Shown here one piece after another: positions 1 through 64,000 of a stretch of 64,000 nt of DNA. Position 1 is the stretch's first letter. Each line of letters opens with the position of its first letter. The stretch is from assembly GCA_026417375.1 (NCBI GenBank), contig JAOADJ010000008.1, positions 96,640 through 160,639 on the forward strand, written 5' to 3'. Both the position numbers and the translations under genes were made by a program. Origin of the DNA: Melioribacteraceae bacterium (GTDB lineage: Bacteria; Bacteroidota; Ignavibacteria; Ignavibacteriales; Melioribacteraceae). The notes under the pieces were generated by a model. It had not been told where the DNA came from. It ran no database searches and was given only the letters and a program-made list of their open reading frames with translations.

Positions 1-1
1 A

Positions 2-955
2 ATTAATCCCGAAAAAGATTTAGAATTAAGAAGACTTGGTGAAGTTGAATTAATTGGTTCTCCTCAGGCAATTTGGCTAGGTGTTCCACTAAAAGTTGAA
101 AATAAAACTATCGGTGTAATTGTTGTTCAGGATTATGAAAATGAAAAAGCATTTGGAGAAGAAGAAGTTCAAATTCTTACATTCGTTTCCGAACAAATTG
201 CACAAGCTATTGAAAGGAAAAGAAGAGCCGATGAAATTCAAAAAATTGCAGATGAATTAAGTTTATTAAATAGCACAAAAGATAAATTCTTTTCAATTAT
301 TGCTCACGATTTAAGAAATCCATTTATAACAATTTTGGGCTTTACAGATTTATTGCTTACTGATTATAAAGAACTGAACGAAAGCGAAGTTATGTTTTAT
401 TTAGAAGAGATGAAAAAATCAGCTGAAATTTCTCATAACTTACTTCAAAACTTGTTGCAATGGTCTCGTTCTCAAACCGGTAGAATAGAATTTCATCCTG
501 CAAAAATTAATTTAAAAAATTTAGTAAATGTAAATTTAGAATTATTGCAACCATCGGCAACAAATAAAGAAATTGAAATCAAATCTGAAGTTGAAGAAAG
601 TTTATATGTTTTCGCCGATGAAGATATGTTAAACACTATAATTAGAAATCTTATTACTAATGCAATAAAGTTTACTCCAATTGGGGGAAAAATAACTGTT
701 GCTTCAAAAGAGATTGGTAAATATGCTGAAATTTCTGTTACAGACACTGGAGTAGGCATGAGTGAATCGACAATATCAAATCTCTTTAAATTAGATTCCA
801 CACATTCAACCTTAGGTACAAATCAAGAAGCTGGAACAGGTTTGGGATTAATATTATGCAAAGAGTTTGTAGAGAAACATGGTGGAAAAATTTGGGTTGA
901 AAGCAAAATTAACGAGGGAAGTAAATTTATTTTCTATTTACCTCTTGCAGAATAA
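2..955 (+). CDS. GAF-domain sensor histidine kinase, 5'-truncated by the window edge
   Basis: Frame is open from base 2 (INPEKDLELRRLGEVELIGSPQAIWLGVPLKVENKTIGVIVVQDY, GAF-like), then H-box AHDLRNP, N-box NLITNAIKFT, G1 DTGVG, G2 GTGLGL. The ORF track start at 335 is internal. Confidence 0.9.
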   Translation: MNPEKDLELRRLGEVELIGSPQAIWLGVPLKVENKTIGVIVVQDYENEKAFGEEEVQILTFVSEQIAQAIERKRRADEIQKIADELSLLNSTKDKFFSIIAHDLRNPFITILGFTDLLLTDYKELNESEVMFYLEEMKKSAEISHNLLQNLLQWSRSQTGRIEFHPAKINLKNLVNVNLELLQPSATNKEIEIKSEVEESLYVFADEDMLNTIIRNLITNAIKFTPIGGKITVASKEIGKYAEISVTDTGVGMSESTISNLFKLDSTHSTLGTNQEAGTGLGLILCKEFVEKHGGKIWVESKINEGSKFIFYLPLAE

Positions 956-981
956 TTTTTTTAAAGTAGATTCACAATAAA

Positions 982-2658
982 TTAAACTTCGAACCAGAAT
1001 TTGAACATTGCAAATATTGTATCGTTAGTTTTATTTCTTGTAATATTTTTTTGATATAACGCTTTAAAAGTAAAATCCAAATAAAATTTGCGCCACAGTT
1101 CATATCTGAAATTTGCAGTAAAAATATTTTGATTTATTCTTTCACCATCTAAAAAATCTATGTACTTTGAATCAATATCATTTCTGAAAGGAACGAATGC
1201 GTCGCCACCGGAATTAAAAAGCAACCGCCCTCCGTTATCATAAATATTTTCACCCGAACGAATGTACTGATACTTTAAACTAATTCTTGTTTTTGAATTC
1301 AGATTGTAATCAACACGCCATAAAATTTCATCAGCATTTGGTCCAATTCTGTGTCCCAATATTTCACCAAAAGCTGTATAGCTATTTTTTCCATTTGAAT
1401 GAGAATAAACATACGGACGAATTTTTGTGTATTCAAAAACTAATGATAAATCACTGATTGAAAATGGTGAATACCAAAATGCTCCTATTTGATATGCAGT
1501 TTTATTTGAATATAAATTCATCTCCTGAAGATGAGATAAAATATTTTCATCTAAAAAAAATGTACCACTAATTTCAAAATTTTTAATAAAGTTTGTTTGA
1601 AAATCCAACCAAAGAGAACCATTGTCTCTATCTTGTAAAGACATTTCTACAAACTTGTAAAAAATCATCGGATTGAAATACGCTAAATCAATTCCTCTTC
1701 CTGAATAAATTATATTTTCTCCCAAACCAAATTCAATTAATTTGGGAATGTTAACTTTGAACCGATTTAATGCGATAAGTTTTGTGTAATTCAAATCTCT
1801 GTTATCATTATAATTTCCAACAGTTGAAGCAGTCATCGAAGTGAAATTAAAAATTCCATAATCGAAATTAATTTTAAAAAAATCTAAATAAGTATGATTA
1901 CCTGAAATTACAAGTTTGCTATCGTATCCATATCCAAAGGTTATTTTTTCTCTTCCTAATTGAAAAGAAAAGTTCATATTCTTTTTGGGTTGAATAAAAT
2001 ATCTAACATAACCTTCAGCAAAATCATAGTTTCCAATGTTTTCAATTGCTTCAATAAATTTAAAATTATATTTAAGCCGTGGTTCAAAAGTTGGAGCTAA
2101 AGCTTGTGAACCACTTACACCTCCTTTTTGAACTGACAAACTATAACCCAATCTATCAATCAATGTTCCCCGAAAACGAAAACCAATATCATATAATTCC
2201 GAATTATTTTTTATTGGTTCAAAACTTTGTCCATATAAAAATCTTCCTAAAACATTTAAATAAAAATTAGAAATTGAATCCCGATAAATAAAGGCATATT
2301 TATTTTTATCAGAAAAAAAATCCAGAACTGATTTTGAATAATCACCACCAAAGAAATTTACTGTATTGTTTTCATCGTAATTATCATCATCAAATTCAAT
2401 TAAAAATTTTTCGAGTAATTTTTTTTCTGTTAAACTCAATTCATTTTCATTTTTTTTAATTTCTTTTAAAAAATTAAGAACTTCAAATCTCGACATGTTT
2501 GGATTATCATCATGAATTCCATCAATTAAAAATTTTACTTTCATTTCTTTTAGGAACGAATAAACTTCATTATCAAGATTTACATTTTCCTGCTGAGCGA
2601 ACAAAAAATTTCCCGCTATAAATAAATATAACGGGAAAATTAATTTTAATATTTTCAT
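982..2658 (-). CDS. Outer-membrane beta-barrel protein, possibly capsule assembly Wzi-like
   Basis: Signal peptide MKILKLIFPLYLFIAGNFLFA (ATG at 2658), aromatic amphipathic strands, C-terminal FKFWFEV; LGHRIGPNAD segment resembles the Wzi-like family. Product is tentative. Confidence 0.6.
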   Translation of the reverse strand: MKILKLIFPLYLFIAGNFLFAQQENVNLDNEVYSFLKEMKVKFLIDGIHDDNPNMSRFEVLNFLKEIKKNENELSLTEKKLLEKFLIEFDDDNYDENNTVNFFGGDYSKSVLDFFSDKNKYAFIYRDSISNFYLNVLGRFLYGQSFEPIKNNSELYDIGFRFRGTLIDRLGYSLSVQKGGVSGSQALAPTFEPRLKYNFKFIEAIENIGNYDFAEGYVRYFIQPKKNMNFSFQLGREKITFGYGYDSKLVISGNHTYLDFFKINFDYGIFNFTSMTASTVGNYNDNRDLNYTKLIALNRFKVNIPKLIEFGLGENIIYSGRGIDLAYFNPMIFYKFVEMSLQDRDNGSLWLDFQTNFIKNFEISGTFFLDENILSHLQEMNLYSNKTAYQIGAFWYSPFSISDLSLVFEYTKIRPYVYSHSNGKNSYTAFGEILGHRIGPNADEILWRVDYNLNSKTRISLKYQYIRSGENIYDNGGRLLFNSGGDAFVPFRNDIDSKYIDFLDGERINQNIFTANFRYELWRKFYLDFTFKALYQKNITRNKTNDTIFAMFKFWFEV

Positions 2659-2662
2659 ATGT

Positions 2663-3964
2663 TTATGCATCAACATGTTTTGGTGCTAAGAATTTATTAA
2701 ATATCAACAAACCAACAATAGTTAAAACTCCAATTGAAGCAAAAGTTAACCAGAGCATTGTTGGATTATGAAGTTTATCAACAAAATGAACATATAAATT
2801 TGCCCCAAGAATTCCGCCAATTCCACTTCCTAATACACCATATAAAAATGAATAACCAAGGTATACTGCTTTTTTATCTTCAGGAGCAATTAATCCCACA
2901 TACGAAATAAACTTTGGATGAGCAGTCATTTCACCAACAGAAAAAATAAAAATGCCTGCAATGAAAACGAAAGGATGAGTTGAAATTGCTAAAATAGCAA
3001 CACCCAATGTTCCTAATGCAATACCTGTTATCATAGTTGGCAAAGCTTTTTTATTTTGAACTATTTTGGAAACAAAAATTTGTAACAAAATAATTGTGCC
3101 TGCATTTATAACAGTAACATGTTCTACATCAAATTTCCAGTTTGGATTACTGATAAAAATTGAAAGGAAAGAATTAACTGCATTGTTAATAGGTGTTTTA
3201 TCAACATAATCTTTGAAATACCAAAGAACAGAATCAAATTGTTGAAAATATAAAATCCAGAAACCTGAATAAATTACAATCATTAAAATAAATCTGAAAT
3301 CTTTTAACACTAACACAGCTTCTTTCAAAACAACAGGAAGTGATTTCGTGCTTTCAGGTTTTTTAGGTTCTTTATAAGTAAAAATATTTAATAATAATAG
3401 CCAACCCGTTCCAATTGCAGCCATAATAAAAACATAAGAATAAGAATATTGTTTTAACATAGGAACAAGTATTAATGGAAATAAAAATGCACCTAAATTT
3501 ATAGTCCAATAAAAAATTCCGAATGCCAAAGTTGAATTCGATTTATCGGTTACACGAGCAATAGTACCAGAAATAATTGGTTTAAAAGTTCCTGCACCAA
3601 TTACCATTAAAATTAAACTTGCAAAAACCATTGCATATGAAGTCATAAAACTGGTAAGAAGATACCCCGCACTCATAACAGCAAAAGCAAACATTAAAGT
3701 ATATCGATAACCAAACCTATCGGCAATAGCACCAGCAACAATTGGCAATAAATAAAGCAACGGTTGAAATGTGCTTGTAATTACACCAACACTTTCTTTT
3801 GAAAAACCTAATCCACCTTCAGATACACTCAAAACCAAATAAACAGAAAGTATAGAACGTACACCATAATAAGAACCACGTTCAAAAAATTCCATTATAA
3901 TAACAGTCCAAAAATTTTTTGGATAAGAAAGAATTGTTTCCCAAGTTGATTTTTTTTGTTCCAT
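2663..3964 (-). CDS. MFS transporter, peptide (POT/PTR)-like
   Basis: About 12 TM segments; N-terminal EFFERGSYYG motif; GAIADRFGYR MFS loop motif; GAGTFKP. Confidence 0.85.
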   Translation of the reverse strand: MEQKKSTWETILSYPKNFWTVIIMEFFERGSYYGVRSILSVYLVLSVSEGGLGFSKESVGVITSTFQPLLYLLPIVAGAIADRFGYRYTLMFAFAVMSAGYLLTSFMTSYAMVFASLILMVIGAGTFKPIISGTIARVTDKSNSTLAFGIFYWTINLGAFLFPLILVPMLKQYSYSYVFIMAAIGTGWLLLLNIFTYKEPKKPESTKSLPVVLKEAVLVLKDFRFILMIVIYSGFWILYFQQFDSVLWYFKDYVDKTPINNAVNSFLSIFISNPNWKFDVEHVTVINAGTIILLQIFVSKIVQNKKALPTMITGIALGTLGVAILAISTHPFVFIAGIFIFSVGEMTAHPKFISYVGLIAPEDKKAVYLGYSFLYGVLGSGIGGILGANLYVHFVDKLHNPTMLWLTFASIGVLTIVGLLIFNKFLAPKHVDA

Positions 3965-3970
3965 AAGTAC

Positions 3971-4072
3971 CTATTTTTTTTTGTTTGTTAGAATTTTATA
4001 GAAGCTTATAAAAGTTAAAGCTGCAATAGCACCTATTGCAATAATCATAAAAATAATTCCGCCGGTTGTCAT
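3971..4072 (-). CDS. 33-aa single-pass membrane protein, absent from the ORF track
   Basis: Hand translation MTTGGIIFMIIAIGAIAALTFISFYKILTNKKK*; SD-like AAGGTG upstream; hydrophobic helix with basic tail; stop lies 6 nt before the MFS start codon. Confidence 0.75.
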   Translation of the reverse strand: MTTGGIIFMIIAIGAIAALTFISFYKILTNKKK

Positions 4073-4100
4073 CTTTCACCTTTATGTTTTTAATTAAATA

Positions 4101-4745
4101 TTAATGAGTTTCGCACGAACAAAGCTTATCACTTTTTGCTTTATCAAATGATTCTTTTCCTTCTTTGAAAGAAAAATATGCAATTCCAAGTGAACCGATT
4201 GAATCAATATAACCCAACCCGGTTAAAGCATAACCAACGCTTGCAATCAAAAGAATATATGATAAATAAAGACAAGTTTTTGTACAGTTTGCATCAGCTA
4301 TAATTGCTTCGGATTTTAAAGCATTTCCAACTTTCTTTTTATAATAAATTAATAATGTCATTGTAACTATTGATATAACAGAAATAACAATTCCCCAAAA
4401 AGTTGTTTCGGGTTTATGATTAATCCAGATATTATAAATAGAAGTTACAATCAAGCCAACAGTCAAAATGTAAAAAGAAGTACCAGTAATTCTTAATGCT
4501 TTCCTTTCAAATTCATCTCTTGTTTCATTTCCATTTTTTCTTATTTTCAAAATCATATGATAAATACCAATTCCAGAAATTACTTCAACGAATGAATCAA
4601 CCCCAAAACCAAACAATGAAAGAATTTCATCTTCAAGACCAAAAAATATTGAAATAACTCCTTCAAGTATGTTGTAAAAAATTGTTATTATAGAAAGAGC
4701 AAGTGCAAATTTCAGATAATAATTTCTATCATAATTTTTTTTCAT
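4101..4745 (-). CDS. Cation efflux (CDF-like) membrane protein lacking the C-terminal cytoplasmic domain
   Basis: TM helices with NILEG, FGVDSFVE and ADANCT motifs; C-terminal CSCETH; probable start ATG at 4745 (track start 4769). Confidence 0.7.
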   Translation of the reverse strand: MKKNYDRNYYLKFALALSIITIFYNILEGVISIFFGLEDEILSLFGFGVDSFVEVISGIGIYHMILKIRKNGNETRDEFERKALRITGTSFYILTVGLIVTSIYNIWINHKPETTFWGIVISVISIVTMTLLIYYKKKVGNALKSEAIIADANCTKTCLYLSYILLIASVGYALTGLGYIDSIGSLGIAYFSFKEGKESFDKAKSDKLCSCETH

Positions 4746-4755
4746 TCTGTTCCTT

Positions 4756-5169
4756 TCAAGATGCTTCAAAATTTGGCGTCATAAAAAAAGATGAAAAAGT
4801 TGTAAACAAATAGATAATAAAAGCGAAATAAATTATCATAAATATTAAACCAATAATGATTAATATTTTTATAATTCTAAAATACTTCCCCTGAATTTCG
4901 AAACCTAATTTTAAGGAAGCCGGATTATTGGTTAATCTATACATATAAAATTGTTCTGCGGATTCTCTGATTCTCATTCCAATTATAATTGTTGGAATAC
5001 CAATTAATGCTCCTACTATTGTTAAACATGTTATAACACCATAAACAATTGTAAACATTCCAACAAATTTCATGTCGTTAGTCATTTTATCGAACATTAA
5101 TTGAAACTGCGTTGGAGGTTTATATTGATTAGGTTGCTCCTCAATTTTTATTTCATTTAATTCATCCAT
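4756..5169 (-). CDS. DUF5362-like membrane protein
   Basis: MKFVGMFTIVYGVITCLTIVGALIGIP hairpin plus C-terminal TM helix. Confidence 0.65.
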   Translation of the reverse strand: MDELNEIKIEEQPNQYKPPTQFQLMFDKMTNDMKFVGMFTIVYGVITCLTIVGALIGIPTIIIGMRIRESAEQFYMYRLTNNPASLKLGFEIQGKYFRIIKILIIIGLIFMIIYFAFIIYLFTTFSSFFMTPNFEAS

Positions 5170-5293
5170 TTTTACTCCTAATATTTAAAGAATTATTAAA
5201 AGAAAATATCTAAATTACTTTTGAATAAAAAATTTTATCCGCCAAAAAATAAATTATTTTAAACCTTATTAGAAATAAAAAATTGAGGTCAAT

Positions 5294-6274
5294 ATGGAAT
5301 ATACATTTTTAGGAAGAACCGGTTTAAAGGTAAGTAAACTATGTCTTGGAACAATGAACTTTGGTCCTTACACAACCGAAGAAGATAGTTTCAGGATTAT
5401 GAATAGAGCCATTGAACTAGGTATCAATTTTTTTGATACTGCAAATGTTTATGGCGCTATGCTCGATCCAACAAAAGTTGGAGAAACAGAAAAAATAATT
5501 GGAAGATGGTTGAGCGAAGATAAATCAAGAAGAGATAAAATTGTACTTGCTACAAAAGTTTATGGCAAAATGGGGGATGGAGTTAACGATTCAAAACTTT
5601 CTGCTTATCATATTAAAAAAGCTTGTGAAGATAGCTTAAAAAGATTACAAACAGATCATATAGATCTTTATCAAATGCATCATATTGATAGAAATACTCC
5701 CTGGGATGAAATTTTTCAGGCAATGGATCAATTAATAACAGAAGGTAAAATAATTTATGTTGGTAGTAGTAACTTTGCTGCGTGGCATTTAACCGAAGCA
5801 TTTTACAAAGCAAAGGAAAGACATTCTCTTGGAATTGTTTCTGAACAAAGTATTTATAGTTTAAGAAACCGTGCAATTGAATTAGAAGTAATTCCTGCTT
5901 GTAAATCATTAGGAATCGGTTTGATTCCATGGAGTCCACTTGGTGGAGGAATTCTATGTGGAGTTCTTGAAAATATTAATGAGGGAAGAAGAGTAAGAGA
6001 ACCGCTACGTAAATCAATCGAAAAATTAAAACCACAAATTGTTGAATATGAAAATCTTTGCAAAGAAATAAATATAAAACCAGCAGATGTTGCTTTAGCT
6101 TGGGTTCTAAATAATCCCGTTGTTACTTCACCAATTATTGGTCCCCGAACAGTTGAACAACTTGAAGAAAATGTAAAAGCTCTAGAAATAAAATTAAGCG
6201 ACGACGTTTTAAATAAACTTGATGAAATTTGGCCAGGACCTGGTGGTCAGGCACCAGAAGCTTATGCCTGGTGA
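5294..6274 (+). CDS. Aldo/keto reductase
   Basis: LGRTGLKVSKLCLGTM, FFDTANVY, LATKV, SLKRLQTDHIDLYQMH, IPWSPLGGG motifs. Confidence 0.95.
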   Translation: MEYTFLGRTGLKVSKLCLGTMNFGPYTTEEDSFRIMNRAIELGINFFDTANVYGAMLDPTKVGETEKIIGRWLSEDKSRRDKIVLATKVYGKMGDGVNDSKLSAYHIKKACEDSLKRLQTDHIDLYQMHHIDRNTPWDEIFQAMDQLITEGKIIYVGSSNFAAWHLTEAFYKAKERHSLGIVSEQSIYSLRNRAIELEVIPACKSLGIGLIPWSPLGGGILCGVLENINEGRRVREPLRKSIEKLKPQIVEYENLCKEINIKPADVALAWVLNNPVVTSPIIGPRTVEQLEENVKALEIKLSDDVLNKLDEIWPGPGGQAPEAYAW

Positions 6275-6312
6275 AACTTCCGTAACCTCGAGTTTAATGG
6301 ACAAATTAAAAA

Positions 6313-6558
6313 ATAAATTTGTTTTTTATATAGTCATGGTTCGGCATGCTCACCATGACAACAATAATTGTCATCTCGAGCCTGTCGAGAGATGACCGAA
6401 ACATTTTTTTGTAATCTTGCATTTGAAAAACTCGATATGCACGATAAGTAATTCTGAATGAAATCGAGGAATTACAAGATAAATTTGTTTTTATATCGTC
6501 ATGGTTCGGCATGCTCACCATGACAACAAATGTCATCTCGAGCTTGTCGAGAGATGAC
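6313..6558. repeat. Two tandem ~80-bp units, each a doublet of oppositely oriented 27-bp REP-like palindromes
   Basis: Units at 6313-6396 and 6479-6558. Palindrome A GTCATGGT-TCGGCATGCTC-ACCATGAC at 6333-6359 and 6498-6524; palindrome B GTCATCTC-GAGC(C/T)TGTCGA-GAGATGAC at 6370-6396 and 6532-6558. Confidence 0.9.
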
Positions 6559-6575
6559 AAAGAAAAAAATATTGT

Positions 6576-6866
6576 ATGAAAAATTATTTTTTATACATAT
6601 TAAAATGTAGTGATGAAAGTTATTATACTGGAATAACGAATAATCTTGAAAAAAGAATCGTAGAACATAATAGAGGAATCTATAAAGGATATACATCATC
6701 AAGATTACCTGTTAAACTTGTATACTCAAGAGCGTTCAACGATATCAATGAAGCAATAAGAAGTGAAAAACAAATAAAAAATTGGAGTAGAGCAAAAAAA
6801 GAAGCATTGATTAAAGGAGATTTTGAATTACTTAAAACGCTGTCTAAAAAGAAAAAGGTTGAGTAA
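6576..6866 (+). CDS. Small GIY-YIG nuclease (UPF0213/YhbQ-like)
   Basis: YFLYILKCSDESYYTGITNNLEKRIVEHN, LVYSRAF, A..SEKQIKNWSRAKKEALI. Confidence 0.92.
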   Translation: MKNYFLYILKCSDESYYTGITNNLEKRIVEHNRGIYKGYTSSRLPVKLVYSRAFNDINEAIRSEKQIKNWSRAKKEALIKGDFELLKTLSKKKKVE

Positions 6867-6888
6867 TTGAAGTTAGTTTTCTTTAATG

Positions 6889-6926
6889 TGACAACAACTG
6901 TCATCTCGAGCTTGTCGAGAGATGAC
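6889..6926. repeat. Third REP-like palindrome B copy with a remnant of palindrome A
   Basis: TGACAACAA (end of A plus linker) at 6889-6897, then GTCATCTCGAGCTTGTCGAGAGATGAC at 6900-6926, identical to the copy at 6532-6558. Confidence 0.9.
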
Positions 6927-6958
6927 CTAAAAATTTAAATTATAAATTGGAGTGTCAA

Positions 6959-9163
6959 ATGAAAAATCTAAAATTAGTTTCATTAATTATTTTATCATTT
7001 GTTTTATTGTTTGCAAATGATATTTCCGCTCAAAAGAAAAAATTAACTTATAAACAAGTATATGAAAGTGGACTTAACATGCGGGCAATGATGTCAATGT
7101 TTAATCGCTCGCAAGGTTGGTTAGATGAAAACTATTATCTCGAATCTAAAACTGATCCTTCAAGACCAAATGTTCGTGGATTAATTTATAAAACAAATGC
7201 TGAAACGGGGCAATCAGAACTTTATTTCGATCCATCTACAATTCAACTGCCTGATGGTTTTTCAGCTGATAGAGCAATTCAAAAATCTAAAGACAATAAT
7301 TATTTTTTATTCAAACAAAAAAATGATCTATTCTATTTTGATAAAAACGAAAACAAATTTTTACAATTAACTAAAGATGATGCTGAAGAAAAAGTACCGC
7401 AACTTTCTCCAGATGGTAAAAAAGTTGCCTATGTAAAAAACAACAATCTTTTTGTTTTTAATGTTGATGATGAAAAAGAAATTCAAATTACTAATGATGG
7501 AACAGATTTAATTTATAATGGCTGGGCAAGTTGGGTTTATATGGAAGAAATTCTCGGACGATCAACAGCATATTCTGCTTTTTGGTGGTCTCCCAATAGT
7601 CAAATGATTTGTTTTTTGAGATTCGATGATTCTCCCGTTCCGGATTTTCCGATTTATATTGCAGATGGTCAGCATGGAACACTTGAACATCAACGTTATC
7701 CAAAAGCTGGCGATCCAAATCCTTTCGTAAAATTTGGTATAGCTGATATTAAAACCGGAAAAATTGTCTGGGCAGATTTTGATGAAAAAGCCGATCATTA
7801 CATTGCCTGGCCTACCTGGACAAAAGATAATAAACTTACTGTTCAATGGATGAACAGAACTCAGGATAATATAATCATTTATAATATTGATTTAGTAACA
7901 GGAAAAAAATCTCAACTTTATTCTGAAACACAAAAAACATGGGTAGAGTGGTTTGAAGATTTATATTTCTTTGAAAATAAATCTGGTTTTCTTTTAAGAT
8001 CTAATGTTGATGGTTTTGCTCATCTTTATTATTATGACATGAATGGAAAACTTATTAAAAGATTAACGCAGGGAGATTGGGAAGTTACATCAATAAATTA
8101 TGTGGATGAACAAAATAAAAAAGTTTATTTCACTGCCTGGAAGGATAAAAGCACTGAAAGACATTTATTTGTTGTTGGTTTAGATGGAAAAGGTCTTAAA
8201 CAATTAACTTCTATCGAAGGAACTCATACATGTTCTGTTTCACCCAAAGGAAAATATTTTATTGATACTTACAGCAATATTACTACACCTACTAAAAGTG
8301 ATTTATATAAAACCGATGGAAAACTTTTAAGAAATATTTCTGACACAAAAATTTCTCAGTTAGATGAATATCAACTTGCTAAATATGAATTGTTTTATAT
8401 TCCAACTTCAGATGGATTAAACTTACCAGCAACATGGTATTTGCCGAGTGATTTTGATCCTAATAAAAAATATCCGGTTATAGTTTCAATTTATGGAGGA
8501 CCAAATTCCGGTACAGTTAGAAACTCTTATCCATTTGGTTTAAGTGGACATTACTTGGCACAAAATGGAATTATTACTCTTGCAGTTGATCATCGGGGTT
8601 CAGGTCATTTTGGTAAAAAAGGTGTTGACTTAATGCATCGCAATCTTGGTAAATGGGAAATGAATGATTACATAGAAGCTGTAAAATGGCTTAAGAAAAA
8701 ATCTTTTGTTGATTCAACAAAAATTGGAATTACAGGTGGAAGTTATGGTGGTTATGTAACAGCACTTGCTCTAACAAAAGGCTCAGATTATTTCACTCAC
8801 GGCATTGCAGAATTTGGTGTTATGGATTGGCATTTATATGATAATGTTTATACAGAAAGATATATGGATACACCAAAAGAAAATCCCGAAGGGTATAAAG
8901 CTGGTTCGGTTTTAACTTATGTTGATAAATACAAAGGTAAAATGTTAATTACTCATGGTACAATTGACGATAATGTTCATATGCAAAATTCAATTCAATT
9001 AATTTATGAATTACAAAAATTGAATAAAGATTTTGAAATGATGCTATATCCAAATCAACGACATGGAATAGGAATGCCGCAAGCTCAACATGCAAACCGG
9101 GAAAGAGTAAAATTCTGGTTTAAATATTTTTTAAACAAAGATTTGGACGTAAATAAAGATTAA
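6959..9163 (+). CDS. S9B family dipeptidyl peptidase IV
   Basis: Signal peptide; DPP IV beta-propeller (GWASWVYMEE, YPKAG); catalytic GGSYGG, HGTIDDNVH, HGI. ATG at 6959 after GGAG. Confidence 0.93.
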   Translation: MKNLKLVSLIILSFVLLFANDISAQKKKLTYKQVYESGLNMRAMMSMFNRSQGWLDENYYLESKTDPSRPNVRGLIYKTNAETGQSELYFDPSTIQLPDGFSADRAIQKSKDNNYFLFKQKNDLFYFDKNENKFLQLTKDDAEEKVPQLSPDGKKVAYVKNNNLFVFNVDDEKEIQITNDGTDLIYNGWASWVYMEEILGRSTAYSAFWWSPNSQMICFLRFDDSPVPDFPIYIADGQHGTLEHQRYPKAGDPNPFVKFGIADIKTGKIVWADFDEKADHYIAWPTWTKDNKLTVQWMNRTQDNIIIYNIDLVTGKKSQLYSETQKTWVEWFEDLYFFENKSGFLLRSNVDGFAHLYYYDMNGKLIKRLTQGDWEVTSINYVDEQNKKVYFTAWKDKSTERHLFVVGLDGKGLKQLTSIEGTHTCSVSPKGKYFIDTYSNITTPTKSDLYKTDGKLLRNISDTKISQLDEYQLAKYELFYIPTSDGLNLPATWYLPSDFDPNKKYPVIVSIYGGPNSGTVRNSYPFGLSGHYLAQNGIITLAVDHRGSGHFGKKGVDLMHRNLGKWEMNDYIEAVKWLKKKSFVDSTKIGITGGSYGGYVTALALTKGSDYFTHGIAEFGVMDWHLYDNVYTERYMDTPKENPEGYKAGSVLTYVDKYKGKMLITHGTIDDNVHMQNSIQLIYELQKLNKDFEMMLYPNQRHGIGMPQAQHANRERVKFWFKYFLNKDLDVNKD

Positions 9164-9176
9164 CAAATAATTAAAT

Positions 9177-9225
9177 TTTTACTCTTGATCTTTAGTTATC
9201 ATAAATTTCAAGATCAAGAGTAAAA
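9177..9225 (+). terminator. Hairpin after DPP IV, terminator or mRNA-stabilising stem
   Basis: Perfect 16-bp inverted repeat TTTTACTCTTGATCTT (9177-9192) / AAGATCAAGAGTAAAA (9210-9225), 17-nt loop; no clean U-tract. Confidence 0.55.
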
Positions 9226-9254
9226 TAATTTTATAATAATAGGTAAGAGAAAAA

Positions 9255-10037
9255 ATGACTTTAAAATTTTATCAGGTTGATGCTTTTACATCAAAAGTTT
9301 TTGGTGGAAATCCCGCCGCAGTTGTTCCACTTGAAAACTGGATTGAAGATGAACTAATGCAAAAAATTGGAATGGAAAACAATTTATCTGAAACTGCTTT
9401 TTTTGTTAAAGAAAACTCAAAATATCATATCCGTTGGTTTACTCCGGTAAACGAAGTTAATTTATGTGGTCATGCAACATTAGCTTCATCTTATGTAATT
9501 TTTAATTTCATTGAAAAAGAAATTAATGAAATTGTTTTCACTTCAAAAAGTGGCGATTTAATTGTTAACCGGGAAAACTATTTGATTTCATTAAACTTTC
9601 CAATTAATCCGCCACAAAAAATTGAATTTGATGAAACAATTGAAAAAGCATTTCAGCAAAAACCAATTGAAGTATTACGCGGTGGAAACTATACACTTGT
9701 AATTTATGAAGATGAAAATTTTATTCGCAATTGCAAACCAAATTTTGAATTGGTAAAAAAAATTGATCCGCATGGAGTTATTATTTCCTCAAAAGGAAAT
9801 GAAGCAGATTTTGTAAGCAGAATGTTTGCCCCAAACGAAGGAATTGATGAAGATCCGGTTACAGGTTCTTCACATACTGTTTTGATTCCATATTGGACAG
9901 AAAAACTTAGTAAGAAAATTTTTCGTGCATTACAGGTTTCAAAACGTGGTGGCGAGTTATTTTGCGAAAACCTTGAAACCCGTGTTAAAATCTCGGGAAA
10001 TGCAGTGCTTTATGCCACGGGAAATTTATTTTTATAA
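9255..10037 (+). CDS. PhzF-family isomerase/epimerase
   Basis: VDAFT..FGGNPAAV, NLSETAF, RWFTP..EVNLCGHATLAS, EDPVTGS. Confidence 0.93.
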   Translation: MTLKFYQVDAFTSKVFGGNPAAVVPLENWIEDELMQKIGMENNLSETAFFVKENSKYHIRWFTPVNEVNLCGHATLASSYVIFNFIEKEINEIVFTSKSGDLIVNRENYLISLNFPINPPQKIEFDETIEKAFQQKPIEVLRGGNYTLVIYEDENFIRNCKPNFELVKKIDPHGVIISSKGNEADFVSRMFAPNEGIDEDPVTGSSHTVLIPYWTEKLSKKIFRALQVSKRGGELFCENLETRVKISGNAVLYATGNLFL

Positions 10038-10140
10038 AAAATTCTTGTTTTCTTAATTTTTTTTTAAATTAAAAATTAATCTCTTTTTTCTATATTTTCG
10101 ATAGAAAAAATTAGCATTTCTCTTAAGGACAGAATTTTAT

Positions 10141-11865
10141 ATGAAATTTTTTCGTGGTGTGTTAATAATATTAACTTTAGCATTTCTGTTTTCTTGCGAT
10201 GCTCCTCATTCAAATCCTGCGGATCCACAAAATCCCAATAACAAATTTGCTCAAGTTGATGGTTATGTTTTAACTTATGAACAACCACGGGTTGCAATTT
10301 CTAATGTTAAAGTAGTTTGGAAAAATCAAAACATTTTAACTTATACAGATTCAACCGGATACTTTCGGATTCAGGATGTTCAGCGAATTGATGGTAAATT
10401 GATTTTTGAAAAAGATGGATATTCAAAAGATTCATCTGTTGTAAAATGGAATAACCAAAATACCAAAAGAATAGAAACTGTATTACTTTCTTTTACTTTT
10501 GGGGATTTAGATGGATTTGTTTTAACCAACGACCAACCACAACAACCAATTTCTAAAGTTAAAGTTTATTGGAAAAATGCGAATGTCATTGCTGAAACAA
10601 ATTCAAATGGTTATTTCAAAATTGAAAATGTTCCTATTAGAAGTGGAATGATTTATTTTGAAAAGGATGGTTTTAAATCGGATTCTCTTTTAGTTGAATG
10701 GACAACTCAAAAAACCAAGCGAATTGAAAATGTTTCATTAAAATATAATGTCGGAAGTATTGATGGTTTTGTTCAAACTTCTGATTTACCAAATCAACCA
10801 ATTAATAACGTAAAAGTTTTTTGGAAAAATCAAAATGTTTTTGCTACAACAAATTCAAACGGATATTTTAAGATTGACAACGTTCCGATAAAAAGTGGAA
10901 TGATTTATTTTGAAAAAGATGGTTTTAAGAAAGATTCTCTTTTTGTTAATTGGACTAATGAAAGAAGTAAAAGAATTTCAACTGTATTTTTAGATTACAC
11001 AATTGGCTCAATTAGTGGTTCAGTTTATACAATTGCTTTTCCACGTAAACCAATTTCAAAAACAAAAATTTATTGGAAAAACAACAACATAATAACAGAA
11101 ACAGATGCTTCGGGAAATTTTAGCATAAATAATATTCCAACTCAAAACGGTTTTATTTACTTTGATAAATCAGGTTATTCACCCGATTCTGCTTTTGTTA
11201 ATTGGGGTGGAAAAAACTCAGTTCGCGTAGAAAGTTTTTTAAACGCAAATCCACAATTGGATTCTCTTTCAATCTATACAATTGTTGAAAATCGTTATCC
11301 GGATATTCAGCGCTATCGTTTACAAATAAATGCAAAAATTTCCGATGCGGAAATAAATGATATTCAACTGGTTTATGTTAATAACAATAATTTAAAAATT
11401 AATTCTCAACTCATCTATAATAACGCAACAAGATTTTATGAGAGATTATTCGAACTATCAGATTTAAACATTGCTTCAATGGATGAAGCAATAGGTGAAA
11501 ATTTTAATATTATTGTTCGTGACCAATCATCAAAATTATTTAATGTCGGTTCTTCTACTATTAAAAGAATTATCCGTCAGGAAGTTGTAATTGAAAGTCC
11601 AATTGATAGATCAACAACAACATCAAAACCAACTTTAAAATGGAAAAGATATTTACCCGGTTTTAATTTCAAATATTTAATTCAGATCTACACAGATGAA
11701 GTTTCTCCAATATTAATTTGGCAAAAAGAAAATGTTTCTAAAGATGAAATCGAAATAACTCCAAATATAAATTTACCTATTGGAGATTACTTCTGGGTTA
11801 TTTGGGTTATAGATGATTTTGGTGATCGTTGCAGAACCAAACCAGCAACATTTACAGTGAAATAA
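10141..11865 (+). CDS. Lipoprotein with four tandem carboxypeptidase-regulatory-like (CnaB-type) beta-sandwich repeats
   Basis: Lipobox LFSC; four 84-aa repeats at an exact 252-nt period (10258, 10510, 10762, 11014), each DG.V...PI..VKV.WKN....T.S.GYF.I..V......FEK.G...DS. Confidence 0.8.
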   Translation: MKFFRGVLIILTLAFLFSCDAPHSNPADPQNPNNKFAQVDGYVLTYEQPRVAISNVKVVWKNQNILTYTDSTGYFRIQDVQRIDGKLIFEKDGYSKDSSVVKWNNQNTKRIETVLLSFTFGDLDGFVLTNDQPQQPISKVKVYWKNANVIAETNSNGYFKIENVPIRSGMIYFEKDGFKSDSLLVEWTTQKTKRIENVSLKYNVGSIDGFVQTSDLPNQPINNVKVFWKNQNVFATTNSNGYFKIDNVPIKSGMIYFEKDGFKKDSLFVNWTNERSKRISTVFLDYTIGSISGSVYTIAFPRKPISKTKIYWKNNNIITETDASGNFSINNIPTQNGFIYFDKSGYSPDSAFVNWGGKNSVRVESFLNANPQLDSLSIYTIVENRYPDIQRYRLQINAKISDAEINDIQLVYVNNNNLKINSQLIYNNATRFYERLFELSDLNIASMDEAIGENFNIIVRDQSSKLFNVGSSTIKRIIRQEVVIESPIDRSTTTSKPTLKWKRYLPGFNFKYLIQIYTDEVSPILIWQKENVSKDEIEITPNINLPIGDYFWVIWVIDDFGDRCRTKPATFTVK

Positions 11866-11869
11866 TTTT

Positions 11870-13360
11870 ATGAAAAACTTTTTTGTTGAAAATATTAATC
11901 ACATAAAAAATTTATCCAAAAATGAATTCGAATCGTTATATGAATTCACTCAAATGTTAAATACAGCAAGTGGGGAAGAAACTTTAATTGAAGATGCGAT
12001 GGATATTGTAATTAATGTAATAAATGCTGAGCGTGGTTTGTTCGTAAAGTATGATGATAAAACAGATTCTTTTTCAATAATTAGTGCAAGAAAAATCTCT
12101 AACGAAAGCATTACCGATTTAAATGAATTTTCATCCGGCATTCTTCAAAAAGTTTTAAAAGAAAAAAAACCACTTCTTTATCACGATGTAATGAGTGACC
12201 CAAATTTATCACAATTTCAAAGTGTCCAAATTCACAGAATAAAATCTGTAATTGGTGTTCCTATTATTCGTGATGATAAAGTTTGGGGAATTATTATTGC
12301 AGATAGCCAACTTGACCGACGTGAATTTACAGATGAAAATCTTCTATTCCTGAATTTCTTTTCTAACTTAATTTCACTTGCATTAGATAGAATTATAAAA
12401 CTTCAAGAGCTTGAAAAAGAAAACAAAATTCTTTTCAATAAACTTCAATCTACTGAACAAATTCCGGAAATGATTGGCAACAGCCCTGTAATGAGAAATT
12501 TATCTCAACTTATTTATAAAGTTGCTCAAACCGATGCAACAGTGTTAATTACAGGAGAAAGTGGAACAGGTAAAGAAATTGCTGCAAGAGCAATTCATCA
12601 GTTAAGTAAAAGAAAAAACAAACCATACCTTGCACAATTTTGTGGTTCAATTCCGGATAACCTTCTTGAAAGTGAATTGTTCGGATATAAAAAAGGAGCA
12701 TTCACCGGCGCAAATACTGATAAGCAAGGATTACTGGAAGCTGCAGATCAAGGCACTTTTTTTCTTGATGAAATTGCTGATATTTCACAAGCGCTTCAGG
12801 CAAAACTATTACGTGTTTTAGAGAATAAAGAAATCATACGGCTTGGCGATGTAAAAGTTAAAAAAGTTGATGTAAGAATATTAGCCGCAACAAATAAAGA
12901 TCTTCAACAATTAGTTAAAGAAGGTACTTTCCGCGAAGATTTATTTTATCGTTTAAATGTTTTCCCAATTAAAATGCCACCTCTTCGTGAAAGAAGAGAT
13001 GATATTCCATTGCTTGCAAGTCACTTTGTTAAAAAAATTTCTGGAAAAGATATTTCAATTGATACTTCTGCAATTAAAAAATTAGAAAGTTATTATTGGC
13101 CCGGAAACATCCGACAATTAATTAATGTAATTCAAAGAGCTATTATTCTTTGCGATACCAATAAAATATATGCTGAACAAATTATACTTGAAGATGAACA
13201 AAGTTTAGAAAATTTCAACGGCACACTCGAAGAATTTGAAATTCTTTTACTTAAAAAAAGATTGGAACAGTTTAACGGTAATAGAACTTTAACAGCAAAA
13301 TCTCTTGATGTTTCTGTAAGATGGATTCAACTAAAACTTAAAGAACTAGGCATTCAATGA
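11870..13360 (+). CDS. GAF-domain sigma-54 enhancer-binding protein (GAF-AAA+-Fis HTH)
   Basis: N-terminal GAF; Walker A GESGTGKE; GAFTGA; Walker B FLDEI; FREDLFYRLNV; WPGNIRQL; HTH FNGNRTLTAKSLDVS. No receiver domain. Confidence 0.95.
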   Translation: MKNFFVENINHIKNLSKNEFESLYEFTQMLNTASGEETLIEDAMDIVINVINAERGLFVKYDDKTDSFSIISARKISNESITDLNEFSSGILQKVLKEKKPLLYHDVMSDPNLSQFQSVQIHRIKSVIGVPIIRDDKVWGIIIADSQLDRREFTDENLLFLNFFSNLISLALDRIIKLQELEKENKILFNKLQSTEQIPEMIGNSPVMRNLSQLIYKVAQTDATVLITGESGTGKEIAARAIHQLSKRKNKPYLAQFCGSIPDNLLESELFGYKKGAFTGANTDKQGLLEAADQGTFFLDEIADISQALQAKLLRVLENKEIIRLGDVKVKKVDVRILAATNKDLQQLVKEGTFREDLFYRLNVFPIKMPPLRERRDDIPLLASHFVKKISGKDISIDTSAIKKLESYYWPGNIRQLINVIQRAIILCDTNKIYAEQIILEDEQSLENFNGTLEEFEILLLKKRLEQFNGNRTLTAKSLDVSVRWIQLKLKELGIQ

Positions 13361-14940
13361 TTTCCGGTTTAAGTCAAGAAATATTATTTGAAAAATTTCA
13401 GATTATTGAAGTACTTAAAAAAGATGAACACGCCGCTGTTTTCCTTGCTAATCATATTTATTTAAGCAAAAAAATTATTCTCAAAGTTTTAAACACTCAA
13501 AAAATTTCTGATAACGCTTTAGTTGAAAGATTTAAAAGAGAAGCAAAAATTTTAGCTCAGCTCGATAGCTCATATATTATCAAAGTTTTAGACTTCGGTA
13601 CTTTTCAGGAATATTTCTACATCTCATTCGAATATATTGAAGGATTATCTTTAAGAAATTTGTTAAAACAAACCGAATTGACTTTTGACCAGAAAAAACA
13701 TTTAATGATTCAACTTTTGAAAGGTTTACACTACGCTCACTCAAATCAAATAATTCATAGAGATATTAAACCTGAAAACATTTTTGTTGATAATTCTCTC
13801 AACCTAAAAATTGGTGATTTTGGTTTGGCGCTTTCTTCCGAAGATAATTTTGTGACCAATCCTTATTCAATTGTTGGAACACCAAGTTATATGAGCCCGG
13901 AACAGGTTCGTGGTGCAAAATTAAATCCTCAATCGGATTTGTTTTCTGCCGGTGTTGTTTTAGTTGAATTATTCACTGGTAAAAATCCTTTCCTAAAAGA
14001 AAACGTAAGTCTTACCTTAAACGAAATCATGTCCTATGATGAATCTATAATTTTAAACGATGCAGATGATCTACCTCAGGAAATAAAAGATGTACTTTTT
14101 AATTTATTAAGAAAAAATTTAAAAGATAGATACAATTCTGCAATTGATGTTCTTAAAGATTTAGGTGTTTCATTAGATCAACCTTCCTTGGTAATTACTA
14201 AGGAAAATAAAAAAGAAAGTTTAAAGAGATGGAGAACTTTTGCTTCCCTTTTTACTGTGATAATAATAATACTTTTTTATTATGCATTAACAACCATTGA
14301 TAAATTAAAATCAACATCAACCGAAAATTTTCCAATAACCAATCAAGATAATTCCAAAAACGAACCGGCAAAAAATGAAATTGCTTCTAAAAACCCACAA
14401 CCAGAAAATATTAACTTAGAAAATCTTGATAAGCCATTAATTGAAAACAAGAATGAAATAACAACCGAAAAAAAACAAAATGATAGTTCAAATGAATTGG
14501 CAACAACAAAAAAATTAGGTTATGGTTGGTTAGATATTCGCGGGACTCTTGGTACAAGAATTTATATTAATGGAGAAGATTTTGATGTAGATCCAATCAA
14601 ACCAATTTCATTACAAGAAGGGGAATACATTATTAAATATGAAAATCCTGATTATCCGCCTCATTCTCAAAAGATAAATATTATTGCTGGTCAGGCAACA
14701 AAAATACGATTCAACTTAGATCAACAAATTGGATTCATAAATTTTGATATTCGTCCATTTGGAAAAATATTTATAAATGAAGTTTTGAAAGGGGAAACTC
14801 CTCCGCCACTGAAAATGATTAAAGTAAATCCCGGATTTGTAAGAGTATCACTAAAAAACCCAAATTATAAAGATGTTGATACATTGTTAAAAATTGAAAA
14901 AGGGGATACGATTAATTTTATTTATAAGTTTAAAAAATGA
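13357..14940 (+). CDS. Membrane-anchored Hanks-type Ser/Thr kinase with C-terminal PEGA-like domains
   Basis: ILKVL, RFKREA, HRDIKPEN, DFG, GTPSYMSPE; one TM helix (FASLFTVIIIILFYYAL); C-terminal IYING/IFINE..GETP PEGA-like repeats. ATGA overlap with the activator gene. Confidence 0.92.
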   Translation: MISGLSQEILFEKFQIIEVLKKDEHAAVFLANHIYLSKKIILKVLNTQKISDNALVERFKREAKILAQLDSSYIIKVLDFGTFQEYFYISFEYIEGLSLRNLLKQTELTFDQKKHLMIQLLKGLHYAHSNQIIHRDIKPENIFVDNSLNLKIGDFGLALSSEDNFVTNPYSIVGTPSYMSPEQVRGAKLNPQSDLFSAGVVLVELFTGKNPFLKENVSLTLNEIMSYDESIILNDADDLPQEIKDVLFNLLRKNLKDRYNSAIDVLKDLGVSLDQPSLVITKENKKESLKRWRTFASLFTVIIIILFYYALTTIDKLKSTSTENFPITNQDNSKNEPAKNEIASKNPQPENINLENLDKPLIENKNEITTEKKQNDSSNELATTKKLGYGWLDIRGTLGTRIYINGEDFDVDPIKPISLQEGEYIIKYENPDYPPHSQKINIIAGQATKIRFNLDQQIGFINFDIRPFGKIFINEVLKGETPPPLKMIKVNPGFVRVSLKNPNYKDVDTLLKIEKGDTINFIYKFKK

Positions 14941-14977
14941 TTGGTACAATACTTGAACCAATCTTTATGAGTTTATT

Positions 14978-16249
14978 ATGAAAAATAAAATATTAATTGT
15001 TGTTTTATTTGCGAGTGGTATTTTGCTTGCACAACCTAGCTGGATAGTTAAGCTAAATAAAATGCCCTATCCGGTAAGCGGCGGGCAAGTTGTTTATGAC
15101 CCCTCTCCGCAAAGCACTAAAGTTTACATATTTGGTGGTTATTCAGATTCACTTCAACAAGCTGTTGACTGGATTCAGGAATATGATGTTGAAAAAGATC
15201 AATGGCGTATTGTTGGCAAAATGAATCAACCGAGACAGCAATTTGTTGCGGACTTATGGCAAAACAATGTTTTATTTTTTGGTGGAACTGTTGATTCTTC
15301 AAAACAAAAAAACACAATGGAAAGTTGGAATTTTCAACCATTCACACAAACCAAAGTTGTTGATGATAATGCCAATTTTGGAAGAGCTTATTCAACAGGT
15401 CACATTATTAACGATGATCTTTATATAATTGGTGGAACTCCATCCGGAATTTCTTCAACACAACTACCATATATTACTGCCTATAATCTTAAAACAAAAG
15501 AAACCAAAATTAAATATGACTTCACTTCCGAAGATAAACCAAGAAACAGAAGTACATTTATAGTCGGGGATAATATTTACATTTTCGGTGGCTTTACAAA
15601 TGGTGTAACTGAAAGAATTCAGAAGTTTAATATAACAACCCAAAAGCTTACAGATTTACAAGAACGATTATTAACACCACGTGGTGATGCTGCGGGAATT
15701 TATAATCCTACTTATAAAAAAGGATACATTATTGGTGGGAGAAATGAAAACAGTGCTGCTCTTTCATCTGTTGAAGTAATAATGCTGAAAAATGATGGAA
15801 CTTTGAAAATTGAAGAATCTGCTAAACTAAATTATGCGCGTACAAATTTGATGGTTGTAAATTATCGTGGTGCAATTGCTGTTTTTGGTGGTAAGGATAT
15901 TAAAGGAAAAGTCGTTCCTTATGTAGAAATCCTAATAGGAGAAACTGTAAATATTAACAATGAAAAACTTCCTTCTTCTTTTTATCTTAGTCAAAATTAC
16001 CCGAATCCATTCAATCCCGAAACAATAATTGATTATCATGTTTCATTTGAAAGCAGAGTAGTTTTAAAAGTATATGATATATTAGGAAACGAAATTACCA
16101 CGCTTGTAAATGAGGAAAAAAATCCGGGTGTTTATCACACAATTTTTAACGCAAAAGATTTACCAAGCGGAATTTATATTTATAAAATTTCTATTTCTGG
16201 TAAATTTGGAAATTATTTTCAAACAAAGAAAATGACATTAATTAAATGA
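14978..16249 (+). CDS. Kelch-repeat beta-propeller protein with T9SS C-terminal sorting domain
   Basis: Signal peptide; repeated YIFGG/YIIGG Kelch motifs; C-terminal LSQNYPNPFNPETII...YDILG...K.MTLIK. Confidence 0.9.
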   Translation: MKNKILIVVLFASGILLAQPSWIVKLNKMPYPVSGGQVVYDPSPQSTKVYIFGGYSDSLQQAVDWIQEYDVEKDQWRIVGKMNQPRQQFVADLWQNNVLFFGGTVDSSKQKNTMESWNFQPFTQTKVVDDNANFGRAYSTGHIINDDLYIIGGTPSGISSTQLPYITAYNLKTKETKIKYDFTSEDKPRNRSTFIVGDNIYIFGGFTNGVTERIQKFNITTQKLTDLQERLLTPRGDAAGIYNPTYKKGYIIGGRNENSAALSSVEVIMLKNDGTLKIEESAKLNYARTNLMVVNYRGAIAVFGGKDIKGKVVPYVEILIGETVNINNEKLPSSFYLSQNYPNPFNPETIIDYHVSFESRVVLKVYDILGNEITTLVNEEKNPGVYHTIFNAKDLPSGIYIYKISISGKFGNYFQTKKMTLIK

Positions 16250-17043
16250 TAAAAAAATTTTTCTTTTCATTTTTTCTTACAACAATTTTATTTGCTCAAA
16301 CAAATAGTTTGTTAGAAGTTAAAAAACTTTATGAAGATTACGAATATGAAAAAGTTATTCAAACTTCTAATGTTTTATTAAACGATGAGCAGTTTCCGGA
16401 TTCATTAAAAATTGATTTATATTTTATGCGGGCTGTCTCTTTCTTTGCTATTGGAAATGAAAATTTATCCAAAACAAATTTTGAAAATTTATTAAAGCTA
16501 AATAAAAACTACATTCTTGATACATCAAAGCTTTCTCCCAAAATAATCAACTTTTTTGATGAAGTTAAAAAAGAATATCTAAAGAAAGAGGAAGAAAAAA
16601 TTTACTCGCCAGAAAACCTGGAAAAATTAAAACAGTTAGCCCAAGAAAGAGAAAATGAACTGAAATATTCCGTTTTAAAAAATATTTTTCTGCCGGGATG
16701 GGGACAAGTTTCTCTCAACAATCAAAATAAAGGTTACGCTTTAATAGGACTTTCAATTTCAAATTTAGTTGCAGCTTTTTATTATATATATGATACTAAC
16801 AAAAAAGAAAATGATTACCTCTCCGAAATTGAAAAAACTTTAATTCCTCTAAAATATTCACGTTATAACGATTCATACAAAAAGAGAAATGTACTATTAA
16901 GTACTTTTGCATTTATTTGGCTTTACTCTCAGCTAGATTTGTTATTAAATGAAAAATACAAAGTTCAACAAAACTTACCTGAAATTAATTTGATATACGA
17001 TAGTAATAAAAATTATAAACTAAATTTTCTTTTAAGATTTTGA
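16246..17043 (+). CDS. Exported protein with TPR-like N-terminus and hydrophobic C-terminal region (FLPGWGQ motif)
   Basis: Signal peptide LLFAQ; helical N-terminal half; KNIFLPGWGQV followed by hydrophobic segments; overlaps the upstream stop codon. Confidence 0.65.
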   Translation: MIKKFFFSFFLTTILFAQTNSLLEVKKLYEDYEYEKVIQTSNVLLNDEQFPDSLKIDLYFMRAVSFFAIGNENLSKTNFENLLKLNKNYILDTSKLSPKIINFFDEVKKEYLKKEEEKIYSPENLEKLKQLAQERENELKYSVLKNIFLPGWGQVSLNNQNKGYALIGLSISNLVAAFYYIYDTNKKENDYLSEIEKTLIPLKYSRYNDSYKKRNVLLSTFAFIWLYSQLDLLLNEKYKVQQNLPEINLIYDSNKNYKLNFLLRF

Positions 17044-17078
17044 GTGAATATCCTTCGTTTCGGGCGAAAATTTTTCGC
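17044..17078. promoter_or_regulatory. Candidate tandem upstream activator sequences for a sigma-54 activator
   Basis: GTGAA-TATCC-TTCGT (17044-17058) and perfect dyad GCGAA-AATTT-TTCGC (17064-17078); centres 20 bp apart and about 120-140 bp upstream of the predicted start site. Confidence 0.55.
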
Positions 17079-17163
17079 ACCATTTTGAATTTGTTTTTAA
17101 ATAGAATCAATTAAATTCTTTGTTTTTAATCAATTAACTTAATAAAATAATTGGTTAATAAAA

Positions 17164-17179
17164 TGGCACAATCATTGAA
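17164..17179 (+). promoter_or_regulatory. Sigma-54 (-24/-12) promoter
   Basis: TGGCAC-AATCA-TTGAA versus consensus TGGCAC-N5-TTGCW; GG at 17165-17166, correct spacing, -12 base is A instead of C; AT-rich tract between it and the dyads. Confidence 0.65.
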
Positions 17180-17189
17180 ACAATAAATG

Positions 17190-17268
17190 CACACACACAC
17201 AACGGACTCCGTCCTTAAGATTGGCGAAGGGTAAAAAGTTTAAGATGTTCCTTCGCCTTCTTTTTTTT
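17190..17268 (+). ncRNA. Candidate ~80-nt sigma-54-dependent small RNA
   Basis: Begins 12 nt after the -12 element with (CA)6, then a short GGAC/GTCC or ACGG/CCGT hairpin, then GGCGAAGG (17223-17230)/CCTTCGCC (17250-17257) stem followed by TTC and T8. No plus-strand gene follows. Confidence 0.5.
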
Positions 17269-17299
17269 AAAGAATTTTTTTAATGAGTTAATTTTTTTG

Positions 17300-19726
17300 T
17301 TATAAAACCGGCGTGTTAATTCCAATCACAAAATTATTAAGCCCTTTGTAATTCAATTTCCATGTAAATTCAATTCTGAACGGAAATAGTTGTTGTCCCA
17401 ATCCAAATCCAATTTCTGCAAATGGTTTTTTGAATTCTGAAATTTTATTTGTTAATACATTTGTGGGTAAAATATTTTTACTTTGTTGTGAAGCTTCAAT
17501 ATATGAAGTGTTAAAATGAATACTAAAATTCATTTGCCAATCAATTAAAAAGGATAATCCCAATAGTCGGAAAAGTTCATCATTTAAATTATTTTCAACT
17601 GATAACATTATTACTTTGTCACCAAAAACTTCTCTTGTTCTTAACGTTCTGAAAGTAAATGATTGGCTACCGCTTTCAATATTTCCGGGTAGAGCAAAAA
17701 GCATTTGGTATGGAATTGCGTTTGTAGATTTAATACCAATTATTGAAAACCTTGTGCTTGCTGATTCAATTAATGGAAATGATCCGTTAATATTTAGTCT
17801 ATATGTTTCAAAATTTAAATCGCTTTTTAATATTTCTTTGTTACTAAAAATTGCTGAACCTCCGAATGTTATGAATCCATTTCCACTTCCAATTCTTCTT
17901 CTGAAATATCCATCTTCAATAAATTTTCTAAAATCGAATTGAAAAGATGTTGTAATTGCATTTATTCTTGTATTATAGATCGGTTGATTTACTGAATAAG
18001 ATTTATTTCTGTTTAGAATTGAGAAATCACTATTGTTACTTGCAGAATTATCTGTTCGGTTAAAATATCCTATTCCCAAATTCAAAATTGGAATTACCTG
18101 GCTTTGAACTGATAAACTAAATCCTTTGGTGTAATAATAATTTCTAAAATCATATTTACCTAAAACAGAGGTTAGTGTTGAAGTCAGTTTATTATATCTT
18201 ATTGATTCAGTAAATAAATCGGTTAGTTTATTAAAAAGGGAAAAAGAAATATTTGTTGTTCTATAATCTCCTAACAAATAATTAGCAGTAATACTTTGTT
18301 TAAATTTTTTATCACTAAATCCAAATGATAAATCCAAATCAGCGTTAAATCTTTTATCAAAAAGCTGAATTGCATTACCTCCAAAATTTAAAGCATGACC
18401 TTCGACATTATTGAAAGAATAAATTGATAACGGACCATAAACAGAAAAATTTTTATTTATTGATATTGTAGTTGAAAGTATAGAAAAGTTATCCCAAAAA
18501 GTTTTTTCAATTGCTTCTAAACTATCTATTCTTTTGTATGCTGCAAGTTCCTCTTCTGTATTTGGTATTGTTTGAATATTTCTCCAATAAGTTGAATCTC
18601 TTTTATCTGCATCAGCTTTTACTTTTATAACTGTCATGTCAAAAAATTTTTCATCGATGTTACTGTTAATTTTATAATCAAAGAAAATTGAATTTAATTC
18701 AAAAGCAAATTTGAATAATCCCATTGGATTACCTTCCACATTAATTCTATAATCAATTGGCATCACAATGTTGTTTTCAAATGGTGTGAACTGTTGAATA
18801 ATATTTATCTTGTTAAAAATTCTTCCGGGATTTGCCGGATCATTTAGCCCTGCTTCGAGTTTAACCAAATTGTATGTTTTATCAGAAATGTAAAGTGTTC
18901 CAACAAAACCGGGATTAATTCTTTTCAATGGTTCAAATTTTATTTTGAATACATTTTGTTTATCCATTGCAAGTGTATCTTCAATAAAATAATCATAATA
19001 CTCAATTGCTTCATCGGCTATTGGACTTAACAAAGGACGATTAAAAAACCGAATGTCATCTGTGTAGAAATTTTGAATTAATCTTCCGCCGGTAAATATA
19101 TTAATTGTAGATGGTGTATTTGCGCTTTGTTTTCTTGCTATTATTTCATCTTTATAAAAATTTGGTTTTTTATAATAACCACGGCTTTCATTTTCAATTA
19201 ATCCAGTAATTTTAAGTTTTGATGAATCGCCACTTGAATCGCCAACAGCAACACTAACTTGAGTTCCGCTTGAATTAAAATCTCTTACTGTTTTTATTAT
19301 TCCTTTTGTATAAGCACTAAAAATGTAAGAATCAATTTTTTGATTTCTTTCATGTTTCGCTTCAATTACTCTTCTTATTATTTCAAGTGCTGGGTTTTCT
19401 CCGGGTAAAACAGTTATTTCAGAAAGATTAATTGGAACTGGTTCTAATTTGATTTCTAAAAATTTATCAGTAGTGAGTTTTACATTTATCGTATCTGAAA
19501 TATATCCAATGTTCGAAACTATTAATTTATAATTTCCTTTTTCTAATCTTAATTGAAATAATCCATCAAATGTTGATGCAGTTCCATAATTTGTTCCGGC
19601 AACACGAATATTAGAATAAGCAAGTGCTTGGTCATTATTTTTATCTGTTACTTTCCCTTTAATTAAAAATTGTTGAGCATTAATTTGAAATGTTACTATC
19701 AAAAGAATGAAATAGAGGAACTTCAT
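17300..19726 (-). CDS. DUF5686-like outer-membrane protein with N-terminal carboxypeptidase-regulatory-like domain
   Basis: ATG at 19726 after AGGAG; signal peptide; KGKVTDK...LAYSNI...GTAS..DG.F.L; IIRRVIEAK; C-terminal beta-barrel with KKPFAEIGFGL. Confidence 0.8.
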   Translation of the reverse strand: MKFLYFILLIVTFQINAQQFLIKGKVTDKNNDQALAYSNIRVAGTNYGTASTFDGLFQLRLEKGNYKLIVSNIGYISDTINVKLTTDKFLEIKLEPVPINLSEITVLPGENPALEIIRRVIEAKHERNQKIDSYIFSAYTKGIIKTVRDFNSSGTQVSVAVGDSSGDSSKLKITGLIENESRGYYKKPNFYKDEIIARKQSANTPSTINIFTGGRLIQNFYTDDIRFFNRPLLSPIADEAIEYYDYFIEDTLAMDKQNVFKIKFEPLKRINPGFVGTLYISDKTYNLVKLEAGLNDPANPGRIFNKINIIQQFTPFENNIVMPIDYRINVEGNPMGLFKFAFELNSIFFDYKINSNIDEKFFDMTVIKVKADADKRDSTYWRNIQTIPNTEEELAAYKRIDSLEAIEKTFWDNFSILSTTISINKNFSVYGPLSIYSFNNVEGHALNFGGNAIQLFDKRFNADLDLSFGFSDKKFKQSITANYLLGDYRTTNISFSLFNKLTDLFTESIRYNKLTSTLTSVLGKYDFRNYYYTKGFSLSVQSQVIPILNLGIGYFNRTDNSASNNSDFSILNRNKSYSVNQPIYNTRINAITTSFQFDFRKFIEDGYFRRRIGSGNGFITFGGSAIFSNKEILKSDLNFETYRLNINGSFPLIESASTRFSIIGIKSTNAIPYQMLFALPGNIESGSQSFTFRTLRTREVFGDKVIMLSVENNLNDELFRLLGLSFLIDWQMNFSIHFNTSYIEASQQSKNILPTNVLTNKISEFKKPFAEIGFGLGQQLFPFRIEFTWKLNYKGLNNFVIGINTPVL

Positions 19727-19823
19727 TAAAACTCCTGACGAATTATTATTTAAAAAACATAAACAATATATGCTGTTAAAAAGATTCATATTTTAATATC
19801 TGTTATTAACCAAAAAAAATAAT

Positions 19824-20699
19824 TCAAAACAGAGAAAGTAATCTTTTGTGTTTGACAAAATAAATGATTGTCATAATCAGATAAGTAAAAACAAAATTAA
19901 TTAAAGAGATAAAAAGGGAATAAACAAACATACCATTAAATAATATCGTATAACTATTAATTTTATATAATTGATTTGAAAAATTTACACCCAAATAAAT
20001 TGTAACCAAATTTAAAATGAACAAAATCATAACAATGAAAAACAAACCAAAGAGCATTCCTTTAATATCCGGGGGACTTAATTGCATATGAGAACTTATA
20101 CAAAGGGAAATGTATAAGAAAATAAAAAAATATACTGATGTAAAATTTGAAGAAGTAAATAAAAATTTAACCAGCATATTTCCTATAGAAAATAAATTTT
20201 CAACATTGGCAAAAATATTTTTGATACTAAGGTTTTGAATTGAGTTTGCAGAAAGAAGATTTGAAATTTGATTTTGATTAGGCACTAAAAAGTACATCAA
20301 CACATATAAAACAAAAGAACCAAATATTATTGGTCCTGCACCGATAAAAAAATTACCAATAATTTGATAATAACTATTTTTGTTGTAACTGTGATTAACA
20401 TATCCAAGAGTTCCATCAAAAGAGTTTATTTGAAATAATTTCATTTCGTTTATTTTATGTCGGAATATTAAACAAAAAATTGCGTGACCAATTTCATGAA
20501 CAGGAACTCCAATCCAACCTGTCAAATAAATATCAAGTTTATAATAACCAGAATTAACAAAAACTTTTCTTGTTAATTTCGAAATAAAAAATAATAACAA
20601 CCCAAAAAGAAAAAACAAACCAAGCAAGCTTACAATTTGGTTAAAAGTAATTAAAGCTACTTTAAATAAGTATTCAAGAATTTTAAAAATTGAATTCAT
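19824..20699 (-). CDS. Integral membrane protein with HEXXH motif (M50-like metallopeptidase)
   Basis: GVPVHEIGHA in a TM context, GYVNH, FFIGAGP, LSPPD. Confidence 0.6.
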   Translation of the reverse strand: MNSIFKILEYLFKVALITFNQIVSLLGLFFLFGLLLFFISKLTRKVFVNSGYYKLDIYLTGWIGVPVHEIGHAIFCLIFRHKINEMKLFQINSFDGTLGYVNHSYNKNSYYQIIGNFFIGAGPIIFGSFVLYVLMYFLVPNQNQISNLLSANSIQNLSIKNIFANVENLFSIGNMLVKFLFTSSNFTSVYFFIFLYISLCISSHMQLSPPDIKGMLFGLFFIVMILFILNLVTIYLGVNFSNQLYKINSYTILFNGMFVYSLFISLINFVFTYLIMTIIYFVKHKRLLSLF

Positions 20700-20826
20700 A
20701 AAAACATTTTTAATTATAAATATTTGAAAACTGAAATGTAATTTATGTAGAAACTACTTTTAAATGTAATTCCCAATGAAGATAATATCAACTAATTAAA
20801 TAATCTGATTTGATATTAAGACTTAC

Positions 20827-21486
20827 TTATGTTGGTTTTACAATTTTCAAATTTATAAGAGTTGTTTTTTCAAATCGTTTTGAAGTTGTTTTAACTTCAG
20901 CAATTTCCTGAATCAAACCGAAACCCAATGAAAAATATTTATCACTATACCAGGTAATGCCATTGCCGGTTCTAATTTTAATGCAGGAATATTTTTTATT
21001 TTCAATTATAACTTCATCATTATCAGACAAACAGCTAAAAACATTTTTATAATCACCCTGGTCTTCAAACCATTTATCTCCTATTTTAATTGGATATTTT
21101 AAATACACATCTTTTCGGAAATAATATGAACTATCAAAAGAATTAGCAAAACCGTAACGATATAAAATTGTATCTTCATAATTATATAATGAATAAGTTA
21201 TAATTAATTCCTTCGTTAAAAATGCTTCTTTAGTTTGTTTCACTTTAAATACTTCAATCTCTTTACCTTCAAATCTTATTTTTATTTTATCAATAACTTC
21301 AATGCTTGAAATACTTGAATGAATAAGAGTATCATTTTGAAAAACATCATATTTGTATTCCCACTTGTTTCCAACAGCAAGCGGAAAAATTTGATTGGAA
21401 ATAAAATTCTCTTCTGGTTCTACACTTGTACAAGCAAAACATGAAAACAATGAAAGTAAAATTATCGTTGATAGTGTAGTTTTCAT
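20827..21486 (-). CDS. Hypothetical lipoprotein
   Basis: Lipobox FAC; FPLAVGNKWEY and YFSLGFGLI motifs of beta-rich lipoproteins. Confidence 0.7.
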   Translation of the reverse strand: MKTTLSTIILLSLFSCFACTSVEPEENFISNQIFPLAVGNKWEYKYDVFQNDTLIHSSISSIEVIDKIKIRFEGKEIEVFKVKQTKEAFLTKELIITYSLYNYEDTILYRYGFANSFDSSYYFRKDVYLKYPIKIGDKWFEDQGDYKNVFSCLSDNDEVIIENKKYSCIKIRTGNGITWYSDKYFSLGFGLIQEIAEVKTTSKRFEKTTLINLKIVKPT

Positions 21487-21551
21487 CTTAATACGGCACT
21501 AAATAACTAACTGGAAATTGATTGTTACTCAATAGTGTTCAACTGGAAATT

Positions 21552-22313
21552 TTATTCACCATATAAAAGTTGCCCATCTTTAAATACATATAGACAACCC
21601 GGAGTCAGCTCATTCCACTTTTCGTTTGTCAATGGGCGAGTCGCTATAATAAAACCTCTTTGATCTATGCTCTTATTTTCAGCCAAATCAACTTCCCAAT
21701 CTTCATCTCTAAGTGATATTTTAGAATATGGTGCACACCGCTCAGTCATACAAAGACCGTTATAACCATTTACGTCGCGATAAACGAAAAGATTTTCTCC
21801 CTCAGAAAAAAGAATATTCATATTGCCACATTCGTTGAAGTCACGAAGAATTACTTCAATTTTTTTAAAATCTGTAAAGCTGATTTTACTATCAGACATT
21901 ATTGTAAGTAAAGCGCAAAGTAAATATTCGGAATCCGTTTCGCCTACAGGGTGAAATTTTAATTTAGTTTTTTTTATAACGGGATCTAAAGTACCGTTGT
22001 GGGCAAGGGCTAACTCTCGGGAGCGAAAAGTCTTTATAAATGGGTGAGTGTTCTTAAGAGCAGGCTCACCTTTACTTGCATATCTTACATGACCAATAAA
22101 AATCTTACTAACAAATTTATCATAATCTTTAAGGAAAGTGGCTAACTTGCTGTTTGAAGCATTTATTGGTTCTTTAAATACTTGACAAGCCGGACCATCA
22201 AATCGGGCAATTCCCCATCCATGCGGGTTATGTTTACCCCTATGACGAAATCCTCTGAAAGATATAGAACACTTTACTGGTTTATTAAAATTGAGCCCCA
22301 ATAACTCGCACAT
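21552..22313 (-). CDS. Class II glutamine amidotransferase (YafJ/EgtC-like)
   Basis: N-terminal MCELLG nucleophile, HNPHGWG, GHVRYAS, NTHPF, AHNGT, GETDSE. Confidence 0.92.
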   Translation of the reverse strand: MCELLGLNFNKPVKCSISFRGFRHRGKHNPHGWGIARFDGPACQVFKEPINASNSKLATFLKDYDKFVSKIFIGHVRYASKGEPALKNTHPFIKTFRSRELALAHNGTLDPVIKKTKLKFHPVGETDSEYLLCALLTIMSDSKISFTDFKKIEVILRDFNECGNMNILFSEGENLFVYRDVNGYNGLCMTERCAPYSKISLRDEDWEVDLAENKSIDQRGFIIATRPLTNEKWNELTPGCLYVFKDGQLLYGE

Positions 22314-22522
22314 ATTTTTTTATCAACCTCCTGAATAATTAATAAGGGGGGATTTTTAACAACTGTAAAATAATTATAACTTTGTAAATATAATCACAAA
22401 ATTATTTTATAAAACTGGTTCGGGATTTTCAACAAAATAAAATGTAATCATCTGAACAATTAAATTACATTTTATACCATACTATTACTCATCACTCATT
22501 ATCTGCTTTTTAATTGATAAGA

Positions 22523-22945
22523 TTATTTAACCTTCTTTATCGTTAATTCAGCAGATACAAATGGTGGAGCTGATTTAGTTGTACCACTTGCATAAATATT
22601 ATCATTGTCTCCACGTTTAATAGTAAGGATTGTTTCATCTAATCCAAATTCAGGTAAATGAATGATTATTTTATTTTCTGATAGATTTTTATTCTCTATG
22701 ACTTTTAAAGAGAATTCCTTTCTACCAAATCCAATTACATTATAATTTGCTGTGAGTTTCTCGAAATCAATTTCTATAAATCCACTGGCGTTATTTGATC
22801 TCCATTTGTTATTAGAAAATTCTGATATTGTTAAGGTTCCGCTCCAGATACCTTTTAATTTATTTTGACAATACAACTGCGATGAGAATTGTATAACAAA
22901 TAAAATTGTCAATAAAGAAATCCTAACTATTATTTTTGATGTCAT
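22523..22945 (-). CDS. Hypothetical secreted protein (last cassette; no downstream attC seen)
   Basis: Begins 26 nt after R' GTTAGGC with SD AGGAGG; signal-peptide-like N-terminus. Confidence 0.75.
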   Translation of the reverse strand: MTSKIIVRISLLTILFVIQFSSQLYCQNKLKGIWSGTLTISEFSNNKWRSNNASGFIEIDFEKLTANYNVIGFGRKEFSLKVIENKNLSENKIIIHLPEFGLDETILTIKRGDNDNIYASGTTKSAPPFVSAELTIKKVK

Positions 22946-22971
22946 TTTATCCTCCTTGTAAAATATTAATT

Positions 22972-23160
22972 GCCTAACGGCGTTGTTTTTAAGCGGACAC
23001 CAAAAGGTTTCCGCTACAAATACAACGACTTATTGTTTATGTTTTTCTTTACTTCCTTTATTTAATTATCCCTACAATTGTAAACTACAAATACCTCGTC
23101 CGACGGAATTTATCCTGCAGTATTTTTGCGGGAGCGTTCCGCTTGATACGTTGGTTATAA
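22972..23160 (-). other. attC site, 189 bp
   Basis: Minus strand: R'' TTATAAC containing the upstream gene's TAA stop, CAACG, TATCAAGCGGA ... TCCGCTTAAAAAC, AACGCC, R' GTTAGGC. AAGCGGA/TCCGCTT pair, with an unpaired C in the left arm. Confidence 0.8.
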
Positions 23161-23741
23161 ACCATTTTTATAAAATGAAATTAACTCCTTATTAATTACT
23201 TTTATTTTCTTTTCGATTTGCCAACGAATCGGATGTTTAGATTTTATAGAAAGATTTATTTCGGGAACATTTGAATAAATTGATTTTATTTTTTGAATTC
23301 TGCTTTCGATTAAACCCATGTATTTTTTGTCTTCATCTATATTTCCAAACGCATATAAAATTCCGTAAATATCGAATGACAGTAGCTTTTCATATACTAA
23401 CAATTTATAATCACGTAAATCCCAGTTTGCAAAAAGCAAATGTCGTTTTGGAGTAGCATAATCAAAAAGATTAATAACCAATGGATTTAAACCTGAATTT
23501 ATAAAAGCATAACGTAATATTCTAAGTGTAGTATCTTTAGAAAGGTTTGCACCATCAAATGATAAGGAACCGGGATTGAATAATACAACTAAAACCAATT
23601 TTTTATTTTGGGGATGCTTCTGTAAACACCAATGTCGGTAATTATCATTACTTTCCCAAAAGATTTCCCAGTTATCATATGATCTTTCGTAGACATAACC
23701 GTTTAATAGTGAATTGATAATACACCTCTAAAATTTTTCAT
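23155..23741 (-). pseudogene. DUF1643-like cassette gene with a damaged 5' end
   Basis: Frame open from 23727 (..YRHWCLQKHPQNKKLVLVVLFNPGS...DTTLRIL...VINLFDYATP) with no in-frame ATG upstream of the TTG at 23598; the nearest upstream ATG (23741) is out of frame and stops after 12 codons. Confidence 0.55.
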
Positions 23742-23759
23742 AAACCATTTTCGGAATTA

Positions 23760-24341
23760 TTAATATTCTCTCCACAAACAATAATAAACGGGTGTCCCAT
23801 AACGGAAATTTACTTCACCATCGCTTATTCGTGTTTCTCCAGGAGCTATACTTGAAAAAACATAAATATCAGAATATTCTGAGGTAATAAAACCGTTTTC
23901 ATTTAGAAAATAAATTTTAAAGTTTGGTTTAATGCTTTGACTGCCATTATTTTGAATTGTTACAAATATTTTATTTCCGTCTATTCTAAATTTCTTTATA
24001 GCAAAATCATTAAAGTAATTATCCCCTCCACTAAATCTGTATAAATTGTTATAGTAATTCTGAAGCTTTTTTTCTTCCCTTGCAATAAGGTTGCTATAAA
24101 TATTTTTTAATGAATCTGCTTGTTTTATTTTAACTTCCGCTTCTCTGGCTGCATCTTCAATTTTCTTCTTAGCGATAATTTCTGCATCTACCAACTTTTG
24201 TTCACTTTCTTGTTTTAACTTGTCAAAATTTCCATTTATAGAGTCAAGTTGTTTTTCTGTATTATACCACTTTAATGCAGAACCAATTAACAATATGAGA
24301 AGAATTAAACTAATGAACTTGAAAATATCTTTCTTTTCCAT
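23760..24341 (-). CDS. Membrane-anchored coiled-coil protein with C-terminal Ig-like domain (cassette gene)
   Basis: N-terminal TM helix, coiled coil, TIQNNG...KIYFLNENG...IAPGET; starts 18 nt after R' GTTATAA. Confidence 0.75.
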   Translation of the reverse strand: MEKKDIFKFISLILLILLIGSALKWYNTEKQLDSINGNFDKLKQESEQKLVDAEIIAKKKIEDAAREAEVKIKQADSLKNIYSNLIAREEKKLQNYYNNLYRFSGGDNYFNDFAIKKFRIDGNKIFVTIQNNGSQSIKPNFKIYFLNENGFITSEYSDIYVFSSIAPGETRISDGEVNFRYGTPVYYCLWREY

Positions 24342-24359
24342 TTTTAACTCATATTTGTT

Positions 24360-24570
24360 TTATAACAGCGTTGCAACTAAAGCGCCGCCCATAACAGAAA
24401 TGCAGCTTTGAAAAACTAGCGTCAATAATTTTATAAATTTATATTTATTGCAACTAACTTACAAAAAGTAACCAAGTTTTGTTATACCAACTTTATATTT
24501 ACTTCAAACGACCGTATCGAATTTATCCGCCTCTGGCGGAGAAGCGGTCGGGCTGAAGTGCGAGTTAGGT
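24360..24570 (-). other. attC site, 211 bp, atypical or hybrid
   Basis: Minus strand: R'' ACCTAAC (24570-24564), left arm TCGCACTTCAGCCCGACCGC; right end GCTTTAGTTGC-AACGCT-GTTATAA (24366-24360). The arms pair poorly with each other. An alternative R' GTTGGTA at 24491-24485 closes an 86-bp hairpin. Confidence 0.7.
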
Positions 24571-24585
24571 GTATTTTAAATAAAT

Positions 24586-24978
24586 TTAATAAAGCTTATT
24601 CCCACAGCTATTACAATATTTTGCATCTCTTGGATTTTCAACTGAACAATTATTACAAATCATTAATAATTTAGTCCCACAATTAGAACAATACTTCACA
24701 GCACCTTGATTCCAATAATTGCACTTCGGGCATTTGTTGTTATCGTCTTCTTTATCAATCACAAGATTAGTCCAATCTTTACTTTGAGTTTTATTTGAAA
24801 TTATTGAACCTCTGATTAAAAGAACTAAACTTACAATCATGGACATAATTGCAATGCCGAATTGTCCAGCTATCAGAAAAACAAAGAACATTCCAAATAA
24901 AATTGCCCCTATCAAATTCATTGATCCGCTAGATGTTCTTTCGCTTATTTTATTTTCTTTTTCTTCATTTGAATACAT
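24586..24978 (-). CDS. Membrane protein with double zinc-ribbon (first cassette gene)
   Basis: Two TM helices, then CPKC, CSNC, CNNC, CNSC motifs. Confidence 0.85.
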   Translation of the reverse strand: MYSNEEKENKISERTSSGSMNLIGAILFGMFFVFLIAGQFGIAIMSMIVSLVLLIRGSIISNKTQSKDWTNLVIDKEDDNNKCPKCNYWNQGAVKYCSNCGTKLLMICNNCSVENPRDAKYCNSCGNKLY

Positions 24979-24989
24979 AAATATTCTCC

Positions 24990-25025
24990 AAATACACCTA
25001 ACTATTATTTAACCCGCCAACAAAT
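24990..25025 (-). other. Candidate attI and first cassette junction
   Basis: Minus strand GGCGGGTTAAATAATAG/TTAGGTGTATTT; GTTAGGTGTATTT (25002-24990) is the exact reverse complement of AAATACACCTAAC (24576-24564) at the cassette's other end. Confidence 0.7.
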
Positions 25026-25039
25026 ATCATCCTCCGTAA

Positions 25040-25228
25040 TTATTTTCTCCAGAGTCCGATACGATTCCTAGCGTTTTGTTTTTTTTCTATTTCTTTCATA
25101 TTAATATTATAACGGAAAAATATTTTAAAACAAGTGAAATATTCTTCTGTCTTTTTGCTGTAGTGATTAACTAGTAGTTCTGTCCTTACAAGATCAAGTA
25201 GTTTTGGTTTTTCTGTTCTTAAGTCCAT
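25040..25228 (-). pseudogene. intI: Integron integrase N-terminal remnant
   Basis: MDLRTEKPKLLDLVRTELLVNHYSKKTEE matches the IntI N-terminus (KLLDxVRxxxRxxHYSxxTE); similarity ends after about 29 codons; no catalytic domain. Confidence 0.75.
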
Positions 25229-25260
25229 CTTTGAACTCAAGTCCCTCTGTAGTTATTTGC

Positions 25261-25289
25261 AACTTAATTTTTTGAAATATTTTTGTCAA
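25261..25289 (-). promoter_or_regulatory. Candidate integrase promoter
   Basis: TTGACA (25289-25284), 17-bp spacer, TAAGTT (25266-25261), upstream of SD-like GAGGG and the ATG at 25228. Confidence 0.5.
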
Positions 25290-25311
25290 GAAATTTTTTG
25301 AAACAAATAAC

Positions 25312-25701
25312 TTATTTCATAAATCTTTTAACGGTTGCTCTAAGTTCTTCTCTTGTGAATGGTTTGGCAAGATAAAAATCAAATCCGGCTGATAGAAATT
25401 CTTCTTTATCCCCCTTCATTGCAAATGCGGTTACTGCTAAAATTGGAATGTTTTTATAATATGGTATTTCTCTAATAATTCTTATTAAATCTATTCCTGT
25501 TAATCCTTTGCCTAAATTAATATCCATCAAAATTAAATTATACTCATTTGTTTTAACTTTGTTTATTGCATCTTCTGAATTAAGTGAAATTTCAACCGTT
25601 GCAAAATTTTTTAAAAATAATTTCATTACATCAACAGAAATTTCATCATCTTCAATTAAAAGTATTTTTGGTAGTTGCGATATTTGGTTTTGTTCGTTCA
25701 A
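25312..25701 (-). CDS. Single-domain response regulator
   Basis: ILLIEDD, LILMDINL, AVTA, YLAKP. Confidence 0.92.
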   Translation of the reverse strand: MNEQNQISQLPKILLIEDDEISVDVMKLFLKNFATVEISLNSEDAINKVKTNEYNLILMDINLGKGLTGIDLIRIIREIPYYKNIPILAVTAFAMKGDKEEFLSAGFDFYLAKPFTREELRATVKRFMK

Positions 25702-25772
25702 TTTATTCAGTATTAATCTTTTCTAAGTTCTAATTTCAACATTATTATCGAATTTTCCAATCTTTAGTTAAA

Positions 25773-26105
25773 CTATACTATAAAAGAATATGGTCTTTCA
25801 AGTTCATTTTCTAATTCGGTTAAATTGATGTTTCTTGATTTTCTGAATAATTCTTTTCCTTGCATATAAAATATAATTGTCGGCACCGAAAAAACAGAAT
25901 TTTGTGCAGCAAGTTCTTTTGCATTATTGCAATCAATATAAGCAAAAGAAAAAAGTGGAAATTTGTTTTCCAGTAGTTCAATTAATTTTGGTTTTAATAT
26001 TTTACAAACATTGCATTCTTGTGTGCTAAAATAAACAACAGCTGCTTCGTTGGTTTTTATAAAATTATCAAATTCTTCTGTTGAAATTATATCTTCTGTA
26101 TTCAT
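25773..26105 (-). CDS. Thioredoxin-family protein
   Basis: YFSTQECNVCK CXXC motif, SVPT cis-Pro motif. Confidence 0.88.
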   Translation of the reverse strand: MNTEDIISTEEFDNFIKTNEAAVVYFSTQECNVCKILKPKLIELLENKFPLFSFAYIDCNNAKELAAQNSVFSVPTIIFYMQGKELFRKSRNINLTELENELERPYSFIV

Positions 26106-26378
26106 AAATAATTTGTTAAACTATGATTAAATTTTTTCTTTCTTAGAACTATTTTCTGATTTTTTTATATAGCGATTCGATTTTATGTTTTACCTATTTG
26201 AAAATTTGCATTTTTTGTTTTTAAGCGCAACCGTTAGATGATTAGTTTTTGATTTGGTTACATGTTCATAAAAAATTTTTAAAAAGAATTGTTTGTAGAT
26301 TAAATTTCATTTTAAAACGAGGAATATTATAAATAAAACTACAGATAATAATTTTTAATATTGATTATTATTTAACTA

Positions 26379-26573
26379 TCAAATTTTTCCCTTGTTATCA
26401 AATTCCTCTTTACTAACTAATCTTTTTTCACAAATACGATATTGGTGAATATCAAAAAATCTTTTTAATCCATTTGCATATTTAGTAACATCCGGAATTT
26501 TAATATAACCCTCTTTCACTTCGCCGGTTTTACGGTTTTTGAATTTAATGTTAATGTATAATTCTTCTGGCAT
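26379..26573 (-). CDS. Small hypothetical protein
   Basis: ATG at 26573 after GAGG; upstream TAATTTTG (26606-26599) with TTTG 19 bp further up, a Bacteroidetes-type promoter. Confidence 0.55.
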   Translation of the reverse strand: MPEELYINIKFKNRKTGEVKEGYIKIPDVTKYANGLKRFFDIHQYRICEKRLVSKEEFDNKGKI

Positions 26574-26632
26574 CAATAACCCTCGGAATTTTGTTGTGCA
26601 AAATTAATCTTTTTTGGGTTTGTTGACCAAAT

Positions 26633-27094
26633 TCAATTTTTAGTTTCGTTTATCTTAAATCGGATTCGTAATACGTTATTTTCAAAGCTTGTAGAAACAA
26701 TTTTGAATTCACCAATTTGTTTTGTTGATGAAATGTGTGGACCACTACACAAGCATTGATCATAATCTCCAATTTCAATTACACGTAAGTTATCGCCAGC
26801 TTCTTCCGGTAAACGGGAAAGGTTAAATTTTAATTTTGCTTCTTCTCTTGAAATAAATTTTTCTTTAACTGGTAAATCTTTTTTTATTATTTCATTAACT
26901 TTTTCTTCGATTGTTTTGATTTCATCTTCAGTTATGTTTCTTGTAAAATGATAGTCGCATTTCGATTTTTTCTTTTCAATATGAGCGCTGAATGCTCTTC
27001 CGCAACCAAAAATTTTATCCATTGTACCATTTAAAATATGTTCTGCTGTATGCATTGGTGGATAATATGATTTTGGATTTTCGTTATATTCCAT
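26633..27094 (-). CDS. AlaX-like tRNA editing protein (stand-alone SAD domain)
   Basis: MHTAEH (HXXXH) and CSGPH (CXXXH) zinc ligands; LRVIEIGDYD. Confidence 0.85.
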   Translation of the reverse strand: MEYNENPKSYYPPMHTAEHILNGTMDKIFGCGRAFSAHIEKKKSKCDYHFTRNITEDEIKTIEEKVNEIIKKDLPVKEKFISREEAKLKFNLSRLPEEAGDNLRVIEIGDYDQCLCSGPHISSTKQIGEFKIVSTSFENNVLRIRFKINETKN

Positions 27095-27157
27095 CTGATT
27101 CTCCTTTCATGGTAAACTTTTTTTATCAAAAATGATTTGATTAAAAATTTAGAGCAG

Positions 27158-27700
27158 TTAATAATTTTCGAAAAACATTTTGCTATGCAAAAAAGGAACA
27201 AGTGCTACTTTTAATCCTTCAATATAAAGTTCTTTTCTGTTCATTTTTCCATTTGTAAAATATCCAACAGCGCCATGTTTTTGTTTTGTGTTTTCTTCAT
27301 TCTGAATTTCATCCATAACTTCACCAAGTTCTTTTCCTTCTAACAATTTATCAACAACAATTTTTGGTAATTCAAAATGTGGAGATAAACCAAAACCACA
27401 ATTTTTATTTTCATCAATAATGCACATGCAACCAAACGCAAACCATTTGTTAAATTGATTTATAATTCCACCTTCAATGCCAATAAAATATTTTGAGTTA
27501 AGTTTTTGTTGATAATTAATTTCGAAAAGTTTTAACGCTCTGTTTTTTGCACCTATAAAAGTTTCATCTCCAATCGGCTGATGCGAAACCTGTGATTCAA
27601 CATCAACGCCAATTATTTCTATTTTATCAAAGTAAATTGAAAATGCTTCTTTTACTGCTTCAGTTTTTACAGGGTTTTTAGAACCGACAAGTACTTTCAT
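27158..27700 (-). CDS. yjjX: Inosine/xanthosine triphosphatase
   Basis: VGSKNPVK, QP...ETFIGAKNRA, GIEGG, GKELG..MD, GAVGYFT. Confidence 0.88.
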   Translation of the reverse strand: MKVLVGSKNPVKTEAVKEAFSIYFDKIEIIGVDVESQVSHQPIGDETFIGAKNRALKLFEINYQQKLNSKYFIGIEGGIINQFNKWFAFGCMCIIDENKNCGFGLSPHFELPKIVVDKLLEGKELGEVMDEIQNEENTKQKHGAVGYFTNGKMNRKELYIEGLKVALVPFLHSKMFFENY

Positions 27701-28836
27701 TTTTTACCAAAAAAAAATTTGAGGGGGCGCCAAATTCTTTTTGCCCAGGCAGCTTCGTTATGTTCTGCCTGTTCATCTATAAAAACAAAATAATCTTTAT
27801 TTTCTTCATAACCTTTTTGATTAAGTGCTTCAATCATTGAATCAACTCCGGGTTGTAAAAATGCTTCCAATCCTTTACCACCATTGTCAATATAAATTAA
27901 TAAATCTTTTTTGGGTTCATTATAATTTTTAACAACTCTAACATAATCAATCGAATTAATTTTAAAAGCCGGTGAAAAACAAGCAGCTTTATAAAAAACA
28001 TTTGGATATTCCCATGCACAAATCATTGAAATTAAACCACCCATTGAAGAGCCACCAACAGCAGTGTTTTTTGCATCGGTTAATGTCCTGTAATTTTTAT
28101 CAACAAATGGTTTTATTTTCTCTACAATTAGTTTCATGTATAATTTACCAAGCTCTGTATTGTTGTATTCGTTTGCTCTGTCATCTGTGTTATTAATTCC
28201 AACTAAAATAAATGGTTCAATTTCATTAGTACGGATTAAACTATCTGCAACTTCATCAACCCGCCAGTCTATAAATGTATTTGAAGTTCTTGGATCAATT
28301 AAATTCTGACCATCGTGCATATAAAAAACAGGATAACGTTTTGATTTTTCATTTTCATAATTTGGTGGAAGCCAAACAAAAAAATTTCTTGAACGTAATC
28401 CATCAATTACAAAATTTTTATAATAATCAACTTTACCCGTAACTTGTCCATCAACTTTGAAATCAAATTTATCTCTCCAATTCAGAATTGTTTTTGTAAA
28501 AATTGTGTCTTTGGTTGGAATAAGAATATTGTTTCTTGGAATTGTTAAATCGTTACCCAAAGCTTCTGTTTGCCAACTTCCTTTAGTAAACTTAAATTCA
28601 ATTTGTTCATTTTTATTAGCAATGAATTCATAAACCCATTTATCAGAAGAAATTTTTTTCATTTGAATTTTATCGGGTCTCCAAAATCCAAGTGGTTCAA
28701 TATTCCCGGCAACAAAAATTTTTGTTGAATCATCAAGTTTTGGAGTAGTTATTTCAAATTTTATTTTCACTTTTTCTTGTCCAAATAATAAAGTTGAAAA
28801 AATTGAAACAAAGATTAAAATAAATTTCTTTTTCAT
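27697..28836 (-). CDS. CBM20-like domain fused to an alpha/beta-hydrolase (putative esterase)
   Basis: Signal peptide; FVAGN..LGFW..FKFTKGSW (CBM20-like); YPVFYMHDGQN, GGSSMGG, EHNE. Confidence 0.85.
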   Translation of the reverse strand: MKKKFILIFVSIFSTLLFGQEKVKIKFEITTPKLDDSTKIFVAGNIEPLGFWRPDKIQMKKISSDKWVYEFIANKNEQIEFKFTKGSWQTEALGNDLTIPRNNILIPTKDTIFTKTILNWRDKFDFKVDGQVTGKVDYYKNFVIDGLRSRNFFVWLPPNYENEKSKRYPVFYMHDGQNLIDPRTSNTFIDWRVDEVADSLIRTNEIEPFILVGINNTDDRANEYNNTELGKLYMKLIVEKIKPFVDKNYRTLTDAKNTAVGGSSMGGLISMICAWEYPNVFYKAACFSPAFKINSIDYVRVVKNYNEPKKDLLIYIDNGGKGLEAFLQPGVDSMIEALNQKGYEENKDYFVFIDEQAEHNEAAWAKRIWRPLKFFFGKK

Positions 28837-28914
28837 TATAGAATTATTCCTTTTTGAATTTTGTTTTAATGTAAATCAGATTAATTTATAATAACAAAAA
28901 TAAAGGATATCAAA

Positions 28915-29823
28915 ATGAAATTAACAAGAAAAGATTTTTTAAAATCTTCAGCGATATTAACCGGTGGAATTTTTTTACCCGGATTTAAATTTCTTTCACC
29001 TTTACAGGATCAAAAATTTAGATTTGTTGATTTAACAAAAAATATTGGAATCTTTATAGAACGTGGAGGAACAATCGGTTATTACGCAACAAATGATGCT
29101 TTAATAGTTATAGATTCTCAAAATCCCGAAACAGCAAAAAATTTAATTGATGGATTAAAACAAAAAACAAATCGAAAAATTGATTTACTTTTCAATACAC
29201 ATCATCATGGCGATCACACAAGCGGAAACACATATCTTAAAGATTTTGCAAATAAAATAGTTGCTCATGAAAATTCTAAAATGTTGCAAGAAAAAAATTA
29301 TGGAAACAATCCTGAAAGACCACAAACTTATCCAACTGCAACATTCACAAATACATGGAGCGAAGATTTAGGAAAAGAAAGAGTAACAGCAAAATATTTT
29401 GGATTAGCTCATACTGGTGGCGATTCTGTAATTCATTTTGAAAATGCAAACATTGCTCATCTTGGAGATTTAGTTTTCAACAAGACTTATCCTGTTATTG
29501 ATCCTAAAGGCGGTGGAGATTTAAAAGGTTGGTTTGATGTTTTAGGAAAACTAATCAAACATTTTTCCAAAGACACAATTTTTATATTTGGTCATGCTGC
29601 AAGCGATGAACTATTAACCGGAAAAATCAATGATGTTAAAGAAATGCAAAACTATATTGCTGCTTTGCTGGAATTTGTATCAACTGAAATGGAAAAAGGA
29701 AAAACAAAAGAGGAAATAATTAATTCACCAGCAATACCGGGATTTGAAAACTTAAAAGAGCGTTGGCAGGGTGCAAAAAAAATGAATCTGGAAAGGGCAT
29801 ATGATTATTTAAAAGGTGAATAA
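28915..29823 (+). CDS. Tat-exported metallo-beta-lactamase-fold hydrolase (cyclase-like)
   Basis: LTRKDFLK Tat-like signal; THHHGDHT, AHTGGD, HLGD, GH motifs. Confidence 0.88.
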   Translation: MKLTRKDFLKSSAILTGGIFLPGFKFLSPLQDQKFRFVDLTKNIGIFIERGGTIGYYATNDALIVIDSQNPETAKNLIDGLKQKTNRKIDLLFNTHHHGDHTSGNTYLKDFANKIVAHENSKMLQEKNYGNNPERPQTYPTATFTNTWSEDLGKERVTAKYFGLAHTGGDSVIHFENANIAHLGDLVFNKTYPVIDPKGGGDLKGWFDVLGKLIKHFSKDTIFIFGHAASDELLTGKINDVKEMQNYIAALLEFVSTEMEKGKTKEEIINSPAIPGFENLKERWQGAKKMNLERAYDYLKGE

Positions 29824-29871
29824 AAAAGATAATATTAATTATATTTGGTTAAGTTAAAAAAAGAAAGAATA

Positions 29872-30726
29872 ATGAGTCTCCCAAAAATAAATGAAATTTT
29901 TTTCCCAGATGAAAGTTGTGCTTATTACAATAATGACTTGGGGGTTATTTTATATAATAACGATAGCCTTAAACTAATGGATTTGTTAATAGAGCTTTTT
30001 CCTGAGGGAATATTTGATATGATATTTGCTGATCCACCATATTTTTTATCAAATGGTGGTATTACATGTCATGCTGGAAAAATGACAAAAGTAAATAAAG
30101 GAGAGTGGGATAAATCTAAAGGTGTTAATGAAAACCATGAATTTAATTTAGCTTGGTTGTCAAAGTGCCAAAAATTATTAAAAAAAGATGGAACTCTTTG
30201 GGTAACCGGAACTAATCATGTTATTTATTCAGTAGGATTTGCAATTCAACAATTAGAAATGAAAATTCTCAATGATATATCTTGGGAAAAACCTAACCCT
30301 CCACCCAATTTATCTTGTAGATATTTTACTCATTCAACCGAAACAATAATTTGGGCAGCTAAAACTAAAAACTCAAAACACAAATTTAATTATGAGTTAA
30401 TGCGTAATTTAAATCGTGGCAAACAAATGAAAACTGTATGGACTATTTCTGCTCCTAATAATGAAGAAAAAAAGTATGGTAAACATCCTACACAAAAACC
30501 TTATCAACTTCTGGAAAGAATTATTTTAGCATGTACAGATGAAAAAGATATTATTTTTGATCCATTTTCCGGAAGCTCTACAACTGCAATAGCTGCAATT
30601 AAAAATAACAGATTTTTTGTTGGCTCTGAATTAGATAAAGAATATATTAATCTTTCTATAAAAAGAATTGAAGATGCAATAGAAAGCAAAAAAAATCATA
30701 TAAATTTATTCGAGGTAAATTTATGA
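29872..30726 (+). CDS. Beta-class N6-adenine/N4-cytosine DNA methyltransferase (DpnA-like)
   Basis: FADPPY before DPFSGSSTT; LSNGGITCHAG, CRYFTHSTE, HPTQKP. ATG at 29872 or TTG at 29845. Confidence 0.92.
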   Translation: MSLPKINEIFFPDESCAYYNNDLGVILYNNDSLKLMDLLIELFPEGIFDMIFADPPYFLSNGGITCHAGKMTKVNKGEWDKSKGVNENHEFNLAWLSKCQKLLKKDGTLWVTGTNHVIYSVGFAIQQLEMKILNDISWEKPNPPPNLSCRYFTHSTETIIWAAKTKNSKHKFNYELMRNLNRGKQMKTVWTISAPNNEEKKYGKHPTQKPYQLLERIILACTDEKDIIFDPFSGSSTTAIAAIKNNRFFVGSELDKEYINLSIKRIEDAIESKKNHINLFEVNL

Positions 30727-31259
30727 AAAAGGGTGGACGTGGGGGAGTTAAAACCCAAACTGGATTAACCTTTGAAAAAAATATTGATATTTACAAAATG
30801 CTTTCCAGAATCCCTGGTTATGAAATCATTAAATCACCTAAAAAAGCTGGGGTAGATATTTTATATAACAAAACTTTAGTGGGAAGATGTTTTAGAAAAA
30901 ATGAGTTTTATAAATTCTTAAAAGAAAATAATATTAATTGGAAAGAAATTATTTCCAAAAAATATCTTCCAGATGATTCTATCCTTGTAATTGTAAGAGA
31001 AACAATATTTATAATTGAAATAAAGTATCAGCAAATTAGCGGTTCAACAGATGAAAAACTTCAAACTTGTGATTTCAAAAGAAAAATATTCCAAAAACTT
31101 GTAAAACCCCTTAATTTAAAAGTTGAATATGTTTATGTGCTAAATAATTGGTTCAAAAAACCAATATATAAAGACGTTCTTGAATATATAGAAAGTGTAA
31201 ATTGTCATTATAAATTTAATGAACTACCACTTGCTTGGCTTGGTTTACCAGCGGGATAA
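30723..31259 (+). CDS. PD-(D/E)xK nuclease, probable cognate restriction endonuclease
   Basis: Overlaps the MTase stop; GLTFEK, LPDDS, IIEIKYQ, GSTDEKLQTCDFK. Confidence 0.75.
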   Translation: MKKGGRGGVKTQTGLTFEKNIDIYKMLSRIPGYEIIKSPKKAGVDILYNKTLVGRCFRKNEFYKFLKENNINWKEIISKKYLPDDSILVIVRETIFIIEIKYQQISGSTDEKLQTCDFKRKIFQKLVKPLNLKVEYVYVLNNWFKKPIYKDVLEYIESVNCHYKFNELPLAWLGLPAG

Positions 31260-31277
31260 TAATATTAAATAATTTCT

Positions 31278-32090
31278 ATGAAACAAATAACTCAAATTTT
31301 ATTCTTGTTTCTTCTTTTACTTTTTTCATCGAGCTGTATTACCGAAAGCGATTTAAAATTTGAAAAATCCGTATCCTTAAAAAAAGATGATTCTACCACT
31401 GTTTCATTAAAATACAACGAAAGCACTTTGATTAATGATGAATTTTCAATTTCTTTTGAAGGAATTAAAAATGATTCCCGCTGCCCAATTGATGTAAATT
31501 GTGTTTGGGCGGGAAATGCAGAAGTTGTTTTAAAAATTAGTAAACATAATTTTGAAAAAATTTTTATTCTGAATTCTTTTTTATATCCAAAAACAATTGT
31601 ATTTAATCAATATGAAATTGAATTAACAAAAGTTTTACCTTTACCAAAATCTAACGTTCAAATAAAACAATCCGAATATTCAATTCAATTAAAAATATAT
31701 TACAATACAAATAAAGATTTTAGAAAAATACATTTAATCGATTCAACCCTGGATTGGATTATTTCAAAAGATTATCTGAAAATTAATTCTGTTTCAATAG
31801 AAAAAAACTTGCTTGATGTTTCTTTAAGTTATAGCGGCGGATGTCAGGAACATTTTATAGATATTTTTGCCTATACTTCAATTGCAAAATCGAATCCACC
31901 ACAACTTACTTTACAATTTTCTCACAACGCCAATAACGATATGTGTGAGGCTTATATAACCCGGAAAATGCGGTTTGATTTATCTACAATTAAAAATTAT
32001 TTGGCAGGATATAATTCTTTTTATTTGAACATCTATTCAACAGATGGAAAACTAATCAATGGTTCTCCTTTTCTTTTCAAAACTAATTAA
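31278..32090 (+). CDS. Hypothetical two-domain lipoprotein
   Basis: Lipobox SSC; DSRCPIDVNCVWAG domain plus YSGGCQEH...HNANNDMCEA domain. Confidence 0.75.
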   Translation: MKQITQILFLFLLLLFSSSCITESDLKFEKSVSLKKDDSTTVSLKYNESTLINDEFSISFEGIKNDSRCPIDVNCVWAGNAEVVLKISKHNFEKIFILNSFLYPKTIVFNQYEIELTKVLPLPKSNVQIKQSEYSIQLKIYYNTNKDFRKIHLIDSTLDWIISKDYLKINSVSIEKNLLDVSLSYSGGCQEHFIDIFAYTSIAKSNPPQLTLQFSHNANNDMCEAYITRKMRFDLSTIKNYLAGYNSFYLNIYSTDGKLINGSPFLFKTN

Positions 32091-32725
32091 AATGAAAAGC
32101 TAATCAACTTTATTTTTTTCTCTTCTTCCAGATGCATTCTTTCATACTTGGTTTTAATTGTGTATTCAAAAGGAAGGTCAGTTATTGAGTATAAATCATT
32201 TGTTTCAAAATGTAATTTTAAATTTTCTTCTTTTATTATTTTCAGTGTATAATTATATAAAGTATCATCATCTGTCTTTAAATTTATTTTTCCATCTTTT
32301 AATAAAATATTTTTATAGATTGATAAAAACCTTGGATGGGTTAATCTTTTTTTAATACTTCCGTTTCTTGGATAAGGATCGGGAAACGTAATCCAAATTT
32401 CTTCGAATTTAATTGTCTTAAAAATCTCTTCTAATTTTTCAACATAAGAAATTAAAAAGGCAACATTATTTAAATTGTTATTAGTTCCATTTTTTGAAGC
32501 ATTCCAAATTCTGTTTGCTTTTCTGTCAATCCCTATAAAATTTTTAGATGGAAAATTTAAAGCAAGATTAATAGAATAATCTGCCTGACCACATCCAAGT
32601 TCAGCAATAAAAGTATTTTCATTATTAAAATATTTCTTTAAATCTTCTTCAACATTTTCATTCTTATAATCAAAAACGTTTTTAAAAGTTCTTACTTCGG
32701 CTATTTTTTTATGCTTTTTTCTCAT
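32087..32725 (-). CDS. trmB: tRNA (guanine-N7)-methyltransferase
   Basis: ELGCG, IGID, WITFPDP, RLT, LKTD, TKYE. Confidence 0.93.
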   Translation of the reverse strand: MRKKHKKIAEVRTFKNVFDYKNENVEEDLKKYFNNENTFIAELGCGQADYSINLALNFPSKNFIGIDRKANRIWNASKNGTNNNLNNVAFLISYVEKLEEIFKTIKFEEIWITFPDPYPRNGSIKKRLTHPRFLSIYKNILLKDGKINLKTDDDTLYNYTLKIIKEENLKLHFETNDLYSITDLPFEYTIKTKYERMHLEEEKKIKLISFSF

Positions 32726-32747
32726 TCTTATAACTTATTTTGGGGTG

Positions 32748-32755
32748 CAAAGATA
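32748..32755 (-). promoter_or_regulatory. Bacteroidetes-type -7 promoter element for trmB
   Basis: TATCTTTG(CA) matches TAnnTTTG, about 22 nt upstream of the trmB start. Confidence 0.55.
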
Positions 32756-32847
32756 AAAATTAAACACATTTTAATTAAAATTATTCTTAACTATTTGCAC
32801 ATAAATTACGATATTAACTTATAAATAAATAAAATTTTGAGTTCGAG

Positions 32848-35484
32848 ATGAAAAAACTCGCAACATTTCTTCAAAATTATAAAAATCAGCTCATTCTACT
32901 TGTTTTCATACTAAGTATAATTGTATCAGTCGCGGTTTTTATTTATTACAATTTAGAAGTAAAAAAACTTGTAACCGAAAAAGAAAATGAATTAAAAACT
33001 CTTTCTCTCTTAAAAACAAAAATAATTTATAAGAATATAAAAGAAGGGTTTACAGAAGCTTATTTACTTTCAAAAGATGAAGTACTAATAGACTTATTAT
33101 CCGGCAACAAACAGAAACTCTCAAAATATTTAGTTTCATTAAAAAATCAACATAATTATGACAATATTATCCTTACCGATACAAGTGGAAATATAATTGA
33201 ATCAATTAATAATTATGAAAAACTAAACCCTTTTTTAATTGAATTCATTAAAAAGGCAGTGAAAACAAAAAAAATCTATTCAACCGATGTTTATAATTGT
33301 ACAATACATGATAAAATTCAAATTGATTTAGTAGCGCCAATAATTAAAAATTCTAAAGTTTTAGCTGTAATAATTTTTAGCACAGATCCAATGTCCGAGT
33401 TATATCCTCTAATTCAAAGTTCTCCGGTAAGATATAAAACCTTCGAATCTTATCTCATAAGAAAAGATAGCGACTCAATAACTGTAATAAGTCCACTAAA
33501 ATTTAAATCTAATGCTGTTTTAAATAAAAAATTTTCATATAATGATAAAAGAGCTGCAATAGTAAAAGCCACTAAAGGGTACACAGGATTAGTAGAAACT
33601 GTTGACTACAGAAATGTAGATGTGGTTGCTTATGTAAATCAAATACCTCATACAACCTGGTATATGGTTACTAAAATAGATAGAGAAGAACTCTATAAAG
33701 ATCTTTTCTTTAAAACAACATTCCTAATAATTTTAACTTCAATTCTGATATTAACTATTTTCACTTCAATTTCATTTATATATAGTTATCGCCAAAGAAA
33801 CCTATACAAAAGTTTATACCGTGCAGAACAAGAATTTGAAACCACACTAAGAAGTATTGGTGACGCAGTTATAACCACCGGTTTTGATGGAAAAATAAAA
33901 TTTATGAATCCCATAGCCGAAAATTTAACAGGTTGGAGTTTGGATGAAGCATTAAACAAACCCCTTTCTCAAATTTTTAATATAATTAATGAAACAACAA
34001 GAGATATTGTTGAAAATCCTGTAAATAAAGTTTTAAAAGAAGGTTCTATTGTTGGTTTAGCAAATCATACTCTCTTAATTTCAAAAAATGGAAAAGAAAT
34101 ACCAATTGCAGATAGCGGGGCACCAATTAAAGATTATGAAGGAAAAACAATTGGCGTTGTTCTGGTTTTTAGAGATCAAACCGAAGAAAGGGCTGTCAGA
34201 AAAAAAATTGAAGAGTCGGAAGCAAATTTAAATGCTTTAATAAACAACAGAACCGAAGCAATTTGGTCTCTTGATAAAAATTATAAACTTATTGTATGTA
34301 ACGATTATTTTAAAAATGCATATAAAGCAGCTTATAACTTTGATTTAAAAATAGGTACAGATTTAGTTGGCATACTATCACCTGAGCTTAAAGAAATTTG
34401 GAAATCCAAATATGATCAGGCTCTGGCTGGTAATAAAGTATCTTTTGAATTTGACGAAATTATTTTAGGTAAAAGACACTATTTTTATGTTTATCTTAAT
34501 CCGATTATTACAAAAAATGAAATAACCGGTATTACAGCATTAAGCACAGATATTACTGAAACGAAAAAATTACAATTCGAATTAGAAAAAAGTGAAGAAA
34601 GATATAGAATAATTTCTGATCTTGTTTCTGATTATGTTTTTTCAACAATAGTACATAAAGATGGAAATATTGAGCTGGATTGGGTTGCTGGTAACTTCAA
34701 AGAAATTACGGGTTATACTTTAGATGAATACAAAGCAACCGGTGGTTGGGCTGGGCATCTCCACCCGGATTCAATATTACAGGATCAGGAAGACATGCGT
34801 AAAATTTTAAATAATGAAAAAGTAATAACTGAAGTAAAAACTATAACAAAAAACAATCAAATTGTCTGGGTTAGAATTTTTGCACAACCCTATTGGGATA
34901 AAAATGAAAAACGTGTAACAAAAATATTCGGTTCACTTCAAAACATAAATGAAATAAAATTATCAAGTTTAGCATTACAAGAAAGTGAACAAAAATTTAG
35001 CATTGCCTTTAACGAATCTCCGGTTGCGCTTTCAATACAGGATGATGAAAATATTTTCATAGATGTAAACCAGGCTTTTTGCGAACTAACAGGATATGAA
35101 AGAAATGAAGTAATAGGAAAAACCGGAACACAATTAAAATTGTGGGTTGAACACGAAGAATCAGATAAAATTAATAAAATTTTTGAAGAAACCGGTTCTA
35201 TTAAAAATTATGAATTTTTATTTAGAAAAAAATCAGGCGAAATTAGAAAAGGATTGATCTCTGCAGTAGCCATTTATGTTAATGGAAAAAGAGCAGATAT
35301 AGCAACCGCTGTTGATATAACTGAATTAAAAGAAAAAGAAGAAAAAATTCTTGAACAACTTGATGAACTACGCCGCTGGCAAAATTTAATGCTCGACCGT
35401 GAAGATAGAGTAATAGAACTTAAAAAAGAAGTTAATGATTTATTATCTATCCTTGGTAGAGATAAAAAATATAATGTTAATTAA
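32848..35484 (+). CDS. Membrane sensor with Cache-like periplasmic region and four PAS domains, no kinase domain
   Basis: Two TM helices; PAS starts TTLRSIGDAVIT, ALINNRTEAIW, YRIISDLVSDY, FSIAFNESP; ends in a coiled coil with no H-box. Confidence 0.85.
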   Translation: MKKLATFLQNYKNQLILLVFILSIIVSVAVFIYYNLEVKKLVTEKENELKTLSLLKTKIIYKNIKEGFTEAYLLSKDEVLIDLLSGNKQKLSKYLVSLKNQHNYDNIILTDTSGNIIESINNYEKLNPFLIEFIKKAVKTKKIYSTDVYNCTIHDKIQIDLVAPIIKNSKVLAVIIFSTDPMSELYPLIQSSPVRYKTFESYLIRKDSDSITVISPLKFKSNAVLNKKFSYNDKRAAIVKATKGYTGLVETVDYRNVDVVAYVNQIPHTTWYMVTKIDREELYKDLFFKTTFLIILTSILILTIFTSISFIYSYRQRNLYKSLYRAEQEFETTLRSIGDAVITTGFDGKIKFMNPIAENLTGWSLDEALNKPLSQIFNIINETTRDIVENPVNKVLKEGSIVGLANHTLLISKNGKEIPIADSGAPIKDYEGKTIGVVLVFRDQTEERAVRKKIEESEANLNALINNRTEAIWSLDKNYKLIVCNDYFKNAYKAAYNFDLKIGTDLVGILSPELKEIWKSKYDQALAGNKVSFEFDEIILGKRHYFYVYLNPIITKNEITGITALSTDITETKKLQFELEKSEERYRIISDLVSDYVFSTIVHKDGNIELDWVAGNFKEITGYTLDEYKATGGWAGHLHPDSILQDQEDMRKILNNEKVITEVKTITKNNQIVWVRIFAQPYWDKNEKRVTKIFGSLQNINEIKLSSLALQESEQKFSIAFNESPVALSIQDDENIFIDVNQAFCELTGYERNEVIGKTGTQLKLWVEHEESDKINKIFEETGSIKNYEFLFRKKSGEIRKGLISAVAIYVNGKRADIATAVDITELKEKEEKILEQLDELRRWQNLMLDREDRVIELKKEVNDLLSILGRDKKYNVN

Positions 35485-35522
35485 TTGATATTATAGATTT
35501 GTTCAGTAGTATTTGAGGTATA

Positions 35523-38500
35523 ATGGTAACAGAAACTCAACATAATGAACAGGAAAGAGCTAGAAAAGCTTTATTAAGTCTTCTTGAAGATCAAAAATTA
35601 GCAACAGAAAAATTACGTAAAAGTGAAGAGAGATATTCTCTTGTTATTGAAGCTGTTGACCAGGGATTGTGGGATTGGGATGTAAAGTCCAATTCAGTAT
35701 ATTTTTCACCTCTTTGGAAAAAGCAAATTGGTTATGAAGATAATGAATTGGAAAATAATTTCGATGTCTGGATTGAGCATTTACATCCAGATGATAAAGA
35801 TAGATGTATAAATTATGTTTTTAATTATCTTGAAAACCCTATTGGACCATTTGAAGTTGAATTTAGATTTCGCCATAAAGATGGTTCGTATAAATATATT
35901 TTCAGTAAGGCATCAAAAATATTAGATTCTAATGGAAAAGTAGTTAGATTATTTGGAGCTCATTCCGATATTACACAACAAAAACTCGCCGAAATAGAAA
36001 AAGTTCAAATACAAAAACAAAAAGAATTACAACAAAATGTTTTGGTTCAAACCGCTACTTCAGAATTTTTAAGAAATGGTGACATCGAAAAACTTTCTAA
36101 ATTTATTACAGAAAAAGTTGCTGAAACATTTTCAATAGAAAGAGTTTCTGTTTGGTTTTTTGATTCTTCTGATTCTGAAAACGAATTACTAAAGTGCTTA
36201 GATTTATATGAGTTGTCTAAAAAAAATCATTCATCCGGTTTTGTTCTCAAAAAAAATGAATATGAAAATGAATTTTACTACCTGGAAAAAAACAAATATG
36301 TTGCTGCAAATGATCCTTTAACAGATATTAGAACCAAAGGTTATGTTCAAAACTATTTAATACCTAATAACATTACTGCTATGTTAGATGGTGGTATTAA
36401 TTATGATGGTAAAAACATTGGTGCAATTTGTTTTGAGCATGTTAATTATAAACATACATGGAACAGTGAAGAAATTAATTTTATTTGTCAACTTGCTGAT
36501 CAGATTGCAATTTGTAAATACAATTATGAAAGAAAAATTGCAGAACAAAAACTTAAAGAAAGTGAAGAAAAATACAGATTAATTGCTGAAAACACCGCCG
36601 ATTCAATTGCTGTTTTTGATCTGAAACTGAATTACATTTACTTAAGTCCTTCAACTAAAAATTTCTTGGGGTATGAAATTGAAGAACTAAAATCTTTGGG
36701 TGTGCAAAAAATTCTAAAACCCGGATATTATGAATATATTTTTAATCAATTACACGAAGAATTAGAAAAAGAAAAAGAAAGTAATGTTGATTTAAATAGA
36801 AGCCGTACTGTTGTTTCCGAACAAATAAAAAAAGATGGGAAAATAATTTGGGTTGAAGCTACAGTTTCTTTTATAAGGAATGAAAATAATGAACCAATCG
36901 CTATTTTAACCGTAAATAGAGATATTACAGAAAGAGTTTTACTAACCGAAGAAATTAAAAAGAATGAAGAAAAACTAAGATTATTGGTTGAAGGAACTCC
37001 AAATTTCTTTTTCTACACCCAGGGAATTGATAAATATGTAAATTATGTTTCCCCAACTGTTGAACAAATTACTGGTTATAAACCGGAAGAGTGGTGCAAA
37101 AAGCTAGATTGGTTTGCTACTAATAATTCAATAAATAAACTTGCCAAAGAATATACACTTAAACATTTAAATGGTGAAATCACAAACGAACCTACTTATT
37201 TAGAATTATATCATAAAAACGGCAACAAAGTTCTTCTCGAAATTTATGAGAATCCGATTATTAAAGATGGAAAGGTTATTGGTATTCAGGGTATCGCTAC
37301 AGATATAACAGATAAAAAAAGAGCTGAGTTAATTCAAACAATTCAATATAACATTGCTAATGCTGTTGTTACTTCTAAAACTTTAAATGAATTGTTTGAA
37401 ATAGTAAGAAAAGAACTTAATACATTGATTGATACGAAGAATTTCTTTATTGCATTCTATGATGAAAAAAATGATATGCTTAGTTCTAATATAGATAAAG
37501 ATGAAAAAGATGAGATACCTGTTTGGTCTGCTAAAAATTCATTAACCGGTTATGTTATTAAAAAGAAAAAATCATTTTTATTTTCTAAAGAAGATATTGT
37601 TTCTTTAGTTAATAAAGGAGAAGCTGAATTAATCGGAACTCTACCCGAAACCTGGCTCGGTGTTCCATTAATAATTAATCAAAAAGTAATTGGTGTAATT
37701 GCTGTTCAGGATTATTATAACAAAAATGCTTATGATAAACACAGTTTAGAATTATTGGAAATAATTTCAAAACAATTAAGCATTTACATTGAACAAAAAA
37801 GAGCAGAAGAATATATTCATAAACTTTCACTTGCCATTGAACAAAGCCCATCAAGTATTATTATTACAGATATTCATGGTAACATAGAATATGTAAATCA
37901 AAAATTCTGCGAAGTAAGTGGTTATTGTTTAGATGAAGCTATTGGCAAAAATCCCAGAATTTTAAAATCAGGTAAAACAGATTCATCTGTTTATAAAGAA
38001 CTTTGGGATACTATTACAAATGGTAAAGATTGGGAAGGAGAATTCATTAATAAAAAGAAAAATGGTGAAATTTATTATGAAAGCGTTTTGATTTCTCCAT
38101 TAAAAAATTCTGATGGTGTTATTACAAATTATGTTGCTATTAAAGAAGATATAACAGAAAAGAAAAAATTATTTGATAAAGTTATTCAATCTGAAGAACA
38201 ATTCCGTTCTATTTGGGAAAATTCTATAGATGCAATGAGATTAATTGATGAAAAAGGTGTAATAATAGATGTCAACGAAGCATTTTGTAATTTGTTTGAA
38301 TTATCAAAAGAAGAATTAATTGGCAAAACATTTGACGTTTGTTATGCAAATAAAGATAACATTATTACAAAGTTTAAACAAAATTATTCTGCAGGAAAAA
38401 TTCCCAAAAAACTTGAAGCACAAATTGAACTTTATAATCATAAAAGAATTTGGATTGATGCTTCTAATTCATACATTAACATTAAAAACAAACCATTAAT

Positions 38501-39737
38501 GTTGCTAAGTATTTTTAGAGATATTGATGACAAAAAGAAAATGATTGAAGAATTAATTGCTGCAAAAGAAAAAGCCGAAGAAATGAATCGTGTTAAATCA
38601 CACTTCTTTGCTACTATAAGTCACGAATTAAGAACTCCTTTTGTGGGAATAATGGGTTTTGCTGAAATGCTTTTTGATGAATTAGATAATCAGGATCATA
38701 AAGATATGGCTGGCAGAATTGTTCAGGCTTCTAAAAGATTAACAAATACTTTAAATCAAATTCTTGATATGACTAAATTGGAATTTGACAAACAGGAATT
38801 AAACATTACAAACTTCGATGCAATTCAAACTTTGGATGATGTTTATCTTCAATTCGAAAAATCTGCTAAACTCAAAAAAATTGATTTCAAAAGAAATTTG
38901 AATGTGCCAGAGTTTTATATAAACAGTGATGAAAAATTAGTATCAGAAATTTTAATTAACCTTGTTAATAATGCAATTAAATACACAGAAAAAGGAACGG
39001 TTGAAATTTTTGCTGATAAAAAAATCATCAATAATAAAAAACACTTAGTTATTGAAATTCGTGATACAGGAATTGGAATATCTAAAGATAAGCACGATAT
39101 TATCTGGGAAGATTTCAGGCAAGCAAGCGAAGGAACTTCAAGAAAGTTTGAAGGAACCGGATTGGGTTTATCAATTGCAAGAAGATTTGCAAATCTTATT
39201 AAAGCAAATTTATATCTCAAAAGTTCTGAGCTAAATGTAGGTTCTATATTTGTTTTAGAATTACCTCTTGAAATTGAAAATCAAAATGGCAACGCTCCTT
39301 TGAAAATTATTGAAACAGTTTCATATCAAAATGAAGTAATAGCTGAACCTATTATCAGCGCAAAGAAAAAAATACTATTTGTTGAAGATGATCAAATGGC
39401 AATTGATATTGTAAACAGAAGTTTATCAAGTTTATATGAAATTGATTCTGTAACAAATTCTGAAAATGCATTAAAGAAAATTGATGCTAATAAACAACCA
39501 TATGATTTGATTTTAATGGATATTAATCTTGGTCGAGATCAATTAGATGGAATTCAGTTAACTGAATTAATCAGAAAAATTGATAACTATAAAAATGTTC
39601 CGATTGTTGCTTTTACTGCTTATGCACGCGAAGAAGATAAAAATGAATTTTTAAGTAAAGGTATGGATTATTATTTATCAAAACCGTTTACTATTTCTGA
39701 CTTAAGAAATTTAGTTAAAGATATTTTAAATAAATAA
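35523..39737 (+). CDS. Cytoplasmic hybrid histidine kinase (about 5 PAS, 2 GAF, HisKA, HATPase, receiver)
   Basis: SHELRTP, NLVNNAIKYT, DTGIG, GTGLGL, FVEDD, LMDINL, LSKP. Confidence 0.93.
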   Translation: MVTETQHNEQERARKALLSLLEDQKLATEKLRKSEERYSLVIEAVDQGLWDWDVKSNSVYFSPLWKKQIGYEDNELENNFDVWIEHLHPDDKDRCINYVFNYLENPIGPFEVEFRFRHKDGSYKYIFSKASKILDSNGKVVRLFGAHSDITQQKLAEIEKVQIQKQKELQQNVLVQTATSEFLRNGDIEKLSKFITEKVAETFSIERVSVWFFDSSDSENELLKCLDLYELSKKNHSSGFVLKKNEYENEFYYLEKNKYVAANDPLTDIRTKGYVQNYLIPNNITAMLDGGINYDGKNIGAICFEHVNYKHTWNSEEINFICQLADQIAICKYNYERKIAEQKLKESEEKYRLIAENTADSIAVFDLKLNYIYLSPSTKNFLGYEIEELKSLGVQKILKPGYYEYIFNQLHEELEKEKESNVDLNRSRTVVSEQIKKDGKIIWVEATVSFIRNENNEPIAILTVNRDITERVLLTEEIKKNEEKLRLLVEGTPNFFFYTQGIDKYVNYVSPTVEQITGYKPEEWCKKLDWFATNNSINKLAKEYTLKHLNGEITNEPTYLELYHKNGNKVLLEIYENPIIKDGKVIGIQGIATDITDKKRAELIQTIQYNIANAVVTSKTLNELFEIVRKELNTLIDTKNFFIAFYDEKNDMLSSNIDKDEKDEIPVWSAKNSLTGYVIKKKKSFLFSKEDIVSLVNKGEAELIGTLPETWLGVPLIINQKVIGVIAVQDYYNKNAYDKHSLELLEIISKQLSIYIEQKRAEEYIHKLSLAIEQSPSSIIITDIHGNIEYVNQKFCEVSGYCLDEAIGKNPRILKSGKTDSSVYKELWDTITNGKDWEGEFINKKKNGEIYYESVLISPLKNSDGVITNYVAIKEDITEKKKLFDKVIQSEEQFRSIWENSIDAMRLIDEKGVIIDVNEAFCNLFELSKEELIGKTFDVCYANKDNIITKFKQNYSAGKIPKKLEAQIELYNHKRIWIDASNSYINIKNKPLMLLSIFRDIDDKKKMIEELIAAKEKAEEMNRVKSHFFATISHELRTPFVGIMGFAEMLFDELDNQDHKDMAGRIVQASKRLTNTLNQILDMTKLEFDKQELNITNFDAIQTLDDVYLQFEKSAKLKKIDFKRNLNVPEFYINSDEKLVSEILINLVNNAIKYTEKGTVEIFADKKIINNKKHLVIEIRDTGIGISKDKHDIIWEDFRQASEGTSRKFEGTGLGLSIARRFANLIKANLYLKSSELNVGSIFVLELPLEIENQNGNAPLKIIETVSYQNEVIAEPIISAKKKILFVEDDQMAIDIVNRSLSSLYEIDSVTNSENALKKIDANKQPYDLILMDINLGRDQLDGIQLTELIRKIDNYKNVPIVAFTAYAREEDKNEFLSKGMDYYLSKPFTISDLRNLVKDILNK

Positions 39738-39801
39738 TTTCAATTAAGTACAAATTGTAATTATTAATTCAACTACTTAATCTATTTCAAAAAATTTAAT
39801 T

Positions 39802-41220
39802 ATGAAATTTCTAAAATACTCCTTAACCATTTTCATACTAATAAATAATTTTCTTTTCTCTCAAATCAAAAAAGAAAATATTTATAAAACCGTTGAATAT
39901 TTAGCAAGCGAAAAACTTCAAGGAAGATTGCCCGGAAGTGTTGGTTATAAATTAGCTGCCGAATTCATTTCAAATGAATTTTCTAAACTTAAATTAAAAC
40001 CAATTAATAAAAATTATTTTCAAAAACAAAAAGTTGAATACAATGAAATTTTATCCCCTGAACACTTTGCAATAATTAAGAATGGAAATAAAAAATTTTA
40101 TGAACTTGGAAAAGATTATGTCTATCGTGGCTTTACAGGAAGTGGAAAGTTTACATCTCAGGTTGTTTTTTGTGGTTATGGATTATCTCAACCAAATCTG
40201 AATTATGATGATTATGAAAATATTGATGTAAAAGATAAAACTGTTATGGTTTTCAAATATAATCCTCGTTGGACAATTAAAGGCAAAAATTTTACCGATG
40301 GAAATCCAAGAGAAAAAGCAATTGTTGCAGCAAAACATGGAGCAAAAGGAATTTTATTTGTTTCATTTCCAAATGATAAAGAACCACAAAAACCAATCGG
40401 AAGTGTAATTAATGGAAATGGTGAACAAATGATAAATTTCCCTGAGATTCATATTGATTTACCTTTAGCAGATGAATTGTTTGAAGATAGTGGATTTACA
40501 TTAAAAGATTTACAAACTAAAATTGATTCAACACAAAAACCTTTTTCTGTTCAATTAAAACATCAGATAGATATTGAAGTAAATACAAATTATGAAAAGG
40601 AAAAAGAAGTTGAAAACATTGCTGCAATTTTGGAAGGTGATGATATTAATTTAAAGAATGAATATTTAATCATCGGTGCTCATTTAGATCATGTAGGTAG
40701 CCAGGCAGGCAAAATTTATTTTACCGGAGCTAATGATAATGCTTCTGGTTCAGCTGTTTTGCTTGAAGTTGCAAAAGAACTTTCTAAATCAAAAAATAAA
40801 CGCTCAATAATTTTTGTTTTTTTTGCAAGTGAAGAACAAGGATTAAATGGCTCAACCTTTTTTGCTCAACATCTTCCTTTTCCAAAAGAAAAAATAAAAG
40901 CAATGATTAATATTGACTGTGTCGGATTTGGAGACAGCATTCAGGTTGGAGGAGGAAAAAGTGCTCCTCAGTTTTGGCAAATTGCAAAATCTGTTGATGA
41001 GCTTTCAGATAAATTAATGATAAATGAAACATGGAGCGGTGGTGGAGCTGATGCAGAACCTTTTTATCAATTAGGAATTCCAACTTTGTATTTTGTTTCT
41101 AAAAACAGTTATAAACACCTACATATGTTAAGCGATAAACCGGAAACTCTAAATCAACAATTAATGAATTCAATTGCAAATCTTATTCTGAAAACCGCAT
41201 TAGAAATTGTAAACAAATAA
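39802..41220 (+). CDS. M28 family peptidase with PA domain
   Basis: GRLPGS, GAHLDH, GANDNASG, SEEQGL, NIDCVG, H..SD. Confidence 0.92.
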   Translation: MKFLKYSLTIFILINNFLFSQIKKENIYKTVEYLASEKLQGRLPGSVGYKLAAEFISNEFSKLKLKPINKNYFQKQKVEYNEILSPEHFAIIKNGNKKFYELGKDYVYRGFTGSGKFTSQVVFCGYGLSQPNLNYDDYENIDVKDKTVMVFKYNPRWTIKGKNFTDGNPREKAIVAAKHGAKGILFVSFPNDKEPQKPIGSVINGNGEQMINFPEIHIDLPLADELFEDSGFTLKDLQTKIDSTQKPFSVQLKHQIDIEVNTNYEKEKEVENIAAILEGDDINLKNEYLIIGAHLDHVGSQAGKIYFTGANDNASGSAVLLEVAKELSKSKNKRSIIFVFFASEEQGLNGSTFFAQHLPFPKEKIKAMINIDCVGFGDSIQVGGGKSAPQFWQIAKSVDELSDKLMINETWSGGGADAEPFYQLGIPTLYFVSKNSYKHLHMLSDKPETLNQQLMNSIANLILKTALEIVNK

Positions 41221-41251
41221 TAATTAAGTTTATTTATTTTTCATCAACTTA

Positions 41252-42367
41252 TCAACTAAAAATCATTTCAATAGTTTTATTATCAGATAATAAATTTTCA
41301 AAAGAGGAATAAATAAACTTAACATTTTTAGAAATTGATCTATAATTCAATTCCATAGTTTCTTTAGCCCGATGATTTATTACAAGTAATTCGACATCAT
41401 TTAAAATTGCTTTTTTAAATAAAGCTTTTATGTGAACATCGGCATCAGAAAGTGAATACCCAATAAAAACTATTTTCTTAGTTGTTCTGATTTCCCGTGC
41501 TGCTTCGCTAAATAATTGCATAATGATCGAATTATTCAACGACTTTGAAAATGAAGGGGGCATAATCAAAGTTTGAAATTCAGTTCCATCAATAGGGCAT
41601 CGAAATTCATATTCTTTGTTATCGGGATAAGTATAACCTAAAAATTTTCCTTTATTTAAATCTATTTTTCTATCCCACGGAGTTAATAAAATTTGATTAC
41701 AACAATTACAATATTTCCAGTTCAAACTTCCATGCAATTTTAAAATTTTATATGAATTGGGATTTGCATCTTCATCTACCAAAATTGGTTCTCTTGTGTT
41801 AACCCAAAAATTATAATCTTTTAGTTGAGGTAATTTTTCATAATTCATTAATGGAATACAATAATCAATAAATCCATTTTTCTTTTTAAAAATAAAATCG
41901 AAAGCTTGTTCAAGAAGAGTATCATAATTTAAAGTAATGATAGAAACATTACTTGAGTGTTGAGTAATTAAATTCCAAAATTTATGATAGTAAGGACTTG
42001 ATTTATCTGTTCTTAAATTAACAACATAATGAATTAGTTTGATTAAATATTCTTTTATGTCACGAATTTTTTCATAAGTATATTTAGAATTTAAGCTCTC
42101 ATTCTGTGCAATAAAATAATCTAAAAAACCAAAAACAGCTTCAAGTTGAGGAAATTGATTTTCACTTTTATCAAACTCAAAATTATCAGTCAAAAACTCA
42201 TTAACAATTTTTCCAATTTCAGAATTATAAATTTCATCAATTTCCTCAGAAATAATCATTGGTAAAAGTTCTTTTTGTAAAGGAACACCATCAGGGTTAG
42301 ATGCCCCGGCTCCCAAAACAAAAATTACATCTCTTGTAGATGAATATCTCAAAAATTTTTCAATCAT
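41252..42367 (-). CDS. SIR2-like protein with zinc ribbon
   Basis: LGAGAS, ITLNYD, LKLHGSLNW, CNCC...CP, VFIGYSL..D. Confidence 0.85.
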   Translation of the reverse strand: MIEKFLRYSSTRDVIFVLGAGASNPDGVPLQKELLPMIISEEIDEIYNSEIGKIVNEFLTDNFEFDKSENQFPQLEAVFGFLDYFIAQNESLNSKYTYEKIRDIKEYLIKLIHYVVNLRTDKSSPYYHKFWNLITQHSSNVSIITLNYDTLLEQAFDFIFKKKNGFIDYCIPLMNYEKLPQLKDYNFWVNTREPILVDEDANPNSYKILKLHGSLNWKYCNCCNQILLTPWDRKIDLNKGKFLGYTYPDNKEYEFRCPIDGTEFQTLIMPPSFSKSLNNSIIMQLFSEAAREIRTTKKIVFIGYSLSDADVHIKALFKKAILNDVELLVINHRAKETMELNYRSISKNVKFIYSSFENLLSDNKTIEMIFS

Positions 42368-42388
42368 AAAATTTGTAGAAAGAAATTG

Positions 42389-43069
42389 CTACTTATTAAT
42401 TTCAATCAATACAAGCTTTTTACCTTTTTCATTTCTAACATTAAAGGGCTTGTATGATAGTTCAAAAATAGTTGACTTCTTAATTTGAGCTTTGTACTTA
42501 AGTTCGGCGGTTTTGAATTCATCGGTTAAATCGCCTCCCTTAATTGCAGCAATGTATGCTTTCTCTTTAATAAGTGGAAGTGAATATCTGAAAAGAATAA
42601 TTAATGGAACAGTTGCGCGGCTTACAACTAAATCAAAACTATTAGTATACTTTGAAATAAATTCATCACTTTCAACACGAGAATTTTCAACAACTACATT
42701 ATTTAATTTTAGCTTATTTACAAAATCTTTTACAGCATCAATTTTTTTTGAAGTGGAATCAACCAACACTCCTCTTAAAATTGGTCTTGTAATCGCAAGT
42801 GGAATACCAGGGAAACCACCACCAGTTCCAATATCTAAAAACCGTGATACTTTTGCAGGTAGAAATTCAGAAATGAATGCAGAAATAAAAATATGATTCT
42901 CAACAATCTTTTCAACATCTTTACGTGAAATCAAATTTAATTTGCTGTTTTTCTGAACAACCAAACTAGCAAATAAAGCTAATCTTTCAAGTTGATATTC
43001 ATCCGGATTAATTCCATTTTCCCAAAAAAGAACTTTAAGTTCACGTAAATATTGTTCTTGTTGATCCAA
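42389..43069 (-). CDS. rsmG: 16S rRNA m7G527 methyltransferase
   Basis: NLISR, LDIGTGGGFPGIPL, VSRA, AIKG; follows mnmG. Confidence 0.95.
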   Translation of the reverse strand: MDQQEQYLRELKVLFWENGINPDEYQLERLALFASLVVQKNSKLNLISRKDVEKIVENHIFISAFISEFLPAKVSRFLDIGTGGGFPGIPLAITRPILRGVLVDSTSKKIDAVKDFVNKLKLNNVVVENSRVESDEFISKYTNSFDLVVSRATVPLIILFRYSLPLIKEKAYIAAIKGGDLTDEFKTAELKYKAQIKKSTIFELSYKPFNVRNEKGKKLVLIEINK

Positions 43070-43087
43070 TATTTAAATTCCTAAAAA

Positions 43088-44965
43088 TTAACTTTTAAAA
43101 TATACTAACAAAATAGAAATATCTGAAGGAGTAACTCCTGAAATTCTTGAAGCCTGACCAATTGTTCTTGGTTTTACTTTCGATAATTTTTCTCTTCCTT
43201 CAGCTGAAATTGTTTTCAAGTTAGTATAATTAAAATTTAAAGGAATTTGAATCTTCTCTAATTTTTCCATCTTTTCAACTAATTCATGTTGCCTTTGAAT
43301 ATAACCTTCGTACTTCAATTCAATTTCAACCTGCTCAAGTGCCTTTGGGTTTTTTAGTAATTCTAAAACAATTTCATCATCATTAAATCCTGAGTTTTCC
43401 AAAACTTCCTTTAAATTTAATTCGGGTCGTTTTACAAGTTTACCAACTATTTCCCCATTTTCAATTTTATTAATTCCCTTGCTTTCCAAAAGCTGATTTA
43501 TATTCAACGGCGAAATTCTTTTTTGACTAAAAAGTTCAACAGATTTTGCAATTAAAACTTCCCTGTTTTGTAAATCCTTATACATTTCCTCCGGAATTAA
43601 ACCAAACTCATAACCATATTTTAATAATCTTCTATCTGCATTATCTTGTCTTAAAAGCAAACGATGCTCTGCTCTCGAAGTAAACATTCTGTAAGGTTCA
43701 TCAGTAGATTTTCCTACAAGGTCATCAATTAAAACTCCTATGTAAGATTCATTCCTGCTTAAAACAAATTCTTTCCTTTTTTGAATTTTAAGAGCGGCAT
43801 TAATTCCGGCAACAATTCCTTGACCAGCTGCTTCTTCATATCCGGAAGTACCATTAATTTGTCCTGCAAAATAAAGTCCTTCAATTAATTTTGTTTCTAA
43901 AGTCAAATCAACTTGATATGGTGGAAAATAATCATATTCAATTGCATAAGCTGGTCTAACCATTTCTACATTTTCTAAACCTTTAATTTTTCTCAATGCT
44001 TCAAATTGAATTTCAGCAGGTAAAGATGAAGAAAAACCATTAAGATAAATTAAATCGCTATCCAATCCTTCCGGCTCTAAAAATAATTGATGTCTTTCTT
44101 TATCGGAAAACCTAACAACTTTATCTTCAATTGATGGACAATATCTTGGACCGACGCCTGAAATCAATCCGGTAAAAAGTGGAGAACGGTCAAAACCTTT
44201 TTCTAAAATTTTATGAACTTCCGGACTTGTATAAGTAATATGACAACTTACTTGTGGCAAGTATGGAAATTTTTCCTTTGGTGTTCTCATTGAAAACGGT
44301 TCAGGATTTTCATCGCCCGGTTGCTCTTCTAATATGTCCCAATTAATAGAACTTTTAAGTAATCTTGGCGGTGTACCTGTTTTTAATCTTCCAGATACAA
44401 AACCCATTTTAACTAAAGATTCGGTTAAACCAACAGCCGGCGGCTCACCAAATCGTCCTCCTTTAGTAGCATTAAATCCGGTATACATCAATCCATTTAA
44501 GAAAGTACCAGAGCATACAACTAAAGCTTTACATTTTATTTCGTTTCCCTTTGCAGTTTTAACACCAACAATTTTTTTATTTTCTTCAAATGCTTCGACA
44601 ATAGAATCTTCAACTATTTCTAAATTTTTAGTATTAGCAATGACATTTTCTGCTTCTAAAGAATATAATTTTCTATCTGATTGACATCTTCCTGCCCAAA
44701 CAGCAGGTCCTTTAGATTTATTTAATGTTCTGAATTGAATTCCGGTTCTATCGGCAATTAAACCCATCATACCGCCAAGAGCATCAACTTCATGAACTAA
44801 GTGCCCTTTAGCGCTTCCACCAATTGCGGGATTACAAGACATTCTTCCAATTGCGTGCTTATCCATTGTAACCAAAGCAACTGAACATCCCATTAATGCA
44901 GCTGAAACCGAAGCTTCAATTCCAGCATGTCCCCCGCCAACTACAATTACATCATATTCTTTCAT
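43088..44965 (-). CDS. mnmG: tRNA uridine-5-carboxymethylaminomethyl modification enzyme MnmG
   Basis: [60 protein letters not shown]. Confidence 0.98.
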
Positions 44966-44976
44966 TTATTTCCTTT

Positions 44977-44992
44977 CGTTTCACGTGAAACT
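44977..44992. other. parS centromere-like site
   Basis: CGTTTCACGTGAAACT; 14-bp perfect palindrome, 14/16 match to TGTTTCACGTGAAACA. Confidence 0.85.
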
Positions 44993-45012
44993 AACTTTCA
45001 AATTTTAAGAAT

Positions 45013-45028
45013 TGTTTCATGTGAAACA
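45013..45028. other. parS centromere-like site
   Basis: TGTTTCATGTGAAACA; 15/16 match to the consensus; abuts the mnmE stop. Confidence 0.88.
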
Positions 45029-46387
45029 TTATTTTCCAATACAAAATTTCATAAAAATATTATTTAATATATCATCCGAAGTTACTCTTCCAATAATTTC
45101 ACCCAAAGAGCTTTCTGCATTTCTTAAATCTACAGCTATAAATTCACCTGACAATTTTTGTTCAATTGATAATTTTGCATTTTCTAAATATTCTTTAGCT
45201 CTTTTTAAAGCATCTAAATGGCGTATATTAGATACTATTGCTGATTTTTCCGAATAACTTTCAGAGCCCAAGGCTTTTTCTTTTAAAACTGCAAAAAGTT
45301 CATCTATGCCTTCACCTGTTTTAGCAGATATTTTTACATCACAATCAAAACTGAAATTTGGATTAAGATCAATTTTATTAATTACTTTAATTATTCTTTC
45401 TTCGTCGGTAAATGATTTCAGTTTGTCAAATAATTTTTGTGAAAAGCCTGTTTGAATATCATTTAAGAAAATTACCACATCGGAATTTTTTATCGTTTCC
45501 ACACTGCGATTCACACCTTCCTGTTCAATAACATCATCTGTTTCCCTAATTCCTGCAGTATCATAAAGTGTAAAAAGTATTCCATCTATGTTTACTTCTT
45601 CTCGAATTATGTCTCTGGTTGTTCCAGGTATTTCGCTGACTATAGCTCTTTTTTCCTTTAATAAATAATTTAAGAGTGATGATTTTCCAACATTTGGTTT
45701 TCCAACTAATGCTACATTAATTCCATCTTTTATTATTCTGCCAAATTTATAAGTTGAAATTAAATCATCAATTTCTTTTTCAATTTCATCTATTTGAATT
45801 AAAACTTGATTAAGAGAAACGAATTCCAAATCTTCTTCGGCAAAATCTAATTCTAATTCTATGAGTGATGAAGAATTAATTAATGAATTTCTTAAAAAGT
45901 TCACTTTTTGTGAAAGTAATCCATCAAGTTGATTACGTGCGCCCCGAAGAGAAGCTTCTGTTCTTGAATTAATGATATCTGCAACTGCTTCTGCCTGAGC
46001 TAAATCTATTCTTCCATTTAAAAAAGCTCTTTTGGTAAATTCACCTGGTTCAGCTAATCTTGCACCAACTTCAACTAATCTTTCGATGATTTTTTTTACA
46101 ATAAGGGTGCTGCCATGAGAACTAATTTCAATTGAATTTTCTCCGGTGTATGAATGTGGAGCTTTGAAAACAGAAACTAAAACATCATCAATTAAATCGT
46201 TATTTGAATCTGATATTCTACCATAATGAATTGTATGTGTATGTGCCTGAATTAATTTTATTTTACCTAAAAATATTTTGTCAACAAGCTCAATTGATTT
46301 TTCTCCGCTAACACGTATAACCGAAATTGCACCAACACCCGGTGCTGTTGCTAGCGCAACTATTGTATCTTCATCTTGGGTAAACAT
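45029..46387 (-). CDS. mnmE: tRNA modification GTPase MnmE
   Basis: DTIVALAT, RVSG, SYTGE, GEFTKRAFLNG, GKPNVGKSS, GTTRD, DTAG, NKID, FCIGK. Confidence 0.98.
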   Translation of the reverse strand: MFTQDEDTIVALATAPGVGAISVIRVSGEKSIELVDKIFLGKIKLIQAHTHTIHYGRISDSNNDLIDDVLVSVFKAPHSYTGENSIEISSHGSTLIVKKIIERLVEVGARLAEPGEFTKRAFLNGRIDLAQAEAVADIINSRTEASLRGARNQLDGLLSQKVNFLRNSLINSSSLIELELDFAEEDLEFVSLNQVLIQIDEIEKEIDDLISTYKFGRIIKDGINVALVGKPNVGKSSLLNYLLKEKRAIVSEIPGTTRDIIREEVNIDGILFTLYDTAGIRETDDVIEQEGVNRSVETIKNSDVVIFLNDIQTGFSQKLFDKLKSFTDEERIIKVINKIDLNPNFSFDCDVKISAKTGEGIDELFAVLKEKALGSESYSEKSAIVSNIRHLDALKRAKEYLENAKLSIEQKLSGEFIAVDLRNAESSLGEIIGRVTSDDILNNIFMKFCIGK

Positions 46388-46598
46388 ATAATTCTCAAAT
46401 TAGTATTTTAAAAATAAATTAAAATGAATGGATACTCAATTCGTTTAATTATTTCTTGTTATTATATTACTAACTAGTAATATATTGGTTAGTAATATTT
46501 TTAGTTTTACCGAAACTATTAATTATCATTAATTGTAAAATTGAGTATAATAAAACTAATTTGTAAAATAACTATATGAATTTTGAAACGAGGTGAAA

Positions 46599-49217
46599 AT
46601 GTCTTTTAATTTCAACAAACTTACTGTTAAAGCACAAGAGACGATTCAAAATGCTATTGAAATTGCACAAAATTATAATAATCAAATAATTGAACCAGAA
46701 CATTTATTAGCGGCAATGTTGCAGGATTCATCAAATGTTGCTGTTTCTATTATTCAAAAAAGTGGTGCAAATCTTAATCAACTGAAAATTAAAGTTGGTG
46801 AGTTACTCGAAAAACTACCAAAGGTAATTGGTAGTGGAATTGGAAATCAATCCCTTTCACAAAACAGTGCCAGACTTTTAGATATATCTGCAGATGAAGC
46901 AAAAGCACTTAAAGATGAATATATTTCCAACGAACACATTCTACTTGCATTAAGTGATGATAAATCATCTGCGGGAAAATTATTAAATGATTATGGAATA
47001 AATAAAAATGTAATTTTAGCTGCATTAAAAGATATACGTGGCAACCAACGTGTAACATCTCAAAATCCGGAAGAAACCTACCAGGCTTTACAAAAATATG
47101 GACGCGATTTAAATGAACTTGCCCGTTCAAATAAACTTGATCCGGTAATAGGAAGAGATGAGGAAATAAGAAGAGTTCTTCAGGTTTTATCACGCAGAAC
47201 AAAAAACAATCCGGTATTAATTGGAGAACCGGGAGTTGGTAAAACAGCAATTGCAGAGGGAATTGCGCACAGAATAGTTGCTGGTGATGTTCCTGAAACC
47301 TTAAAGACTAAAAGAATAGTTGCTCTTGATATGGGAGCTTTAGTTGCCGGAACTCAATACCGTGGACAATTTGAAGAAAGATTAAAAGCAGTTGTTAAAG
47401 AAGTTCAGGAATCGGACGGAGAAATTATTTTATTTATTGATGAGCTTCATTTATTAGTTGGTGCTGGCAAAACAGATGGTGCAATGGATGCGGCTAACAT
47501 TCTGAAACCCGCTTTAGCCCGTGGCGAATTACATGCAATCGGGGCTACAACACTTGATGAGTATAGAAAATATATCGAAAAAGATGCGGCACTCGAAAGA
47601 AGATTTCAACCAGTTTTAGTATCAGAACCAACCGAAGAAGATTCAATTTCAATTTTACGTGGATTAAAAGAAAGATATGAAGTTCATCATGGTGTTAGAA
47701 TTACAGATGGAGCAATAGTTGCTGCAGTTCAATTATCAAATCGATATATAACAGATAGATTTTTACCTGATAAAGCTATTGACCTTATTGATGAAGCAGC
47801 TTCTAAATTAAGAATTGAAATTGATTCCATGCCGGAAGAACTTGATGCAATTGAAAGAAAAGTTAAACAACTTGAAATTGAACGAGAAGCTTTAAAAAGA
47901 GAAAACGATTCTGAATCTGCAACAAGATTATCTGAACTTCAAGATGAATTAAATCAACTTCTTGATGAAAGAACACGTTTAAGAAGCCATTGGCAATTAG
48001 AAAAGGAAAAAATTCAAAAAATACGATCAATGAAAAGTGAAATTGAAAAAGCTAAATCTGAAGCAGACCGATTTGAACGGGAGGGTGATTTTGGAAAAGT
48101 AGCAGAAATTAGATATGGATTAATAAATGAACTTGAAAGAAAATTAAAAAAAGAAACTGATGAATTAGCATCAATTCAAAAAAACAATAAAATGTTAAAA
48201 GAGGAAGTTGATGCAGAAGATGTTGCTGAAGTGGTTGCAAAATGGACTGGTATTCCAGTAAGCAGAATGCTTGAAAGTGAAAGACATAAATTATTACATC
48301 TTGAAGAAGAATTACATAAAAGAGTTGTTGGACAAAATGATGCTGTTGCGGCTGTTGCTAATGCAATCAGAAGGTCTCGTGCCGGTTTACAAGATGTAAA
48401 TCGCCCGATTGGTTCTTTTATTTTTATTGGCACTACTGGTGTTGGAAAAACAGAATTAGCAAGAGCTTTAGCCGATTACCTTTTCAACGATGAACATGCA
48501 ATGATAAGAATTGATATGAGTGAATATATGGAAAAATTTTCTGTTTCAAGATTAATAGGAGCTCCTCCGGGATATGTTGGTTATGATGAAGGTGGTCAAT
48601 TAACAGAAGCAGTAAGAAGAAGACCATACTCGGTTGTTTTACTCGATGAAATTGAAAAAGCGCATCCCGATGTTTTTAATATTTTGCTTCAGGTTCTCGA
48701 CGATGGAAGATTAACCGATAACCAAGGAAGGACTGTTGATTTCAAAAATACAATTATAATAATGACTTCAAATCTTGGTTCACATTTAATTCAAGATAAA
48801 TTAATGGAAATAAACGAAGATAATTTTGAAAACATAATGGGTGAATTAAGAATTAGTTTAACAGAATTATTAAGAAGAACTATTCGTCCTGAATTCTTAA
48901 ACAGAATAGATGAAATTGTTTTATTTAAACCATTGTTAAAAAATGAAATTAAACAAATTATTGATATACAACTACAAAAAATCGGAAAACAGCTTGCAGA
49001 AAAAAATATAACTCTTGCAATTGATGAAGAAGCAAAGGAATTTCTATTACGACATGGATATGATGTTACTTATGGCGCTCGCCCTATGAAAAGAACAATT
49101 CAAAGATATTTAATCAATCCTCTTTCAACTGAATTGTTGATGAATAAATTCGAAAGTGGTGAAACTATTTATATTTGTTGTCCTACGGGTGAAAGATTAG
49201 AATTCAAAAAGAAATAA
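46599..49217 (+). CDS. clpB: ATP-dependent chaperone ClpB
   Basis: ATG at 46599 after GAGGTG; [20 protein letters not shown], long M-domain coiled coil, [25 protein letters not shown]. Confidence 0.97.
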
Positions 49218-49222
49218 ATTAT

Positions 49223-49272
49223 TAATGCAGATTTTTGTGTAAGAAAAATTTATTTCATAAAAATCTGCATTA
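49223..49272 (+). terminator. Hairpin after clpB
   Basis: 14-bp inverted repeat TAATGCAGATTTTT (49223-49236) / AAAAATCTGCATTA (49259-49272), followed by a T-rich tract. Confidence 0.6.
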
Positions 49273-49351
49273 TTATTTTAAACATTTAACTCACTTCATT
49301 AATTTTCACATCCGTAATTAAAACTTAATCGTTAACTATTGGGATTATCAA

Positions 49352-51475
49352 GTGAAAACTAAAATTTTCTTATTGCTCTTACTAAATTTTATAACAATTT
49401 ATTCGCAAATTAAAACTGTTACTGCCGTTAGAACAAATATGGCTCCACAAATTGATGGTAATTTGAATGATGAAGTTTGGAACAAAGCAATACCTTTTTC
49501 TGATTTTCTTCAGCAAGAACCAATTGCCGGAAGCAATCCATCATACAAAACAGAAGTGAAAATTTTATATGATGAAAATAACCTCTACTTATCAGTAATG
49601 TGTTATGATGATGAACCGAATAAAATTATAGCACGTGAAATGAAATGGGATGGTTTTATAAGTGCTGATGATAACATCAAAATTTTATTTGATACTTTTA
49701 ACGATAACAGATCGGCATATTGGTTTGCAACAAATCCACTTGGTGCAAAAGATGATGCACTATTAACCGGTTTTGAAATGAAAGATTTTAATGAAGATTG
49801 GAATGGCGTTTGGGATGTTGAATGTAAAATTTTGGAAAATGGTTGGAGTGCCGAATTTGTTTTTCCTTTTTCAACTTTCAAGTTTTATGATAACGAAAAA
49901 CAGGTTTGGGGATTTAATATTCAACGAACGATAAAAAGAAAAAATGAAGATGTCTTATGGACTTCTGTTGGTCAGAATTTAGGAATTATGAAAATATCTT
50001 ATGCCGGTGATTTAATAGGAATAGAAAAAATCAAAAGAGGAAATCCAATTTATATAAAACCTTTTATCACGGCTGGTGCTCAATTTTCAAAAAATGTAAA
50101 TGATAAAATTCTTGAACCCGGTTTAGATCTAAAATATGGAATTACAGAAACATTAACGCTTGATGCAACTATAAATACAGATTTTGCACAAGTTGAAAGT
50201 GATAGAGCAAGAATAAATCTTTCACGCTTTCCCCTTTTCTTTCCGGAAAAAAGAGAGTTCTTTCTTGAAGGTAAAAAATTCTTTGACTTTAATCTTGGTG
50301 GCAATAATACAATTTTTTATTCAAGAAGAATTGGATTAAAACGAGGTGTTCAAATTCCAATTATTGCCGGGGCAAAACTAATTGGAAGGATTGATGATTT
50401 TGAAATTGGTTTAATTGATATGCAAACAGCAGAAAAAGATTTAGAACCAACAACAAATTATTCTGCTGTAAGGTTAAAATATGATTTACTGAATTCGTCT
50501 TACATTGGTTTTATGACTACAAATAAAGCCTATTCCAAAAATTTATCTAATTCAATCGGTACAGATTTTAATTTTTCATTTAATGATTTTTTAGGTGATA
50601 AAAATCTTGTTTTATTTGGAGCTTTAGCTAAAAGTAATAACAATGATTCTCCTGTAAATTCCTGGGCGGGTAATTTTTTTGTTGATTTTCCAAATGATTT
50701 TATAGATACTTTTTTAGGTTATCGGTTCATTCAATCCGGTTTTGATCCTCAGCTTGGTTTTGTTTCAAGAAAAGGTGGTCAACAATTTATTTATAATCTT
50801 GAAATTGAACCGAGAATAAATAAATATGGAATCAAGAAACTTCGGTTTCAGCCTGTTGAATCAAATTTCTTTTTAGATGGAAGCGGAAATTTAGAAACCG
50901 CATCTTTTATGTTTTCACCAATTGGAATTGTTTTTGATTCCGGAGATCAAATTAGTTTTGGTATGGGAAGAACATTCGATTATCCAAAAGAAGATTTTGA
51001 AATTTTCGATACAACAAAAGTTAAAGCCGGAAAATATTGGGAAACCGGTTACGGTGTGGAAATTGGAACTTCTGCTTCCAGAGATATTTTTGGAAGATTT
51101 GAATTCGTTCATGATGGTTTTTACGGTGGCAAAAGATCTTCAATTCAAACAAGAGTTAATTATACAATAAATAAACATTTTACAATTTCTGCCGACTACC
51201 AAAAAAATATTATTTCATTTAAATCAAGTAATTTTTCAACTGATGAATTTGGCGGAAGAATAACTTATAATATTTCAACAAAATTGCTCTCCTCTATTTT
51301 TACTCAATGGAACAATGAACTAAACGAAATAAATATAAATTATAGATTTAATTGGAAACCAAAAATTGGCAGCGATTTCTATATAGTTCTTAATCAAGTA
51401 ATTTCTACAGAAAATAAAATTCAATCAAAAGATTTTGCAGTTTTAGCAAAATTCGTTTGGATGTTTATTATTTAA
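49352..51475 (+). CDS. CBM9-like plus DUF5916 outer-membrane protein
   Basis: PQIDGNLNDEVW, DTFND, WSAEF.FPF, NTDFAQVESD, LFFPEKREFFLEG, FYSRRIG. Confidence 0.85.
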   Translation: MKTKIFLLLLLNFITIYSQIKTVTAVRTNMAPQIDGNLNDEVWNKAIPFSDFLQQEPIAGSNPSYKTEVKILYDENNLYLSVMCYDDEPNKIIAREMKWDGFISADDNIKILFDTFNDNRSAYWFATNPLGAKDDALLTGFEMKDFNEDWNGVWDVECKILENGWSAEFVFPFSTFKFYDNEKQVWGFNIQRTIKRKNEDVLWTSVGQNLGIMKISYAGDLIGIEKIKRGNPIYIKPFITAGAQFSKNVNDKILEPGLDLKYGITETLTLDATINTDFAQVESDRARINLSRFPLFFPEKREFFLEGKKFFDFNLGGNNTIFYSRRIGLKRGVQIPIIAGAKLIGRIDDFEIGLIDMQTAEKDLEPTTNYSAVRLKYDLLNSSYIGFMTTNKAYSKNLSNSIGTDFNFSFNDFLGDKNLVLFGALAKSNNNDSPVNSWAGNFFVDFPNDFIDTFLGYRFIQSGFDPQLGFVSRKGGQQFIYNLEIEPRINKYGIKKLRFQPVESNFFLDGSGNLETASFMFSPIGIVFDSGDQISFGMGRTFDYPKEDFEIFDTTKVKAGKYWETGYGVEIGTSASRDIFGRFEFVHDGFYGGKRSSIQTRVNYTINKHFTISADYQKNIISFKSSNFSTDEFGGRITYNISTKLLSSIFTQWNNELNEININYRFNWKPKIGSDFYIVLNQVISTENKIQSKDFAVLAKFVWMFII

Positions 51476-51488
51476 CATGAGATAAAAA

Positions 51489-52589
51489 ATGAAAAAAATA
51501 ATTATTCTAATATTAGCTTTTACTTCTTTCGTTTTTACACAAAATAAAAAATATCCAGATGTAACAATTTTTGAAGATGCAATAAGACACTTTAACGATA
51601 CGCTTGCATTAAAATTTAATTATACCCGATACAAGCCATCGCAAGTTAAAGAAATTGCATGGAATTTAGTTAAATATCAAAACAAAGATGGTGGTTGGCC
51701 AAAAAATATTGATTGGCTTGCTAAAATTGAACCAGATTCAGTAAAAAAATTGTTAACAGATCATTACAAGAAAAGTACGCTGGACAACCGAAACACATAT
51801 TCTCAGGTTGAATATCTTGCTCAGGCATATTTACTTACAAAAGAAGAGCAATTCAAAAAAAGTGCTGAAAAAGGTTTAGATTTTATTTTATCTCAACAAC
51901 GTAAATCAGGAGGATGGCGAGGCTGGGATGTTGAAGCAATTACATTCAATGACGAAGTAATGACTGGTATAATGAATTTACTTTTAGATATAAAAGAAAA
52001 TAAAAAACATTTCTTCTGGCTGGATAAAGAAAGAAGAGAAAAAGCTTCAACTGCTTTACAAAAAGCAATTGATGTTACTTTAAAATGCCAGATTGTTGTA
52101 AATGGAAAGAAAACTGCATGGTGTCAACAACATGATCATGAAACTTTTATAGCTGTTGGAGCCAGAACATTTGAACTTCCCGGAATTTCATCTTTAGAAA
52201 GTGCAGCGGTTGTTAAATTTTTAATGAGAATTAAAAAACCAAATAAAGAAATTATTGAGGCAATAAATTCTGCAATTGATTGGTTTGAGAAATCAAAAAT
52301 TTATGGAATTCGTGTTGTAATTGACAAAGAAGATTCTTCAAAATCCGATTACAATGCAAGAAGACCCGATAGAAAAGTAATTAAAGATGAAACCGCTCAA
52401 CCAATCTGGGCAAGGTTTTATGAGATAGAAACTAATAAACCATTTTTTTGTAATCGTGACGGAATAAAAGTTTATTCAATGAGCGAAGTATTGCCGGAAA
52501 GAAGACGCGGTTATGCCTGGTATGGTTATTGGCCAGATGAAGTTTTAAAATTATATTCAACCTGGAAAAAGAATTTAACTTATAATTAA
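51489..52589 (+). CDS. pelA: Pectate lyase, PL10 family
   Basis: QNKDGGWPKN, STLDN..T, ITFND..M, WCQQHD, ARTFE, WARFYE, ERRRGYAWYG. Confidence 0.9.
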   Translation: MKKIIILILAFTSFVFTQNKKYPDVTIFEDAIRHFNDTLALKFNYTRYKPSQVKEIAWNLVKYQNKDGGWPKNIDWLAKIEPDSVKKLLTDHYKKSTLDNRNTYSQVEYLAQAYLLTKEEQFKKSAEKGLDFILSQQRKSGGWRGWDVEAITFNDEVMTGIMNLLLDIKENKKHFFWLDKERREKASTALQKAIDVTLKCQIVVNGKKTAWCQQHDHETFIAVGARTFELPGISSLESAAVVKFLMRIKKPNKEIIEAINSAIDWFEKSKIYGIRVVIDKEDSSKSDYNARRPDRKVIKDETAQPIWARFYEIETNKPFFCNRDGIKVYSMSEVLPERRRGYAWYGYWPDEVLKLYSTWKKNLTYN

Positions 52590-52605
52590 ATAAAGGAAAT
52601 GTTAT

Positions 52606-53601
52606 TTGAATGAAATTATTTTAAATGGTTTTTCAAATTTAAATACACCAGCTATTCTTTTTTTTCTTCTTGGATTTATTGCATCCGTTATTAGATCAGA
52701 TATAAAAATCCCTGATTCAATTGTAAAAATATTATCAATCTATTTAATGATTTCTATTGGATACAAAGGCGGGTATGAAATTTATCATAATGGAATTAGT
52801 AGTGATTTATTCAAATCTGTTTTAATTTCATTTTTACTTGGATTTTTATCAACGTTAATTGTTTTCTTTATTGTATATAAATTATTAAAAAAAGATTCTG
52901 TTAATGCAGGAGCAATAGCTGCTCATTATGGTTCTGTTAGTGTTGTTACATTTATAACAGCAATTTCATTTTTAGAAAAAATTGGTGTTGAATACAAAGG
53001 TTACATAGTAGGAATGCTTGCTTTAATGGAATCCCCTGCAATTTTAATTGCATTAATTTTAGTTCGTTTGTTTGATAAAAAAACAATCAACTTTGATCCT
53101 TCCGCCTTTAAAGAAATAATTAAAGAAGCCCTTTTTAATGGAAGTATAGTTTTACTTTTCGGAAGTTTAATAATTGGATTTATAAATGGAGCGAAGGGAT
53201 TTAATTTAATTTCACCATTTTTTGTAACTCCGTTTCAAGGTGTATTAACTTTATTTCTTTTAGAGATGGGAATGATTGCAGGTAAAAGAATTGAAGAATT
53301 TAAAAAAGTTGGAGCTAAACTTGGTTCGTTAGCTGTTTTGTTTCCTATTGTAAATGGTATTTTCGGTGTTTCAATTTCGACCTTTTTTGGTTTAGATATA
53401 GGTACTTCAACTTTATTTGGAGTTTTGACTGCAAGTTCATCTTATATTGCAGCTCCTGCAGCAGTAAGATTAGCATTACCTGAAGCAAATCCGACTTTTT
53501 ATATTACAATGTCGCTGGCTATCACATTTCCATTTAATATAATTTTGGGTATTCCATTATATTTTTCATACGCAAATTTGTTACAAAAATTTTTAGGTTA
53601 A
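52606..53601 (+). CDS. sbtA: Sodium-dependent bicarbonate transporter family permease
   Basis: SIYLMISIGYKGG, AAHYGSVSVVTF, LMESPA, LFLLEMG, ASSSYIAAPAA, ITFPFNI. TTG start. Confidence 0.9.
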   Translation: MNEIILNGFSNLNTPAILFFLLGFIASVIRSDIKIPDSIVKILSIYLMISIGYKGGYEIYHNGISSDLFKSVLISFLLGFLSTLIVFFIVYKLLKKDSVNAGAIAAHYGSVSVVTFITAISFLEKIGVEYKGYIVGMLALMESPAILIALILVRLFDKKTINFDPSAFKEIIKEALFNGSIVLLFGSLIIGFINGAKGFNLISPFFVTPFQGVLTLFLLEMGMIAGKRIEEFKKVGAKLGSLAVLFPIVNGIFGVSISTFFGLDIGTSTLFGVLTASSSYIAAPAAVRLALPEANPTFYITMSLAITFPFNIILGIPLYFSYANLLQKFLG

Positions 53602-53603
53602 TT

Positions 53604-53885
53604 ATGAAAAAACTTGAAATGATAATTGAAACCGTTGAATTAAATAGTTTAATCAAAATGATAGAAAAAGTTGGTGTTCATGGTTTTACTATTTTAAATG
53701 GTGTTACAGGAATGGGAAAACATGGAAAAAGTGTTTCAACTTCTTTGGTTGATGTTGGTGATTACAATATGGTTATTGTTGTAGATGAAGAAGAAGTTAT
53801 AAATAAATTAATAGAAACTGTTAAACCATTTCTCAAAAAATACTCTGGAGTAATGTTTCTTTCCAATGTAGAAATAGTATCATAA
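53604..53885 (+). CDS. PII-like regulator, SbtB-type
   Basis: MKKLEMII, GVHGFTI..VTGMGKHG; 93 aa; directly downstream of sbtA. Confidence 0.85.
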   Translation: MKKLEMIIETVELNSLIKMIEKVGVHGFTILNGVTGMGKHGKSVSTSLVDVGDYNMVIVVDEEEVINKLIETVKPFLKKYSGVMFLSNVEIVS

Positions 53886-53903
53886 GATTTATAAAAACAA
53901 TTA

Positions 53904-55718
53904 ATGACAAAAATAAAATTAGAATTACTTTCCCCCGCAAAAGATTTACAAACTGGTATTGCAGCAATTGATTGTGGAGCCGATGCAGTTTATATCGGTG
54001 CACCAAGTTTTGGCGCAAGAGAAGCTGCAGGTAATCCAATCGAGGATATTCATCAACTTGTAAATTATGCTCATAAATTTTGGGCTAAGGTTTATGTTAC
54101 TGTTAATACAATAATTTTTGATGAAGAAATTGAAACCGTTCAGAAATTAATAAATCAACTTTACGAAATTGGTGTTGATGCTGTAATTTTTCAGGATATG
54201 GCACTATTAAAAATGAATATTCCACTAATTCAACTTTATGCATCAACACAAACTCATAATTATGAAATTGAACGAATAAAACTTTTAGATGAACTCGGTA
54301 TTAAAAGAATTATTCTTGCGCGTGAATTAACAATTGATGAAATAAAAAAAATTAAAAATGAAGTAAAAGCAGAATTGGAATTTTTTATTCATGGGGCATT
54401 ATGTGTTAGTTTGAGTGGTCAGTGTTACATGAGTTATGATTTTAGCGGAAGAAGTGCTAATCGTGGTGAATGCGCCCAAAATTGTCGATTGCCCTATACT
54501 TTAATTGATGCAAACAACAATATTCTTATAAAAGATAAACATCTATTATCTCTGAAGGATTTAAATCTTTCCCATTATATAAATGATTTAATTGATGCCG
54601 GAATCACTTCGTTTAAAATTGAAGGCAGGCTGAAAGATATTTCTTATGTTAAAAATATTACAGCATTTTACCGTCAGCTAATTGATGATATAATTAAAAA
54701 TAAACCTCAATATGAAAAATCATCTTCTGGTTATTCAATAATTCCATTTCAACCGGATCCCGAAAAAACTTTTAATCGTGGATATACAAATTATTTTATT
54801 AATGACAGAAGCGAAAAAGTTTCTTCTCATGAAACGCCAAAATCAAAAGGAAAATATTTAGGTAAAGTAATTGAAATTGATAAATCGGGTTTTAGAATTG
54901 GTACTAATGAAAAAATTTACAATGGCGATGGCATTTGCTTTTTGGATTCAAAAGAAAATTTAGTTGGTTTTAATGTCAATAAAGTAGATGGAAATAAAAT
55001 TTTATCTAAAGAACTTTATGGTTTAAAACCCGGAACAAAAATATATCGCAATTTTGATTATGCTTTTAATAAAGAATTGGAAAAAGATTGCAAAAGAAAA
55101 ATTGATGTTGAATTTGAAATATTTGAAACAGAAAATGGAATAAGAATAGAATCAAAAGATGAAGATGAAATTAAAGTATCAAAAACATTTGAAACAGAAA
55201 AACTAATTGCTAAAAATGCTTTGCAGGCAATTGAAACCTTAAAAAATAATTTGTCAAAAAGTGGCTCAACAATTTTTAATGTTAACAATATCATTATTCA
55301 CTTATCGCAAACTTATTTCTTTACAACAAAACAAATAAACGAGTGGAGAAGAATTTTATTAGAAGAACTTGAAAAAGAGAGAACACTAAATCACAAAAGA
55401 GAAATTTTTGAAAAAAGAAAGACAAAGATTTCTATTGACCATGAACTAGATTACAAAGCAAATGTTGTTAATTCACTTTCAAAAAAGTTTTATGAAGAGC
55501 TTGGTGTAAAAGAAATAGAACCCGGTTTCGAATTACAAAAGATTCATTATGGTAAAACAGTTATGACATGCAAATATTGTATCAAAGATGAACTTAATCT
55601 TTGTCCATTTGATACTGATAAAAAAGTAAATGAACCGTTGTATTTGGTTCATGAAAACAAAAAATATGAATTGGTTTTTAACTGTAAAGAATGTTTAATG
55701 GAAATTATCTCCAGATAA
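53904..55718 (+). CDS. rlhA: U32 family protein with DUF3656 region, probable 23S rRNA hydroxylase
   Basis: LELLSPA, GADAVYIG, HGALCVSLSGQC, RGECAQNCR, SLKDL, FKIEGR, C-terminal CKYCI..L..C. Confidence 0.8.
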   Translation: MTKIKLELLSPAKDLQTGIAAIDCGADAVYIGAPSFGAREAAGNPIEDIHQLVNYAHKFWAKVYVTVNTIIFDEEIETVQKLINQLYEIGVDAVIFQDMALLKMNIPLIQLYASTQTHNYEIERIKLLDELGIKRIILARELTIDEIKKIKNEVKAELEFFIHGALCVSLSGQCYMSYDFSGRSANRGECAQNCRLPYTLIDANNNILIKDKHLLSLKDLNLSHYINDLIDAGITSFKIEGRLKDISYVKNITAFYRQLIDDIIKNKPQYEKSSSGYSIIPFQPDPEKTFNRGYTNYFINDRSEKVSSHETPKSKGKYLGKVIEIDKSGFRIGTNEKIYNGDGICFLDSKENLVGFNVNKVDGNKILSKELYGLKPGTKIYRNFDYAFNKELEKDCKRKIDVEFEIFETENGIRIESKDEDEIKVSKTFETEKLIAKNALQAIETLKNNLSKSGSTIFNVNNIIIHLSQTYFFTTKQINEWRRILLEELEKERTLNHKREIFEKRKTKISIDHELDYKANVVNSLSKKFYEELGVKEIEPGFELQKIHYGKTVMTCKYCIKDELNLCPFDTDKKVNEPLYLVHENKKYELVFNCKECLMEIISR

Positions 55719-55760
55719 ATTTATTTTTTAACAAGAGTAAATTTTTTAATATTTAATAAT

Positions 55761-56222
55761 GTGAAACCACATTACAAAATAACAATAATATATTTTACTA
55801 TTTCATTCGCGTGGATTTTCTTTTCTGATAAGTTGGTCGATTCTTTAAGTTTATCAACCGATAAATTAACTCTTCTACAAACTTATAAAGGTTGGTTTTT
55901 TGTTTTTGTTACTTCAATACTTTTATTCTATTTAATTCGTAAAGCTCAAAATGACTTAATTAAAGAAGAAGAAAAAAAATATCTTTTATTTAAAACAACA
56001 ATGAAGGGTGTTCATCATATATTAAATAATTTTTTAAACAGGATGAACCTCTTTAAAGAAATTGCAAATGAAAGTAACGCTGTTGATAAAAAAACAATTG
56101 AGTTGTTTGACAAAGTAATTTTTGAAACAGCGGAAGAATTAAAAAAATTAAGTGATATTGATAATCCGACAGATGAAAAAATTAAAAAAGCTATTTATAA
56201 CAATACAAATGCCGATTATTAA
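55761..56222 (+). CDS. Small membrane protein with a HisKA-like helix but no catalytic domain
   Basis: Two TM helices (WIFFSD, KGWFFVFVT), then VHHILNNFLN helical segment; stops without HATPase. Confidence 0.65.
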   Translation: MKPHYKITIIYFTISFAWIFFSDKLVDSLSLSTDKLTLLQTYKGWFFVFVTSILLFYLIRKAQNDLIKEEEKKYLLFKTTMKGVHHILNNFLNRMNLFKEIANESNAVDKKTIELFDKVIFETAEELKKLSDIDNPTDEKIKKAIYNNTNADY

Positions 56223-57526
56223 TTTTTAACTATAATTCCACTTTGTTTTAACAAATCTATTTCTCCCACTTTAGCAATATAGAAAGCATTTATTAATCTG
56301 CTTTGAGAATTAAAATAATTTTTTTGGACTTCTCTAAATTCAATTGGAGATATTGAACCTAATTTTAATTCTTCAAAAGCTAAATCAAGATTTTCTTTTG
56401 CAACTTCAACGTTAGATTTTTCCAAAGCAAGTAATTCTAAATTCTTTTTGTAATTTTTATAAGAAGTGATTAATGCTGTTTCAATATCGTTTTTAATTGC
56501 TTCGAGATAAATTATATTTTTATCAAAATTTATTTTGGCATTCTCATAAGCAAGTTGAGAATTGAATCCGTTAAATAAATTCCAACTTAAGCTAATACCG
56601 TAATTATAACCATAACTTTTATTTGATTTAACTAATCCGGCATCAGCAATTGATTGCAAATAATTATATCCTGTATTTAAAGTTATTCTTGGTAAAAATT
56701 CTGAATAAGTTGAATTTACATCATAAGAAGAAATTGTTTTGAATTTTTCTGCCTGAATCAAAGAGGTATTTCTTTCAAAAGCAATCTCTTTAATTTTTTG
56801 AAATGATAATCCATCATCAACATAGATTGAATCTTCAACATCAAAATCATAATTAGGATCAAATGCTAATAAATTATTTAAAGTTGTTTTAAGGTTACTT
56901 AACAAGATTTCTTGATTTAACAAATTAGATTTATCGGCATTTAAATCAACCTGAGCACGTAATACATCAAATTTTGATGCAGAACCCACAGCAAATTTTT
57001 CATTCGCAATTTTTAATCTTTCTTCCGAAACTGAAATGTTTTCTAATGCTGTTTTATAGTTTTGTTTTTGTCTAACTATTTCATAGTAATTTTTAATAAC
57101 ATCATAAACTGAATTTTCAATCTGCTTGCGTAAGTTTATTTCACCAAGTTCTTTATATTCCTTTAGCTTTGATAAAGTTGTAAACATTTTTAAACCATCA
57201 AAAATTGTCCAGCTTAATGCAATTCCCGCATTAGTTGAATTTGAGCCTGCATTTTTTTTATCAACACTCTGCCCGGTTGAATATTCCTGTTTAGTATTAT
57301 TTACTGTTCTTGTTTTTGAAGCCGATAAATCAACTTTAGGTAAAAATCCTGCATTTCCAACTGAATAATTATTCTCGCTCAATAAAACATCTTCTTTTGC
57401 TAAACGAATATCATAATTTTTTTCTAATGCAATTTTTATTGCATCATTTAAAGTCAATTTAATTTGCGCATTCGCTGTTAAAGAAAACAAAAAACATAAA
57501 AGAAAAATTTTTTTATCCACTTTCAA
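56219..57526 (-). CDS. TolC-family outer-membrane efflux protein
   Basis: LTLNDAIKIALEKN, FLPKVDL, WTIFDG, FLPRITL, WNLFNG. Confidence 0.92.
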   Translation of the reverse strand: MKVDKKIFLLCFLFSLTANAQIKLTLNDAIKIALEKNYDIRLAKEDVLLSENNYSVGNAGFLPKVDLSASKTRTVNNTKQEYSTGQSVDKKNAGSNSTNAGIALSWTIFDGLKMFTTLSKLKEYKELGEINLRKQIENSVYDVIKNYYEIVRQKQNYKTALENISVSEERLKIANEKFAVGSASKFDVLRAQVDLNADKSNLLNQEILLSNLKTTLNNLLAFDPNYDFDVEDSIYVDDGLSFQKIKEIAFERNTSLIQAEKFKTISSYDVNSTYSEFLPRITLNTGYNYLQSIADAGLVKSNKSYGYNYGISLSWNLFNGFNSQLAYENAKINFDKNIIYLEAIKNDIETALITSYKNYKKNLELLALEKSNVEVAKENLDLAFEELKLGSISPIEFREVQKNYFNSQSRLINAFYIAKVGEIDLLKQSGIIVKN

Positions 57527-57537
57527 TTTATCACCTT

Positions 57538-60500
57538 CTAATTTTCAATTTTAGTTGATTCAACTACAACATTTGAAACAGTCTTTTCCTTTTCAGAGAA
57601 ATATGTATAAATAGCCGGAATAACAAAAAGAGTTAACACAGTAGAAAAAGTTAACCCGCCAATTACAGCTATTCCCATAGAAACTCTGCTTTCAGCTCCC
57701 GCACCAATTGCTAATGCAATAGGCAAAGTACCTAGTATAGTTGATAAACTTGTCATAATGATTGGTCTGAATCTTAACACAGCAGCTTCTCTAGCGGCAT
57801 CAATTACACTTAATCCCTGAGCTTTTTTTTGATTTGCAAATTCAACAATCAAAATTCCGTTTTTTGTAACTAACCCTATCAACATTACTAAACCAATATT
57901 ACTGAAAATATTCATTGTTTTATCTGTTATATATAAAGAGAAAAATGCACCAGCAACTGCAAGAGGAACAGTAAACATTATAATAAATGGATCTCTAAAA
58001 CTTTCGAATTGTGCTGCTAAGATTAAATACAAGAATACCAAAGCAAGCATAAATGTAAAAAGTAAACTTGATGAGCTTTCAACAAAATCTTTTGATGCTC
58101 CAGTTAATGCAGTTGAAAATGAATTATCTAAAACTTTTTCTGCAATGTTATCCATTGCTTTAATACCATCTCCAATTGTTTTTCCCGGCGCCAAACTTGC
58201 AGAAAAAGTAGCTGATACATATCTGTTAAATCTATAAAGTTGCGGTGGCGTGCTTTGTGTTTTTATTGTAACAAAATTATCAAGTTGTATTAATTCTCCT
58301 TTGCGAGATTTAACATAAAGAGTTTGTAAATCAACCGGATTGTTACGGTATTCTTTCGCAACTTGTCCAATAATCTGATATTGCTTTCCATTCATAATAA
58401 AAAATCCATACCTCTGACCGCTAAAAGCAAATTGAAGTGTCTGAGCAATATCAATAACTGAAACTCCAAGCTCGCGGGCTTTGGCTCTGTTTATTTCCAA
58501 AACTAATTCTGGTTTTGTGAATTTTAAATTAACATCAACCTGAGCGAATGTATTGTCATTTCTGGCTTCATCTAAAAATTTAGGAATAATTTCTCTTAGC
58601 TTTTCCAATGTTGGTGCTTGAACAACATATTGAACCGGTAACCCGCCTCCTCTTTGTGAACCGATTGTTTGAGGTTGAACGACAAATGTTCTGCCATCAC
58701 TTAATCTATTTACCTGTCTTGACAAATCTTCATAAATATCCTGTTGAGTTCTTTTTCTTTTATCAGCTTCAACTAATGAAACTCTCATAAATCCTGTATT
58801 ACTTGCAGATGCCCCGCCTCCAACGCCAACAGCCATTAATATTGATTCACTTTCAGGTGCTTTTTCTTGCACAAGTTGATTTAATTTTTCAAAAAAATTA
58901 TATGTAAAATTAAATGATGATCCTTCTGGTGTTGTTGAAGTAATTCTCAATTCCCCTCTATCTTCTATTGGTGCAAGTTCAGATTGTAATAAGTTCATTG
59001 TCAAAAAGATTGTAATTGCAGAGATAATAATTACAACAAATGCAAGCCATCTTCTTTTCAAAAATTTAATTAATAGAGAATTATAACCATCAATTAATTT
59101 TACAAAAAATGGTTCTGTCAATTGATAGAACTTGCTGTGATGAGCTGTTTTCTTAATTATTCTTGAACTCAACATAGGAGTTAAAGTTAATGCAACAAAT
59201 GCAGATATAATTACTGAACCAGCAATTACAACTGCAAACTCTCTGAATAATCTTCCGGTTACACCTTGTAAAAACATAATTGGTAAAAACACAACAGCAA
59301 GAGAAACTGTTGTAGAAATTATCGCAAAGAAAATTTCTGATGATCCTTTAACTCCGGCTTCCATCGGATTCATACCATCTTCTATTTTACGATAAATATT
59401 TTCAAGAACTACAATTGCATCGTCAACCACCATTCCGATTGCCAAAACTATTCCAAGCAATGTCAGAACATTAATTGTAAAATTTGCAAAGTACATTATG
59501 AAGAATGCCCCGATAAGTGAAATTGGTATTGCAATAATTGGAATTACTGTTGTACGCCAATCTCTTAAAAACAAAAATATAATTAATATTACAAGTCCAA
59601 ATGCAATTAAAATTGTTTCCTGAACTTCTTTTATTGATTGACGAATATATTTTGTTTGATCAAGTCTAACTTCTGTGATAACATCTTCTGGAATATCTTT
59701 TTTAATTTTTTCTAACCTTCTATAACATTCATCTGCAATTTCAATGTGATTAGAACCGGGTTGTGGCAAGAGAACAACACTTATCATTGGAATCCCATCA
59801 ATTTTTAAAATTGAATATTCATTTTCGGGACCAAGCTCAGCATAACCTATATCAGATAATCGAACAAAATCTTTATTGTTTTCTCTTATAATTAAATTAT
59901 TAAATTCTTGCGGAGTTAATAATCTTCCTTTTGTTCTAATTGTTAATTCTGTATTTACACCTTCAATTCTTCCGGAGGGTAATTCAATATTTTCGCTGCT
60001 TAAAGCACTTCTTACTTCCTGAGGTGAAACTTTTAACGATGCCATTTTATATGGGTCTAACCAAATTCTCATTGAATATCTTTTTTCACCAAAAATTGAA
60101 ACCTGACTTACGCCGGGAATTGTTTGTAATCTTTCCTTAAAAATGTTTGAGGCGATATCAGAAATTTCAAGTAAGTTTTTTGAATTACTTTTTAAAGTTA
60201 TATACATAATTGGATTAGCATCGGCATCAGTTTTAGTTACAACTGGTGGATCGGCATCTGGTGGTAATTGTGAAACTGCTCTTGAAACTCTTTCACGAAC
60301 ATCATTAGCTGCAGCTTCTAAATCTACATCTACATTAAATTCTACAGTTATATTACATCTTCCATCTCTCGAAACTGAGGTTATTGATCTAATTCCGGCA
60401 ATACCATTAATACTTTCTTCGAGTGGTTCTGTAATTTGAGATTCAATTATATCTGCATTTGCTCCGACATAAGAAACCCCAACCGTTATAATTGGTGGGT

Positions 60501-60621
60501 CGATACTCGGATATTCACGAACACCTAAATATGTGTAACCAATTATTCCAAGTAAAACAATAAACAAAGACATTATAATAGAAAGAACGGGTCGTTTTAT
60601 ACTCAAAGATGAAAGACTCAT
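57538..60621 (-). CDS. RND efflux permease (AcrB/MdtF family)
   Basis: IKRPV, AIGMVVDDAIVVLENI, LTLTPML, GLVTKNGILIVEFA, RFRPIIMTS. Confidence 0.96.
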   Translation of the reverse strand: MSLSSLSIKRPVLSIIMSLFIVLLGIIGYTYLGVREYPSIDPPIITVGVSYVGANADIIESQITEPLEESINGIAGIRSITSVSRDGRCNITVEFNVDVDLEAAANDVRERVSRAVSQLPPDADPPVVTKTDADANPIMYITLKSNSKNLLEISDIASNIFKERLQTIPGVSQVSIFGEKRYSMRIWLDPYKMASLKVSPQEVRSALSSENIELPSGRIEGVNTELTIRTKGRLLTPQEFNNLIIRENNKDFVRLSDIGYAELGPENEYSILKIDGIPMISVVLLPQPGSNHIEIADECYRRLEKIKKDIPEDVITEVRLDQTKYIRQSIKEVQETILIAFGLVILIIFLFLRDWRTTVIPIIAIPISLIGAFFIMYFANFTINVLTLLGIVLAIGMVVDDAIVVLENIYRKIEDGMNPMEAGVKGSSEIFFAIISTTVSLAVVFLPIMFLQGVTGRLFREFAVVIAGSVIISAFVALTLTPMLSSRIIKKTAHHSKFYQLTEPFFVKLIDGYNSLLIKFLKRRWLAFVVIIISAITIFLTMNLLQSELAPIEDRGELRITSTTPEGSSFNFTYNFFEKLNQLVQEKAPESESILMAVGVGGGASASNTGFMRVSLVEADKRKRTQQDIYEDLSRQVNRLSDGRTFVVQPQTIGSQRGGGLPVQYVVQAPTLEKLREIIPKFLDEARNDNTFAQVDVNLKFTKPELVLEINRAKARELGVSVIDIAQTLQFAFSGQRYGFFIMNGKQYQIIGQVAKEYRNNPVDLQTLYVKSRKGELIQLDNFVTIKTQSTPPQLYRFNRYVSATFSASLAPGKTIGDGIKAMDNIAEKVLDNSFSTALTGASKDFVESSSSLLFTFMLALVFLYLILAAQFESFRDPFIIMFTVPLAVAGAFFSLYITDKTMNIFSNIGLVMLIGLVTKNGILIVEFANQKKAQGLSVIDAAREAAVLRFRPIIMTSLSTILGTLPIALAIGAGAESRVSMGIAVIGGLTFSTVLTLFVIPAIYTYFSEKEKTVSNVVVESTKIEN

Positions 60622-60657
60622 AAAAAACTCATTAATATTTCTGAAAAAGAAATTTAT

Positions 60658-61734
60658 TTAATCAACAATAGAGGTGATTTTTATTTTTGCTCTGGGTCTC
60701 AGTTGCATTATTCCTGAAACTAAAACAGTATCGCCTATTTTCAATCCATCGGTAATTTGAACTTCTGTTTCTGTTCTTATCCCGCTTTCAACTTTTTTAG
60801 GAATTGCAAAACCATTTTTATAAACAAAAACTCTTTCGCCTGTTATATCAAGTGTTAAAGCTTGTGTTGGAATTGTTAATGCATTTTTTATTTCATTTAA
60901 ATTAACCAAAATTGTTACAAAGGAACCGGGTATTAGCTCCCCTTTATCATTATTACAAATTGCTCTTGCTTGTAGTGAACGTGTATCTGGATTTATTTTG
61001 GATTCAATAGCATAAATTTTTGCATTAAATTTTTTTCCATTGGGTGTTTGAATTTGAATAGTATTGCCAACTGAAATTTCATTTGCAAATCTTTGCGGTA
61101 TTGCAAAATCAATTTTAACAGGATTTACATTTTGAAGTTTTGCTATTTGAGTTGTTGGATTTACGTAAGCACCTTCAGTGACATAACGTAATCCTATTTT
61201 ACCATCAAAAGGTGCTTTAATTTCTGTTTTTGCAATTAATGCTTTTATATTTTCAACATCGGCAATAGCACTATTTAAATTGTTTATAGCTTCTTCATAA
61301 GTTTCTTTACTAATTCCATTTTTTTCAAATAATCTTTTTTGACGAAATTCTTTTTCTTCAGCATCTTTTAATTTTACTTCTGCTTTCTTTAACTGTGCTT
61401 GTAAATCAGCATCATTAATCTTTACAAGAATATCACCTTTTTTAACATATGAACCTTCTTTAAAAAATATTCCAATTACTTTACCAGAAGTTTCTGTATG
61501 TAGCTCAACTTCTTCATTCGATATTATTGAACCAGAAACCGATAAATTGTTTTCAAAATTTTTGGGTTTTATAATTTTAACCTGTGCTGCAATTACAGCA
61601 CTTCTTATTCCGCCTGATTTTTCTTCTTTTGATTTTAATTTAGGAATGATAATCAGAAGTAAAATTATCAATACAACTAACCCAATTGAAATATTACGTA
61701 TTAATTTTTTATTCATCTTTAAGTCCATAAACAT
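60658..61734 (-). CDS. RND periplasmic adaptor (membrane fusion protein)
   Basis: N-terminal TM helix, SGKV..I.FKEG..VKKG, IKAPFDG.IG, L.PGSFV. Start may be one of the slightly downstream ATGs. Confidence 0.94.
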   Translation of the reverse strand: MFMDLKMNKKLIRNISIGLVVLIILLLIIIPKLKSKEEKSGGIRSAVIAAQVKIIKPKNFENNLSVSGSIISNEEVELHTETSGKVIGIFFKEGSYVKKGDILVKINDADLQAQLKKAEVKLKDAEEKEFRQKRLFEKNGISKETYEEAINNLNSAIADVENIKALIAKTEIKAPFDGKIGLRYVTEGAYVNPTTQIAKLQNVNPVKIDFAIPQRFANEISVGNTIQIQTPNGKKFNAKIYAIESKINPDTRSLQARAICNNDKGELIPGSFVTILVNLNEIKNALTIPTQALTLDITGERVFVYKNGFAIPKKVESGIRTETEVQITDGLKIGDTVLVSGIMQLRPRAKIKITSIVD

Positions 61735-61826
61735 TTATTCTAAAATTGTTAATTATTTTTTGAGCTAACTATTTTTTTTATGAATATTATTAAACACTAT
61801 TTTTGTAATAATAGATTAATTTATTT

Positions 61827-62684
61827 ATGAAAAATTTTCTTCTCTTAATTTCTATTTCAGCCGGAATATTTTTTCCATATGGACATAATTATGTTTTTCT
61901 GATTAGATATTTTTTAATGCTTTTACTTTTCTTTTCGTTTCTTGACATCAATGTAAATAAAAAAATAATTCACATAAAACATTTTTTAATATTAGGAATT
62001 ATAGTTTTCTCTTCATTACTATTTTATTTTTTATTAAATATATTTAATCATGAAATTGCTCAGGCAGTATTTATTACTTCAATAGCACCAACAGCAATTG
62101 CCGCTCCTGTTATTATCAGTTTAAGAAAAAAAAATATTGAGTTCGTAATGTTTTCTTTACTGCTTAATAACATTGCCATCTCTTTATTAATTCCTTTTTT
62201 ATTGCCAACAATTACAAATTCAGAAAACATAATTAAAATAAATGAAGTTTTATTTCCTGTTTTAATTACTATCTCAGTTCCATTAATTGTATCACAGTTA
62301 TTTAAATACCTTTTGCCAGCTATATGGAAAAAATTAGTTGCGTGGAAGGATTCATCTTATTATATATTAATTGTAAATATTTACATTGCTGTATCAGATG
62401 CCTCAACGTTTATAAGAAGCGAAAATGATAATAATCTTCATATAGCATTATTAATTGCCATTTCATCAGCATTGCTGTGTATATTTTATTTTACTTTAGG
62501 TTGGTTAATTGGAGGTAAAAATTTTTCGGCAGAAGCAAGCCAATCGTTGGGTCAGAAAAACAATGCTTTTACAATCTGGATAGCTTTAACATACCTTTCA
62601 CCTTTAGTAGCTCTTGGACCCGTTTTTTATGTGCTTTATCAGAACATTTATATTTCTTGGGTATTATATAAAAACAATAAATGA
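61827..62684 (+). CDS. Bile acid:sodium symporter-like membrane protein
   Basis: About 9 TM helices; APTAIAAPV and GQKNN motifs. Confidence 0.75.
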   Translation: MKNFLLLISISAGIFFPYGHNYVFLIRYFLMLLLFFSFLDINVNKKIIHIKHFLILGIIVFSSLLFYFLLNIFNHEIAQAVFITSIAPTAIAAPVIISLRKKNIEFVMFSLLLNNIAISLLIPFLLPTITNSENIIKINEVLFPVLITISVPLIVSQLFKYLLPAIWKKLVAWKDSSYYILIVNIYIAVSDASTFIRSENDNNLHIALLIAISSALLCIFYFTLGWLIGGKNFSAEASQSLGQKNNAFTIWIALTYLSPLVALGPVFYVLYQNIYISWVLYKNNK

Positions 62685-62685
62685 T

Positions 62686-63294
62686 TTATAAAATTTCATA
62701 GGATTTTAAATCATCAATTAACTTTTCATAATCTATAAATTGAACACCATTCCAACCACATTTTTTTGCCCCCTCAACATATTCTAAAACATCATCAATA
62801 AAAAAATGTTCTGCTGAAGGTTTTTGAGTGAATAATTCAACAGTTCTGTAAATTTTTTCTTCGGGTTTAATTGCACCAATTTCGTGTGAATAGAAAGTTT
62901 TATCAAATAATTTTAAGAACCCGAAATGTCCATAGCCATATTCTTTATGAAGAATGTTTGTGTTAGAAAGTAAAGCAACAAAATATTTTTCTTTAAGAAC
63001 AGGAATTAAATCAACAACATTTTGATTTATCGTAAAAATATTAGCAAACGTTTGAACGAATAAATCTTTAGTAACCAAACCCTCTAACCAATTAAGCATA
63101 ATATCAACAAACTCATCAAAAGTTAATTCACCTTTTTCAAATTTTTGATGAATGAAATAGTTTTTAGCATAAAGGTCTTTAAATTTATCGCCAAGACCTT
63201 CTTTAACATTATTAAATTTTTGAATTACCTGATTATAATCAAAAGGAATAAGAACATTCCCCAAATCAAAAACAATAACAGAAAATTTAGACAT
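62686..63294 (-). CDS. HAD-family phosphatase (YihX-like)
   Basis: Probable ATG at 63294; FDLGNVL, LLSNTN, IKPE, FIDD..Y. Confidence 0.92.
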   Translation of the reverse strand: MSKFSVIVFDLGNVLIPFDYNQVIQKFNNVKEGLGDKFKDLYAKNYFIHQKFEKGELTFDEFVDIMLNWLEGLVTKDLFVQTFANIFTINQNVVDLIPVLKEKYFVALLSNTNILHKEYGYGHFGFLKLFDKTFYSHEIGAIKPEEKIYRTVELFTQKPSAEHFFIDDVLEYVEGAKKCGWNGVQFIDYEKLIDDLKSYEIL

Positions 63295-63317
63295 CACAAT
63301 TCCAAAATTTTTGAGGG

Positions 63318-63381
63318 CAAATATAGTAAAGCCGAAAAGGATAAATAAACTGCAACTCAAAATAAAAATTTCTTATATTTG
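63318..63381. promoter_or_regulatory. Divergent TATATTTG promoter elements for the HAD gene and rnpB
   Basis: TATATTTG on minus (63325-63318) and on plus (63374-63381); both match the TAnnTTTG -7 consensus. Confidence 0.5.
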
Positions 63382-63430
63382 CCTCAGTTAAAAAAATGTA
63401 TAATAAATAAGTAAGTAGAAGATAATTGAT

Positions 63431-63815
63431 GATTCTTGTTGGGCAATTGATTCGCAAACTGCGAGTAGGAAAGTCCGAACACCAAAGAGCAAGGTGCCGG
63501 GTAACGCCCGGGGTTCCAATGGTGTTGGAATACGGAAAGTGCCACAGAAAATATACCGCTCCACAATAGTGGAGTAAGGGTGAAAAGGCGAGGTAAGAGC
63601 TCACCGCATCGATAGTAATATCGATGGCAGGGTAAACCCCACTTGGTGCAAGGTCAAGTAGAGAGCATCTTTTAGGACAAAGTTGCTCGCTTTGATTTCC
63701 TTCGGGAAATTGCTTTCGGGTAGACCGCTTGAGTCTGAAAGTAATTTCAGACCTAGATAAATAATTGCCACTCCGATTTTATCGGAGAACAGAATTCGGC
63801 TTATAGACAAGAATC
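63431..63815 (+). ncRNA. rnpB: RNase P RNA, bacterial type A
   Basis: P1 GATTCTTGT/ACAAGAATC; AGGAAAGTCC, GAAAGTGCCACAGAAA, GGGTGAAA, GGTAAGAG, GGTAAACCCC, CAAGG, ACAGAATTCGGCTTA. Confidence 0.97.
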
Positions 63816-63844
63816 TTAATTTCTCTTCTGCTTCCAAGGGATAT

Positions 63845-64000
63845 ATGCAAACTAAAAAATGGAAGCTCAAAGATTTACCAGATGAAAAATTAGTTCTGGC
63901 TCTGGCTGATAGTTTAAACATCTCTAATATATTAGCTTCTCTTCTTATCAAAAGAGGTGTAACAAATTTCTTTGAAGCAAAAAATTTCTTCCGCCCTTCA
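63845..64000 (+). CDS. recJ: Single-stranded DNA exonuclease RecJ, 5' fragment
   Basis: Hand translation MQTKKWKLKDLPDEKLVLALADSLNISNILASLLIKRGVTNFFEAKNFFRPS matches the typical RecJ N-terminus; runs off the window. Confidence 0.8.
   Translation, partial: MQTKKWKLKDLPDEKLVLALADSLNISNILASLLIKRGVTNFFEAKNFFRPS

Follow-up and report, generated by a model that had tools for sequence, protein, structure and literature searches.

The locus considered here raises the question of whether a 96-amino-acid GIY-YIG nuclease gene and the REP-like palindromes on either side of it belong together and, if so, as what kind of unit. The original prediction placed such a gene between REP-like doublets in the layout [A<,B>][A<,B>]-gene-[partial A,B>]. 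Within the window (the whole 64-kb stretch of Melioribacteraceae DNA that was analysed) both the gene, an open reading frame at 6576..6866 on the plus strand with a match to Pfam PF01541 (E=2.2e-18), and the layout were found as described, with five palindromes of one family, 27-28 nt long, bracketing the gene, four upstream and one downstream. The features are listed below; R1 is a covariance model of the hairpin, and L001, L002 and L140 are related loci.

5294..6274, plus strand: aldo/keto reductase gene (akr), the left neighbour, outside the element; Pfam PF00248; syntenic in L001, L002 and the empty-site contig L140.
6281..6302, plus strand: decayed hairpin remnant immediately 3' of the akr stop codon; aligns to an intact hairpin of Stygiobacter electus (GCA_029210465.1).
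6316..6529, plus strand: 165-bp tandem duplication, the source of the two A<B> doublets at 6316-6364 and 6481-6529, which are 92% identical; repeat families D2 and D4.
6333..6360, minus strand: hairpin A1, a head-to-head heterodimer with B1; R1 E=4e-8.
6369..6396, plus strand: hairpin B1, differing from B2 by one mismatch; R1 E=8e-10.
6448..6475, plus strand: decayed hairpin copy (GTAATTCTGAATGAAATCGAGGAATTAC), the positional homologue of the S. electus hairpin TGTCATCCCGAGTTTAATCGAGGAATGAC.
6498..6525, minus strand: hairpin A2, reading TGTCATGGTGAGCATGCCGAACCATGAC on the minus strand, a head-to-head heterodimer with B2; R1 E=5e-8.
6521..6576, plus strand: left member of a pair of 56-nt direct repeats flanking the gene, 84% identical to the right copy; repeat family D1.
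6531..6558, plus strand: hairpin B2 (TGTCATCTCGAGCTTGTCGAGAGATGAC), the gene-nearest copy, ending 17 nt 5' of the ATG; R1 44.7 bits, E=3e-10; ssDNA fold -8.4 kcal/mol, z=-3.7.
6576..6866, plus strand: small single-domain GIY-YIG nuclease gene of 96 aa, Ssn-like, a member of window clade 'W'.
6889-6898: remnant of an A head, just 5' of hairpin B3.
6889..6944, plus strand: right copy of the 56-nt direct repeat; repeat family D1.
6899..6926, plus strand: hairpin B3, with its TGTC head 32 nt and its GTCAT palindrome 33 nt past the stop codon; R1 E=2e-9; direct repeat D1.
6947..9163, plus strand: dipeptidyl peptidase IV gene (dpp), the right neighbour, outside the element; Pfam PF00930 and PF00326; syntenic in L001, L002 and L140.

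The predicted distances, with B2 ending 17 bp before the ATG and B3 starting 33 bp after the stop codon, are exact. Palindrome A (GTCATGGTTCGGCATGCTCACCATGAC) occupies 6333-6359 and 6498-6524, and palindrome B (GTCATCTCGAGC[C/T]TGTCGAGAGATGAC) occupies 6370-6396, 6532-6558 and 6900-6926, with 0 matches to either in shuffled sequence. Their assignment to one palindrome family also held, as A, in its minus-strand reading, and B both fit the pattern first proposed, giving five matches. The heads of the doublets face each other across 8 nt in the first and 5 nt in the second, and the stems differ (GGT/ACC against CTC/GAG). The 56-nt direct repeats start 368 bp apart, i.e. the length of the gene plus one repeat, and the array-gene-array layout is common to the window locus and S. 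electus.

The hairpin consensus of the window family is TGTCAY-N3-GAGC-N3-4-TCGA-N3-RTGAC. Model R1, trained solely on hairpin copies from other genomes, recovered all five hairpins from the 64-kb window (E values from 3e-10 to 5e-8) and no further one, in agreement with the earlier statement that the window holds no other copy; the next best match (E=0.17), at 30065-30089, was rejected as a chance palindrome. Folded as ssDNA, each palindrome beats its shuffles with z values of -3.4 to -4.0, and the predicted folds have the head GTC base-paired to the 3' GAC. All five window copies read TGTC-AT on the oriented strand, which corrects the claim that copy A2 begins with CGTC: the CGTC seen on the plus strand is the tail of a minus-strand copy, and all five true heads are TGTC. 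Among 68 copies from other genomes, TGTC and the next A were invariant, as imposed by the search pattern, and the following base was T or C. The stems covary, with 406 of 420 variable stem positions forming Watson-Crick pairs across more than 15 stem types, while the unpaired inner core GAGC...TCGA is invariant across phyla. The sequence flanking the hairpins is unconserved across copies and carries no conserved CCA tail. Window-type hairpins extend over more than ten phyla, among them Ignavibacteriota, Bacteroidota, Eremiobacterota, Peregrinibacteria and Nitrospinota. No solo hairpin occurs in the 64-kb window or in 16.6 kb of S. electus, and solo clusters were found in other window-clade genomes (L004 and L131). 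In run X1, the read depth at hairpin A was 337-473 against a baseline of 41.

Two published repeat classes bear directly on this family. The CGTC-tagged REPs have an unpaired head reading CGTC, TGTC or CCTC, a stem starting with AT and a short unpaired tail that is mostly CCA, and they form mostly head-to-head dimers, often heterodimers, with no associated transposase (Di Nocera et al., BMC Genomics 2013, PMC3733652). The window hairpins share with them the TGTC head, the AT stem start and a length of approximately 28 nt, and the succession of A (minus) and B (plus) likewise gives head-to-head heterodimers with no transposase; they differ in having no conserved CCA tail, in a head that is pairable rather than unpaired, in a conserved central core of 11-12 nt in place of a 4-5-nt loop and in being tied to a GIY-YIG gene. 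The second class comes from the Ssn systems, in which single-domain GIY-YIG proteins of ~94 aa, exemplified by SsnA, are flanked by oriented CGTC-tagged hairpins (NTS/SRM), bind these repeats as ssDNA and cut ssDNA only, on one strand and immediately 5' of the hairpin (Chenal et al., Nat Commun 2025, PMC11893778). The premise of the original prediction that CGTC REPs lack a dedicated enzyme (PMC3733652) was thus outdated by this 2025 publication, and the link between GIY-YIG proteins and CGTC-class repeats, together with the REPtron analogy, was not a new idea, having been published there for Ssn with an explicit comparison with IS200/RAYT and REP elements (PMC11893778).

The published SRM motif, HGTCWYN(0-2)YYVSBRHN(0-5)WNVSBRGN(0-2)RNCYNB, matched nowhere in the window, nor in the 87.6 kb of window-clade loci. 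This motif is a search heuristic derived from 29 genomes and not a family definition (PMC11893778), and we treat its failure here as a sign that it is too narrow, not as an argument against kinship with Ssn. A strong correlation, of 81%, has been reported between SRM and Ssn. No Rfam family matches the hairpin, and a full-text literature search for the hairpin core strings returned chance primer matches only. We conclude that the window repeats are a variant form of the CGTC-class REP/SRM elements, tagged with TGTC, in which the outer stem covaries and the inner core is invariant.

Turning to the protein, PF01541 spans residues 4-75 of the 96 as a single domain, and the catalytic residues Tyr7, Tyr17, Arg27, His31 and Glu64 (Y7, Y17, R27, H31 and E64) are all present and are invariant in alignment A2; the SsnA mutants Y6A, Y17A and E64A are inactive (PMC11893778). 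Other libraries yielded one weak NCBIfam match far under its cut-off and PADLOC none, and an exact look-up of the protein sequence returned no record. For the comparison, canonical Ssn was represented by the A. lipoferum protein, which has NTS-type flanking repeats, and its relatives, a set that does not include N. meningitidis SsnA (NMB0047), a protein of the cd10448 clade; SsnA does not appear among the 120 relatives listed for the A. lipoferum protein, and a structure search found no solved structure of it. By hhalign, the window-clade profile aligned with the canonical Ssn-like profile over the whole domain (probability 99.6%, E=7e-25) and somewhat more closely with UPF0213/YhbQ (E=2.7e-31), and the window protein is 38% identical with the A. 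lipoferum protein, 31% with YhbQ and 43% with YazA. In a neighbour-joining tree the window clade and the canonical Ssn clade each had 100% bootstrap support, and UPF0213, with the window clade excluded, had 90%. Judged by sequence, then, and on present sampling, the window protein falls in a clade of its own, apart from both canonical Ssn and UPF0213/YhbQ.

The strength of the UPF0213 profile match, and the fact that UPF0213 proteins are the best solved-structure matches (1zg2, E=2e-15), would suit a different explanation, namely that the gene encodes a housekeeping DNA-damage exonuclease of the YhbQ/UPF0213 type next to which generic, functionally unrelated REPs have accumulated, and the mostly solo occurrence of the hairpin copies in other genomes points the same way. 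UPF0213/YhbQ/YazA proteins (PDB 1zg2 and 1ywl) have the same size and fold and the strongest profile similarity, but they carry the C-terminal motif E..VK.L(S/T)(R/K)..K where the window clade has EKQIKGWSRAKKEALI, and their genes lie in conserved operons, trmNF-yazA-rsmI in Bacillus and Listeria and yhbP-yhbQ-yhbS in E. coli, without hairpins. The tree, which splits the window clade from UPF0213, argues against such an assignment, and so does the genomic distribution of the hairpins.

All nine independent window-clade loci (11 genes) have window-type hairpins beside the gene, on both sides within 400 nt for 9 of the 11 genes, in differing genomic contexts and often overlapping the stop codon. 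Over these nine loci, 46 of 58 R1 matches fall at most 400 nt from the gene, where 4.4 would be expected (P about 1e-40), and R1 finds none with E<0.1 at the loci of canonical Ssn or YhbQ/YazA. No flanking hairpins were found at E. coli yhbQ, B. subtilis yazA or the Listeria and Legionella relatives, and within the 64-kb window itself hairpins occur only at the GIY-YIG gene. The orientation of the gene-nearest hairpin is variable, being on the minus strand in L131 and L132. The canonical Ssn loci carry NTS-type repeats only; at the A. lipoferum locus, which gives four SRM-motif matches, pairs of CGTCATCCCCGCGAAGGCGGGGATCCAG stand on both sides of the gene. Hairpin type therefore tracks protein clade. 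These data support the conclusion that the nuclease and the palindromes belong together and, with the gene also missing from the orthologous site of a relative (see below), make an incidental housekeeping gene a very improbable account of the locus. A reverse test, starting from hairpin-selected loci, found a homologue in 3 of 120, none of them adjacent, and no such gene within 8 kb in the other 117; as such scarcity would follow from solo repeats being much more numerous than genes, the test is uninformative with regard to the pairing.

We therefore consider the locus to be most probably (at roughly 70%) an Ssn-type pair, i.e. a small GIY-YIG endonuclease gene lying within a cluster of the hairpins that its product recognizes. 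The resemblance to Ssn extends to a single GIY-YIG domain of ~95 aa with the same catalytic residues, to a gene bracketed by short oriented hairpins with a 5' YGTC head followed by AT, to repeats that are clustered and probably also dispersed as solo copies and to insertion between unrelated housekeeping genes, the A. lipoferum gene lying between sufB and sufC. In contrast, the window hairpin has the invariant GAGC...TCGA core and a self-complementary GTCAY/RTGAC outer end, so that its GTC tag, unlike that of NTS, can pair with a 3' GAC; its doublets are head-to-head, those at the A. lipoferum locus tail-to-tail; and the window-clade hosts are Ignavibacteriota and other phyla outside the Proteobacteria.

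If it acts as N. meningitidis SsnA and three tested homologues do, the window protein would bind the hairpin when that strand is single-stranded, a state that may arise during replication, repair or the uptake of transforming or conjugating DNA. Its cut would fall a few nucleotides to the 5' side of the TGTC head, and duplex DNA, RNA and the opposite strand would be spared. The inner core GAGC-loop-TCGA is the probable recognition determinant. The earlier proposal of a dedicated nuclease thus fares differently in its two halves: the pairing with the palindromes stands on the nine loci, and the binding and cleavage of ssDNA are suggested by analogy with the sister clade only.

It has been argued that many REPs act as RNA elements (Di Nocera et al., PMC3733652), and the palindromes might likewise serve as terminators, attenuators or mRNA stabilizers for the gene and its neighbours rather than as nuclease substrates. 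The gene is co-directional with its upstream gene at most loci, and the 17-nt gap before the ATG has no room for a promoter, so that the hairpins are probably transcribed. Intrinsic terminators were nevertheless rejected, as no T-run follows any hairpin and a terminator scan found 0 sites. The missing Rfam match and the ATG-adjacent hairpin that stands in either orientation, according to locus, also speak against a role in RNA, and an invariant unpaired GAGC...TCGA core within variable stems fits recognition by a protein better than it fits a simple stem-loop. SsnA, moreover, has no action on RNA (PMC11893778). We regard this explanation as improbable.

The prediction further held that the unit had been inserted between the reductase and DPP IV genes, for which an empty site in a relative was to be sought. 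Such a site is present on the metagenome contig L140, in which akr (81% identical) and dpp (74%) are directly joined, 154 nt apart, with no gene and no hairpin between them. This observation supports the view that the block between akr and dpp was either inserted or deleted, by comparison with a relative in which the two genes adjoin directly. An AKR gene also lies upstream of the homologue at L137, but at 29% identity to the window AKR this was dismissed as coincidence. S. electus has at least three hairpin-flanked gene copies at unrelated intergenic sites, one of them a pseudogene. The gene occupies the same akr-dpp locus in three genomes and is 90% identical between them, compared with 94% and 91-92% for its neighbours; with the locus the same and the divergence like that of the neighbours, the gene has been vertically inherited on that time scale. 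A second locus (GH16-cellulase) is likewise conserved across species. No target-site duplication was seen. Metagenome contigs on the locus break at the repeats, and the one weak joint among them, from 6317 to 7015, lies off the hairpin borders and is therefore no evidence of excision. Within the Ssn-type reading, we would explain these observations by a cassette of hairpin array plus gene that the Stygiobacter lineage acquired or lost in its akr-dpp spacer and that is now vertically inherited there, with arrays that would expand and contract; the Campbell-type array-gene-array layout suggests that it could spread by recombination between hairpin arrays.

A more active role can be envisaged, in which the locus is an autonomous selfish element analogous to a REPtron, the GIY-YIG enzyme nicking hairpins and so driving the copying of the gene and of solo hairpins, and a homing-like or peel-and-paste-like process generating the dispersed TGTC-REP family. 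This overlaps the Ssn-type reading and adds propagation to it. The several S. electus copies with their pseudogene, the empty site in a close relative, the direct repeats or whole arrays on both sides of the gene, the spread of the hairpin family over more than ten phyla and the IS200/RAYT analogy raised for Ssn (PMC11893778) would all fit. The window locus resembles a REPtron (RAYT/TnpA-REP) in having a small nuclease gene between palindromic repeats that are probably also dispersed in the genome, with an ssDNA hairpin as the expected substrate; it differs in its TGTC heads, where the REPs flanking RAYT genes have GTAG. The enzymes also differ in fold and in chemistry: those of the GIY-YIG superfamily act by DNA hydrolysis and are not known to form a covalent intermediate that could serve in strand transfer, as opposed to the covalent intermediate of HUH/Y1 enzymes. 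No Y1 transposase family was represented among the called genes of 13 related loci, and the prediction of a non-HUH element was borne out in that no HUH transposase is involved. Together with this chemistry, the vertical inheritance at akr-dpp, the conserved GH16-cellulase locus, the lack of target-site duplications and of a clean excision joint in the metagenome contigs and the 117 gene-free hairpin-selected loci weigh against active propagation. We regard such an element as possible but doubtful, and the claim that the nuclease propagates its palindromes was not upheld.

Other mobile systems offer partial likenesses. I-TevI-type GIY-YIG homing endonucleases share the catalytic domain, and their genes behave as selfish insertions. 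These enzymes, however, have a separate DNA-binding domain, cut duplex DNA and are encoded in introns or by free-standing phage genes, whereas the window protein is a bare 96-aa domain. An integron attC cassette, with a small promoterless ORF beside an ssDNA-folding site, was also considered and set aside, the hairpins here being 28 nt long with a different consensus and no integrase-family domain being found among the called neighbours of the related loci examined.

As the principle of a tiny GIY-YIG enzyme paired with hairpins that are cut in ssDNA is already published, this locus opens no new field. It does show the pairing in a distinct protein clade and with a distinct hairpin that the SRM motif misses, so that surveys using this motif undercount such systems. 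The window-clade hosts include phyla that are not discussed in the main text of the Ssn paper, in which Bacteroidota are not mentioned (PMC11893778). The Ssn authors propose site-specific or DNA-guided ssDNA cutting as a use (PMC11893778), for which every nuclease-hairpin pair could offer a new specificity. In addition, with its empty site, multiple copies, pseudogene and array-gene-array layout, the system is suited to asking whether such cassettes are mobile and whether they create the CGTC-class REPs, a question standing since 2013. Tentatively, the window clade may even form a second lineage of GIY-YIG nucleases guided by hairpins, intermediate between UPF0213/YhbQ and canonical Ssn, whose cassette is an active selfish element seeding TGTCAY-N3-GAGC...TCGA-N3-RTGAC repeats across more than ten phyla, a reading that we hold to be unlikely. 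Were it true, a GIY-YIG protein would supply the dedicated enzyme that the transposase-less CGTC-class REPs have so long lacked, and the invariant GAGC/TCGA core, possibly with tandem G.A pairs, would be a new code for ssDNA recognition.

The small GIY-YIG gene of the window lies between an aldo/keto reductase gene (akr) and a DPP IV-type peptidase gene (dpp) and is surrounded by five intact palindromes (A1, A2 and B1-B3), a layout that the Pfam match and the palindrome coordinates bear out as originally predicted, including the 17 nt between the end of B2 and the ATG and the 33 nt from the stop codon to the start of B3. The features of this locus and of two reference loci are as follows.

Features of the window locus and of two related loci
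Window 5294-6274: aldo/keto reductase gene (akr), left neighbour
Window 6281-6302 and 6448-6475: two decayed hairpin copies, CGTAACCTCGAGTTTAATGGAC and GTAATTCTGAATGAAATCGAGGAATTAC
Window 6333-6359 and 6498-6524, minus strand: palindrome A, GTCATGGTTCGGCATGCTCACCATGAC
Window 6370-6396, 6532-6558 and 6900-6926, plus strand: palindrome B, GTCATCTCGAGC[C/T]TGTCGAGAGATGAC
Window 6521-6576 and 6889-6944: 56-nt direct repeat bracketing the GIY-YIG gene, copies 84% identical
Window 6576-6866, plus strand: GIY-YIG ORF, 96 aa (Pfam PF01541, E=2.2e-18)
Window 6947-9163: DPP IV-type peptidase gene (dpp), right neighbour
L003 (JARGDL010000010.1) 7043-7355: third Stygiobacter electus GIY-YIG copy, a pseudogene after cydB, with an in-frame stop and then a frameshift
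L220 1079-1587: Azospirillum lipoferum canonical Ssn-type gene and four NTS-like repeats in the suf operon

Neither palindrome was matched in dinucleotide-preserving shuffles of the sequence, and on ssDNA folding each window palindrome clearly outperformed its shuffles (z -3.4 to -4.0). On the minus strand, palindrome A follows the plan of B, TGTCAT-N3-GAGC-N-TG-Y-CGA-N3-ATGAC; the left-hand CGTC of A2, which the original prediction took for its beginning, marks the tail of a copy on the minus strand, and the true head is TGTC in all five. The two left doublets originated by a 165-bp tandem duplication, and S. electus has intact 'TTAA-loop' hairpins at the corresponding positions, to which the decayed copies align, so that the array is older than its intact copies suggest. 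R1, a covariance model of the window-type hairpin built from 68 copies, all from other genomes, detected the five known copies in the window and no others, as had been claimed. An Rfam search with the hairpins matched no family, and terminators were ruled out because no T-runs follow them. Elsewhere in the window, 10141-11865 encodes a predicted 574-aa protein with four internal ~95-aa repeats (...KVxWKNxN...GYFxIxNVP...IYFEKDGF...), which bears no relation to the hairpins.

The association of hairpin and gene was assessed at nine independent loci with 11 genes of the window clade, the clade to which the window protein belongs, at an R1 cut-off of E<=1e-4. Within 400 nt of such a gene lay 46 of the 58 matches, against 4.4 expected (P=1e-40), and nine of the 11 genes had matches on both sides. 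The nearest upstream hairpin mostly ends 12-25 nt 5' of the ATG, and on the downstream side overlap between hairpin and stop codon is frequent. C-terminal tails such as GHGSTGRHV, RHSSTGSE and RALRLRSGRTRE, seen among homologues including P0010, P0031, P0040, P0067 and the L008 gene product, are the downstream hairpin translated, the stop codon lying inside it in some genes. R1 found no match at E. coli yhbQ, nor at B. subtilis yazA or the Listeria and Legionella relatives.

The proposal of a nuclease dedicated to these palindromes appears right in substance, as an association, but has already been published for a sister clade; its role in cutting is putative, as is any role in propagation. 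Because such a pairing was described by Chenal et al. (2025, Nat Commun 16:2388, PMC11893778), the source of the Ssn/NTS/SRM concept, the proposal is essentially an independent rediscovery of that concept. In that work the dRS3/NTS repeat of Neisseria, CGTCATTCCCGCGMAVGCGGGAATCYRG, and 'SRM' hairpins related to it flank small single-domain GIY-YIG genes in many bacteria, with a repeat near the gene in 71% of Ssn homologues and on both sides in 42%, by the authors' degenerate motif. SsnA (94 aa, CDD family cd10448) binds the hairpin solely in single-stranded DNA and cleaves it a few nucleotides upstream, leaving RNA, the duplex form and the reverse strand untouched; owing to SsnA, NTS-bearing DNA transforms N. 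meningitidis less well, and the NTS-ssnA-NTS layout was explicitly likened to IS200/IS605 and RAYT/REP (PMC11893778). Di Nocera et al. 2013 (PMC3733652) assigned dRS3 to the CGTC-1 REPs, in which a TGTC head is frequent, stems begin AT, head-to-head heterodimers are common and there is no associated transposase.

As reference for canonical Ssn we used the protein of A. lipoferum 4B plasmid AZO_p3 and its relatives in place of N. meningitidis SsnA. Its 97-aa GIY-YIG gene lies between sufB and sufC with pairs of CGTCATCCCCGCGAAGGCGGGGATCCAG on either side, which fit the published SRM motif and depart from the consensus of NTS at a single compensatory pair only; the doublets there are tail-to-tail, whereas those of the window are head-to-head. 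By hhalign, the window clade aligned with the canonical Ssn clade over the whole domain (E=7e-25) and with UPF0213 (YhbQ, YazA, BH0048 and EF2693; E=2.7e-31), and canonical Ssn with UPF0213 at E=2.8e-14. A neighbour-joining tree (200 bootstraps) resolved three separate groups, UPF0213 (90% support), canonical Ssn (100%) and the window clade (100%, dropping to 83% with two alphaproteobacterial proteins added); a Sphingomonas protein of the widened group has flanking hairpins with the same GAGCGAAGTCGAAG core. The motif EKxxKxWxRxxKxxLI is common to the window clade and canonical Ssn, whereas UPF0213 proteins carry E..VK.L(S/T)(R/K)..K instead. The SRM motif had no match in 87.6 kb of window-clade loci and R1 none at E<0.1 at canonical Ssn or UPF0213 loci; hairpin type tracks protein clade. 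Together, the profile, motif and clade-specific hairpin evidence argues that the window locus works like an Ssn/SRM pair. On the sampled sequences, with SsnA represented by the A. lipoferum proxy, the window clade appears to be a sister lineage with its own hairpin. A clade-profile hmmsearch of 1.84 billion representatives returned 24,914 proteins at E<=1e-3, of which 8,155 reach E<=1e-10 and 120 reach E<=1e-30. We also observed a canonical-type small GIY-YIG gene on Planktothrix agardhii plasmid p1 (L227, 601-885) with an MmeI-type restriction-modification gene on one side and DISARM drmA on the other, which is a defence-island context.

Searching one genome per species with the pattern TGTCAYNNNGAGCN{3,4}TCGANNNRTGAC gave at least 120 stretches; the matches listed came from Ignavibacteriota, Bacteroidota, Calditrichota, Eremiobacterota/Vulcanimicrobiota, Peregrinibacteria, Nitrospinota, Spirochaetota, Acidobacteriota, Zixibacteria, Dependentiae and a few Proteobacteria. 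Among these listed matches, the three variable stem positions were Watson-Crick in 406 of 420 cases, with more than 15 stem types, and the flanks lacked conservation, indicating a dispersed REP-like element under structural constraint with an invariant inner core. A GIY-YIG homologue was present at three of the 120 listed loci and adjacent at none; solo hairpins far exceed genes, which is also the case for NTS. A scan of 2.9 million viral contigs gave just 12 matching stretches, and no description of the core was found in the searchable literature. Contigs of metagenome run X1 reach a depth of 337-473 over hairpin A (window 6323-6369), against ~41 in the flanks, and their abundant form is the canonical variant GGTGAGCCTGTCGAACC; that community or genome therefore holds copies beyond those in the window.

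The window derives from a hot-spring metagenome, and its closest named organism is S. electus (Ignavibacteriota), whose protein is 90% identical over the aligned part. S. electus and a further assembly carry the gene at the same akr-dpp site (AKR 94%, GIY-YIG protein 90% and DPP 91-92% identical to the window), with hairpin-unit number per side varying among the three loci; in S. electus the entire upstream array recurs downstream, giving array-gene-array. A second intact S. electus copy lies between rrf2 and cydA, and the cydB-proximal pseudogene retains flanking hairpins (6998-7030 and 7327-7359). Nearby, the loop of a hairpin at L003 7365-7409 has a ~17-nt insertion (GAGCCTGTC-TGCCGACAGGCAGGCTTG-TCGAAGG), perhaps the trace of something that inserted into the centre of this hairpin. 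Other window-clade genes have unrelated neighbours: they lie by type II secretion ATPase genes, between peptidase M13 and glycosidase genes, between GH16 and cellulase genes and, in a Patescibacteria genome, between polA and EamA genes.

Scanning metagenomes with the AKR protein turned up one syntenic relative with an empty site, Ga0172370_10000179 (L140), with the order cation-efflux gene, DUF5362, akr (81% identical) and dpp (74% identical). Its 154-nt akr-dpp spacer contains neither GIY-YIG gene nor hairpin, the best R1 match (E=0.44) lying elsewhere, so the block is either a gain of the Stygiobacter lineage or a loss from the other; gain is favoured by the multiple copies at unrelated sites and the pseudogene. 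Separately, a single run X1 contig joins window 6317 to 7015, skipping 697 nt, at a depth of 6.8 against 41, with a short side of only 22 nt and away from the hairpin borders; the joint may stem from a different locus or strain. Two paralogous 104-aa GIY-YIG genes at L132/L133 (3001-3315 and 4935-5249; 88% aa identity), each hairpin-flanked, bracket a Glyco_hydro_cc gene in a composite-element-like layout. One genome (L004, 3062-3742) has an intact esterase gene (226-238 aa) just 5' of the cassette, and the orthologous locus holds it in fragments in related genomes (L134-L136, about 2290-2990).

The best-supported reading of the window locus is a putative hairpin-specific ssDNA endonuclease with its cognate repeats. 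Such an enzyme would cut 5' of the TGTC head whenever that strand is single-stranded, and a head-to-head doublet would thus offer two predicted cut sites, one per strand, in or near the 5-8 nt that separate the heads. A circle carrying the gene and an array could integrate into a resident array by Campbell-type recombination, yielding array-gene-array, and recombination between the two flanking arrays could delete the gene again; array recombination would thus allow the gene to move on rare occasions with no transposase involved. What is new here is a distinct protein clade, a distinct and widespread hairpin type missed by the published motif, and evidence of gain or loss.

Follow-up and report, generated by a model that had tools for sequence, protein, structure and literature searches.

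What does a membrane Ser/Thr kinase do when its gene overlaps that of a sigma-54 activator? Sigma-54 activators are normally governed by receiver domains, ligands or partner proteins, and FHA and REC domains are the known phospho-dependent inputs to them. The locus studied here lies in a window of 64,000 nucleotides (the whole stretch of DNA that was analyzed) from a Melioribacteraceae bacterium (GCA_026417375.1 JAOADJ010000008.1:96640-160639). Our answer, which we regard as probable though well short of certain, is that the locus represents a signalling cassette found in many Ignavibacteria families, with a four-gene core, an optional Kelch gene inserted with its own sigma-54 promoter, and the wiring proposed below. 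A full-text literature search found no description of the cassette or of the small RNA that follows it.

Layout of the locus

Five plus-strand ORFs succeed one another with spacings of 4, -4, 37 and -4 nt, and no minus-strand ORF of at least 80 aa was found within 10141-17043. The features, in window coordinates, are as follows.

10141..11865, plus strand: gene 1, lipoprotein (Pfam, AlphaFold, orthologue lengths)
11870..13360, plus strand: gene 2, sigma-54 enhancer-binding protein, GAF-AAA+-HTH_8 (Pfam, NCBIfam)
13357..14940, plus strand: gene 3, Hanks-type Ser/Thr kinase (Pfam); its start overlaps the gene 2 stop by 4 nt
14942..14957, plus strand: sigma-54-type -24/-12 motif TGGTACAATACTTGAA, 2 nt past the stop of gene 3 and 20 nt ahead of the gene 4 start codon
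14978..16249, plus strand: gene 4, Kelch beta-propeller with a T9SS C-terminal sorting domain (Pfam, NCBIfam)
16246..17043, plus strand: gene 5, membrane protein, core member (alignment of 20 orthologues, AlphaFold, Foldseek)
17052..17079, no strand: overlapping dyads TTCG-N7-CGAA and GCGAA-N5-TTCGC (read from the sequence)
17164..17179, plus strand: putative sigma-54 promoter TGGCACAATCATTGAA (motif match)
17190..17268, plus strand: predicted small RNA of about 79 nt (comparison, covariance model R1)

ORF positions and Pfam domains confirmed the five genes delineated by the first-pass annotation. Its descriptions of the first four (a four-repeat lipoprotein, a GAF-AAA-HTH activator without receiver or FHA domain, a transmembrane Ser/Thr kinase with PEGA-like ectodomains and a Kelch propeller with a T9SS tail) agree with the domain matches reported below. 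It had called the gene 5 product a TPR-like exported protein; the TPR-like fold was borne out by AlphaFold, and simple export was not.

The activator and the kinase

Pfam assigned to gene 2 a GAF domain, Sigma54_activat (PF00158, E 6e-70), an AAA lid and HTH_8, the latter borderline (22.3 bits for a cut-off of 22) in a segment that is conserved in 47 orthologues. The translation contains KGAFTGA, the Walker A sequence GESGTGKE and the Walker B sequence FFLDEI. There was no Response_reg match, the N terminus being occupied by the GAF domain, and no FHA match at E 0.01 or better. The best NCBIfam match was NifA (TIGR01817; 386.9 bits), below the equivalog cut-off of 528.85. Gene 2 fell short of all NCBIfam equivalog cut-offs, and far short of those for response-regulator types (NtrC, GlrR, LuxO). 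The GAF-type activators NifA, FhlA and NorR, which are ligand- or partner-controlled, share the GAF-AAA+-HTH order with gene 2, but no nif, hyc or nor genes lie near it. The gene 2 product is better conserved than any other protein of the cluster, with 80-97% identity within the family and 40-69% in other families. The same genome carries rpoN (Sigma54_DBD, 202 bits, G000:C19:61600-62073). A separate GAF activator gene is located beside glnB-amtB.

Gene 3 codes for a Pkinase domain (PF00069, E 5e-51), within a cytoplasmic part predicted to comprise residues 1-285. A single transmembrane segment and a low-complexity linker connect it to two PEGA domains on the periplasmic side. Across 45 orthologues there is no variation in the catalytic Lys, Glu, HRD, Asn and DFG residues or in the GT...PE of the activation loop. 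We rejected its assignment as a PASTA kinase, as the PknB/Stk1 model NF033483 matched the kinase domain only (243.7 bits for a cut-off of 450) and the ectodomain is of the PEGA type.

The envelope proteins

The gene 1 product has four CarboxypepD_reg-like repeats (Pfam, E 2e-34) and a lipobox, LFSC, whose Cys residue is nearly invariant in 20 orthologues. Its AlphaFold model (pLDDT 88) is all-beta, and according to this model the protein is a string of six beta-sandwich domains, the four repeats and two C-terminal sandwiches. Foldseek returned generic Ig/FN3 strings only. Orthologues range from about 320 aa, with a single repeat, to 655 aa, and class-wide conservation is confined to the last repeat and the C-terminal half; residues 285-574 are the portion matched in distant families.

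The sorting domain of the Kelch protein scored above the cut-offs for both Por_Secre_tail (33.1 bits; cut-off 27) and TIGR04183 (32.1 bits; cut-off 23). Dozens of other proteins with T9SS sorting domains are encoded in the genome, an abundance which suggests that the T9SS machinery is present. Families f17 and f25 and one f3 locus have no Kelch gene, and there gene 5 comes immediately after the kinase gene. Judging from this distribution, the Kelch gene is an accessory member of the cluster.

Besides a TPR-like periplasmic domain and a two-helix hairpin, the gene 5 product has a PGxGQ motif and either a signal peptide or an anchor. The AlphaFold model (pLDDT 78) consists of a TPR-like N-terminal domain and a two-helix membrane hairpin, which argues that the protein is membrane-anchored rather than simply exported. 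Foldseek yielded generic TPR matches only, and no Pfam family was assigned, DUF5683 (PF18935) remaining below threshold (11.1 bits for a cut-off of 26.7, E 0.39).

Conservation across Ignavibacteria

The lipoprotein, the GAF activator, the PEGA kinase and the TPR-like membrane protein form a conserved core, which was collinear wherever the flanking sequence sufficed (Melioribacteraceae loci, 20 loci from six further families, f13 and other cases). Loci with the core were found in at least eight Ignavibacteria families, and the lowest identities between families were 26-29% for the kinase, 22-26% for gene 5 and 24-27% for gene 1. This is the gene-neighborhood conservation that the first-pass annotation had proposed as a check, and it goes well beyond what shared descent explains. 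Full-length kinase orthologues are present in roughly 66 of the 301 genomes of the class (a count from tables). Search and assembly artefacts aside, every one of these genomes has an adjacent activator orthologue, and activator orthologues without the kinase were not found among the 301. No full-length kinase orthologue was detected outside the class in a phylum sample of 400 genomes. The activator-kinase junction measures between -14 and +3 nt in nearly all loci. Locus L001 of a cultured relative, Stygiobacter electus 09-Me, is laid out like that of the window, with 85% identity in the kinase.

A kinase and a related GAF activator are also found joined. Families f11 and f15 have a single protein of 1,700-1,770 aa, with the order Pkinase-AAA_16-TPR-GAF-Sigma54_activat-HTH_8, whose gene is followed by a sigma-54 motif and an orthologue of gene X (see below). 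In f28, a cut-off ORF (locus L058) encodes TPR-GAF-activator with a sigma-54 motif downstream; at the sister locus L057, matches to the kinase and to the activator lie on the same strand. Three sister families thus appear to fuse a kinase to a related GAF activator, upstream of gene X wherever the sequence beyond the fusion gene is available, which supports a link between kinase and activator.

Putative sigma-54 promoters and a predicted small RNA

The first-pass annotation had placed the likely output promoter just downstream of the cluster, a prediction upheld by comparison, as dyads and a -24/-12 motif occur at the same place across families. The motif at 17164 reads TGGCAC-N5-TTGA, with TGA rather than TGC in the -12 element. 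Strict TGGCAC-N5-TTG[CA] sites number only five in the whole genome, this one included, and four of them have TTGA, the usual -12 element there; either TTGC or TTGA is found at orthologous sites. Among related genomes, which are not independent samples, 30 of 43 loci have a sigma-54-class motif in the 300 nt that follow gene 5, for 0.42 expected. The dyads at 17052-17079 are located about 85-110 nt upstream of the -24 element, and related dyads directly follow the gene 5 stop in almost all loci, making them the probable upstream activating sequence for the gene 2 activator. The pattern CGAA-[AT]5-TTCG occurs only three times in the 2.83-Mb genome; neither of the other two sites has a sigma-54 motif nearby, so they reveal no extra regulon members.

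In most families, the downstream promoter precedes the gene for a large T9SS-secreted FN3/Ig/CarboxypepD_reg protein, gene X. Gene 1 was considered as a relative of protein X and rejected, their similarity being weak and at the level of common CarboxypepD_reg repeats. In the lineage of the window, what follows the promoter is the near-invariant predicted small RNA. It carries CA repeats at its 5' end, its core CUCCGUCCUUAAG is invariant, and it closes with a GC-rich terminator hairpin and a U8 tail. Its stems are invariant and hence give no covariation, so that the predicted structure draws its support from folding energy only (z = -2.2). Rfam searches of 16900-17400 gave chance-level matches only (E 0.75 or worse). 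With covariance model R1, the small RNA was single-copy in this genome and was found after gene 5 in 16 related loci; a count by genome gave eight, seven of them with the RNA beside the cluster, probably largely the same genomes as the 16 loci. It was found in 8 of the 17 cluster-bearing genomes of the family and in none of the 6 cluster-less ones. In one genome (G160) it has been relocated, and a dyad-like sequence and the promoter have moved along with it.

Seven Melioribacteraceae genomes keep the cassette, with activators 80-85% identical, and have neither a recognizable sigma-54 motif nor the small RNA, which the covariance model did not find anywhere in these genomes. Of the 18 dyad matches inspected elsewhere in these genomes, none is near a -24/-12 motif. 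The activator would therefore have other or unrecognized targets there. A sigma-70 and terminator scan did not exceed shuffles and is not informative for this phylum.

The second position with a sigma-54 motif is the spacer between the kinase and Kelch genes. The motif at 14942 reads TGGTAC-N5-TTGA, again with TGA rather than TGC in the -12 element. Such a motif is found in 22 of 36 Kelch-bearing loci (families f1, f3, f12, f16 and f26), for 0.11 expected, with the same non-independence of the genomes. In 23 loci, the 350 nt upstream of the Kelch promoter contained no dyads, and activation of the Kelch gene by gene 2 is for this reason less secure than that of the downstream promoter.

Proposed mechanism and alternatives

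We propose that the PEGA ectodomain, probably in concert with the lipoprotein and the TPR-like protein, senses an envelope or periplasmic cue. The kinase would then switch the co-translated activator on or off, most likely via its GAF or linker region, and the activator would bind the dyads just past the last gene and drive sigma-54 transcription of the adjoining units. In the genome of the window, the outputs would be the Kelch surface protein with gene 5, and the small RNA; in most other families, the downstream promoter would drive gene X instead. The action of the kinase on the activator, dyad binding, the firing of both promoters and the nature of the signal are what we infer from comparing sequences.

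The first-pass annotation had instead described one five-gene operon serving an outside-in relay, in which a cue perceived by the surface Kelch protein and the lipoprotein would be transmitted through the PEGA kinase to the activator. The tight packing of the genes, with no intrinsic terminator detected inside the cluster, makes read-through into the Kelch gene and gene 5 likely, and the Kelch gene has no visible sigma-54 motif in front of it in 14 of the Melioribacteraceae loci. However, the families and the locus devoid of the Kelch gene retain the other genes, which does not fit its place as the outermost sensor, and a -24/-12 motif stands in front of most Kelch genes, so that a single operon is probably not the arrangement. 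Being both optional and usually behind such a motif, the Kelch/T9SS protein looks like an output rather than a sensor. That T9SS cargo is also encoded at the other sigma-54 promoter in most families fits with cargo as the output. We thus consider the five-gene relay quite improbable.

Somewhat less improbable, though still unlikely in our estimation, is that the cluster houses independent branches linked only through serving the same process. The activator would then be controlled by a GAF ligand alone, and the kinase, with genes 1 and 5, would phosphorylate envelope or T9SS components, for example. As GAF domains usually bind small ligands, the kinase need not be the input of the activator. 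The lack of FHA and REC domains in gene 2, the control of its GAF-type counterparts by ligands or partners, and the presence of only 4 Hanks kinases for 14 sigma-54 activators in the genome all favor separate branches. In contrast, strict adjacency, overlapping junctions and co-occurrence across eight families argue for a functional connection, as does, in sister families, the fusion of a kinase with a related GAF activator upstream of the same output gene.

The idea that gene order is merely inherited synteny and that the -24/-12 matches arose by chance draws on the relaxed pattern, which gave 15 matches in the window for 19 expected from shuffles. Yet conservation of the flanking genes does not extend past the family (PhzF is found in f1 only, and even the closest species have different genes downstream), the motifs occupy two fixed positions at roughly 70- and 200-fold above background, and the dyads and small RNA show much stronger conservation than the spacer around them. 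This explanation is already contradicted by the comparative data, and we give it almost no credence.

The signalling cassette remains our preferred reading. A more specific version of it is possible, but we advance it tentatively. A Hanks-type kinase, not a histidine kinase, would be the dedicated, direct input of the activator through its GAF or linker region, in an envelope-to-sigma-54 pathway that controls T9SS surface proteins and comes in two versions, one split and membrane-based, the other fused and cytoplasmic. In one lineage, the small RNA would have replaced the protein-coding output, and its single-stranded conserved motifs, which can pair with the translation start of gene 1, would close a feedback loop.

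Relation to known systems

In myxobacteria, Jelsbak, Givskov and Kaiser reportedly described in 2005 a control of sigma-54 activators by Ser/Thr kinases through FHA domains. Hanks-type kinases are proposed as activator inputs in both cases, but the cassette has no FHA domain and consists of a fixed, translationally coupled pair within a defined envelope cassette. The Myxococcus small-RNA gene pxr is adjacent to the gene of its sigma-54 activator, PxrR, and has a -24/-12 promoter and an intrinsic terminator, an arrangement that resembles the one predicted for the small RNA of the cassette. LuxO-Qrr of Vibrio similarly combines a small-RNA gene adjoining the activator gene, a -24/-12 promoter and an intrinsic terminator (PMC10162802). 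Both activators are phosphorelay-fed response regulators, and their small RNAs are unrelated in sequence to that of the cassette.

QseE/QseG/QseF (GlrK/YfhG/GlrR)-glmY of Enterobacteriaceae is an operon encoding a membrane kinase, a periplasmic lipoprotein that acts on the kinase, and a sigma-54 activator; QseF/GlrR binds upstream activating sequences and drives a neighboring small-RNA gene of envelope homeostasis (PMC6075780). The cassette shares with it the membrane kinase, the lipoprotein, the sigma-54 activator and a predicted neighboring small-RNA gene. In contrast, the enterobacterial system uses a histidine kinase and a receiver-domain activator rather than a Hanks-type PEGA kinase and a GAF activator, and gene 2 reached only 274.9 bits with the GlrR model (cut-off 763). 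The cassette has in addition the TPR-like membrane protein and a T9SS cargo output, and no sequence relation was found between its small RNA and GlmY.

The "CP1 pseudokinases" are kinase-COG3899/STAND-TPR-FhlA-type fusion proteins (PMC12599244), an architecture matched by the Pkinase-AAA_16-TPR-GAF-activator proteins encoded upstream of gene X in the sister families. Unlike them, the system in the window is split, with a membrane-bound PEGA kinase that has kept its HRD, DFG and Lys residues, and with no STAND or TPR module.

Sigma-54 has been proposed to govern the bacterial exterior (PMC3162934), which agrees with the cassette, as it would place T9SS surface proteins of a little-studied group under sigma-54 control. 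The cassette may also exemplify how a small RNA can take the place of a protein-coding output behind one and the same regulated promoter. The presumed outputs adjoin the cassette, each with a recognizable promoter motif, and with a probable binding site, which makes the model easily tested. The pairing of kinase and activator is kept across a whole bacterial class and becomes one fused protein in sister lineages. If the model is true, this fixed and translationally coupled partnership with a Ser/Thr kinase of eukaryote-like type would constitute a distinct input route to sigma-54 activators.

Composition of the cassette

The first-pass annotation had placed five genes between positions 10141 and 17043 of the window. 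Five open reading frames, all on the + strand and separated by 4, -4, 37 and -4 nt, were read at exactly those coordinates, and domain searches and translations agreed with the domain content described for them.

Gene 1, 10141-11865, + strand: lipoprotein with four CarboxypepD_reg-like repeats
Gene 2, + strand: GAF-AAA+-HTH_8 sigma-54 activator with GAFTGA and Walker motifs
Gene 3, + strand: Pkinase-TM-2xPEGA protein
Gene 4, + strand: Kelch propeller with a T9SS sorting domain
Gene 5, + strand: family-less protein with a TPR-like N-terminal domain and a membrane helical hairpin (AlphaFold model, pLDDT 78)

The gene 1 product is modeled as six beta-sandwiches in a string (AlphaFold, pLDDT 88). 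Close relatives differ in the number of its CarboxypepD_reg repeats, with a minimum of one (about 320 aa) and a maximum of five (655 aa); class-wide, the one-repeat form is the commonest. The domain search detected neither a REC nor an FHA domain in the gene 2 product. The catalytic residues of the kinase are invariant across 45 orthologues. The genome itself, a member of the Melioribacteraceae (Ignavibacteria) whose nearest named relative is Stygiobacter electus, encodes RpoN, 14 sigma-54 activators and 4 Hanks kinases.

Conservation across Ignavibacteria

A protein-guided scan of species-representative genomes yielded 27 orthologous loci, all from Melioribacteraceae or Ignavibacteria, in which the order PhzF-gene 1-activator-kinase-Kelch-gene 5 is collinear wherever the contig permits. 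A class-level search revealed full-length kinase orthologues in further families, whereas none was found outside the class in a 400-genome sample of the phylum. The co-conservation on which the earlier reading depended was confirmed by 20 fetched loci from six further families and deep same-family branches, all of which retain gene 1 (its C-terminal half), activator, kinase, optionally Kelch, and gene 5 in this order. Across these loci, the kinase drops to 26-29% identity, gene 5 to 22-26% and gene 1 to 24-27%. An independent class-level search based on the activator returned the same genomes, with coordinates adjoining those of the kinase, and added family f13. In every Melioribacteraceae locus, the PhzF-family gene (9255-10037 in the window) sits immediately upstream of the cassette, a position that it does not occupy in other families. 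This gene is probably a neighbor rather than a member. The genes downstream of the cassette vary even in the closest species.

A probable kinase-activator pair

By our own count from the tables, activator and kinase occur together in roughly 66 of 301 class genomes, among which no activator orthologue was found without the kinase, and their genes overlap or abut almost everywhere. In families f11 and f15, a single protein of 1,700-1,770 aa has the architecture Pkinase-AAA_16-TPR-GAF-Sigma54_activat-HTH_8. In those genomes, the top match to gene 2 is the activator portion of this protein. The fusion gene is immediately followed by a sigma-54 motif and an orthologue of gene X, the probable output gene described below, whose product has a T9SS sorting domain. 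Family f28 provides a weaker case, with a cut-off ORF (locus L058) encoding TPR-GAF-activator and a sigma-54 motif downstream; in its sister locus, L057, matches to the kinase and to the activator share a strand. A published review on pseudokinases in bacteria mentions the fused architecture (PMC12599244). Taken together, the fusion, the strict co-occurrence and the coupled junctions are our chief grounds for proposing that kinase and GAF activator act as a functional pair.

An optional Kelch gene with its own promoter motif

The five genes had been described as a single operon, a view that probably has to be modified. Families f17 and f25 and a single f3 locus lack the Kelch gene; there, the kinase-to-gene 5 distance is -4 to 12 nt (f17, f25) or 271 nt (f3). 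In 22 of the 36 loci where Kelch is present (five families), a sigma-54 -24/-12 motif occupies the kinase-Kelch spacer, against about 0.11 such matches predicted by the background rate of these loci.

14942-14957: sigma-54 -24/-12 motif TGGTACAATACTTGAA, ending 20 nt before the Kelch ATG

TTGA at -12 is usual in this genome (four of five strict TGGCAC-N5-TTG[CA] sites). Because of the Kelch-less loci and the spacer motif, Kelch-gene 5 resembles a unit driven by sigma-54 that was inserted into an operon of ancestral order, gene 1-activator-kinase-gene 5. A scan of the cluster detected no intrinsic terminator separating its genes, and read-through into Kelch-gene 5 is therefore possible. No dyad was found near the Kelch promoters.

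Probable outputs downstream of the cassette

An output promoter had also been predicted just downstream, and comparison bears out a candidate site: in 30 of 43 loci, a -24/-12 class motif lies no more than 300 nt past gene 5 (0.42 expected). Overlapping dyads come directly after the gene 5 stop, and in the window the motif lies beyond them.

17052-17079: overlapping dyads, candidate activator-binding site
17164-17179: second -24/-12 motif TGGCACAATCATTGAA, about 90-110 nt beyond the dyads
17190-17268, + strand: predicted small RNA

The dyad is of the type GCGAA-N5-TTCGC in f1 (Melioribacteraceae), f3, f16 and f26, and TGCA/TGCGCA in f12, f17 and f25; it is nearly unique in the genome under study, with only three matches. 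In f12, f16, f17 and f25, the promoter precedes orthologous gene X, encoding a 680-870 aa protein with FN3, He_PIG, several CarboxypepD_reg domains and a T9SS sorting domain. No gene X orthologue was found in the genome under study. In its place, the window and 15 related loci carry an almost invariant predicted small RNA of about 79 nt, in which a CA-repeat and CUCCGUCCUUAAG are followed by a GC-rich hairpin and then a U-tract. It is single-copy in the genome and has no Rfam match; no covariation was detected, since the stems are invariant. Among the Melioribacteraceae genomes checked, it is present in 8 of 17 with the cassette versus 0 of 6 without, and it is adjacent to the cassette in seven of the eight, although these genomes probably overlap the loci above and the counts are not independent. 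The exception, G160, has a variant on a different contig from the cassette (L080:2133-2216, minus strand) in which the CA-repeat is absent and the CUCCGUCCUUAAG core kept; the dyad-like sequence and sigma-54 promoter alongside it moved there together with the small RNA.

When 6,481 candidate translation starts were scanned for duplexes with the small RNA (mean -9.0 kcal/mol, sd 3.3), the gene 1 start (10120-10170) ranked third (-25.3 kcal/mol): both of the small RNA's conserved single-stranded motifs find complementary sequence there, in the leader UCUUAAGGAC and in codons 6-8 (GGUGUGU). As only some small-RNA-bearing loci retain this pairing, gene 1 is a tentative predicted target. The top predicted partner is a LemA-family gene (G000:C53:213384-213989; -28.2 kcal/mol, codons 2-14).

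Seven Melioribacteraceae genomes (loci L009, L010, L011, L013, L015, L017 and L018) keep the whole cassette and have neither the small RNA nor a recognizable sigma-54 motif at either position. In these loci, the gene that comes after gene 5 is one with a STAS domain, and a decayed dyad-like sequence is still visible in the region after gene 5 in L017. A dyad search found no alternative activator target in these genomes.

Elsewhere in the genome under study, a second GAF-type sigma-54 activator (576 aa) is divergent from glnB-amtB. Just downstream of it lies a strict sigma-54 promoter, TGGCACAAGCATTGAA, and then about 130 nt of non-coding sequence before rpmH.

L033:5070-5215 (G000:C6:71069-71214), minus strand: region of the possible second small RNA

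About 10 genomes of the genus share a core of about 75 nt at 76-87% identity, and the stretch may represent a second sigma-54-dependent small RNA.

Proposed mechanism and relation to known systems

We propose that an envelope cue would be read by the PEGA ectodomain together with the lipoprotein and the TPR-like membrane protein, and that the kinase would then modulate the activator, which would bind the dyads and fire the adjacent sigma-54 promoters. The outputs would be T9SS surface proteins and, in this lineage, the small RNA. In the closest working analogy, QseE/QseG/QseF-glmY, a membrane kinase and its lipoprotein partner in the periplasm are combined with a sigma-54 activator and a small RNA encoded next to them (PMC6075780). 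However, the cassette is not a member of that family, because its kinase type and activator input domain differ. Full-text literature searches found no published description of the cassette or the small RNA. Each part of the cassette comes from a known family; the novelty lies in their fixed combination, in the conservation of that combination across the class, both split and fused, and in the adjacent outputs.

Follow-up and report, generated by a model that had tools for sequence, protein, structure and literature searches.

In Vibrio, the Qrr small RNAs are short, terminated transcripts of sigma-54 promoters that are served by one dedicated enhancer-binding protein, LuxO, which is controlled by a phosphorelay. 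The qrr1 gene adjoins luxO, and the Qrr sRNAs, which are Hfq-dependent, contain four stem-loops and a conserved 32-nt region and occur only in the Vibrionaceae, feed back on the mRNAs of their own pathway. In Enterobacteria, the gene of GlmY, a decoy for the protein RapZ, adjoins the operon of the sigma-54 activator GlrK/GlrR (QseE/QseF); it has tandem upstream activator sites and overlapping sigma-70 and sigma-54 promoters. The consensus of sigma-54 promoters has GG at -24 and GC at -12, spaced as in TGGCAC-N5-TTGC, and transcription starts ~11-13 nt downstream of the -12 element. Their activator sites are inverted repeats, usually in tandem, located ~70-150 bp upstream, and the classic layout of a base-pairing sRNA is a conserved 5' seed followed by a terminator. 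In Pseudomonas, crcZ immediately follows cbrB and requires RpoN and CbrB; CrcZ is transcribed from an RpoN promoter that is preceded by activator sites, and also arises by read-through of the upstream gene and processing (PMC5113210). In Myxococcus and its relatives, pxr occupies the intergenic region just after the sigma-54 regulator gene nla19 and has a predicted sigma-54 promoter and a predicted enhancer site; Pxr, of ~100 nt, is conserved in one clade and occurs in a long and a processed short form (PMC5568312).

The locus described here closes a cluster of kinase and activator genes in an Ignavibacteria genome from a hot spring. It resembles CrcZ-CbrA/CbrB in that the putative sRNA gene follows, on the same strand, the gene of its own presumed sigma-54 activator, and it resembles Pxr-Nla19 in having a short, clade-limited RNA behind a sigma-54 promoter. 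The best reading is that the RNA is analogous to the CbrB-CrcZ and Nla19-Pxr systems and yet belongs to a new family. CrcZ has ~400 nt and several A-rich motifs and sequesters Hfq/Crc, whereas the RNA analysed here has ~79 nt with one CA-repeat/CUCC stretch and shows no sequence or Rfam similarity to CrcZ. Moreover, the activator of CrcZ is a response regulator with a histidine kinase, whereas here, in a different phylum, a GAF-type activator is accompanied by a Ser/Thr kinase. Pxr differs in its three stem-loops, its lack of a CA repeat, its unrelated sequence and its NtrC-like response regulator; GlmY differs in structure, and neither GlmY nor Qrr gave an Rfam match. A search of the full-text literature on sigma-54/RpoN and small RNAs in Ignavibacteria-type taxa returned nothing relevant. 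As far as literature searches reach, this would be the first such case, the regulatory RNAs of Ignavibacteria and a sigma-54 dependence of these RNAs being undescribed. To our knowledge, a wiring of Ser/Thr kinase and GAF activator is not documented among the sigma-54 sRNAs CrcZ, Qrr, GlmY and Pxr; if it holds here, a Hanks-type Ser/Thr kinase and a GAF-type activator would be tied to an RNA output. The novelty is limited in that this is a further instance of a sigma-54 activator with an adjacent sRNA, with no new principle.

The window (the whole stretch of 64,000 nucleotides that was analysed) was read again, and all the elements listed in the original prediction were found where it had placed them. 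Their coordinates, together with those of the neighbouring genes, are presented in Table 1. The gene cassette consists of PhzF, a CarboxypepD_reg lipoprotein, the GAF-sigma54 activator, the Ser/Thr kinase, a Kelch/T9SS protein where present, and a 265-aa protein; the next gene after the RNA is convergent, as had been claimed. The locus is a clean, testable case: within 5.5 kb it combines two copies, 20 bp apart, of a defined enhancer motif (RCGAAAAATATTCGY) with a promoter, an RNA of ~79 nt and a presumed activator.

Table 1. Features of the putative sRNA locus and its cassette (positions in the window)
Feature	Position	Strand	Remarks
Candidate target site in first cassette gene (CarboxypepD_reg lipoprotein, ATG 10141)	10121-10162	+	translation-initiation region
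GAF / sigma-54 AAA+ / HTH_8 enhancer-binding protein, 496 aa	11870-13360	+	presumed activator of the RNA promoter
Hanks-type Ser/Thr protein kinase, C-terminal PEGA domain	13357-14940	+	Pkinase 5e-51, PEGA 9e-11
Weaker sigma-54-like element TGGTAC-AATAC-TTGAA	14942-14958	+	20 nt before Kelch/T9SS gene
Kelch-repeat protein, T9SS sorting tail	14978-16249	+	Pfam; cassette synteny
265-aa protein	16246-17043	+	no Pfam match; directly precedes RNA gene in every RNA-bearing locus (synteny)
Stop codon of 265-aa ORF	17041-17043	+	sequence read directly
Distal enhancer dyad GTGAA-TATCC-TTCGT	17044-17058	.	predicted; 1 mismatch to CGAA-N5-TTCG
Proximal enhancer dyad GCGAA-AATTT-TTCGC	17064-17078	.	predicted; family consensus RCGAAAAATATTCGY
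AT-rich spacer, enhancer to promoter	17079-17163	.	85 nt; 86% A+T vs 71% in whole window
sigma-54 promoter TGGCAC-AATCA-TTGA	17164-17178	+	GG at -25/-24; GA replaces consensus GC at -13/-12
RNA, ~79 nt	17190-17268	+	ends predicted; CM R1, alignments A2 and A3
(CA)6 run	17190-17201	+	sole such run in window; 0.05 expected by chance
Conserved single-stranded motif CUCCGUCCUUAAG	17207-17219	+	unpaired in predicted fold
Terminator stem GGCGAAGG / CCTTCGCC	17223-17230 with 17250-17257	+	~8-9-bp GC-rich stem
U-rich tail, TTC+T8	17258-17268	+	ends 17268
Next ORF after RNA	17300-19789	minus	convergent to RNA

The sequence TGGCAC-N5-TTG occurs exactly once in the 64 kb, at 17164, and is separated from the CA run by a spacer of 11 nt. 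With up to one mismatch it is found seven times in the window against 8.3 expected, which is chance level. In the comparison with related loci, the form [T/C]GGCA[C/T]-N5-TTG[C/A/T] can be observed in 12/12 loci, 10-12 nt ahead of the CA run, and the intervening sequence varies. The dinucleotide at -12 is GC in seven loci, GA in four (the window, L086, L001 and L002) and GT in one. In all 12, the spacing between the two promoter elements is exact, and 10-12 nt separate the -12 base from the start of the conserved RNA block.

Upstream of the promoter, the proximal dyad is the sole exact CGAA-N5-TTCG of the window, and the centres of the two dyads are 20 bp apart. Single dyads with at most one mismatch are at chance level (25 found, 18 expected); the tandem pair at 20-bp spacing was found once in the window, ahead of the RNA promoter, and twice per 1.18 Mb in the control loci, one of these two being the homologous slot in L004. 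Among the 12 distinct RNA-bearing loci, the proximal dyad has 0-1 mismatch in every case and a distal dyad (0-2 mismatches) stands at exactly 20 bp from it in 11; the exception is L081, in which the proximal dyad is clear and the distal one is not. The proximal centre lies 51-122 bp upstream of the first T of the promoter, at a variable distance, and tandem inverted repeats are thus present in the position of upstream activator sites. The significance of the dyad and promoter matches comes from the combination of the elements and from their conservation, and not from counts of single motifs in the window. The AT-rich tract, which has the length given in the original prediction, is unconserved in sequence and differs in length between loci, and is probably a place of DNA bending or looping. 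The proximal dyad was also considered as an operon terminator and rejected by eye: the 5-bp stem is weak, a U tract is absent in most loci, and the two dyads keep their fixed spacing of 20 bp. Both the promoter that had been proposed from the window and the pair of related dyads are borne out by these comparisons, in which the -24/-12 elements, the distance to the CA run and the dyad spacing are kept.

In the window, the CA run is directly followed by ACGGACTCCGTCC. The fold of 17190-17268 has a free energy of -20.3 kcal/mol (z = -2.8), and both the minimum-free-energy and the centroid fold consist of the terminator only. A simple terminator scan of the window did not pick up the hairpin, because its 19-nt loop exceeds the loop limit of 8 of the tool. 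The predicted transcript, with its 8-bp GC stem and U8, agrees with the terminated RNA of ~80 nt that had been anticipated. The region of (CA)n and CUCCGUCCUUAAR is near-invariant and unpaired in the predicted fold. A small GGAC-UCC-GUCC hairpin after the CA run, which was part of the original prediction, did not survive the alignment, as L091 and L092 carry CAAG in place of its 5' half with no compensating change and retain CUCCGUCCUUAA and the CA run despite this loss. The conserved unit is therefore the single-stranded (CA)n...CUCCGUCCUUAAR stretch. No covariation was found in any stem: the terminator stem does not vary, and two sequences break the small hairpin, judged on the hairpin-1 columns of the alignment.

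The alignment contains no conserved ORF, in agreement with the claim of a protein-free RNA; the only ATG in the RNA, at 17243, is missing in most relatives, and a small peptide product was rejected. The layout read from the sequence is that of an sRNA gene, with its own promoter, an intrinsic terminator and no conserved ORF. At the gathering threshold, RNase P was the only Rfam match in the whole window, and no model of CrcZ, Qrr, GlmY/GlmZ, Pxr or riboswitches reached it. A search of 16900-17400 with E up to 10 returned two spurious eukaryotic matches on the opposite strand. The RNA, which had not been recognised as a member of any family at the outset, accordingly found no matching family in either search.

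The RNA block was identified in 12 distinct loci (the window and 11 others) of Melioribacter/Stygiobacter-like Ignavibacteria, always after the same cassette, and (CA)4-6, CUCCGUCCUUAAR, the 8-bp GC stem and the U tail are near-invariant in all of them. Between genomes the RNA shows ~90-100% identity, against only 39-85% for the proteins encoded next to it, and it is identical or nearly so where the 265-aa protein is 39-77% identical. Conservation falls sharply at both ends of the RNA and the flanks diverge; contigs from unrelated samples match the window over 17189/17192-17268 only, with unlike flanks. The conserved block begins at the predicted +1 and not at the stop codon of the operon. Matches of CM R1 (52-112 bits) are located only at the slot behind the cassette. 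In every RNA-bearing locus the RNA remains linked to the activator cassette, whereas the downstream genes vary. The core of the original prediction, namely enhancer, sigma-54 promoter, short terminated non-coding RNA and linked activator, is thus upheld by the 11 other loci. As the RNA is kept almost letter for letter in these relatives, it is very probably a new regulatory sRNA, of an already known general type. In the more distant loci with activator orthologues (L003-L027), CM R1 detected no RNA homologue, and judged from these genomes the RNA does not reach beyond the clade with activators that are ~80% or more identical.

The presumed activator matches Sigma54_activat (6e-70), GAF_2 (1e-15) and HTH_8 (1e-4) of Pfam and contains Walker A/B motifs, the sequences GESGTGKE, GAFTGA and FFLDEIAD being present; it is an AAA+ protein with a GAFTGA loop and a DNA-binding domain. 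Its orthologues are 81-95% identical in the RNA-bearing loci where they could be scored (L001, L002, L081, L086 and L087), and its gene keeps its syntenic position wherever the locus extends far enough for it to be seen. This synteny suggests that the protein encoded at 11870-13360 may be the one that binds the dyads. The start of the kinase gene overlaps the stop of the activator gene, and the kinase is conserved in the cassette and may provide the signal input to the activator. Of the adjacent GAF activator/kinase system that had been proposed, the activator and its synteny hold; the kinase is not a histidine kinase and belongs to the Hanks-type Ser/Thr kinases with a PEGA domain.

Metatranscriptome contigs of relatives contain the RNA; these are assembled, strandless contigs, and their 5' boundary lies 16-17 nt past the predicted +1. 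In six studies, the ends of the RNA-labelled contigs fall between -2 and +5 nt relative to the C of CUCC, and none of these contigs extends into the promoter, so that the CA run is not seen in them. These ends could represent a short form analogous to that of Pxr. The RNA-labelled X8, X10 and X28 also include the promoter and the 265-aa gene, which could be due to DNA carry-over or to read-through from upstream. In X8, the depth over the RNA is about the same low depth as over the neighbouring genes and the contigs include the promoter, and therefore no conclusion on the expression level is drawn from it. The exact sequence of the window is present in DNA runs only.

We consider it probable that the RNA is the product of a stand-alone sigma-54-dependent small-RNA gene under the control of the GAF enhancer-binding protein of the cassette, encoded ~3.7 kb upstream. 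A signal perceived through the GAF domain, the PEGA-domain Ser/Thr kinase or both would switch on the activator, whose dimers would occupy both dyads (17044-17078), two helical turns apart, and assemble into the ATPase ring. The 85-bp AT-rich spacer would allow the ring to loop to the closed complex at TGGCAC-N5-TTGA. Transcription would start at ~17190 on the CA run and stop at the GGCGAAGG/CCUUCGCC-U8 terminator, yielding the RNA of ~79 nt, whose first ~30 nt, predicted to be unstructured and near-invariant, comprise (CA)4-6, a short linker and the anti-Shine-Dalgarno-like CUCCGUCCUUAAR. This 5' stretch may act in trans as a seed that pairs with UG-rich and/or AAGGA(C)GGAG-like sites in the ribosome-binding regions of mRNAs encoded elsewhere and alters their translation or stability.

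In the lineage of the window, a possible target is the first gene of the cassette itself. The sequence UCUUAAGGAC at 10121-10130 is perfectly complementary to GUCCUUAAGA of the RNA, and GUGGUGUGU at 10154-10162 is complementary to the CA run. When seed pairing was scored in 26-nt windows, the site of the first cassette gene came first in four loci (the window, L001, L002 and L089) and second in L081, the ranks in the five loci being 1/44, 1/12, 1/14, 2/10 and 1/11; a post-hoc Fisher combination of the rank fractions gives p ~0.02-0.03. Such pairing would be a local feedback similar to that of Qrr. The site is missing in L091 and L092, so that it is kept only as a lineage-specific candidate, and it is weak in L087. 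In a scan of 120-nt initiation regions, the real seed, with a best score of -25.3, hardly stood out from shuffled seeds (mean of their minima -22.6). A 60-nt sliding scan of the individual loci was just as noisy, numerous sites scoring around -20 kcal/mol. Within the cassette, the analysis yielded no mRNA target that all loci share.

The RNA might instead be the cis-acting 5' leader or attenuator of a gene for a STAS protein (an anti-sigma-factor antagonist) that the sigma-54 promoter serves. The RNA and its terminator would then set the level of read-through, perhaps via a protein on CA/CUCC, and the window would carry an orphan leader after loss or relocation of the STAS gene. We regard this explanation, taken as a whole, as possible but unlikely. 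A STAS gene on the same strand, 85-230 nt past the terminator, can be observed in L086, L002, L081, L082, L088, L091 and L092 and probably in L087, that is, in 7-8 of the 11 related loci. L086, the closest relative of the window (activator 95% identical), is among them. RNA contigs of relatives read through the terminator into the STAS gene: that of X30 extends from CUCC across the terminator and, without a break, enters the STAS coding sequence, and contigs from peat extend 60-275 nt beyond the terminator. Moreover, in the distant relatives L004, L011 and L013 a protein gene is found directly behind the homologous enhancer and promoter. Against this stand the window, L089 and L001, three separate contexts without a STAS gene and with different convergent neighbours, where promoter, enhancer and RNA are intact though the flanks have diverged. 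The terminator is strong (8-9-bp GC-rich stem and U8) and invariant, and no convincing antiterminator pairing was seen by eye. The spacer between terminator and STAS, which varies in length and sequence, carries a conserved promoter-like motif of its own, TTTTCTAATT...TATATT, 35-45 nt before the ATG. Finally, synteny breaks between the RNA and STAS and never between the cassette and the RNA. A protein gene after the RNA in homologous loci, which the original prediction had taken as a sign of the leader of a lost gene, is present in most of the relatives; the RNA is nevertheless intact in the three genomes that lack this gene, and STAS is preceded by a promoter-like motif of its own.

A different view of the stand-alone gene concerns the role of its 5' end. 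The locus may be an undescribed kinase/GAF-activator module with a riboregulator as its only enhancer-bound local output, which took over the promoter slot that serves a secreted CarboxypepD_reg/T9SS protein in sister lineages. The CA tail would then serve as a recognition or processing signal for an RNA-binding protein or RNase of this phylum and not as a seed, and its removal would expose the anti-Shine-Dalgarno-like CUCCGUCCUUAAG seed at a new 5' end. This removal, if it occurs, would account for the RNA 5' ends that map at CUCC. As a joint claim, with all its parts, this reading is unlikely.

It is improbable that the RNA acts as a decoy, in which (CA)n and CUCCGUCCUUAAR would bind an RNA-binding protein, such as an Hfq-type protein that binds (AN)n on its distal face, or a KH, RRM or CSD protein, and sigma-54 bursts would titrate this protein from mRNAs. 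Nearly all positions outside the terminator loop are invariant, including the dinucleotide repeat, which exceeds what a single mRNA target needs, and no universally conserved target turned up in the cassette. The architectural analogue CrcZ does titrate Hfq/Crc (PMC5113210). However, each molecule offers one short site, with just one CA run and one CUCC motif, in contrast to the several repeated motifs of known sponges, and the 79 nt contain none of their repeated A-rich (AAnAAnAA) or GGA-loop motifs. No candidate binding protein was identified. The order of 5' seed and terminator resembles the classic layout of a base-pairing sRNA.

That there is no separate gene, the hairpin being the terminator of the upstream operon and the promoter, dyads and CA run chance occurrences in AT-rich intergenic DNA, is very unlikely given the comparative data: in the window by itself, promoter-like and dyad-like matches are about as frequent as chance predicts, and the X28 contig runs from the 3' end of the RNA upstream into the 265-aa gene like an operon transcript, but all the elements recur with fixed spacings in 12/12 loci among varying sequence, the conserved block starts at the predicted +1 and not at the operon stop, and the RNA contigs of six studies end near the predicted start with none going upstream.

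If the favoured stand-alone sRNA gene is accepted, the loci would offer an evolutionary snapshot of one enhancer/promoter slot that is occupied, depending on the lineage, by a secreted protein, by a small RNA, or by a small RNA with STAS read-through. The protein in the homologous slot of the more distant relatives is a secreted CarboxypepD_reg/T9SS protein. A weaker sigma-54-like element precedes the Kelch gene of the window (Table 1), and a search upstream of it for a dyad pair found none. L002 and L081 retain the element as TGGTAY-N5-TTGA, L001 and L086 have a degenerate form of it, and in more distant orthologous loci TGGCAY-N5-TTG stands in its place.

When the sequence of positions 16800-17500 was read, all the elements of the original prediction, which proposed a σ54 promoter with tandem dyads driving a protein-free CA-repeat small RNA, were found to be present, and the next gene is convergent, as had been stated. 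The locus and the cassette of genes upstream of it are presented in the table, together with the corresponding features of related loci. The host, a hot-spring bacterium of the Ignavibacteria, is Melioribacter/Stygiobacter-like. The 85-nt tract following the dyads has an A+T content of 86%, vs 71% window-wide, and the predicted fold of the 79-nt stretch has an energy of -20.3 kcal/mol (z = -2.8). In the window alone, matches to relaxed versions of the promoter and dyad patterns are about as frequent as expected by chance. The CA run and the exact forms of the promoter and the dyad are each found just once in the 64 kb. The RNA locus matches no known Rfam family, and the sole gathering-level match in the window is a full-length bacterial RNase P class A RNA (63431-63819, + strand, 295.9 bits).

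Features of the cassette and the RNA locus in the window, and downstream genes or slots in related loci
Feature	Position	Strand	Remarks
PhzF-like protein	9255-10037	+	
Lipoprotein	10141-11865	+	four CarboxypepD_reg repeats
GAF / σ54 AAA+ / HTH_8 activator	11870-13360	+	GESGTGKE, GAFTGA, FFLDEIAD motifs
Hanks-type Ser/Thr kinase	13357-14940	+	PEGA domain
Weaker σ54-like element	14942-14958	+	TGGTAC-N5-TTGAA; in 37-nt kinase-Kelch gap, 20 nt 5' of Kelch gene
Kelch-repeat protein	14978-16249	+	T9SS sorting tail
265-aa protein	16246-17043	+	no Pfam match; signal peptide, hydrophobic segments
Stop codon of 265-aa ORF	17041-17043	+	
Distal dyad	17044-17058		GTGAA-TATCC-TTCGT
Second dyad	17064-17078		GCGAA-AATTT-TTCGC; 20 bp from first, centre to centre
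σ54 promoter	17164-17178	+	TGGCAC-AATCA-TTGA
(CA)6	start 17190		11 nt 3' of promoter
Elements 3' of (CA)6, in order			ACGGACUCCGUCC, UUAAGAUU, terminator stem GGCGAAGG/CCUUCGCC with 19-nt loop
U tail	end 17268		UUC+U8
Next ORF	17300-19789	-	convergent
~720-aa CarboxypepD_reg/T9SS slot	L004 15167-17490; L011 6716-8774; L013 16272-17780		
STAS gene (anti-sigma antagonist)	L086 (oriented) 6748-7110; L002 9828-10190; L091 9104-9472; L092 9101-9469		

Related loci came from three independent searches: a genome scan at the protein level, queried with the activator (L001, L002); a metagenome scan for an exact pattern of 20 specified bases from the RNA core (L081-L088); and, with the 265-aa protein as query, a protein search whose matches were traced to their contigs (L089-L092). 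Counting duplicates once and including the window, 12 distinct loci were collected, and in all of them the RNA lies directly 3' of the 265-aa gene orthologue in the same cassette, the Kelch gene being absent from L087 and L088. Identity among the relatives is 39-77% for the 265-aa protein, 33-81% for the kinase and 85-100% for the RNA, whose differences are almost confined to the terminator loop. The conserved block extends from the CA run to a few bases past the U tail. Likewise, in Logan contigs from other samples the match to the window is confined to 17189/17192-17268, with unlike flanks, and TGGCAC-N5-TTG[A/C]A is found just upstream of the RNA in each.

The promoter motif [T/C]GGCA[C/T]-N5-TTG[C/A/T] is present in 12/12 loci. 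Its -12 base is separated from the CA run by 10-12 nt, the sequence of which differs in every lineage; such fixed spacing with variable intervening sequence is the signature expected of a promoter with its predicted start site. In 11 of the 12 loci, a pair of CGAA-N5-TTCG dyads with a spacing of exactly 20 bp was identified, the proximal one being close to RCGAAAAATATTCGY and the distal centre lying at a varying 80-142 bp upstream of the promoter. In a search for dyad pairs, the window yielded a single pair and so did each RNA locus, except for L081, whose pair is below the search threshold, and L082, which has one extra. Only two pairs were found in 1.18 Mb of control loci, and one of these (L004:15167) is the homologous slot in a more distant relative. 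Because of this distribution, the enhancer is regarded as real and tied to the RNA promoter. The strict synteny suggests that the cassette's own activator would bind the dyads. In L002, a run of N (9282-9370) interrupts the enhancer region, with part of the proximal dyad on both sides, and looks like a scaffolding artefact in the MAG. The weaker σ54-like element occupies the same place in L002, L081, L086 and L001, and TGGCAY-N5-TTG occurs at the kinase-Kelch gap in more distant orthologous loci; no dyad pair was found upstream of this element.

The terminator stem is invariant among the homologues and therefore yields no covariation, and a 4-bp GGAC/GUCC hairpin is broken without compensation in L091 and L092 (GGAC to CAAG). 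The conserved part is a predicted single-stranded 5' segment, consisting of (CA)4-6, a linker of 4-6 nt and CUCCGUCCUUAAR, which resembles an anti-Shine-Dalgarno sequence (complement YUUAAGGACGGAG). No ORF is conserved among the homologues.

No RNA run containing the window's own genome was found, and the RNA is present in RNA-labelled sequencing runs from other environments. In six studies, contigs, which carry no strand information and come from libraries in which short RNAs are depleted, have an end at -2 to +5 nt relative to the C of CUCC. This C, the first of CUCCGUCC (L082 7729 in stored coordinates and L081 5750, equivalent to window 17207), lies 16-17 nt inside the predicted transcript. 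In run X19 an Illumina adapter directly follows it, and it is the terminal base of a 409-nt contig in X30. Neither the CA run nor the promoter is reached by any of the six-study contigs. On the downstream side they cover 60-410 nt, passing through the terminator, and that of X30 reaches the STAS coding region. Our reading is that transcripts start at, or shortly upstream of, CUCC. RNase-H/dUTP libraries typically lose 10-20 nt at the 5' end. The ends at CUCC are possibly due to such library loss or to processing into a form like Pxr-S (PMC5568312). Whichever the cause, some transcripts read through the terminator. Runs X8, X10 and X28 also include promoter or upstream-gene sequence, which could represent DNA carry-over or operon read-through.

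In seven RNA-bearing loci (L086, L002, L081, L082, L088, L091 and L092), a same-strand 123-aa STAS-domain gene lies 85-230 nt past the terminator; L087 probably has one as well. The window, L089 and L001 have three different convergent neighbours and no such STAS gene. The spacer before this gene is variable, with a conserved promoter-like TTTTCTAATT...TATATT 35-45 nt before the ATG. Genes farther downstream of the STAS gene encode a PAS histidine kinase, a second σ54 response regulator, a further STAS protein and a SpoIIE-type phosphatase. In L004 and L011, whose activators are 63-69% identical to that of the window (60-69% with L013 included), the dyads and σ54 promoter 3' of the 265-aa orthologue are followed by a ~720-aa CarboxypepD_reg/T9SS protein, and no CA run or RNA homologue was found in this slot. 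L013 has an orthologue of this protein, which is absent from the RNA-bearing loci.

That the locus is a σ54/enhancer-dependent transcription unit making a conserved non-coding RNA is very probable. We favour, with moderate confidence, a stand-alone riboregulator that would depend on σ54 and the activator and act via its conserved single-stranded 5' region. A cis-acting leader or attenuator that serves the STAS gene and was left an orphan in the window would accord with the read-through and the seven STAS loci, and is unlikely given the loci with convergent neighbours. A protein-titrating decoy, for which the same 5' segment might serve, is still less probable, and the absence of any gene is very unlikely in view of the 12 conserved loci. 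The feature is real; the RNA is new, but the layout of a σ54 activator with an adjacent sRNA gene is already known. LuxO-Qrr and GlrR-GlmY both combine a dedicated σ54 activator with an adjacent sRNA gene, as in the window. The same architecture is seen in CbrB-crcZ (PMC5113210) and nla19-pxr (PMC5568312). Our RNA, from another phylum, falls outside the CrcZ, Pxr, Qrr and GlmY families and is unlike them in its own anatomy; moreover, its activator is GAF-type, whereas CbrB, Nla19, LuxO and GlrR systems have a receiver domain, and the partner kinase is Hanks-type instead of a histidine kinase. Full-text literature searches returned no report of σ54-dependent sRNAs in Ignavibacteria or relatives.

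Among all translation-initiation regions in the window, that of the first cassette gene, which encodes the lipoprotein, gives the best predicted pairing with the 5' 34 nt of the RNA. Positions 10121-10130, at -20 to -11 relative to the ATG, read UCUUAAGGAC, a perfect complement of GUCCUUAAGA in the RNA, and the CA run has a complement in GUGGUGUGU at 10154-10162. With compact 26-nt windows, the initiation region of this gene, scored per locus, ranked 1 of 44 in the window, 1 of 12 in L001, 1 of 14 in L002, 1 of 11 in L089, 2 of 10 in L081, 3 of 5 in L087, 9 of 15 in L092 and 13 of 13 in L091. The site in L001 and L002 is GAGUCCUUGUGUGU in the 5' UTR. Since different loci use different parts of the seed, and shuffled seeds score as well as the real one in long windows, this gene is retained as a tentative, lineage-specific candidate target and not as a finding.

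The lipoprotein varies from ~320 to 741 aa among relatives (window 10141-11865 compared with L001 2164-3129, L081 864-3089 and L091 1689-3635) through gained or lost CarboxypepD_reg repeat modules of ~85 aa each, with the lipoprotein signal peptide and the C-terminal domain left unchanged. Over the opening 29 nt of its gene, ATGAAATTTTTTCGTGGTGTGTTAATAAT (10141-10169, +), the contig of the X8 strain is identical to the window, and it differs at 11 of the 25 nt that follow; TTTTTTCGTGGTGTGTTA is identical even in the much more distant L081. This identity, which includes synonymous positions, suggests nucleotide-level constraint on the 5' end of the gene. Finally, a 62%-identical fragment of the window's Ignavibacteria-type activator in a MAG labelled Methanosarcinaceae archaeon (L018, JBQVMC010000143.1, 2.8 kb) is most likely a binning contaminant.

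Follow-up and report, generated by a model that had tools for sequence, protein, structure and literature searches.

Chromosomal integrons can persist as sedentary arrays after their integrase has decayed, as in Xanthomonas, where intI is divergent from the array and owes its inactivation mostly to frameshifts, point mutations, or inserted IS elements. Classical attC sites measure 57-141 nt, and standard integron pipelines apply a default attC size limit of 200 nt. The closest described counterparts of the locus reported here are the CALINs: degenerate sedentary chromosomal integrons in which attC-bounded cassettes stand without a functional integrase nearby (Cury et al. 2016, PMC4889954). Loss of intI is among the origins proposed for CALINs; Cury et al. 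searched for pseudogenes carrying the C-terminal domain of IntI and detected them close to no more than 15 of 279 CALINs, a test that would miss N-terminal stubs because it targets that domain. In a second group, the inverted-integrase integrons, for example that of Treponema denticola, intI is transcribed toward the cassettes and attI lies downstream of the 3' end of intI (PMC3607928; PMC4889954). This group, with IntI of Treponema, Chlorobi, and Planctomycetes, was found to be paraphyletic (Cury et al., PMC4889954). IntegronFinder 2.0 reports integrons in the phylum Ignavibacteriota, and no description of a co-oriented architecture in that phylum was found in the literature.

We describe an integron remnant in a window (the whole stretch of DNA that was analysed) of 64,000 nucleotides from a Melioribacteraceae bacterium of the Ignavibacteriota. 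The best explanation overall, to which we assign a probability of roughly 0.88, is a decayed co-oriented integron: a degenerate sedentary chromosomal integron with promoter, intI, attI, and cassettes on one strand, in which an internal deletion of ~0.9 kb would have begun at codon 30 of intI and reached approximately as far as the stop codon. It would have spared the intI promoter and leader, 29 codons, the native spacer, attI, and two cassettes. Like a CALIN (at least two attC sites and no integron integrase nearby), the locus has two attC sites, with 1.2 kb from the end of the first to the start of the second, and its genome has no intact intI. Unlike CALINs, it keeps a recognisable attI, promoter region, and N-terminal intI stub, and its type of attC measures ~190-240 nt. 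The stub and the cassettes all lie on the minus strand, so that the stub is aimed at the array, as the initial annotation had described; this is the layout of the Treponema denticola group, in a different host phylum and with intI deleted. Unlike the Xanthomonas integrons, this one appears to have undergone an internal excision that fused promoter to attI, and its platforms are multi-copy. Taken by itself, the locus is an unremarkable, textbook example of how integrons decay, from a phylum that has received little study.

The intI stub, MDLRTEKPKLLDLVRTELLVNHYSKKTEE, occupies 29 codons at 25228-25142 (minus strand), with its ATG at 25228. Its frame stays open past 25142 to a stop codon at 25042-25040, giving 62 aa from the ATG and 66 from an upstream TTG, and gene callers predict a 62-aa gene over it; we read 25141-25040 (minus strand) as an out-of-context tail running over the retained intI-attI spacer. 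The stub had been proposed to be an IntI N-terminus, and comparison supports this identity over XerC/D or a phage integrase. Across 28 aa, it shares 79% amino acid identity with the IntI of a same-genus genome (G002), itself scoring 435 bits on TIGR02249, and at the DNA level it is 78-83% identical to the 5' ends of relatives' full-length intI genes. An IntI N-terminal profile, the check suggested at the outset, scores the stub at 40.7 bits (E=1e-9), and across the whole genome it matches this stub and a second one only, leaving the Xer-like genes unmatched. Pfam and NCBIfam return zero matches to the stub alone because the sequence is too short.

The candidate intI promoter, recognised by sequence reading and conservation, consists of TTGACA (25289-25284), 17 nt, and TAAGTT (25266-25261), all on the minus strand. 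It begins 23 nt past the stop codon (25314-25312) of the response-regulator gene upstream, for which an exact-sequence look-up returned no record. The pattern TTGAC-N17/18-TAAGTTG is kept upstream of full-length intI in three relatives (G002, G005, G040) and in all stub platforms. All of the sequence features in the initial annotation were located as described, and some of its readings call for qualification. It saw an intact-looking promoter and ribosome site: both sequences are present, but the GAGGG ends ~15 nt before the stub ATG, a poor spacing. It also proposed a second promoter between stub and attI, TTGTTT (25133-25128), 16 nt, TATAAT (25111-25106), on the minus strand within the tail of the stub ORF. 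These hexamers are in place but are not conserved in the colinear spacer of the second platform copy when both copies are aligned, whereas the upstream candidate is conserved across species. A consensus promoter scanner lists neither candidate, and in DNA this rich in AT a match to the promoter consensus means nothing by itself, since the region holds fewer such sites than its shuffles (10 versus 18.6). The retained candidate intI promoter, now ~310 nt upstream of the start codon of the first cassette, would transcribe the cassettes.

The predicted attI is a 36-nt site (GATGATATTTGTTGGCGGGTTAAATAATA followed by GTTAGGT) at 25031-24996 on the minus strand, with its core at 25002-24996, identified by its similarity to the site after intact intI. 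In two relatives with an intact intI (G005, G040), the site lying 100-150 nt beyond that gene matches it at 89-100% identity, and a reversed-pattern control gives ~0 matches per genome. The window's attI sits next to the stub and at the start of the first cassette, with a predicted crossover between G25002 and T25001, where cassette 1 begins at GTT. From the end of the stub to the core GTTAGGT is 140 nt, the distance at which the gene had been said to break off, and the right half of this spacer can be aligned with the one that follows the intact intI of G005 (AACAAAACGCT...). The internal deletion first proposed is supported because ~0.9 kb of intI is gone while the native intI-attI spacer has apparently been retained. 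Its right-hand end is placed to within ~30 nt, and no pre-deletion relative of this exact platform type was found. A family-wide DNA search for a full-length version of the platform returned this genome's two copies only; scanning metagenomes for a 31-nt pattern taken from the leader gave one further stub-bearing contig and no full-length gene. The stub is not an assembly error, since the same sequence occurs in five independent metagenome contigs, in which cassette 1 follows the same stub.

Nothing of an intI gene with the IntI-specific additional domain remains here beyond the 29 N-terminal codons. In the genome, which is 99% complete, TIGR02249 finds no protein above its cut-off (best score 85.6 bits versus 265), and tblastn for intI recovers Xer-like genes, the two stubs, and no other intI fragment. 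The search for a trans-acting intI that had been recommended at the start was run and found no intact copy. Because the genome lacks an intact intI, the array is probably frozen, in keeping with the original proposal: as no integron integrase is encoded, cassettes would no longer be excised or added, and the array would be fixed. The assembly comprises 58 contigs, two arrays run off contig ends (the end of C35 and the start of C16), and an intact intI may possibly lie on an unbinned contig.

The array is predicted to consist of two cassettes with three ORFs, closed by two attC sites, all on the minus strand. Cassette 1 (25001-24366), delimited by end complementarity and Pfam, comprises one ORF and attC1. 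The ORF (24978-24586) encodes a 130-aa membrane protein with a double zinc ribbon (Pfam DZR/Zn_Ribbon_1). The cassette start, GTTAGGTGTATTT (25002-24990), is complementary at 13/13 nt to AAATACACCTAAC (24576-24564), the start of its own attC, which bears out the 13-bp perfectly complementary ends noted earlier; a repeat search extends the complementarity to 26 nt at 81%. The attC1 site spans 211 nt (24570-24360), from R'' ACCTAAC (24570-24564) to R' GTTATAA (24366-24360). Cassette 2 (24365-22978), likewise delimited by end complementarity, comprises two ORFs and attC2. The first ORF (24341-23760) encodes 193 aa with no assigned function. The second is a DUF1643 gene whose frame is open from 23727, with a first canonical start, TTG, at 23598 and a stop at 23155; the Pfam match (E=3.6e-5) starts 11 aa upstream of this TTG. 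The start of cassette 2, GTTATAAA, is complementary at 8/8 nt to TTTATAAC of its own attC. The array's last attC, attC2, spans 189 nt (23160-22972), from R'' TTATAAC (23160-23154) to R' GTTAGGC (22978-22972), and it belongs to the same subtype as the attC that closes the array of contig C16.

A generic scan for RYYYAAC...GTTRRRY plus fold energy found no attC, because these sites are long and fold weakly as wholes. The sites were identified by half-site profiles built from relatives' attC, with explicit pair counts and covariation. The 3' half of attC1 scores E=1.6e-7 genome-wide and its 5' half E=0.0014 within 4.9 kb; the corresponding values for attC2 are E=4e-4 genome-wide (7e-7 locally) and E=0.018 locally. 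In the 4.9 kb examined, the only attC halves are those of attC1 and attC2. The R core pairs at 4/4 positions in both sites and the L box at 11/14 in attC1 and 12/14 in attC2, compared with a mean of 11.3 in relatives, and none of 5000 random partners pairs as well as the window sites. Among 24 sites of relatives, R and L boxes covary, with 83% of positions paired versus 27-47% in slid controls and 11 compensatory pairs. A C and an A of the 5' arm stay unpaired, equivalent to G and T on the bottom strand. These features fit the attC plan of imperfect inverted repeats (R''-L''...L'-R') with an unpaired central spacer and extrahelical bases, and they support the reading of both sites as genuine attC, unusually long at 189 and 211 nt, beyond the classical range. 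The variable L-box positions of attC1 pair poorly, so this site may be hybrid or eroded.

The genomes of relatives place the remnant in a wider setting. In Stygiobacter and other Melioribacteraceae (Ignavibacteriota), intI, attI, and cassettes run in the same direction, with attI 100-150 nt past the intI stop codon; attI, ending ...TAATA-GTTA, lies downstream of that stop in all relatives inspected, and the co-oriented layout first suggested for this locus is the rule in all intact ones. Integrase-deleted platforms that keep promoter and attI recur in these relatives, with break codons that differ from one relative to another. In the cultured S. electus 09-Me (G005), a single intact intI coexists with at least 11 integrase-deleted platforms; each of these carries an attI that looks intact, and the first cassette differs from platform to platform. 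Across 41 genomes there are ~80 attI-motif matches (~11 expected by chance) versus 21 intact intI genes; two N-terminal matches at contig ends in another genome (G020) were left out of the stub count. By these comparisons, the remnant is no isolated case: its own genome has a second copy, and it joins many other platforms of the family that have lost the integrase by deletion. As a side observation, the G005 stubs may share a left break point (after KKTEE), in a weak alignment of 35 nt.

The abundance of deleted platforms also feeds the most serious rival, which we consider improbable. According to this explanation, the platform is alive: at the unit of promoter, stub, and attI, cassettes would still be inserted and expressed, with an integrase acting in trans from DNA missing in this assembly or from incoming elements. 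The platforms of S. electus beside its single intact intI and the surplus of attI-motif matches over intact genes would fit such a satellite, as would the well-conserved attI of the window and the tendency of arrays to break this assembly. Set against these are the lack of any intI fragment beyond two stubs in a nearly complete genome, the partly eroded look of attC1, and an array of only two cassettes, identical in five metagenome contigs of different samples, with no turnover seen.

The second stub platform, of the same type, lies outside the window, 83 kb away and inverted (C35:204473-204790). It is colinear with the window platform from promoter to attI and heads a different array. Promoter and leader are ~97% identical between the copies and the spacer only about two-thirds; the 29 codons carry five non-synonymous and two synonymous codon changes, and the tails are unlike, with 33 further residues in one stub versus one residue and then a stop in the other. 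The strong conservation of the 5' part, together with the 62-aa gene call, might be taken to mean that the short ORF still works as a small gene, perhaps encoding a leader peptide through which translation is coupled to the first cassette, in the manner of ORF-11 in class 1 integrons. We regard this as very unlikely, given the predominance of non-synonymous changes, the dissimilar tails, and the breakage of relatives' stubs at other codons; recombination between copies accounts better for the high identity at the 5' end. Hardly credible is the remaining proposal, a Xer or phage tyrosine recombinase remnant beside terminators or REP-like repeats, which could draw on the stub's empty Pfam and NCBIfam searches, on repeats far longer than textbook attC, and on the lack of any Rfam match, but which conflicts with a stub near-identical to the N-termini of proteins scoring >400 bits on the integron-integrase model, with Xer-like genes that fail to match the IntI N-terminal profile, and with an R''/L''/L'/R' architecture, covariation, and cassette-end complementarity common to arrays after intact intI.

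Metagenome contigs carry both flank arrangements of the window stub (stub 1): three samples share the response-regulator/stub 1 junction with this genome, and two further samples have a permease/stub 1 junction; the crossover points differ. This points to inversion between the two platform copies. Under the decayed-integron reading, the deletion would be older than the duplication of the platform, and the copies would recombine with each other to give two inversion isomers in natural populations. A third attI-like motif in this genome (C53:21516) has neither leader nor attC sites and was taken as chance.

The locus offers what appears to be a direct example of one CALIN origin, internal deletion of intI sparing attI and promoter. 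Standard pipelines would miss such a remnant because they seek the IntI C-terminal domain and limit attC size. Several genera show the same deletion outcome, though not the same break points, and it is multi-copy in a cultured relative with one intact integrase; service of many attI sites by one integrase is therefore testable in S. electus. The 83-kb segment between the two copies exists in nature in either orientation, and dead integron platforms would therefore shape chromosome structure here. More tentatively, and with the odds against it, the integron of Melioribacteraceae may be a distributed system, a description that might extend to co-oriented integrons as a whole. Platforms would multiply and all but one would lose intI by internal deletion, tolerated or favoured as promoter and attI are kept, leaving a dozen promoter-attI sites at which cassettes dock and are expressed, all depending on one integrase that acts in trans, with S. 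electus 09-Me as the example; the repeated platforms would drive large chromosomal inversions, and the window platform would be a satellite orphaned by loss of the last integrase.

Past attC2, the DNA at 22971-20700 is genome-specific, and none of its ORFs is bounded by attC. On the minus strand it holds a 140-aa ORF with a signal peptide (22945-22523), a GATase_4 gene (22313-21552), and a lipoprotein-like ORF of 219 aa (21486-20827). The first of these fell within the range originally ascribed to the integron; no attC follows it, so it is not a demonstrable cassette, and a third cassette gives way to two. The three genes may conceivably be eroded cassettes, but a search of 22970-20500 found no attC half-sites, and they have no homologues in relatives with inspectable context. 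The 22971-20700 DNA has no match in 13 same-genus genomes, the GATase_4 gene was not found in 150 family genomes, and PADLOC has no match among the cassette and flank proteins. Synteny with G005 and G002 resumes at 20653.

All features of the window locus lie on the minus strand, as read from the sequence. A response-regulator gene (25701-25312, TAA stop at 25314-25312) is followed on its 3' side by a candidate promoter motif, TTGACA (25289-25284) and TAAGTT (25266-25261) separated by 17 nt, and then by a 29-codon intI stub, MDLRTEKPKLLDLVRTELLVNHYSKKTEE, with its ATG at 25228 and its end at 25142; past this point, the frame runs through unrelated sequence until a stop at 25042-25040. The attI (GATGATATTTGTTGGCGGGTTAAATAATAGTTAGGT, 25031-24996) precedes four co-oriented ORFs: 24978-24586, 24341-23760, a third that encodes DUF1643 and stops at 23155, and 22945-22523.

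The stub is identified here as the N-terminus of an integron integrase, in agreement with the initial annotation. The integron-integrase model TIGR02249 gives no match over cut-off in this genome (GCA_026417375.1), where the top score is 85.6 bits versus 265 and falls on Xer-like genes; 19 of 41 relatives have a match over cut-off, at 400-470 bits. The matching proteins carry N-termini of the form ...KPKLLDLVRTELRVNHYSKKTEEAYVGWIKRF..., and window positions 25210-25142 are 78-83% identical in DNA to the 5' ends of their genes. A tblastn search of the genome with full-length IntI returns the Xer-like genes and two short pieces only: the window stub (IntI residues 31-58, 79% identity) and C35:204560-204664 on the same contig (residues 30-64). 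An IntI N-terminal profile built on 11 sequences matches the two stubs and nothing else genome-wide (E=1e-9 and 1e-10). Derivation from a XerC/D or phage integrase fails as an alternative, since the profile, tblastn, and DNA comparisons all place the stub with IntI; the same searches of this assembly returned no intI that could act in trans.

Treponema and other phyla are known to carry co-oriented integrons, and integrons are on record in Ignavibacteriae. All of the intact relatives inspected have, downstream of intI and on its strand, a spacer of 100-190 nt that ends in ...(A/T)(A/G)TAATA|GTTA, the start of the first cassette; stub and cassettes in the window share this layout, which bears out the co-orientation first described and is the same intI-cassette orientation as in Treponema. 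The window attI is a "type A" version, GGCGGGTTAAATAATAGTTA, 89-100% identical to those of Stygiobacter electus 09-Me (G005), of the same GTDB genus (Melioribacteraceae, Ignavibacteriota), and of G040; the spacer sequence AACAAAACGCT... is common to the window and S. electus. The window has lost about 0.9 kb of intI, between codon 30 and roughly the stop codon, but has kept native sequence on either side; the loss is therefore, as originally proposed, an internal deletion. Its right-hand end is inexact because ~30 nt after the stub (25141-25112) align to no intact relative.

Arrays behind intact intI in the relatives carry sites with two conserved halves, 170-240 nt apart: a 5' half, (C/T)(C/A)TAAC, ~5 nt, then ..TCAA.CCGACCGC, and a 3' half, GTT.TGGGCGGCGG.TTA...GCAACGCCGTTA... 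The proposed pairing model was assessed on 24 sites from relatives, none from the window's genome. The R and L boxes pair in 83% of cells, compared with 27-47% after the partner is shifted by 1-3 columns; 11 pairs show compensatory changes, and the C and A left unpaired in the 5' arm match the canonical extrahelical G and T on the bottom strand. We searched the 2.8-Mb genome with profiles of both halves. In the 4.9 kb around the locus, only four attC halves were found (5', E=0.0014 and 0.018; 3', E=2.8e-10 and 7.4e-7), forming attC1 (24570-24360, 211 nt; R core 4/4, L box 11/14) and attC2 (23160-22972, 189 nt; R core 4/4, L box 12/14), both on the minus strand. Sites in the relatives average 11.3 L-box pairs, and none of 5000 random partners did as well as the window sites. 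Genome-wide, attC1 scores E=1.6e-7 for the 3' half and 0.8 for the 5' half, and the 3' half of attC2 scores 4e-4; other matches are a single site on C35 (205290-205495), three on contig C16, and one 5' half on C13. Since its variable L-box positions pair poorly, attC1 may be a hybrid or eroded site. Cassette logic holds for both cassettes: the first starts with GTTAGGTGTATTT and its attC with AAATACACCTAAC, in keeping with the complementary ends noted earlier, and the second starts with GTTATAAA and its attC with TTTATAAC. Both sites are of the clade type seen in the relatives' arrays (L019-L024; 170-240 nt), in which a conserved inner hairpin (GACCGC...GCGGTC) directly follows L''. The IntegronFinder default size limit for attC is 200 nt; many of the clade's sites are longer.

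The array, initially drawn as 22523-25289, comprises two attC-closed cassettes with three ORFs; ORF 22945-22523 falls outside it, because half-site profiles find no attC half between 22970 and 20500 and the ORF is followed by a plain hairpin instead of the GCCTAAC predicted from its start. The cassettes encode a membrane protein with a zinc ribbon, a 193-aa protein without assigned function, and a DUF1643 protein, none of which matches known defence families. The DUF1643 frame (23727-23155) has 43 open codons ahead of the TTG at 23598, the first canonical start; the Pfam match starts 11 residues before this TTG, and AGAGGTG followed by ATT/ATC at 23721-23716 suggests a non-canonical start or a 5' truncation. 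The first codons of ORF 22945-22523 hold a 14-nt exact copy (22935-22922, minus strand) of the attI core AAATAATAGTTAGG, itself at 25010-24997; this copy may have arisen by chance, the DNA being AT-rich, or may be a secondary site resembling attI. Positions 25311-20700 match nothing at DNA level in 13 genomes of the genus, and none of 150 family genomes has the GATase_4 gene (22313-21552).

TTGAC-N17/18-TAAGTTG is conserved upstream of intact intI and stubs across genera, and also in G040, which belongs to a different family, amid variable neighbouring sequence; we consider it the best promoter candidate. The TTGTTT-16-TATAAT element of the initial annotation is present (25133-25106, minus strand) but is not conserved in the second platform. 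A consensus promoter scanner lists neither and is uninformative in such AT-rich DNA. That the deletion kept promoters which would express the cassettes is thus plausible.

The second platform (copy 2) lies 83 kb away, outside the window, in opposite orientation (C35:204473-204790, plus strand). It shares promoter and leader with the window locus, followed by a stub (MDLRLEKPKLLDFVRTKLRVNRYSKKTEED*), a spacer, and an attI (GATGATGTTAATCAGCGGATTTATTAATAGTTATAC). A different, membrane-protein cassette comes next, closed by an attC at 205290-205495, and the contig then ends within one more cassette; C35:204473-205965 corresponds to window coordinate ~107834 onward. The two copies align colinearly without large gaps, at ~97% identity in promoter and leader, 91% in the 29 codons, and about two-thirds in the spacer; the codons differ by 5 non-synonymous and 2 synonymous changes. 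It follows that a single ancestral deletion preceded the platform duplication, and that the stub peptide is free of purifying selection.

By synteny, the window locus sits at a breakpoint. In S. electus and G002, a convergent PP2C-type gene follows the response regulator, and a 431-aa permease adjoins the 291-aa gene that lies downstream of the array in the window; in the window's own genome, the same permease flanks copy 2. Across samples, the window stub and cassettes occur behind either flank: three metagenome contigs (L072-L074) have the response regulator|stub junction of the window, and two from different samples (L071, ERZ511474; L202, Ga0101944_10034815) have a permease|stub junction, their crossovers falling at two distinct positions within the shared leader (versus window 25140-25330). 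These two arrangements are the product that recombination between inverted copies would be expected to give. Because both flanks occur with differing crossovers in the shared leader, they indicate an 83-kb inversion polymorphism between the platforms; the permease|stub isomer restores the relatives' permease...291-aa neighbourhood.

Integrase-less platforms recur in the family. Two attI motifs gave ~80 distinct matches in 41 genomes, versus 11 for the reversed pattern used as control; intact intI genes number 21 in this set. Sixteen matches were inspected. S. electus has one intact intI and several integrase-less platforms: at least 7 copies of one stub type, in which a leader, ~22-30 degenerate codons, and a spacer precede attI; one (C3) where ~10 N-terminal codons are fused in frame to 34 C-terminal ones; two with the entire coding region lost (C6, C5); and one of another spacer type (C45). 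The first cassette differs in each, and an attC lies downstream wherever sequence is available. Internal deletions with other break points left 72 codons plus the last 10 (G024), ~50 plus the last 45 (G014), and ~45 plus the last 12 (G156), and G127 carries at least two copies of such a platform. In the complete genome G010, intI is absent, and two attI remnants head attC arrays 6.6 kb apart. Several of these platforms were found with N-terminus or attI queries, so retention of these parts is partly an ascertainment effect; 3'-only (G020:C1) and bare-attI (G015:C80) remnants also exist. Homology among S. electus copies (L190-L197, L053, L070) extends well upstream of the promoter, where the flanks fall into two alternative families with abundant palindromic repeats, and many contig ends lie near platforms; a larger repeated or mobile unit may therefore carry these platforms. 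The complete chromosome G030 carries two intact, inverted intI (C1:1543287-1544222, plus; 2670026-2670961, minus) with identical scores and attI motifs, so whole-platform duplication also occurs before intI loss.

CALINs are established, with intI loss as one origin. The window locus fits their definition, with attC-bounded cassettes and no integrase, and retains an N-terminal stub; judged on structure, it has every testable integron feature except the integrase itself. Pseudogenes of intI were reported near only 15 of 279 CALINs when sought by the C-terminal domain, a test that would miss an N-terminal stub such as this one. Three aspects are worth following: the multiple promoter-attI platforms without integrase across the family, attC sites ~200 nt long, and platform-mediated inversion.

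Elsewhere in the genome, C16:~10650-12638 (minus strand) holds the distal end of another array, with three attC, that runs off the contig start. One attC has its R' mutated to GTAAGCT, one cassette encodes what by eye is a TIR-like (DUF1863-type) protein, and the terminal attC is of the same subtype as attC2.
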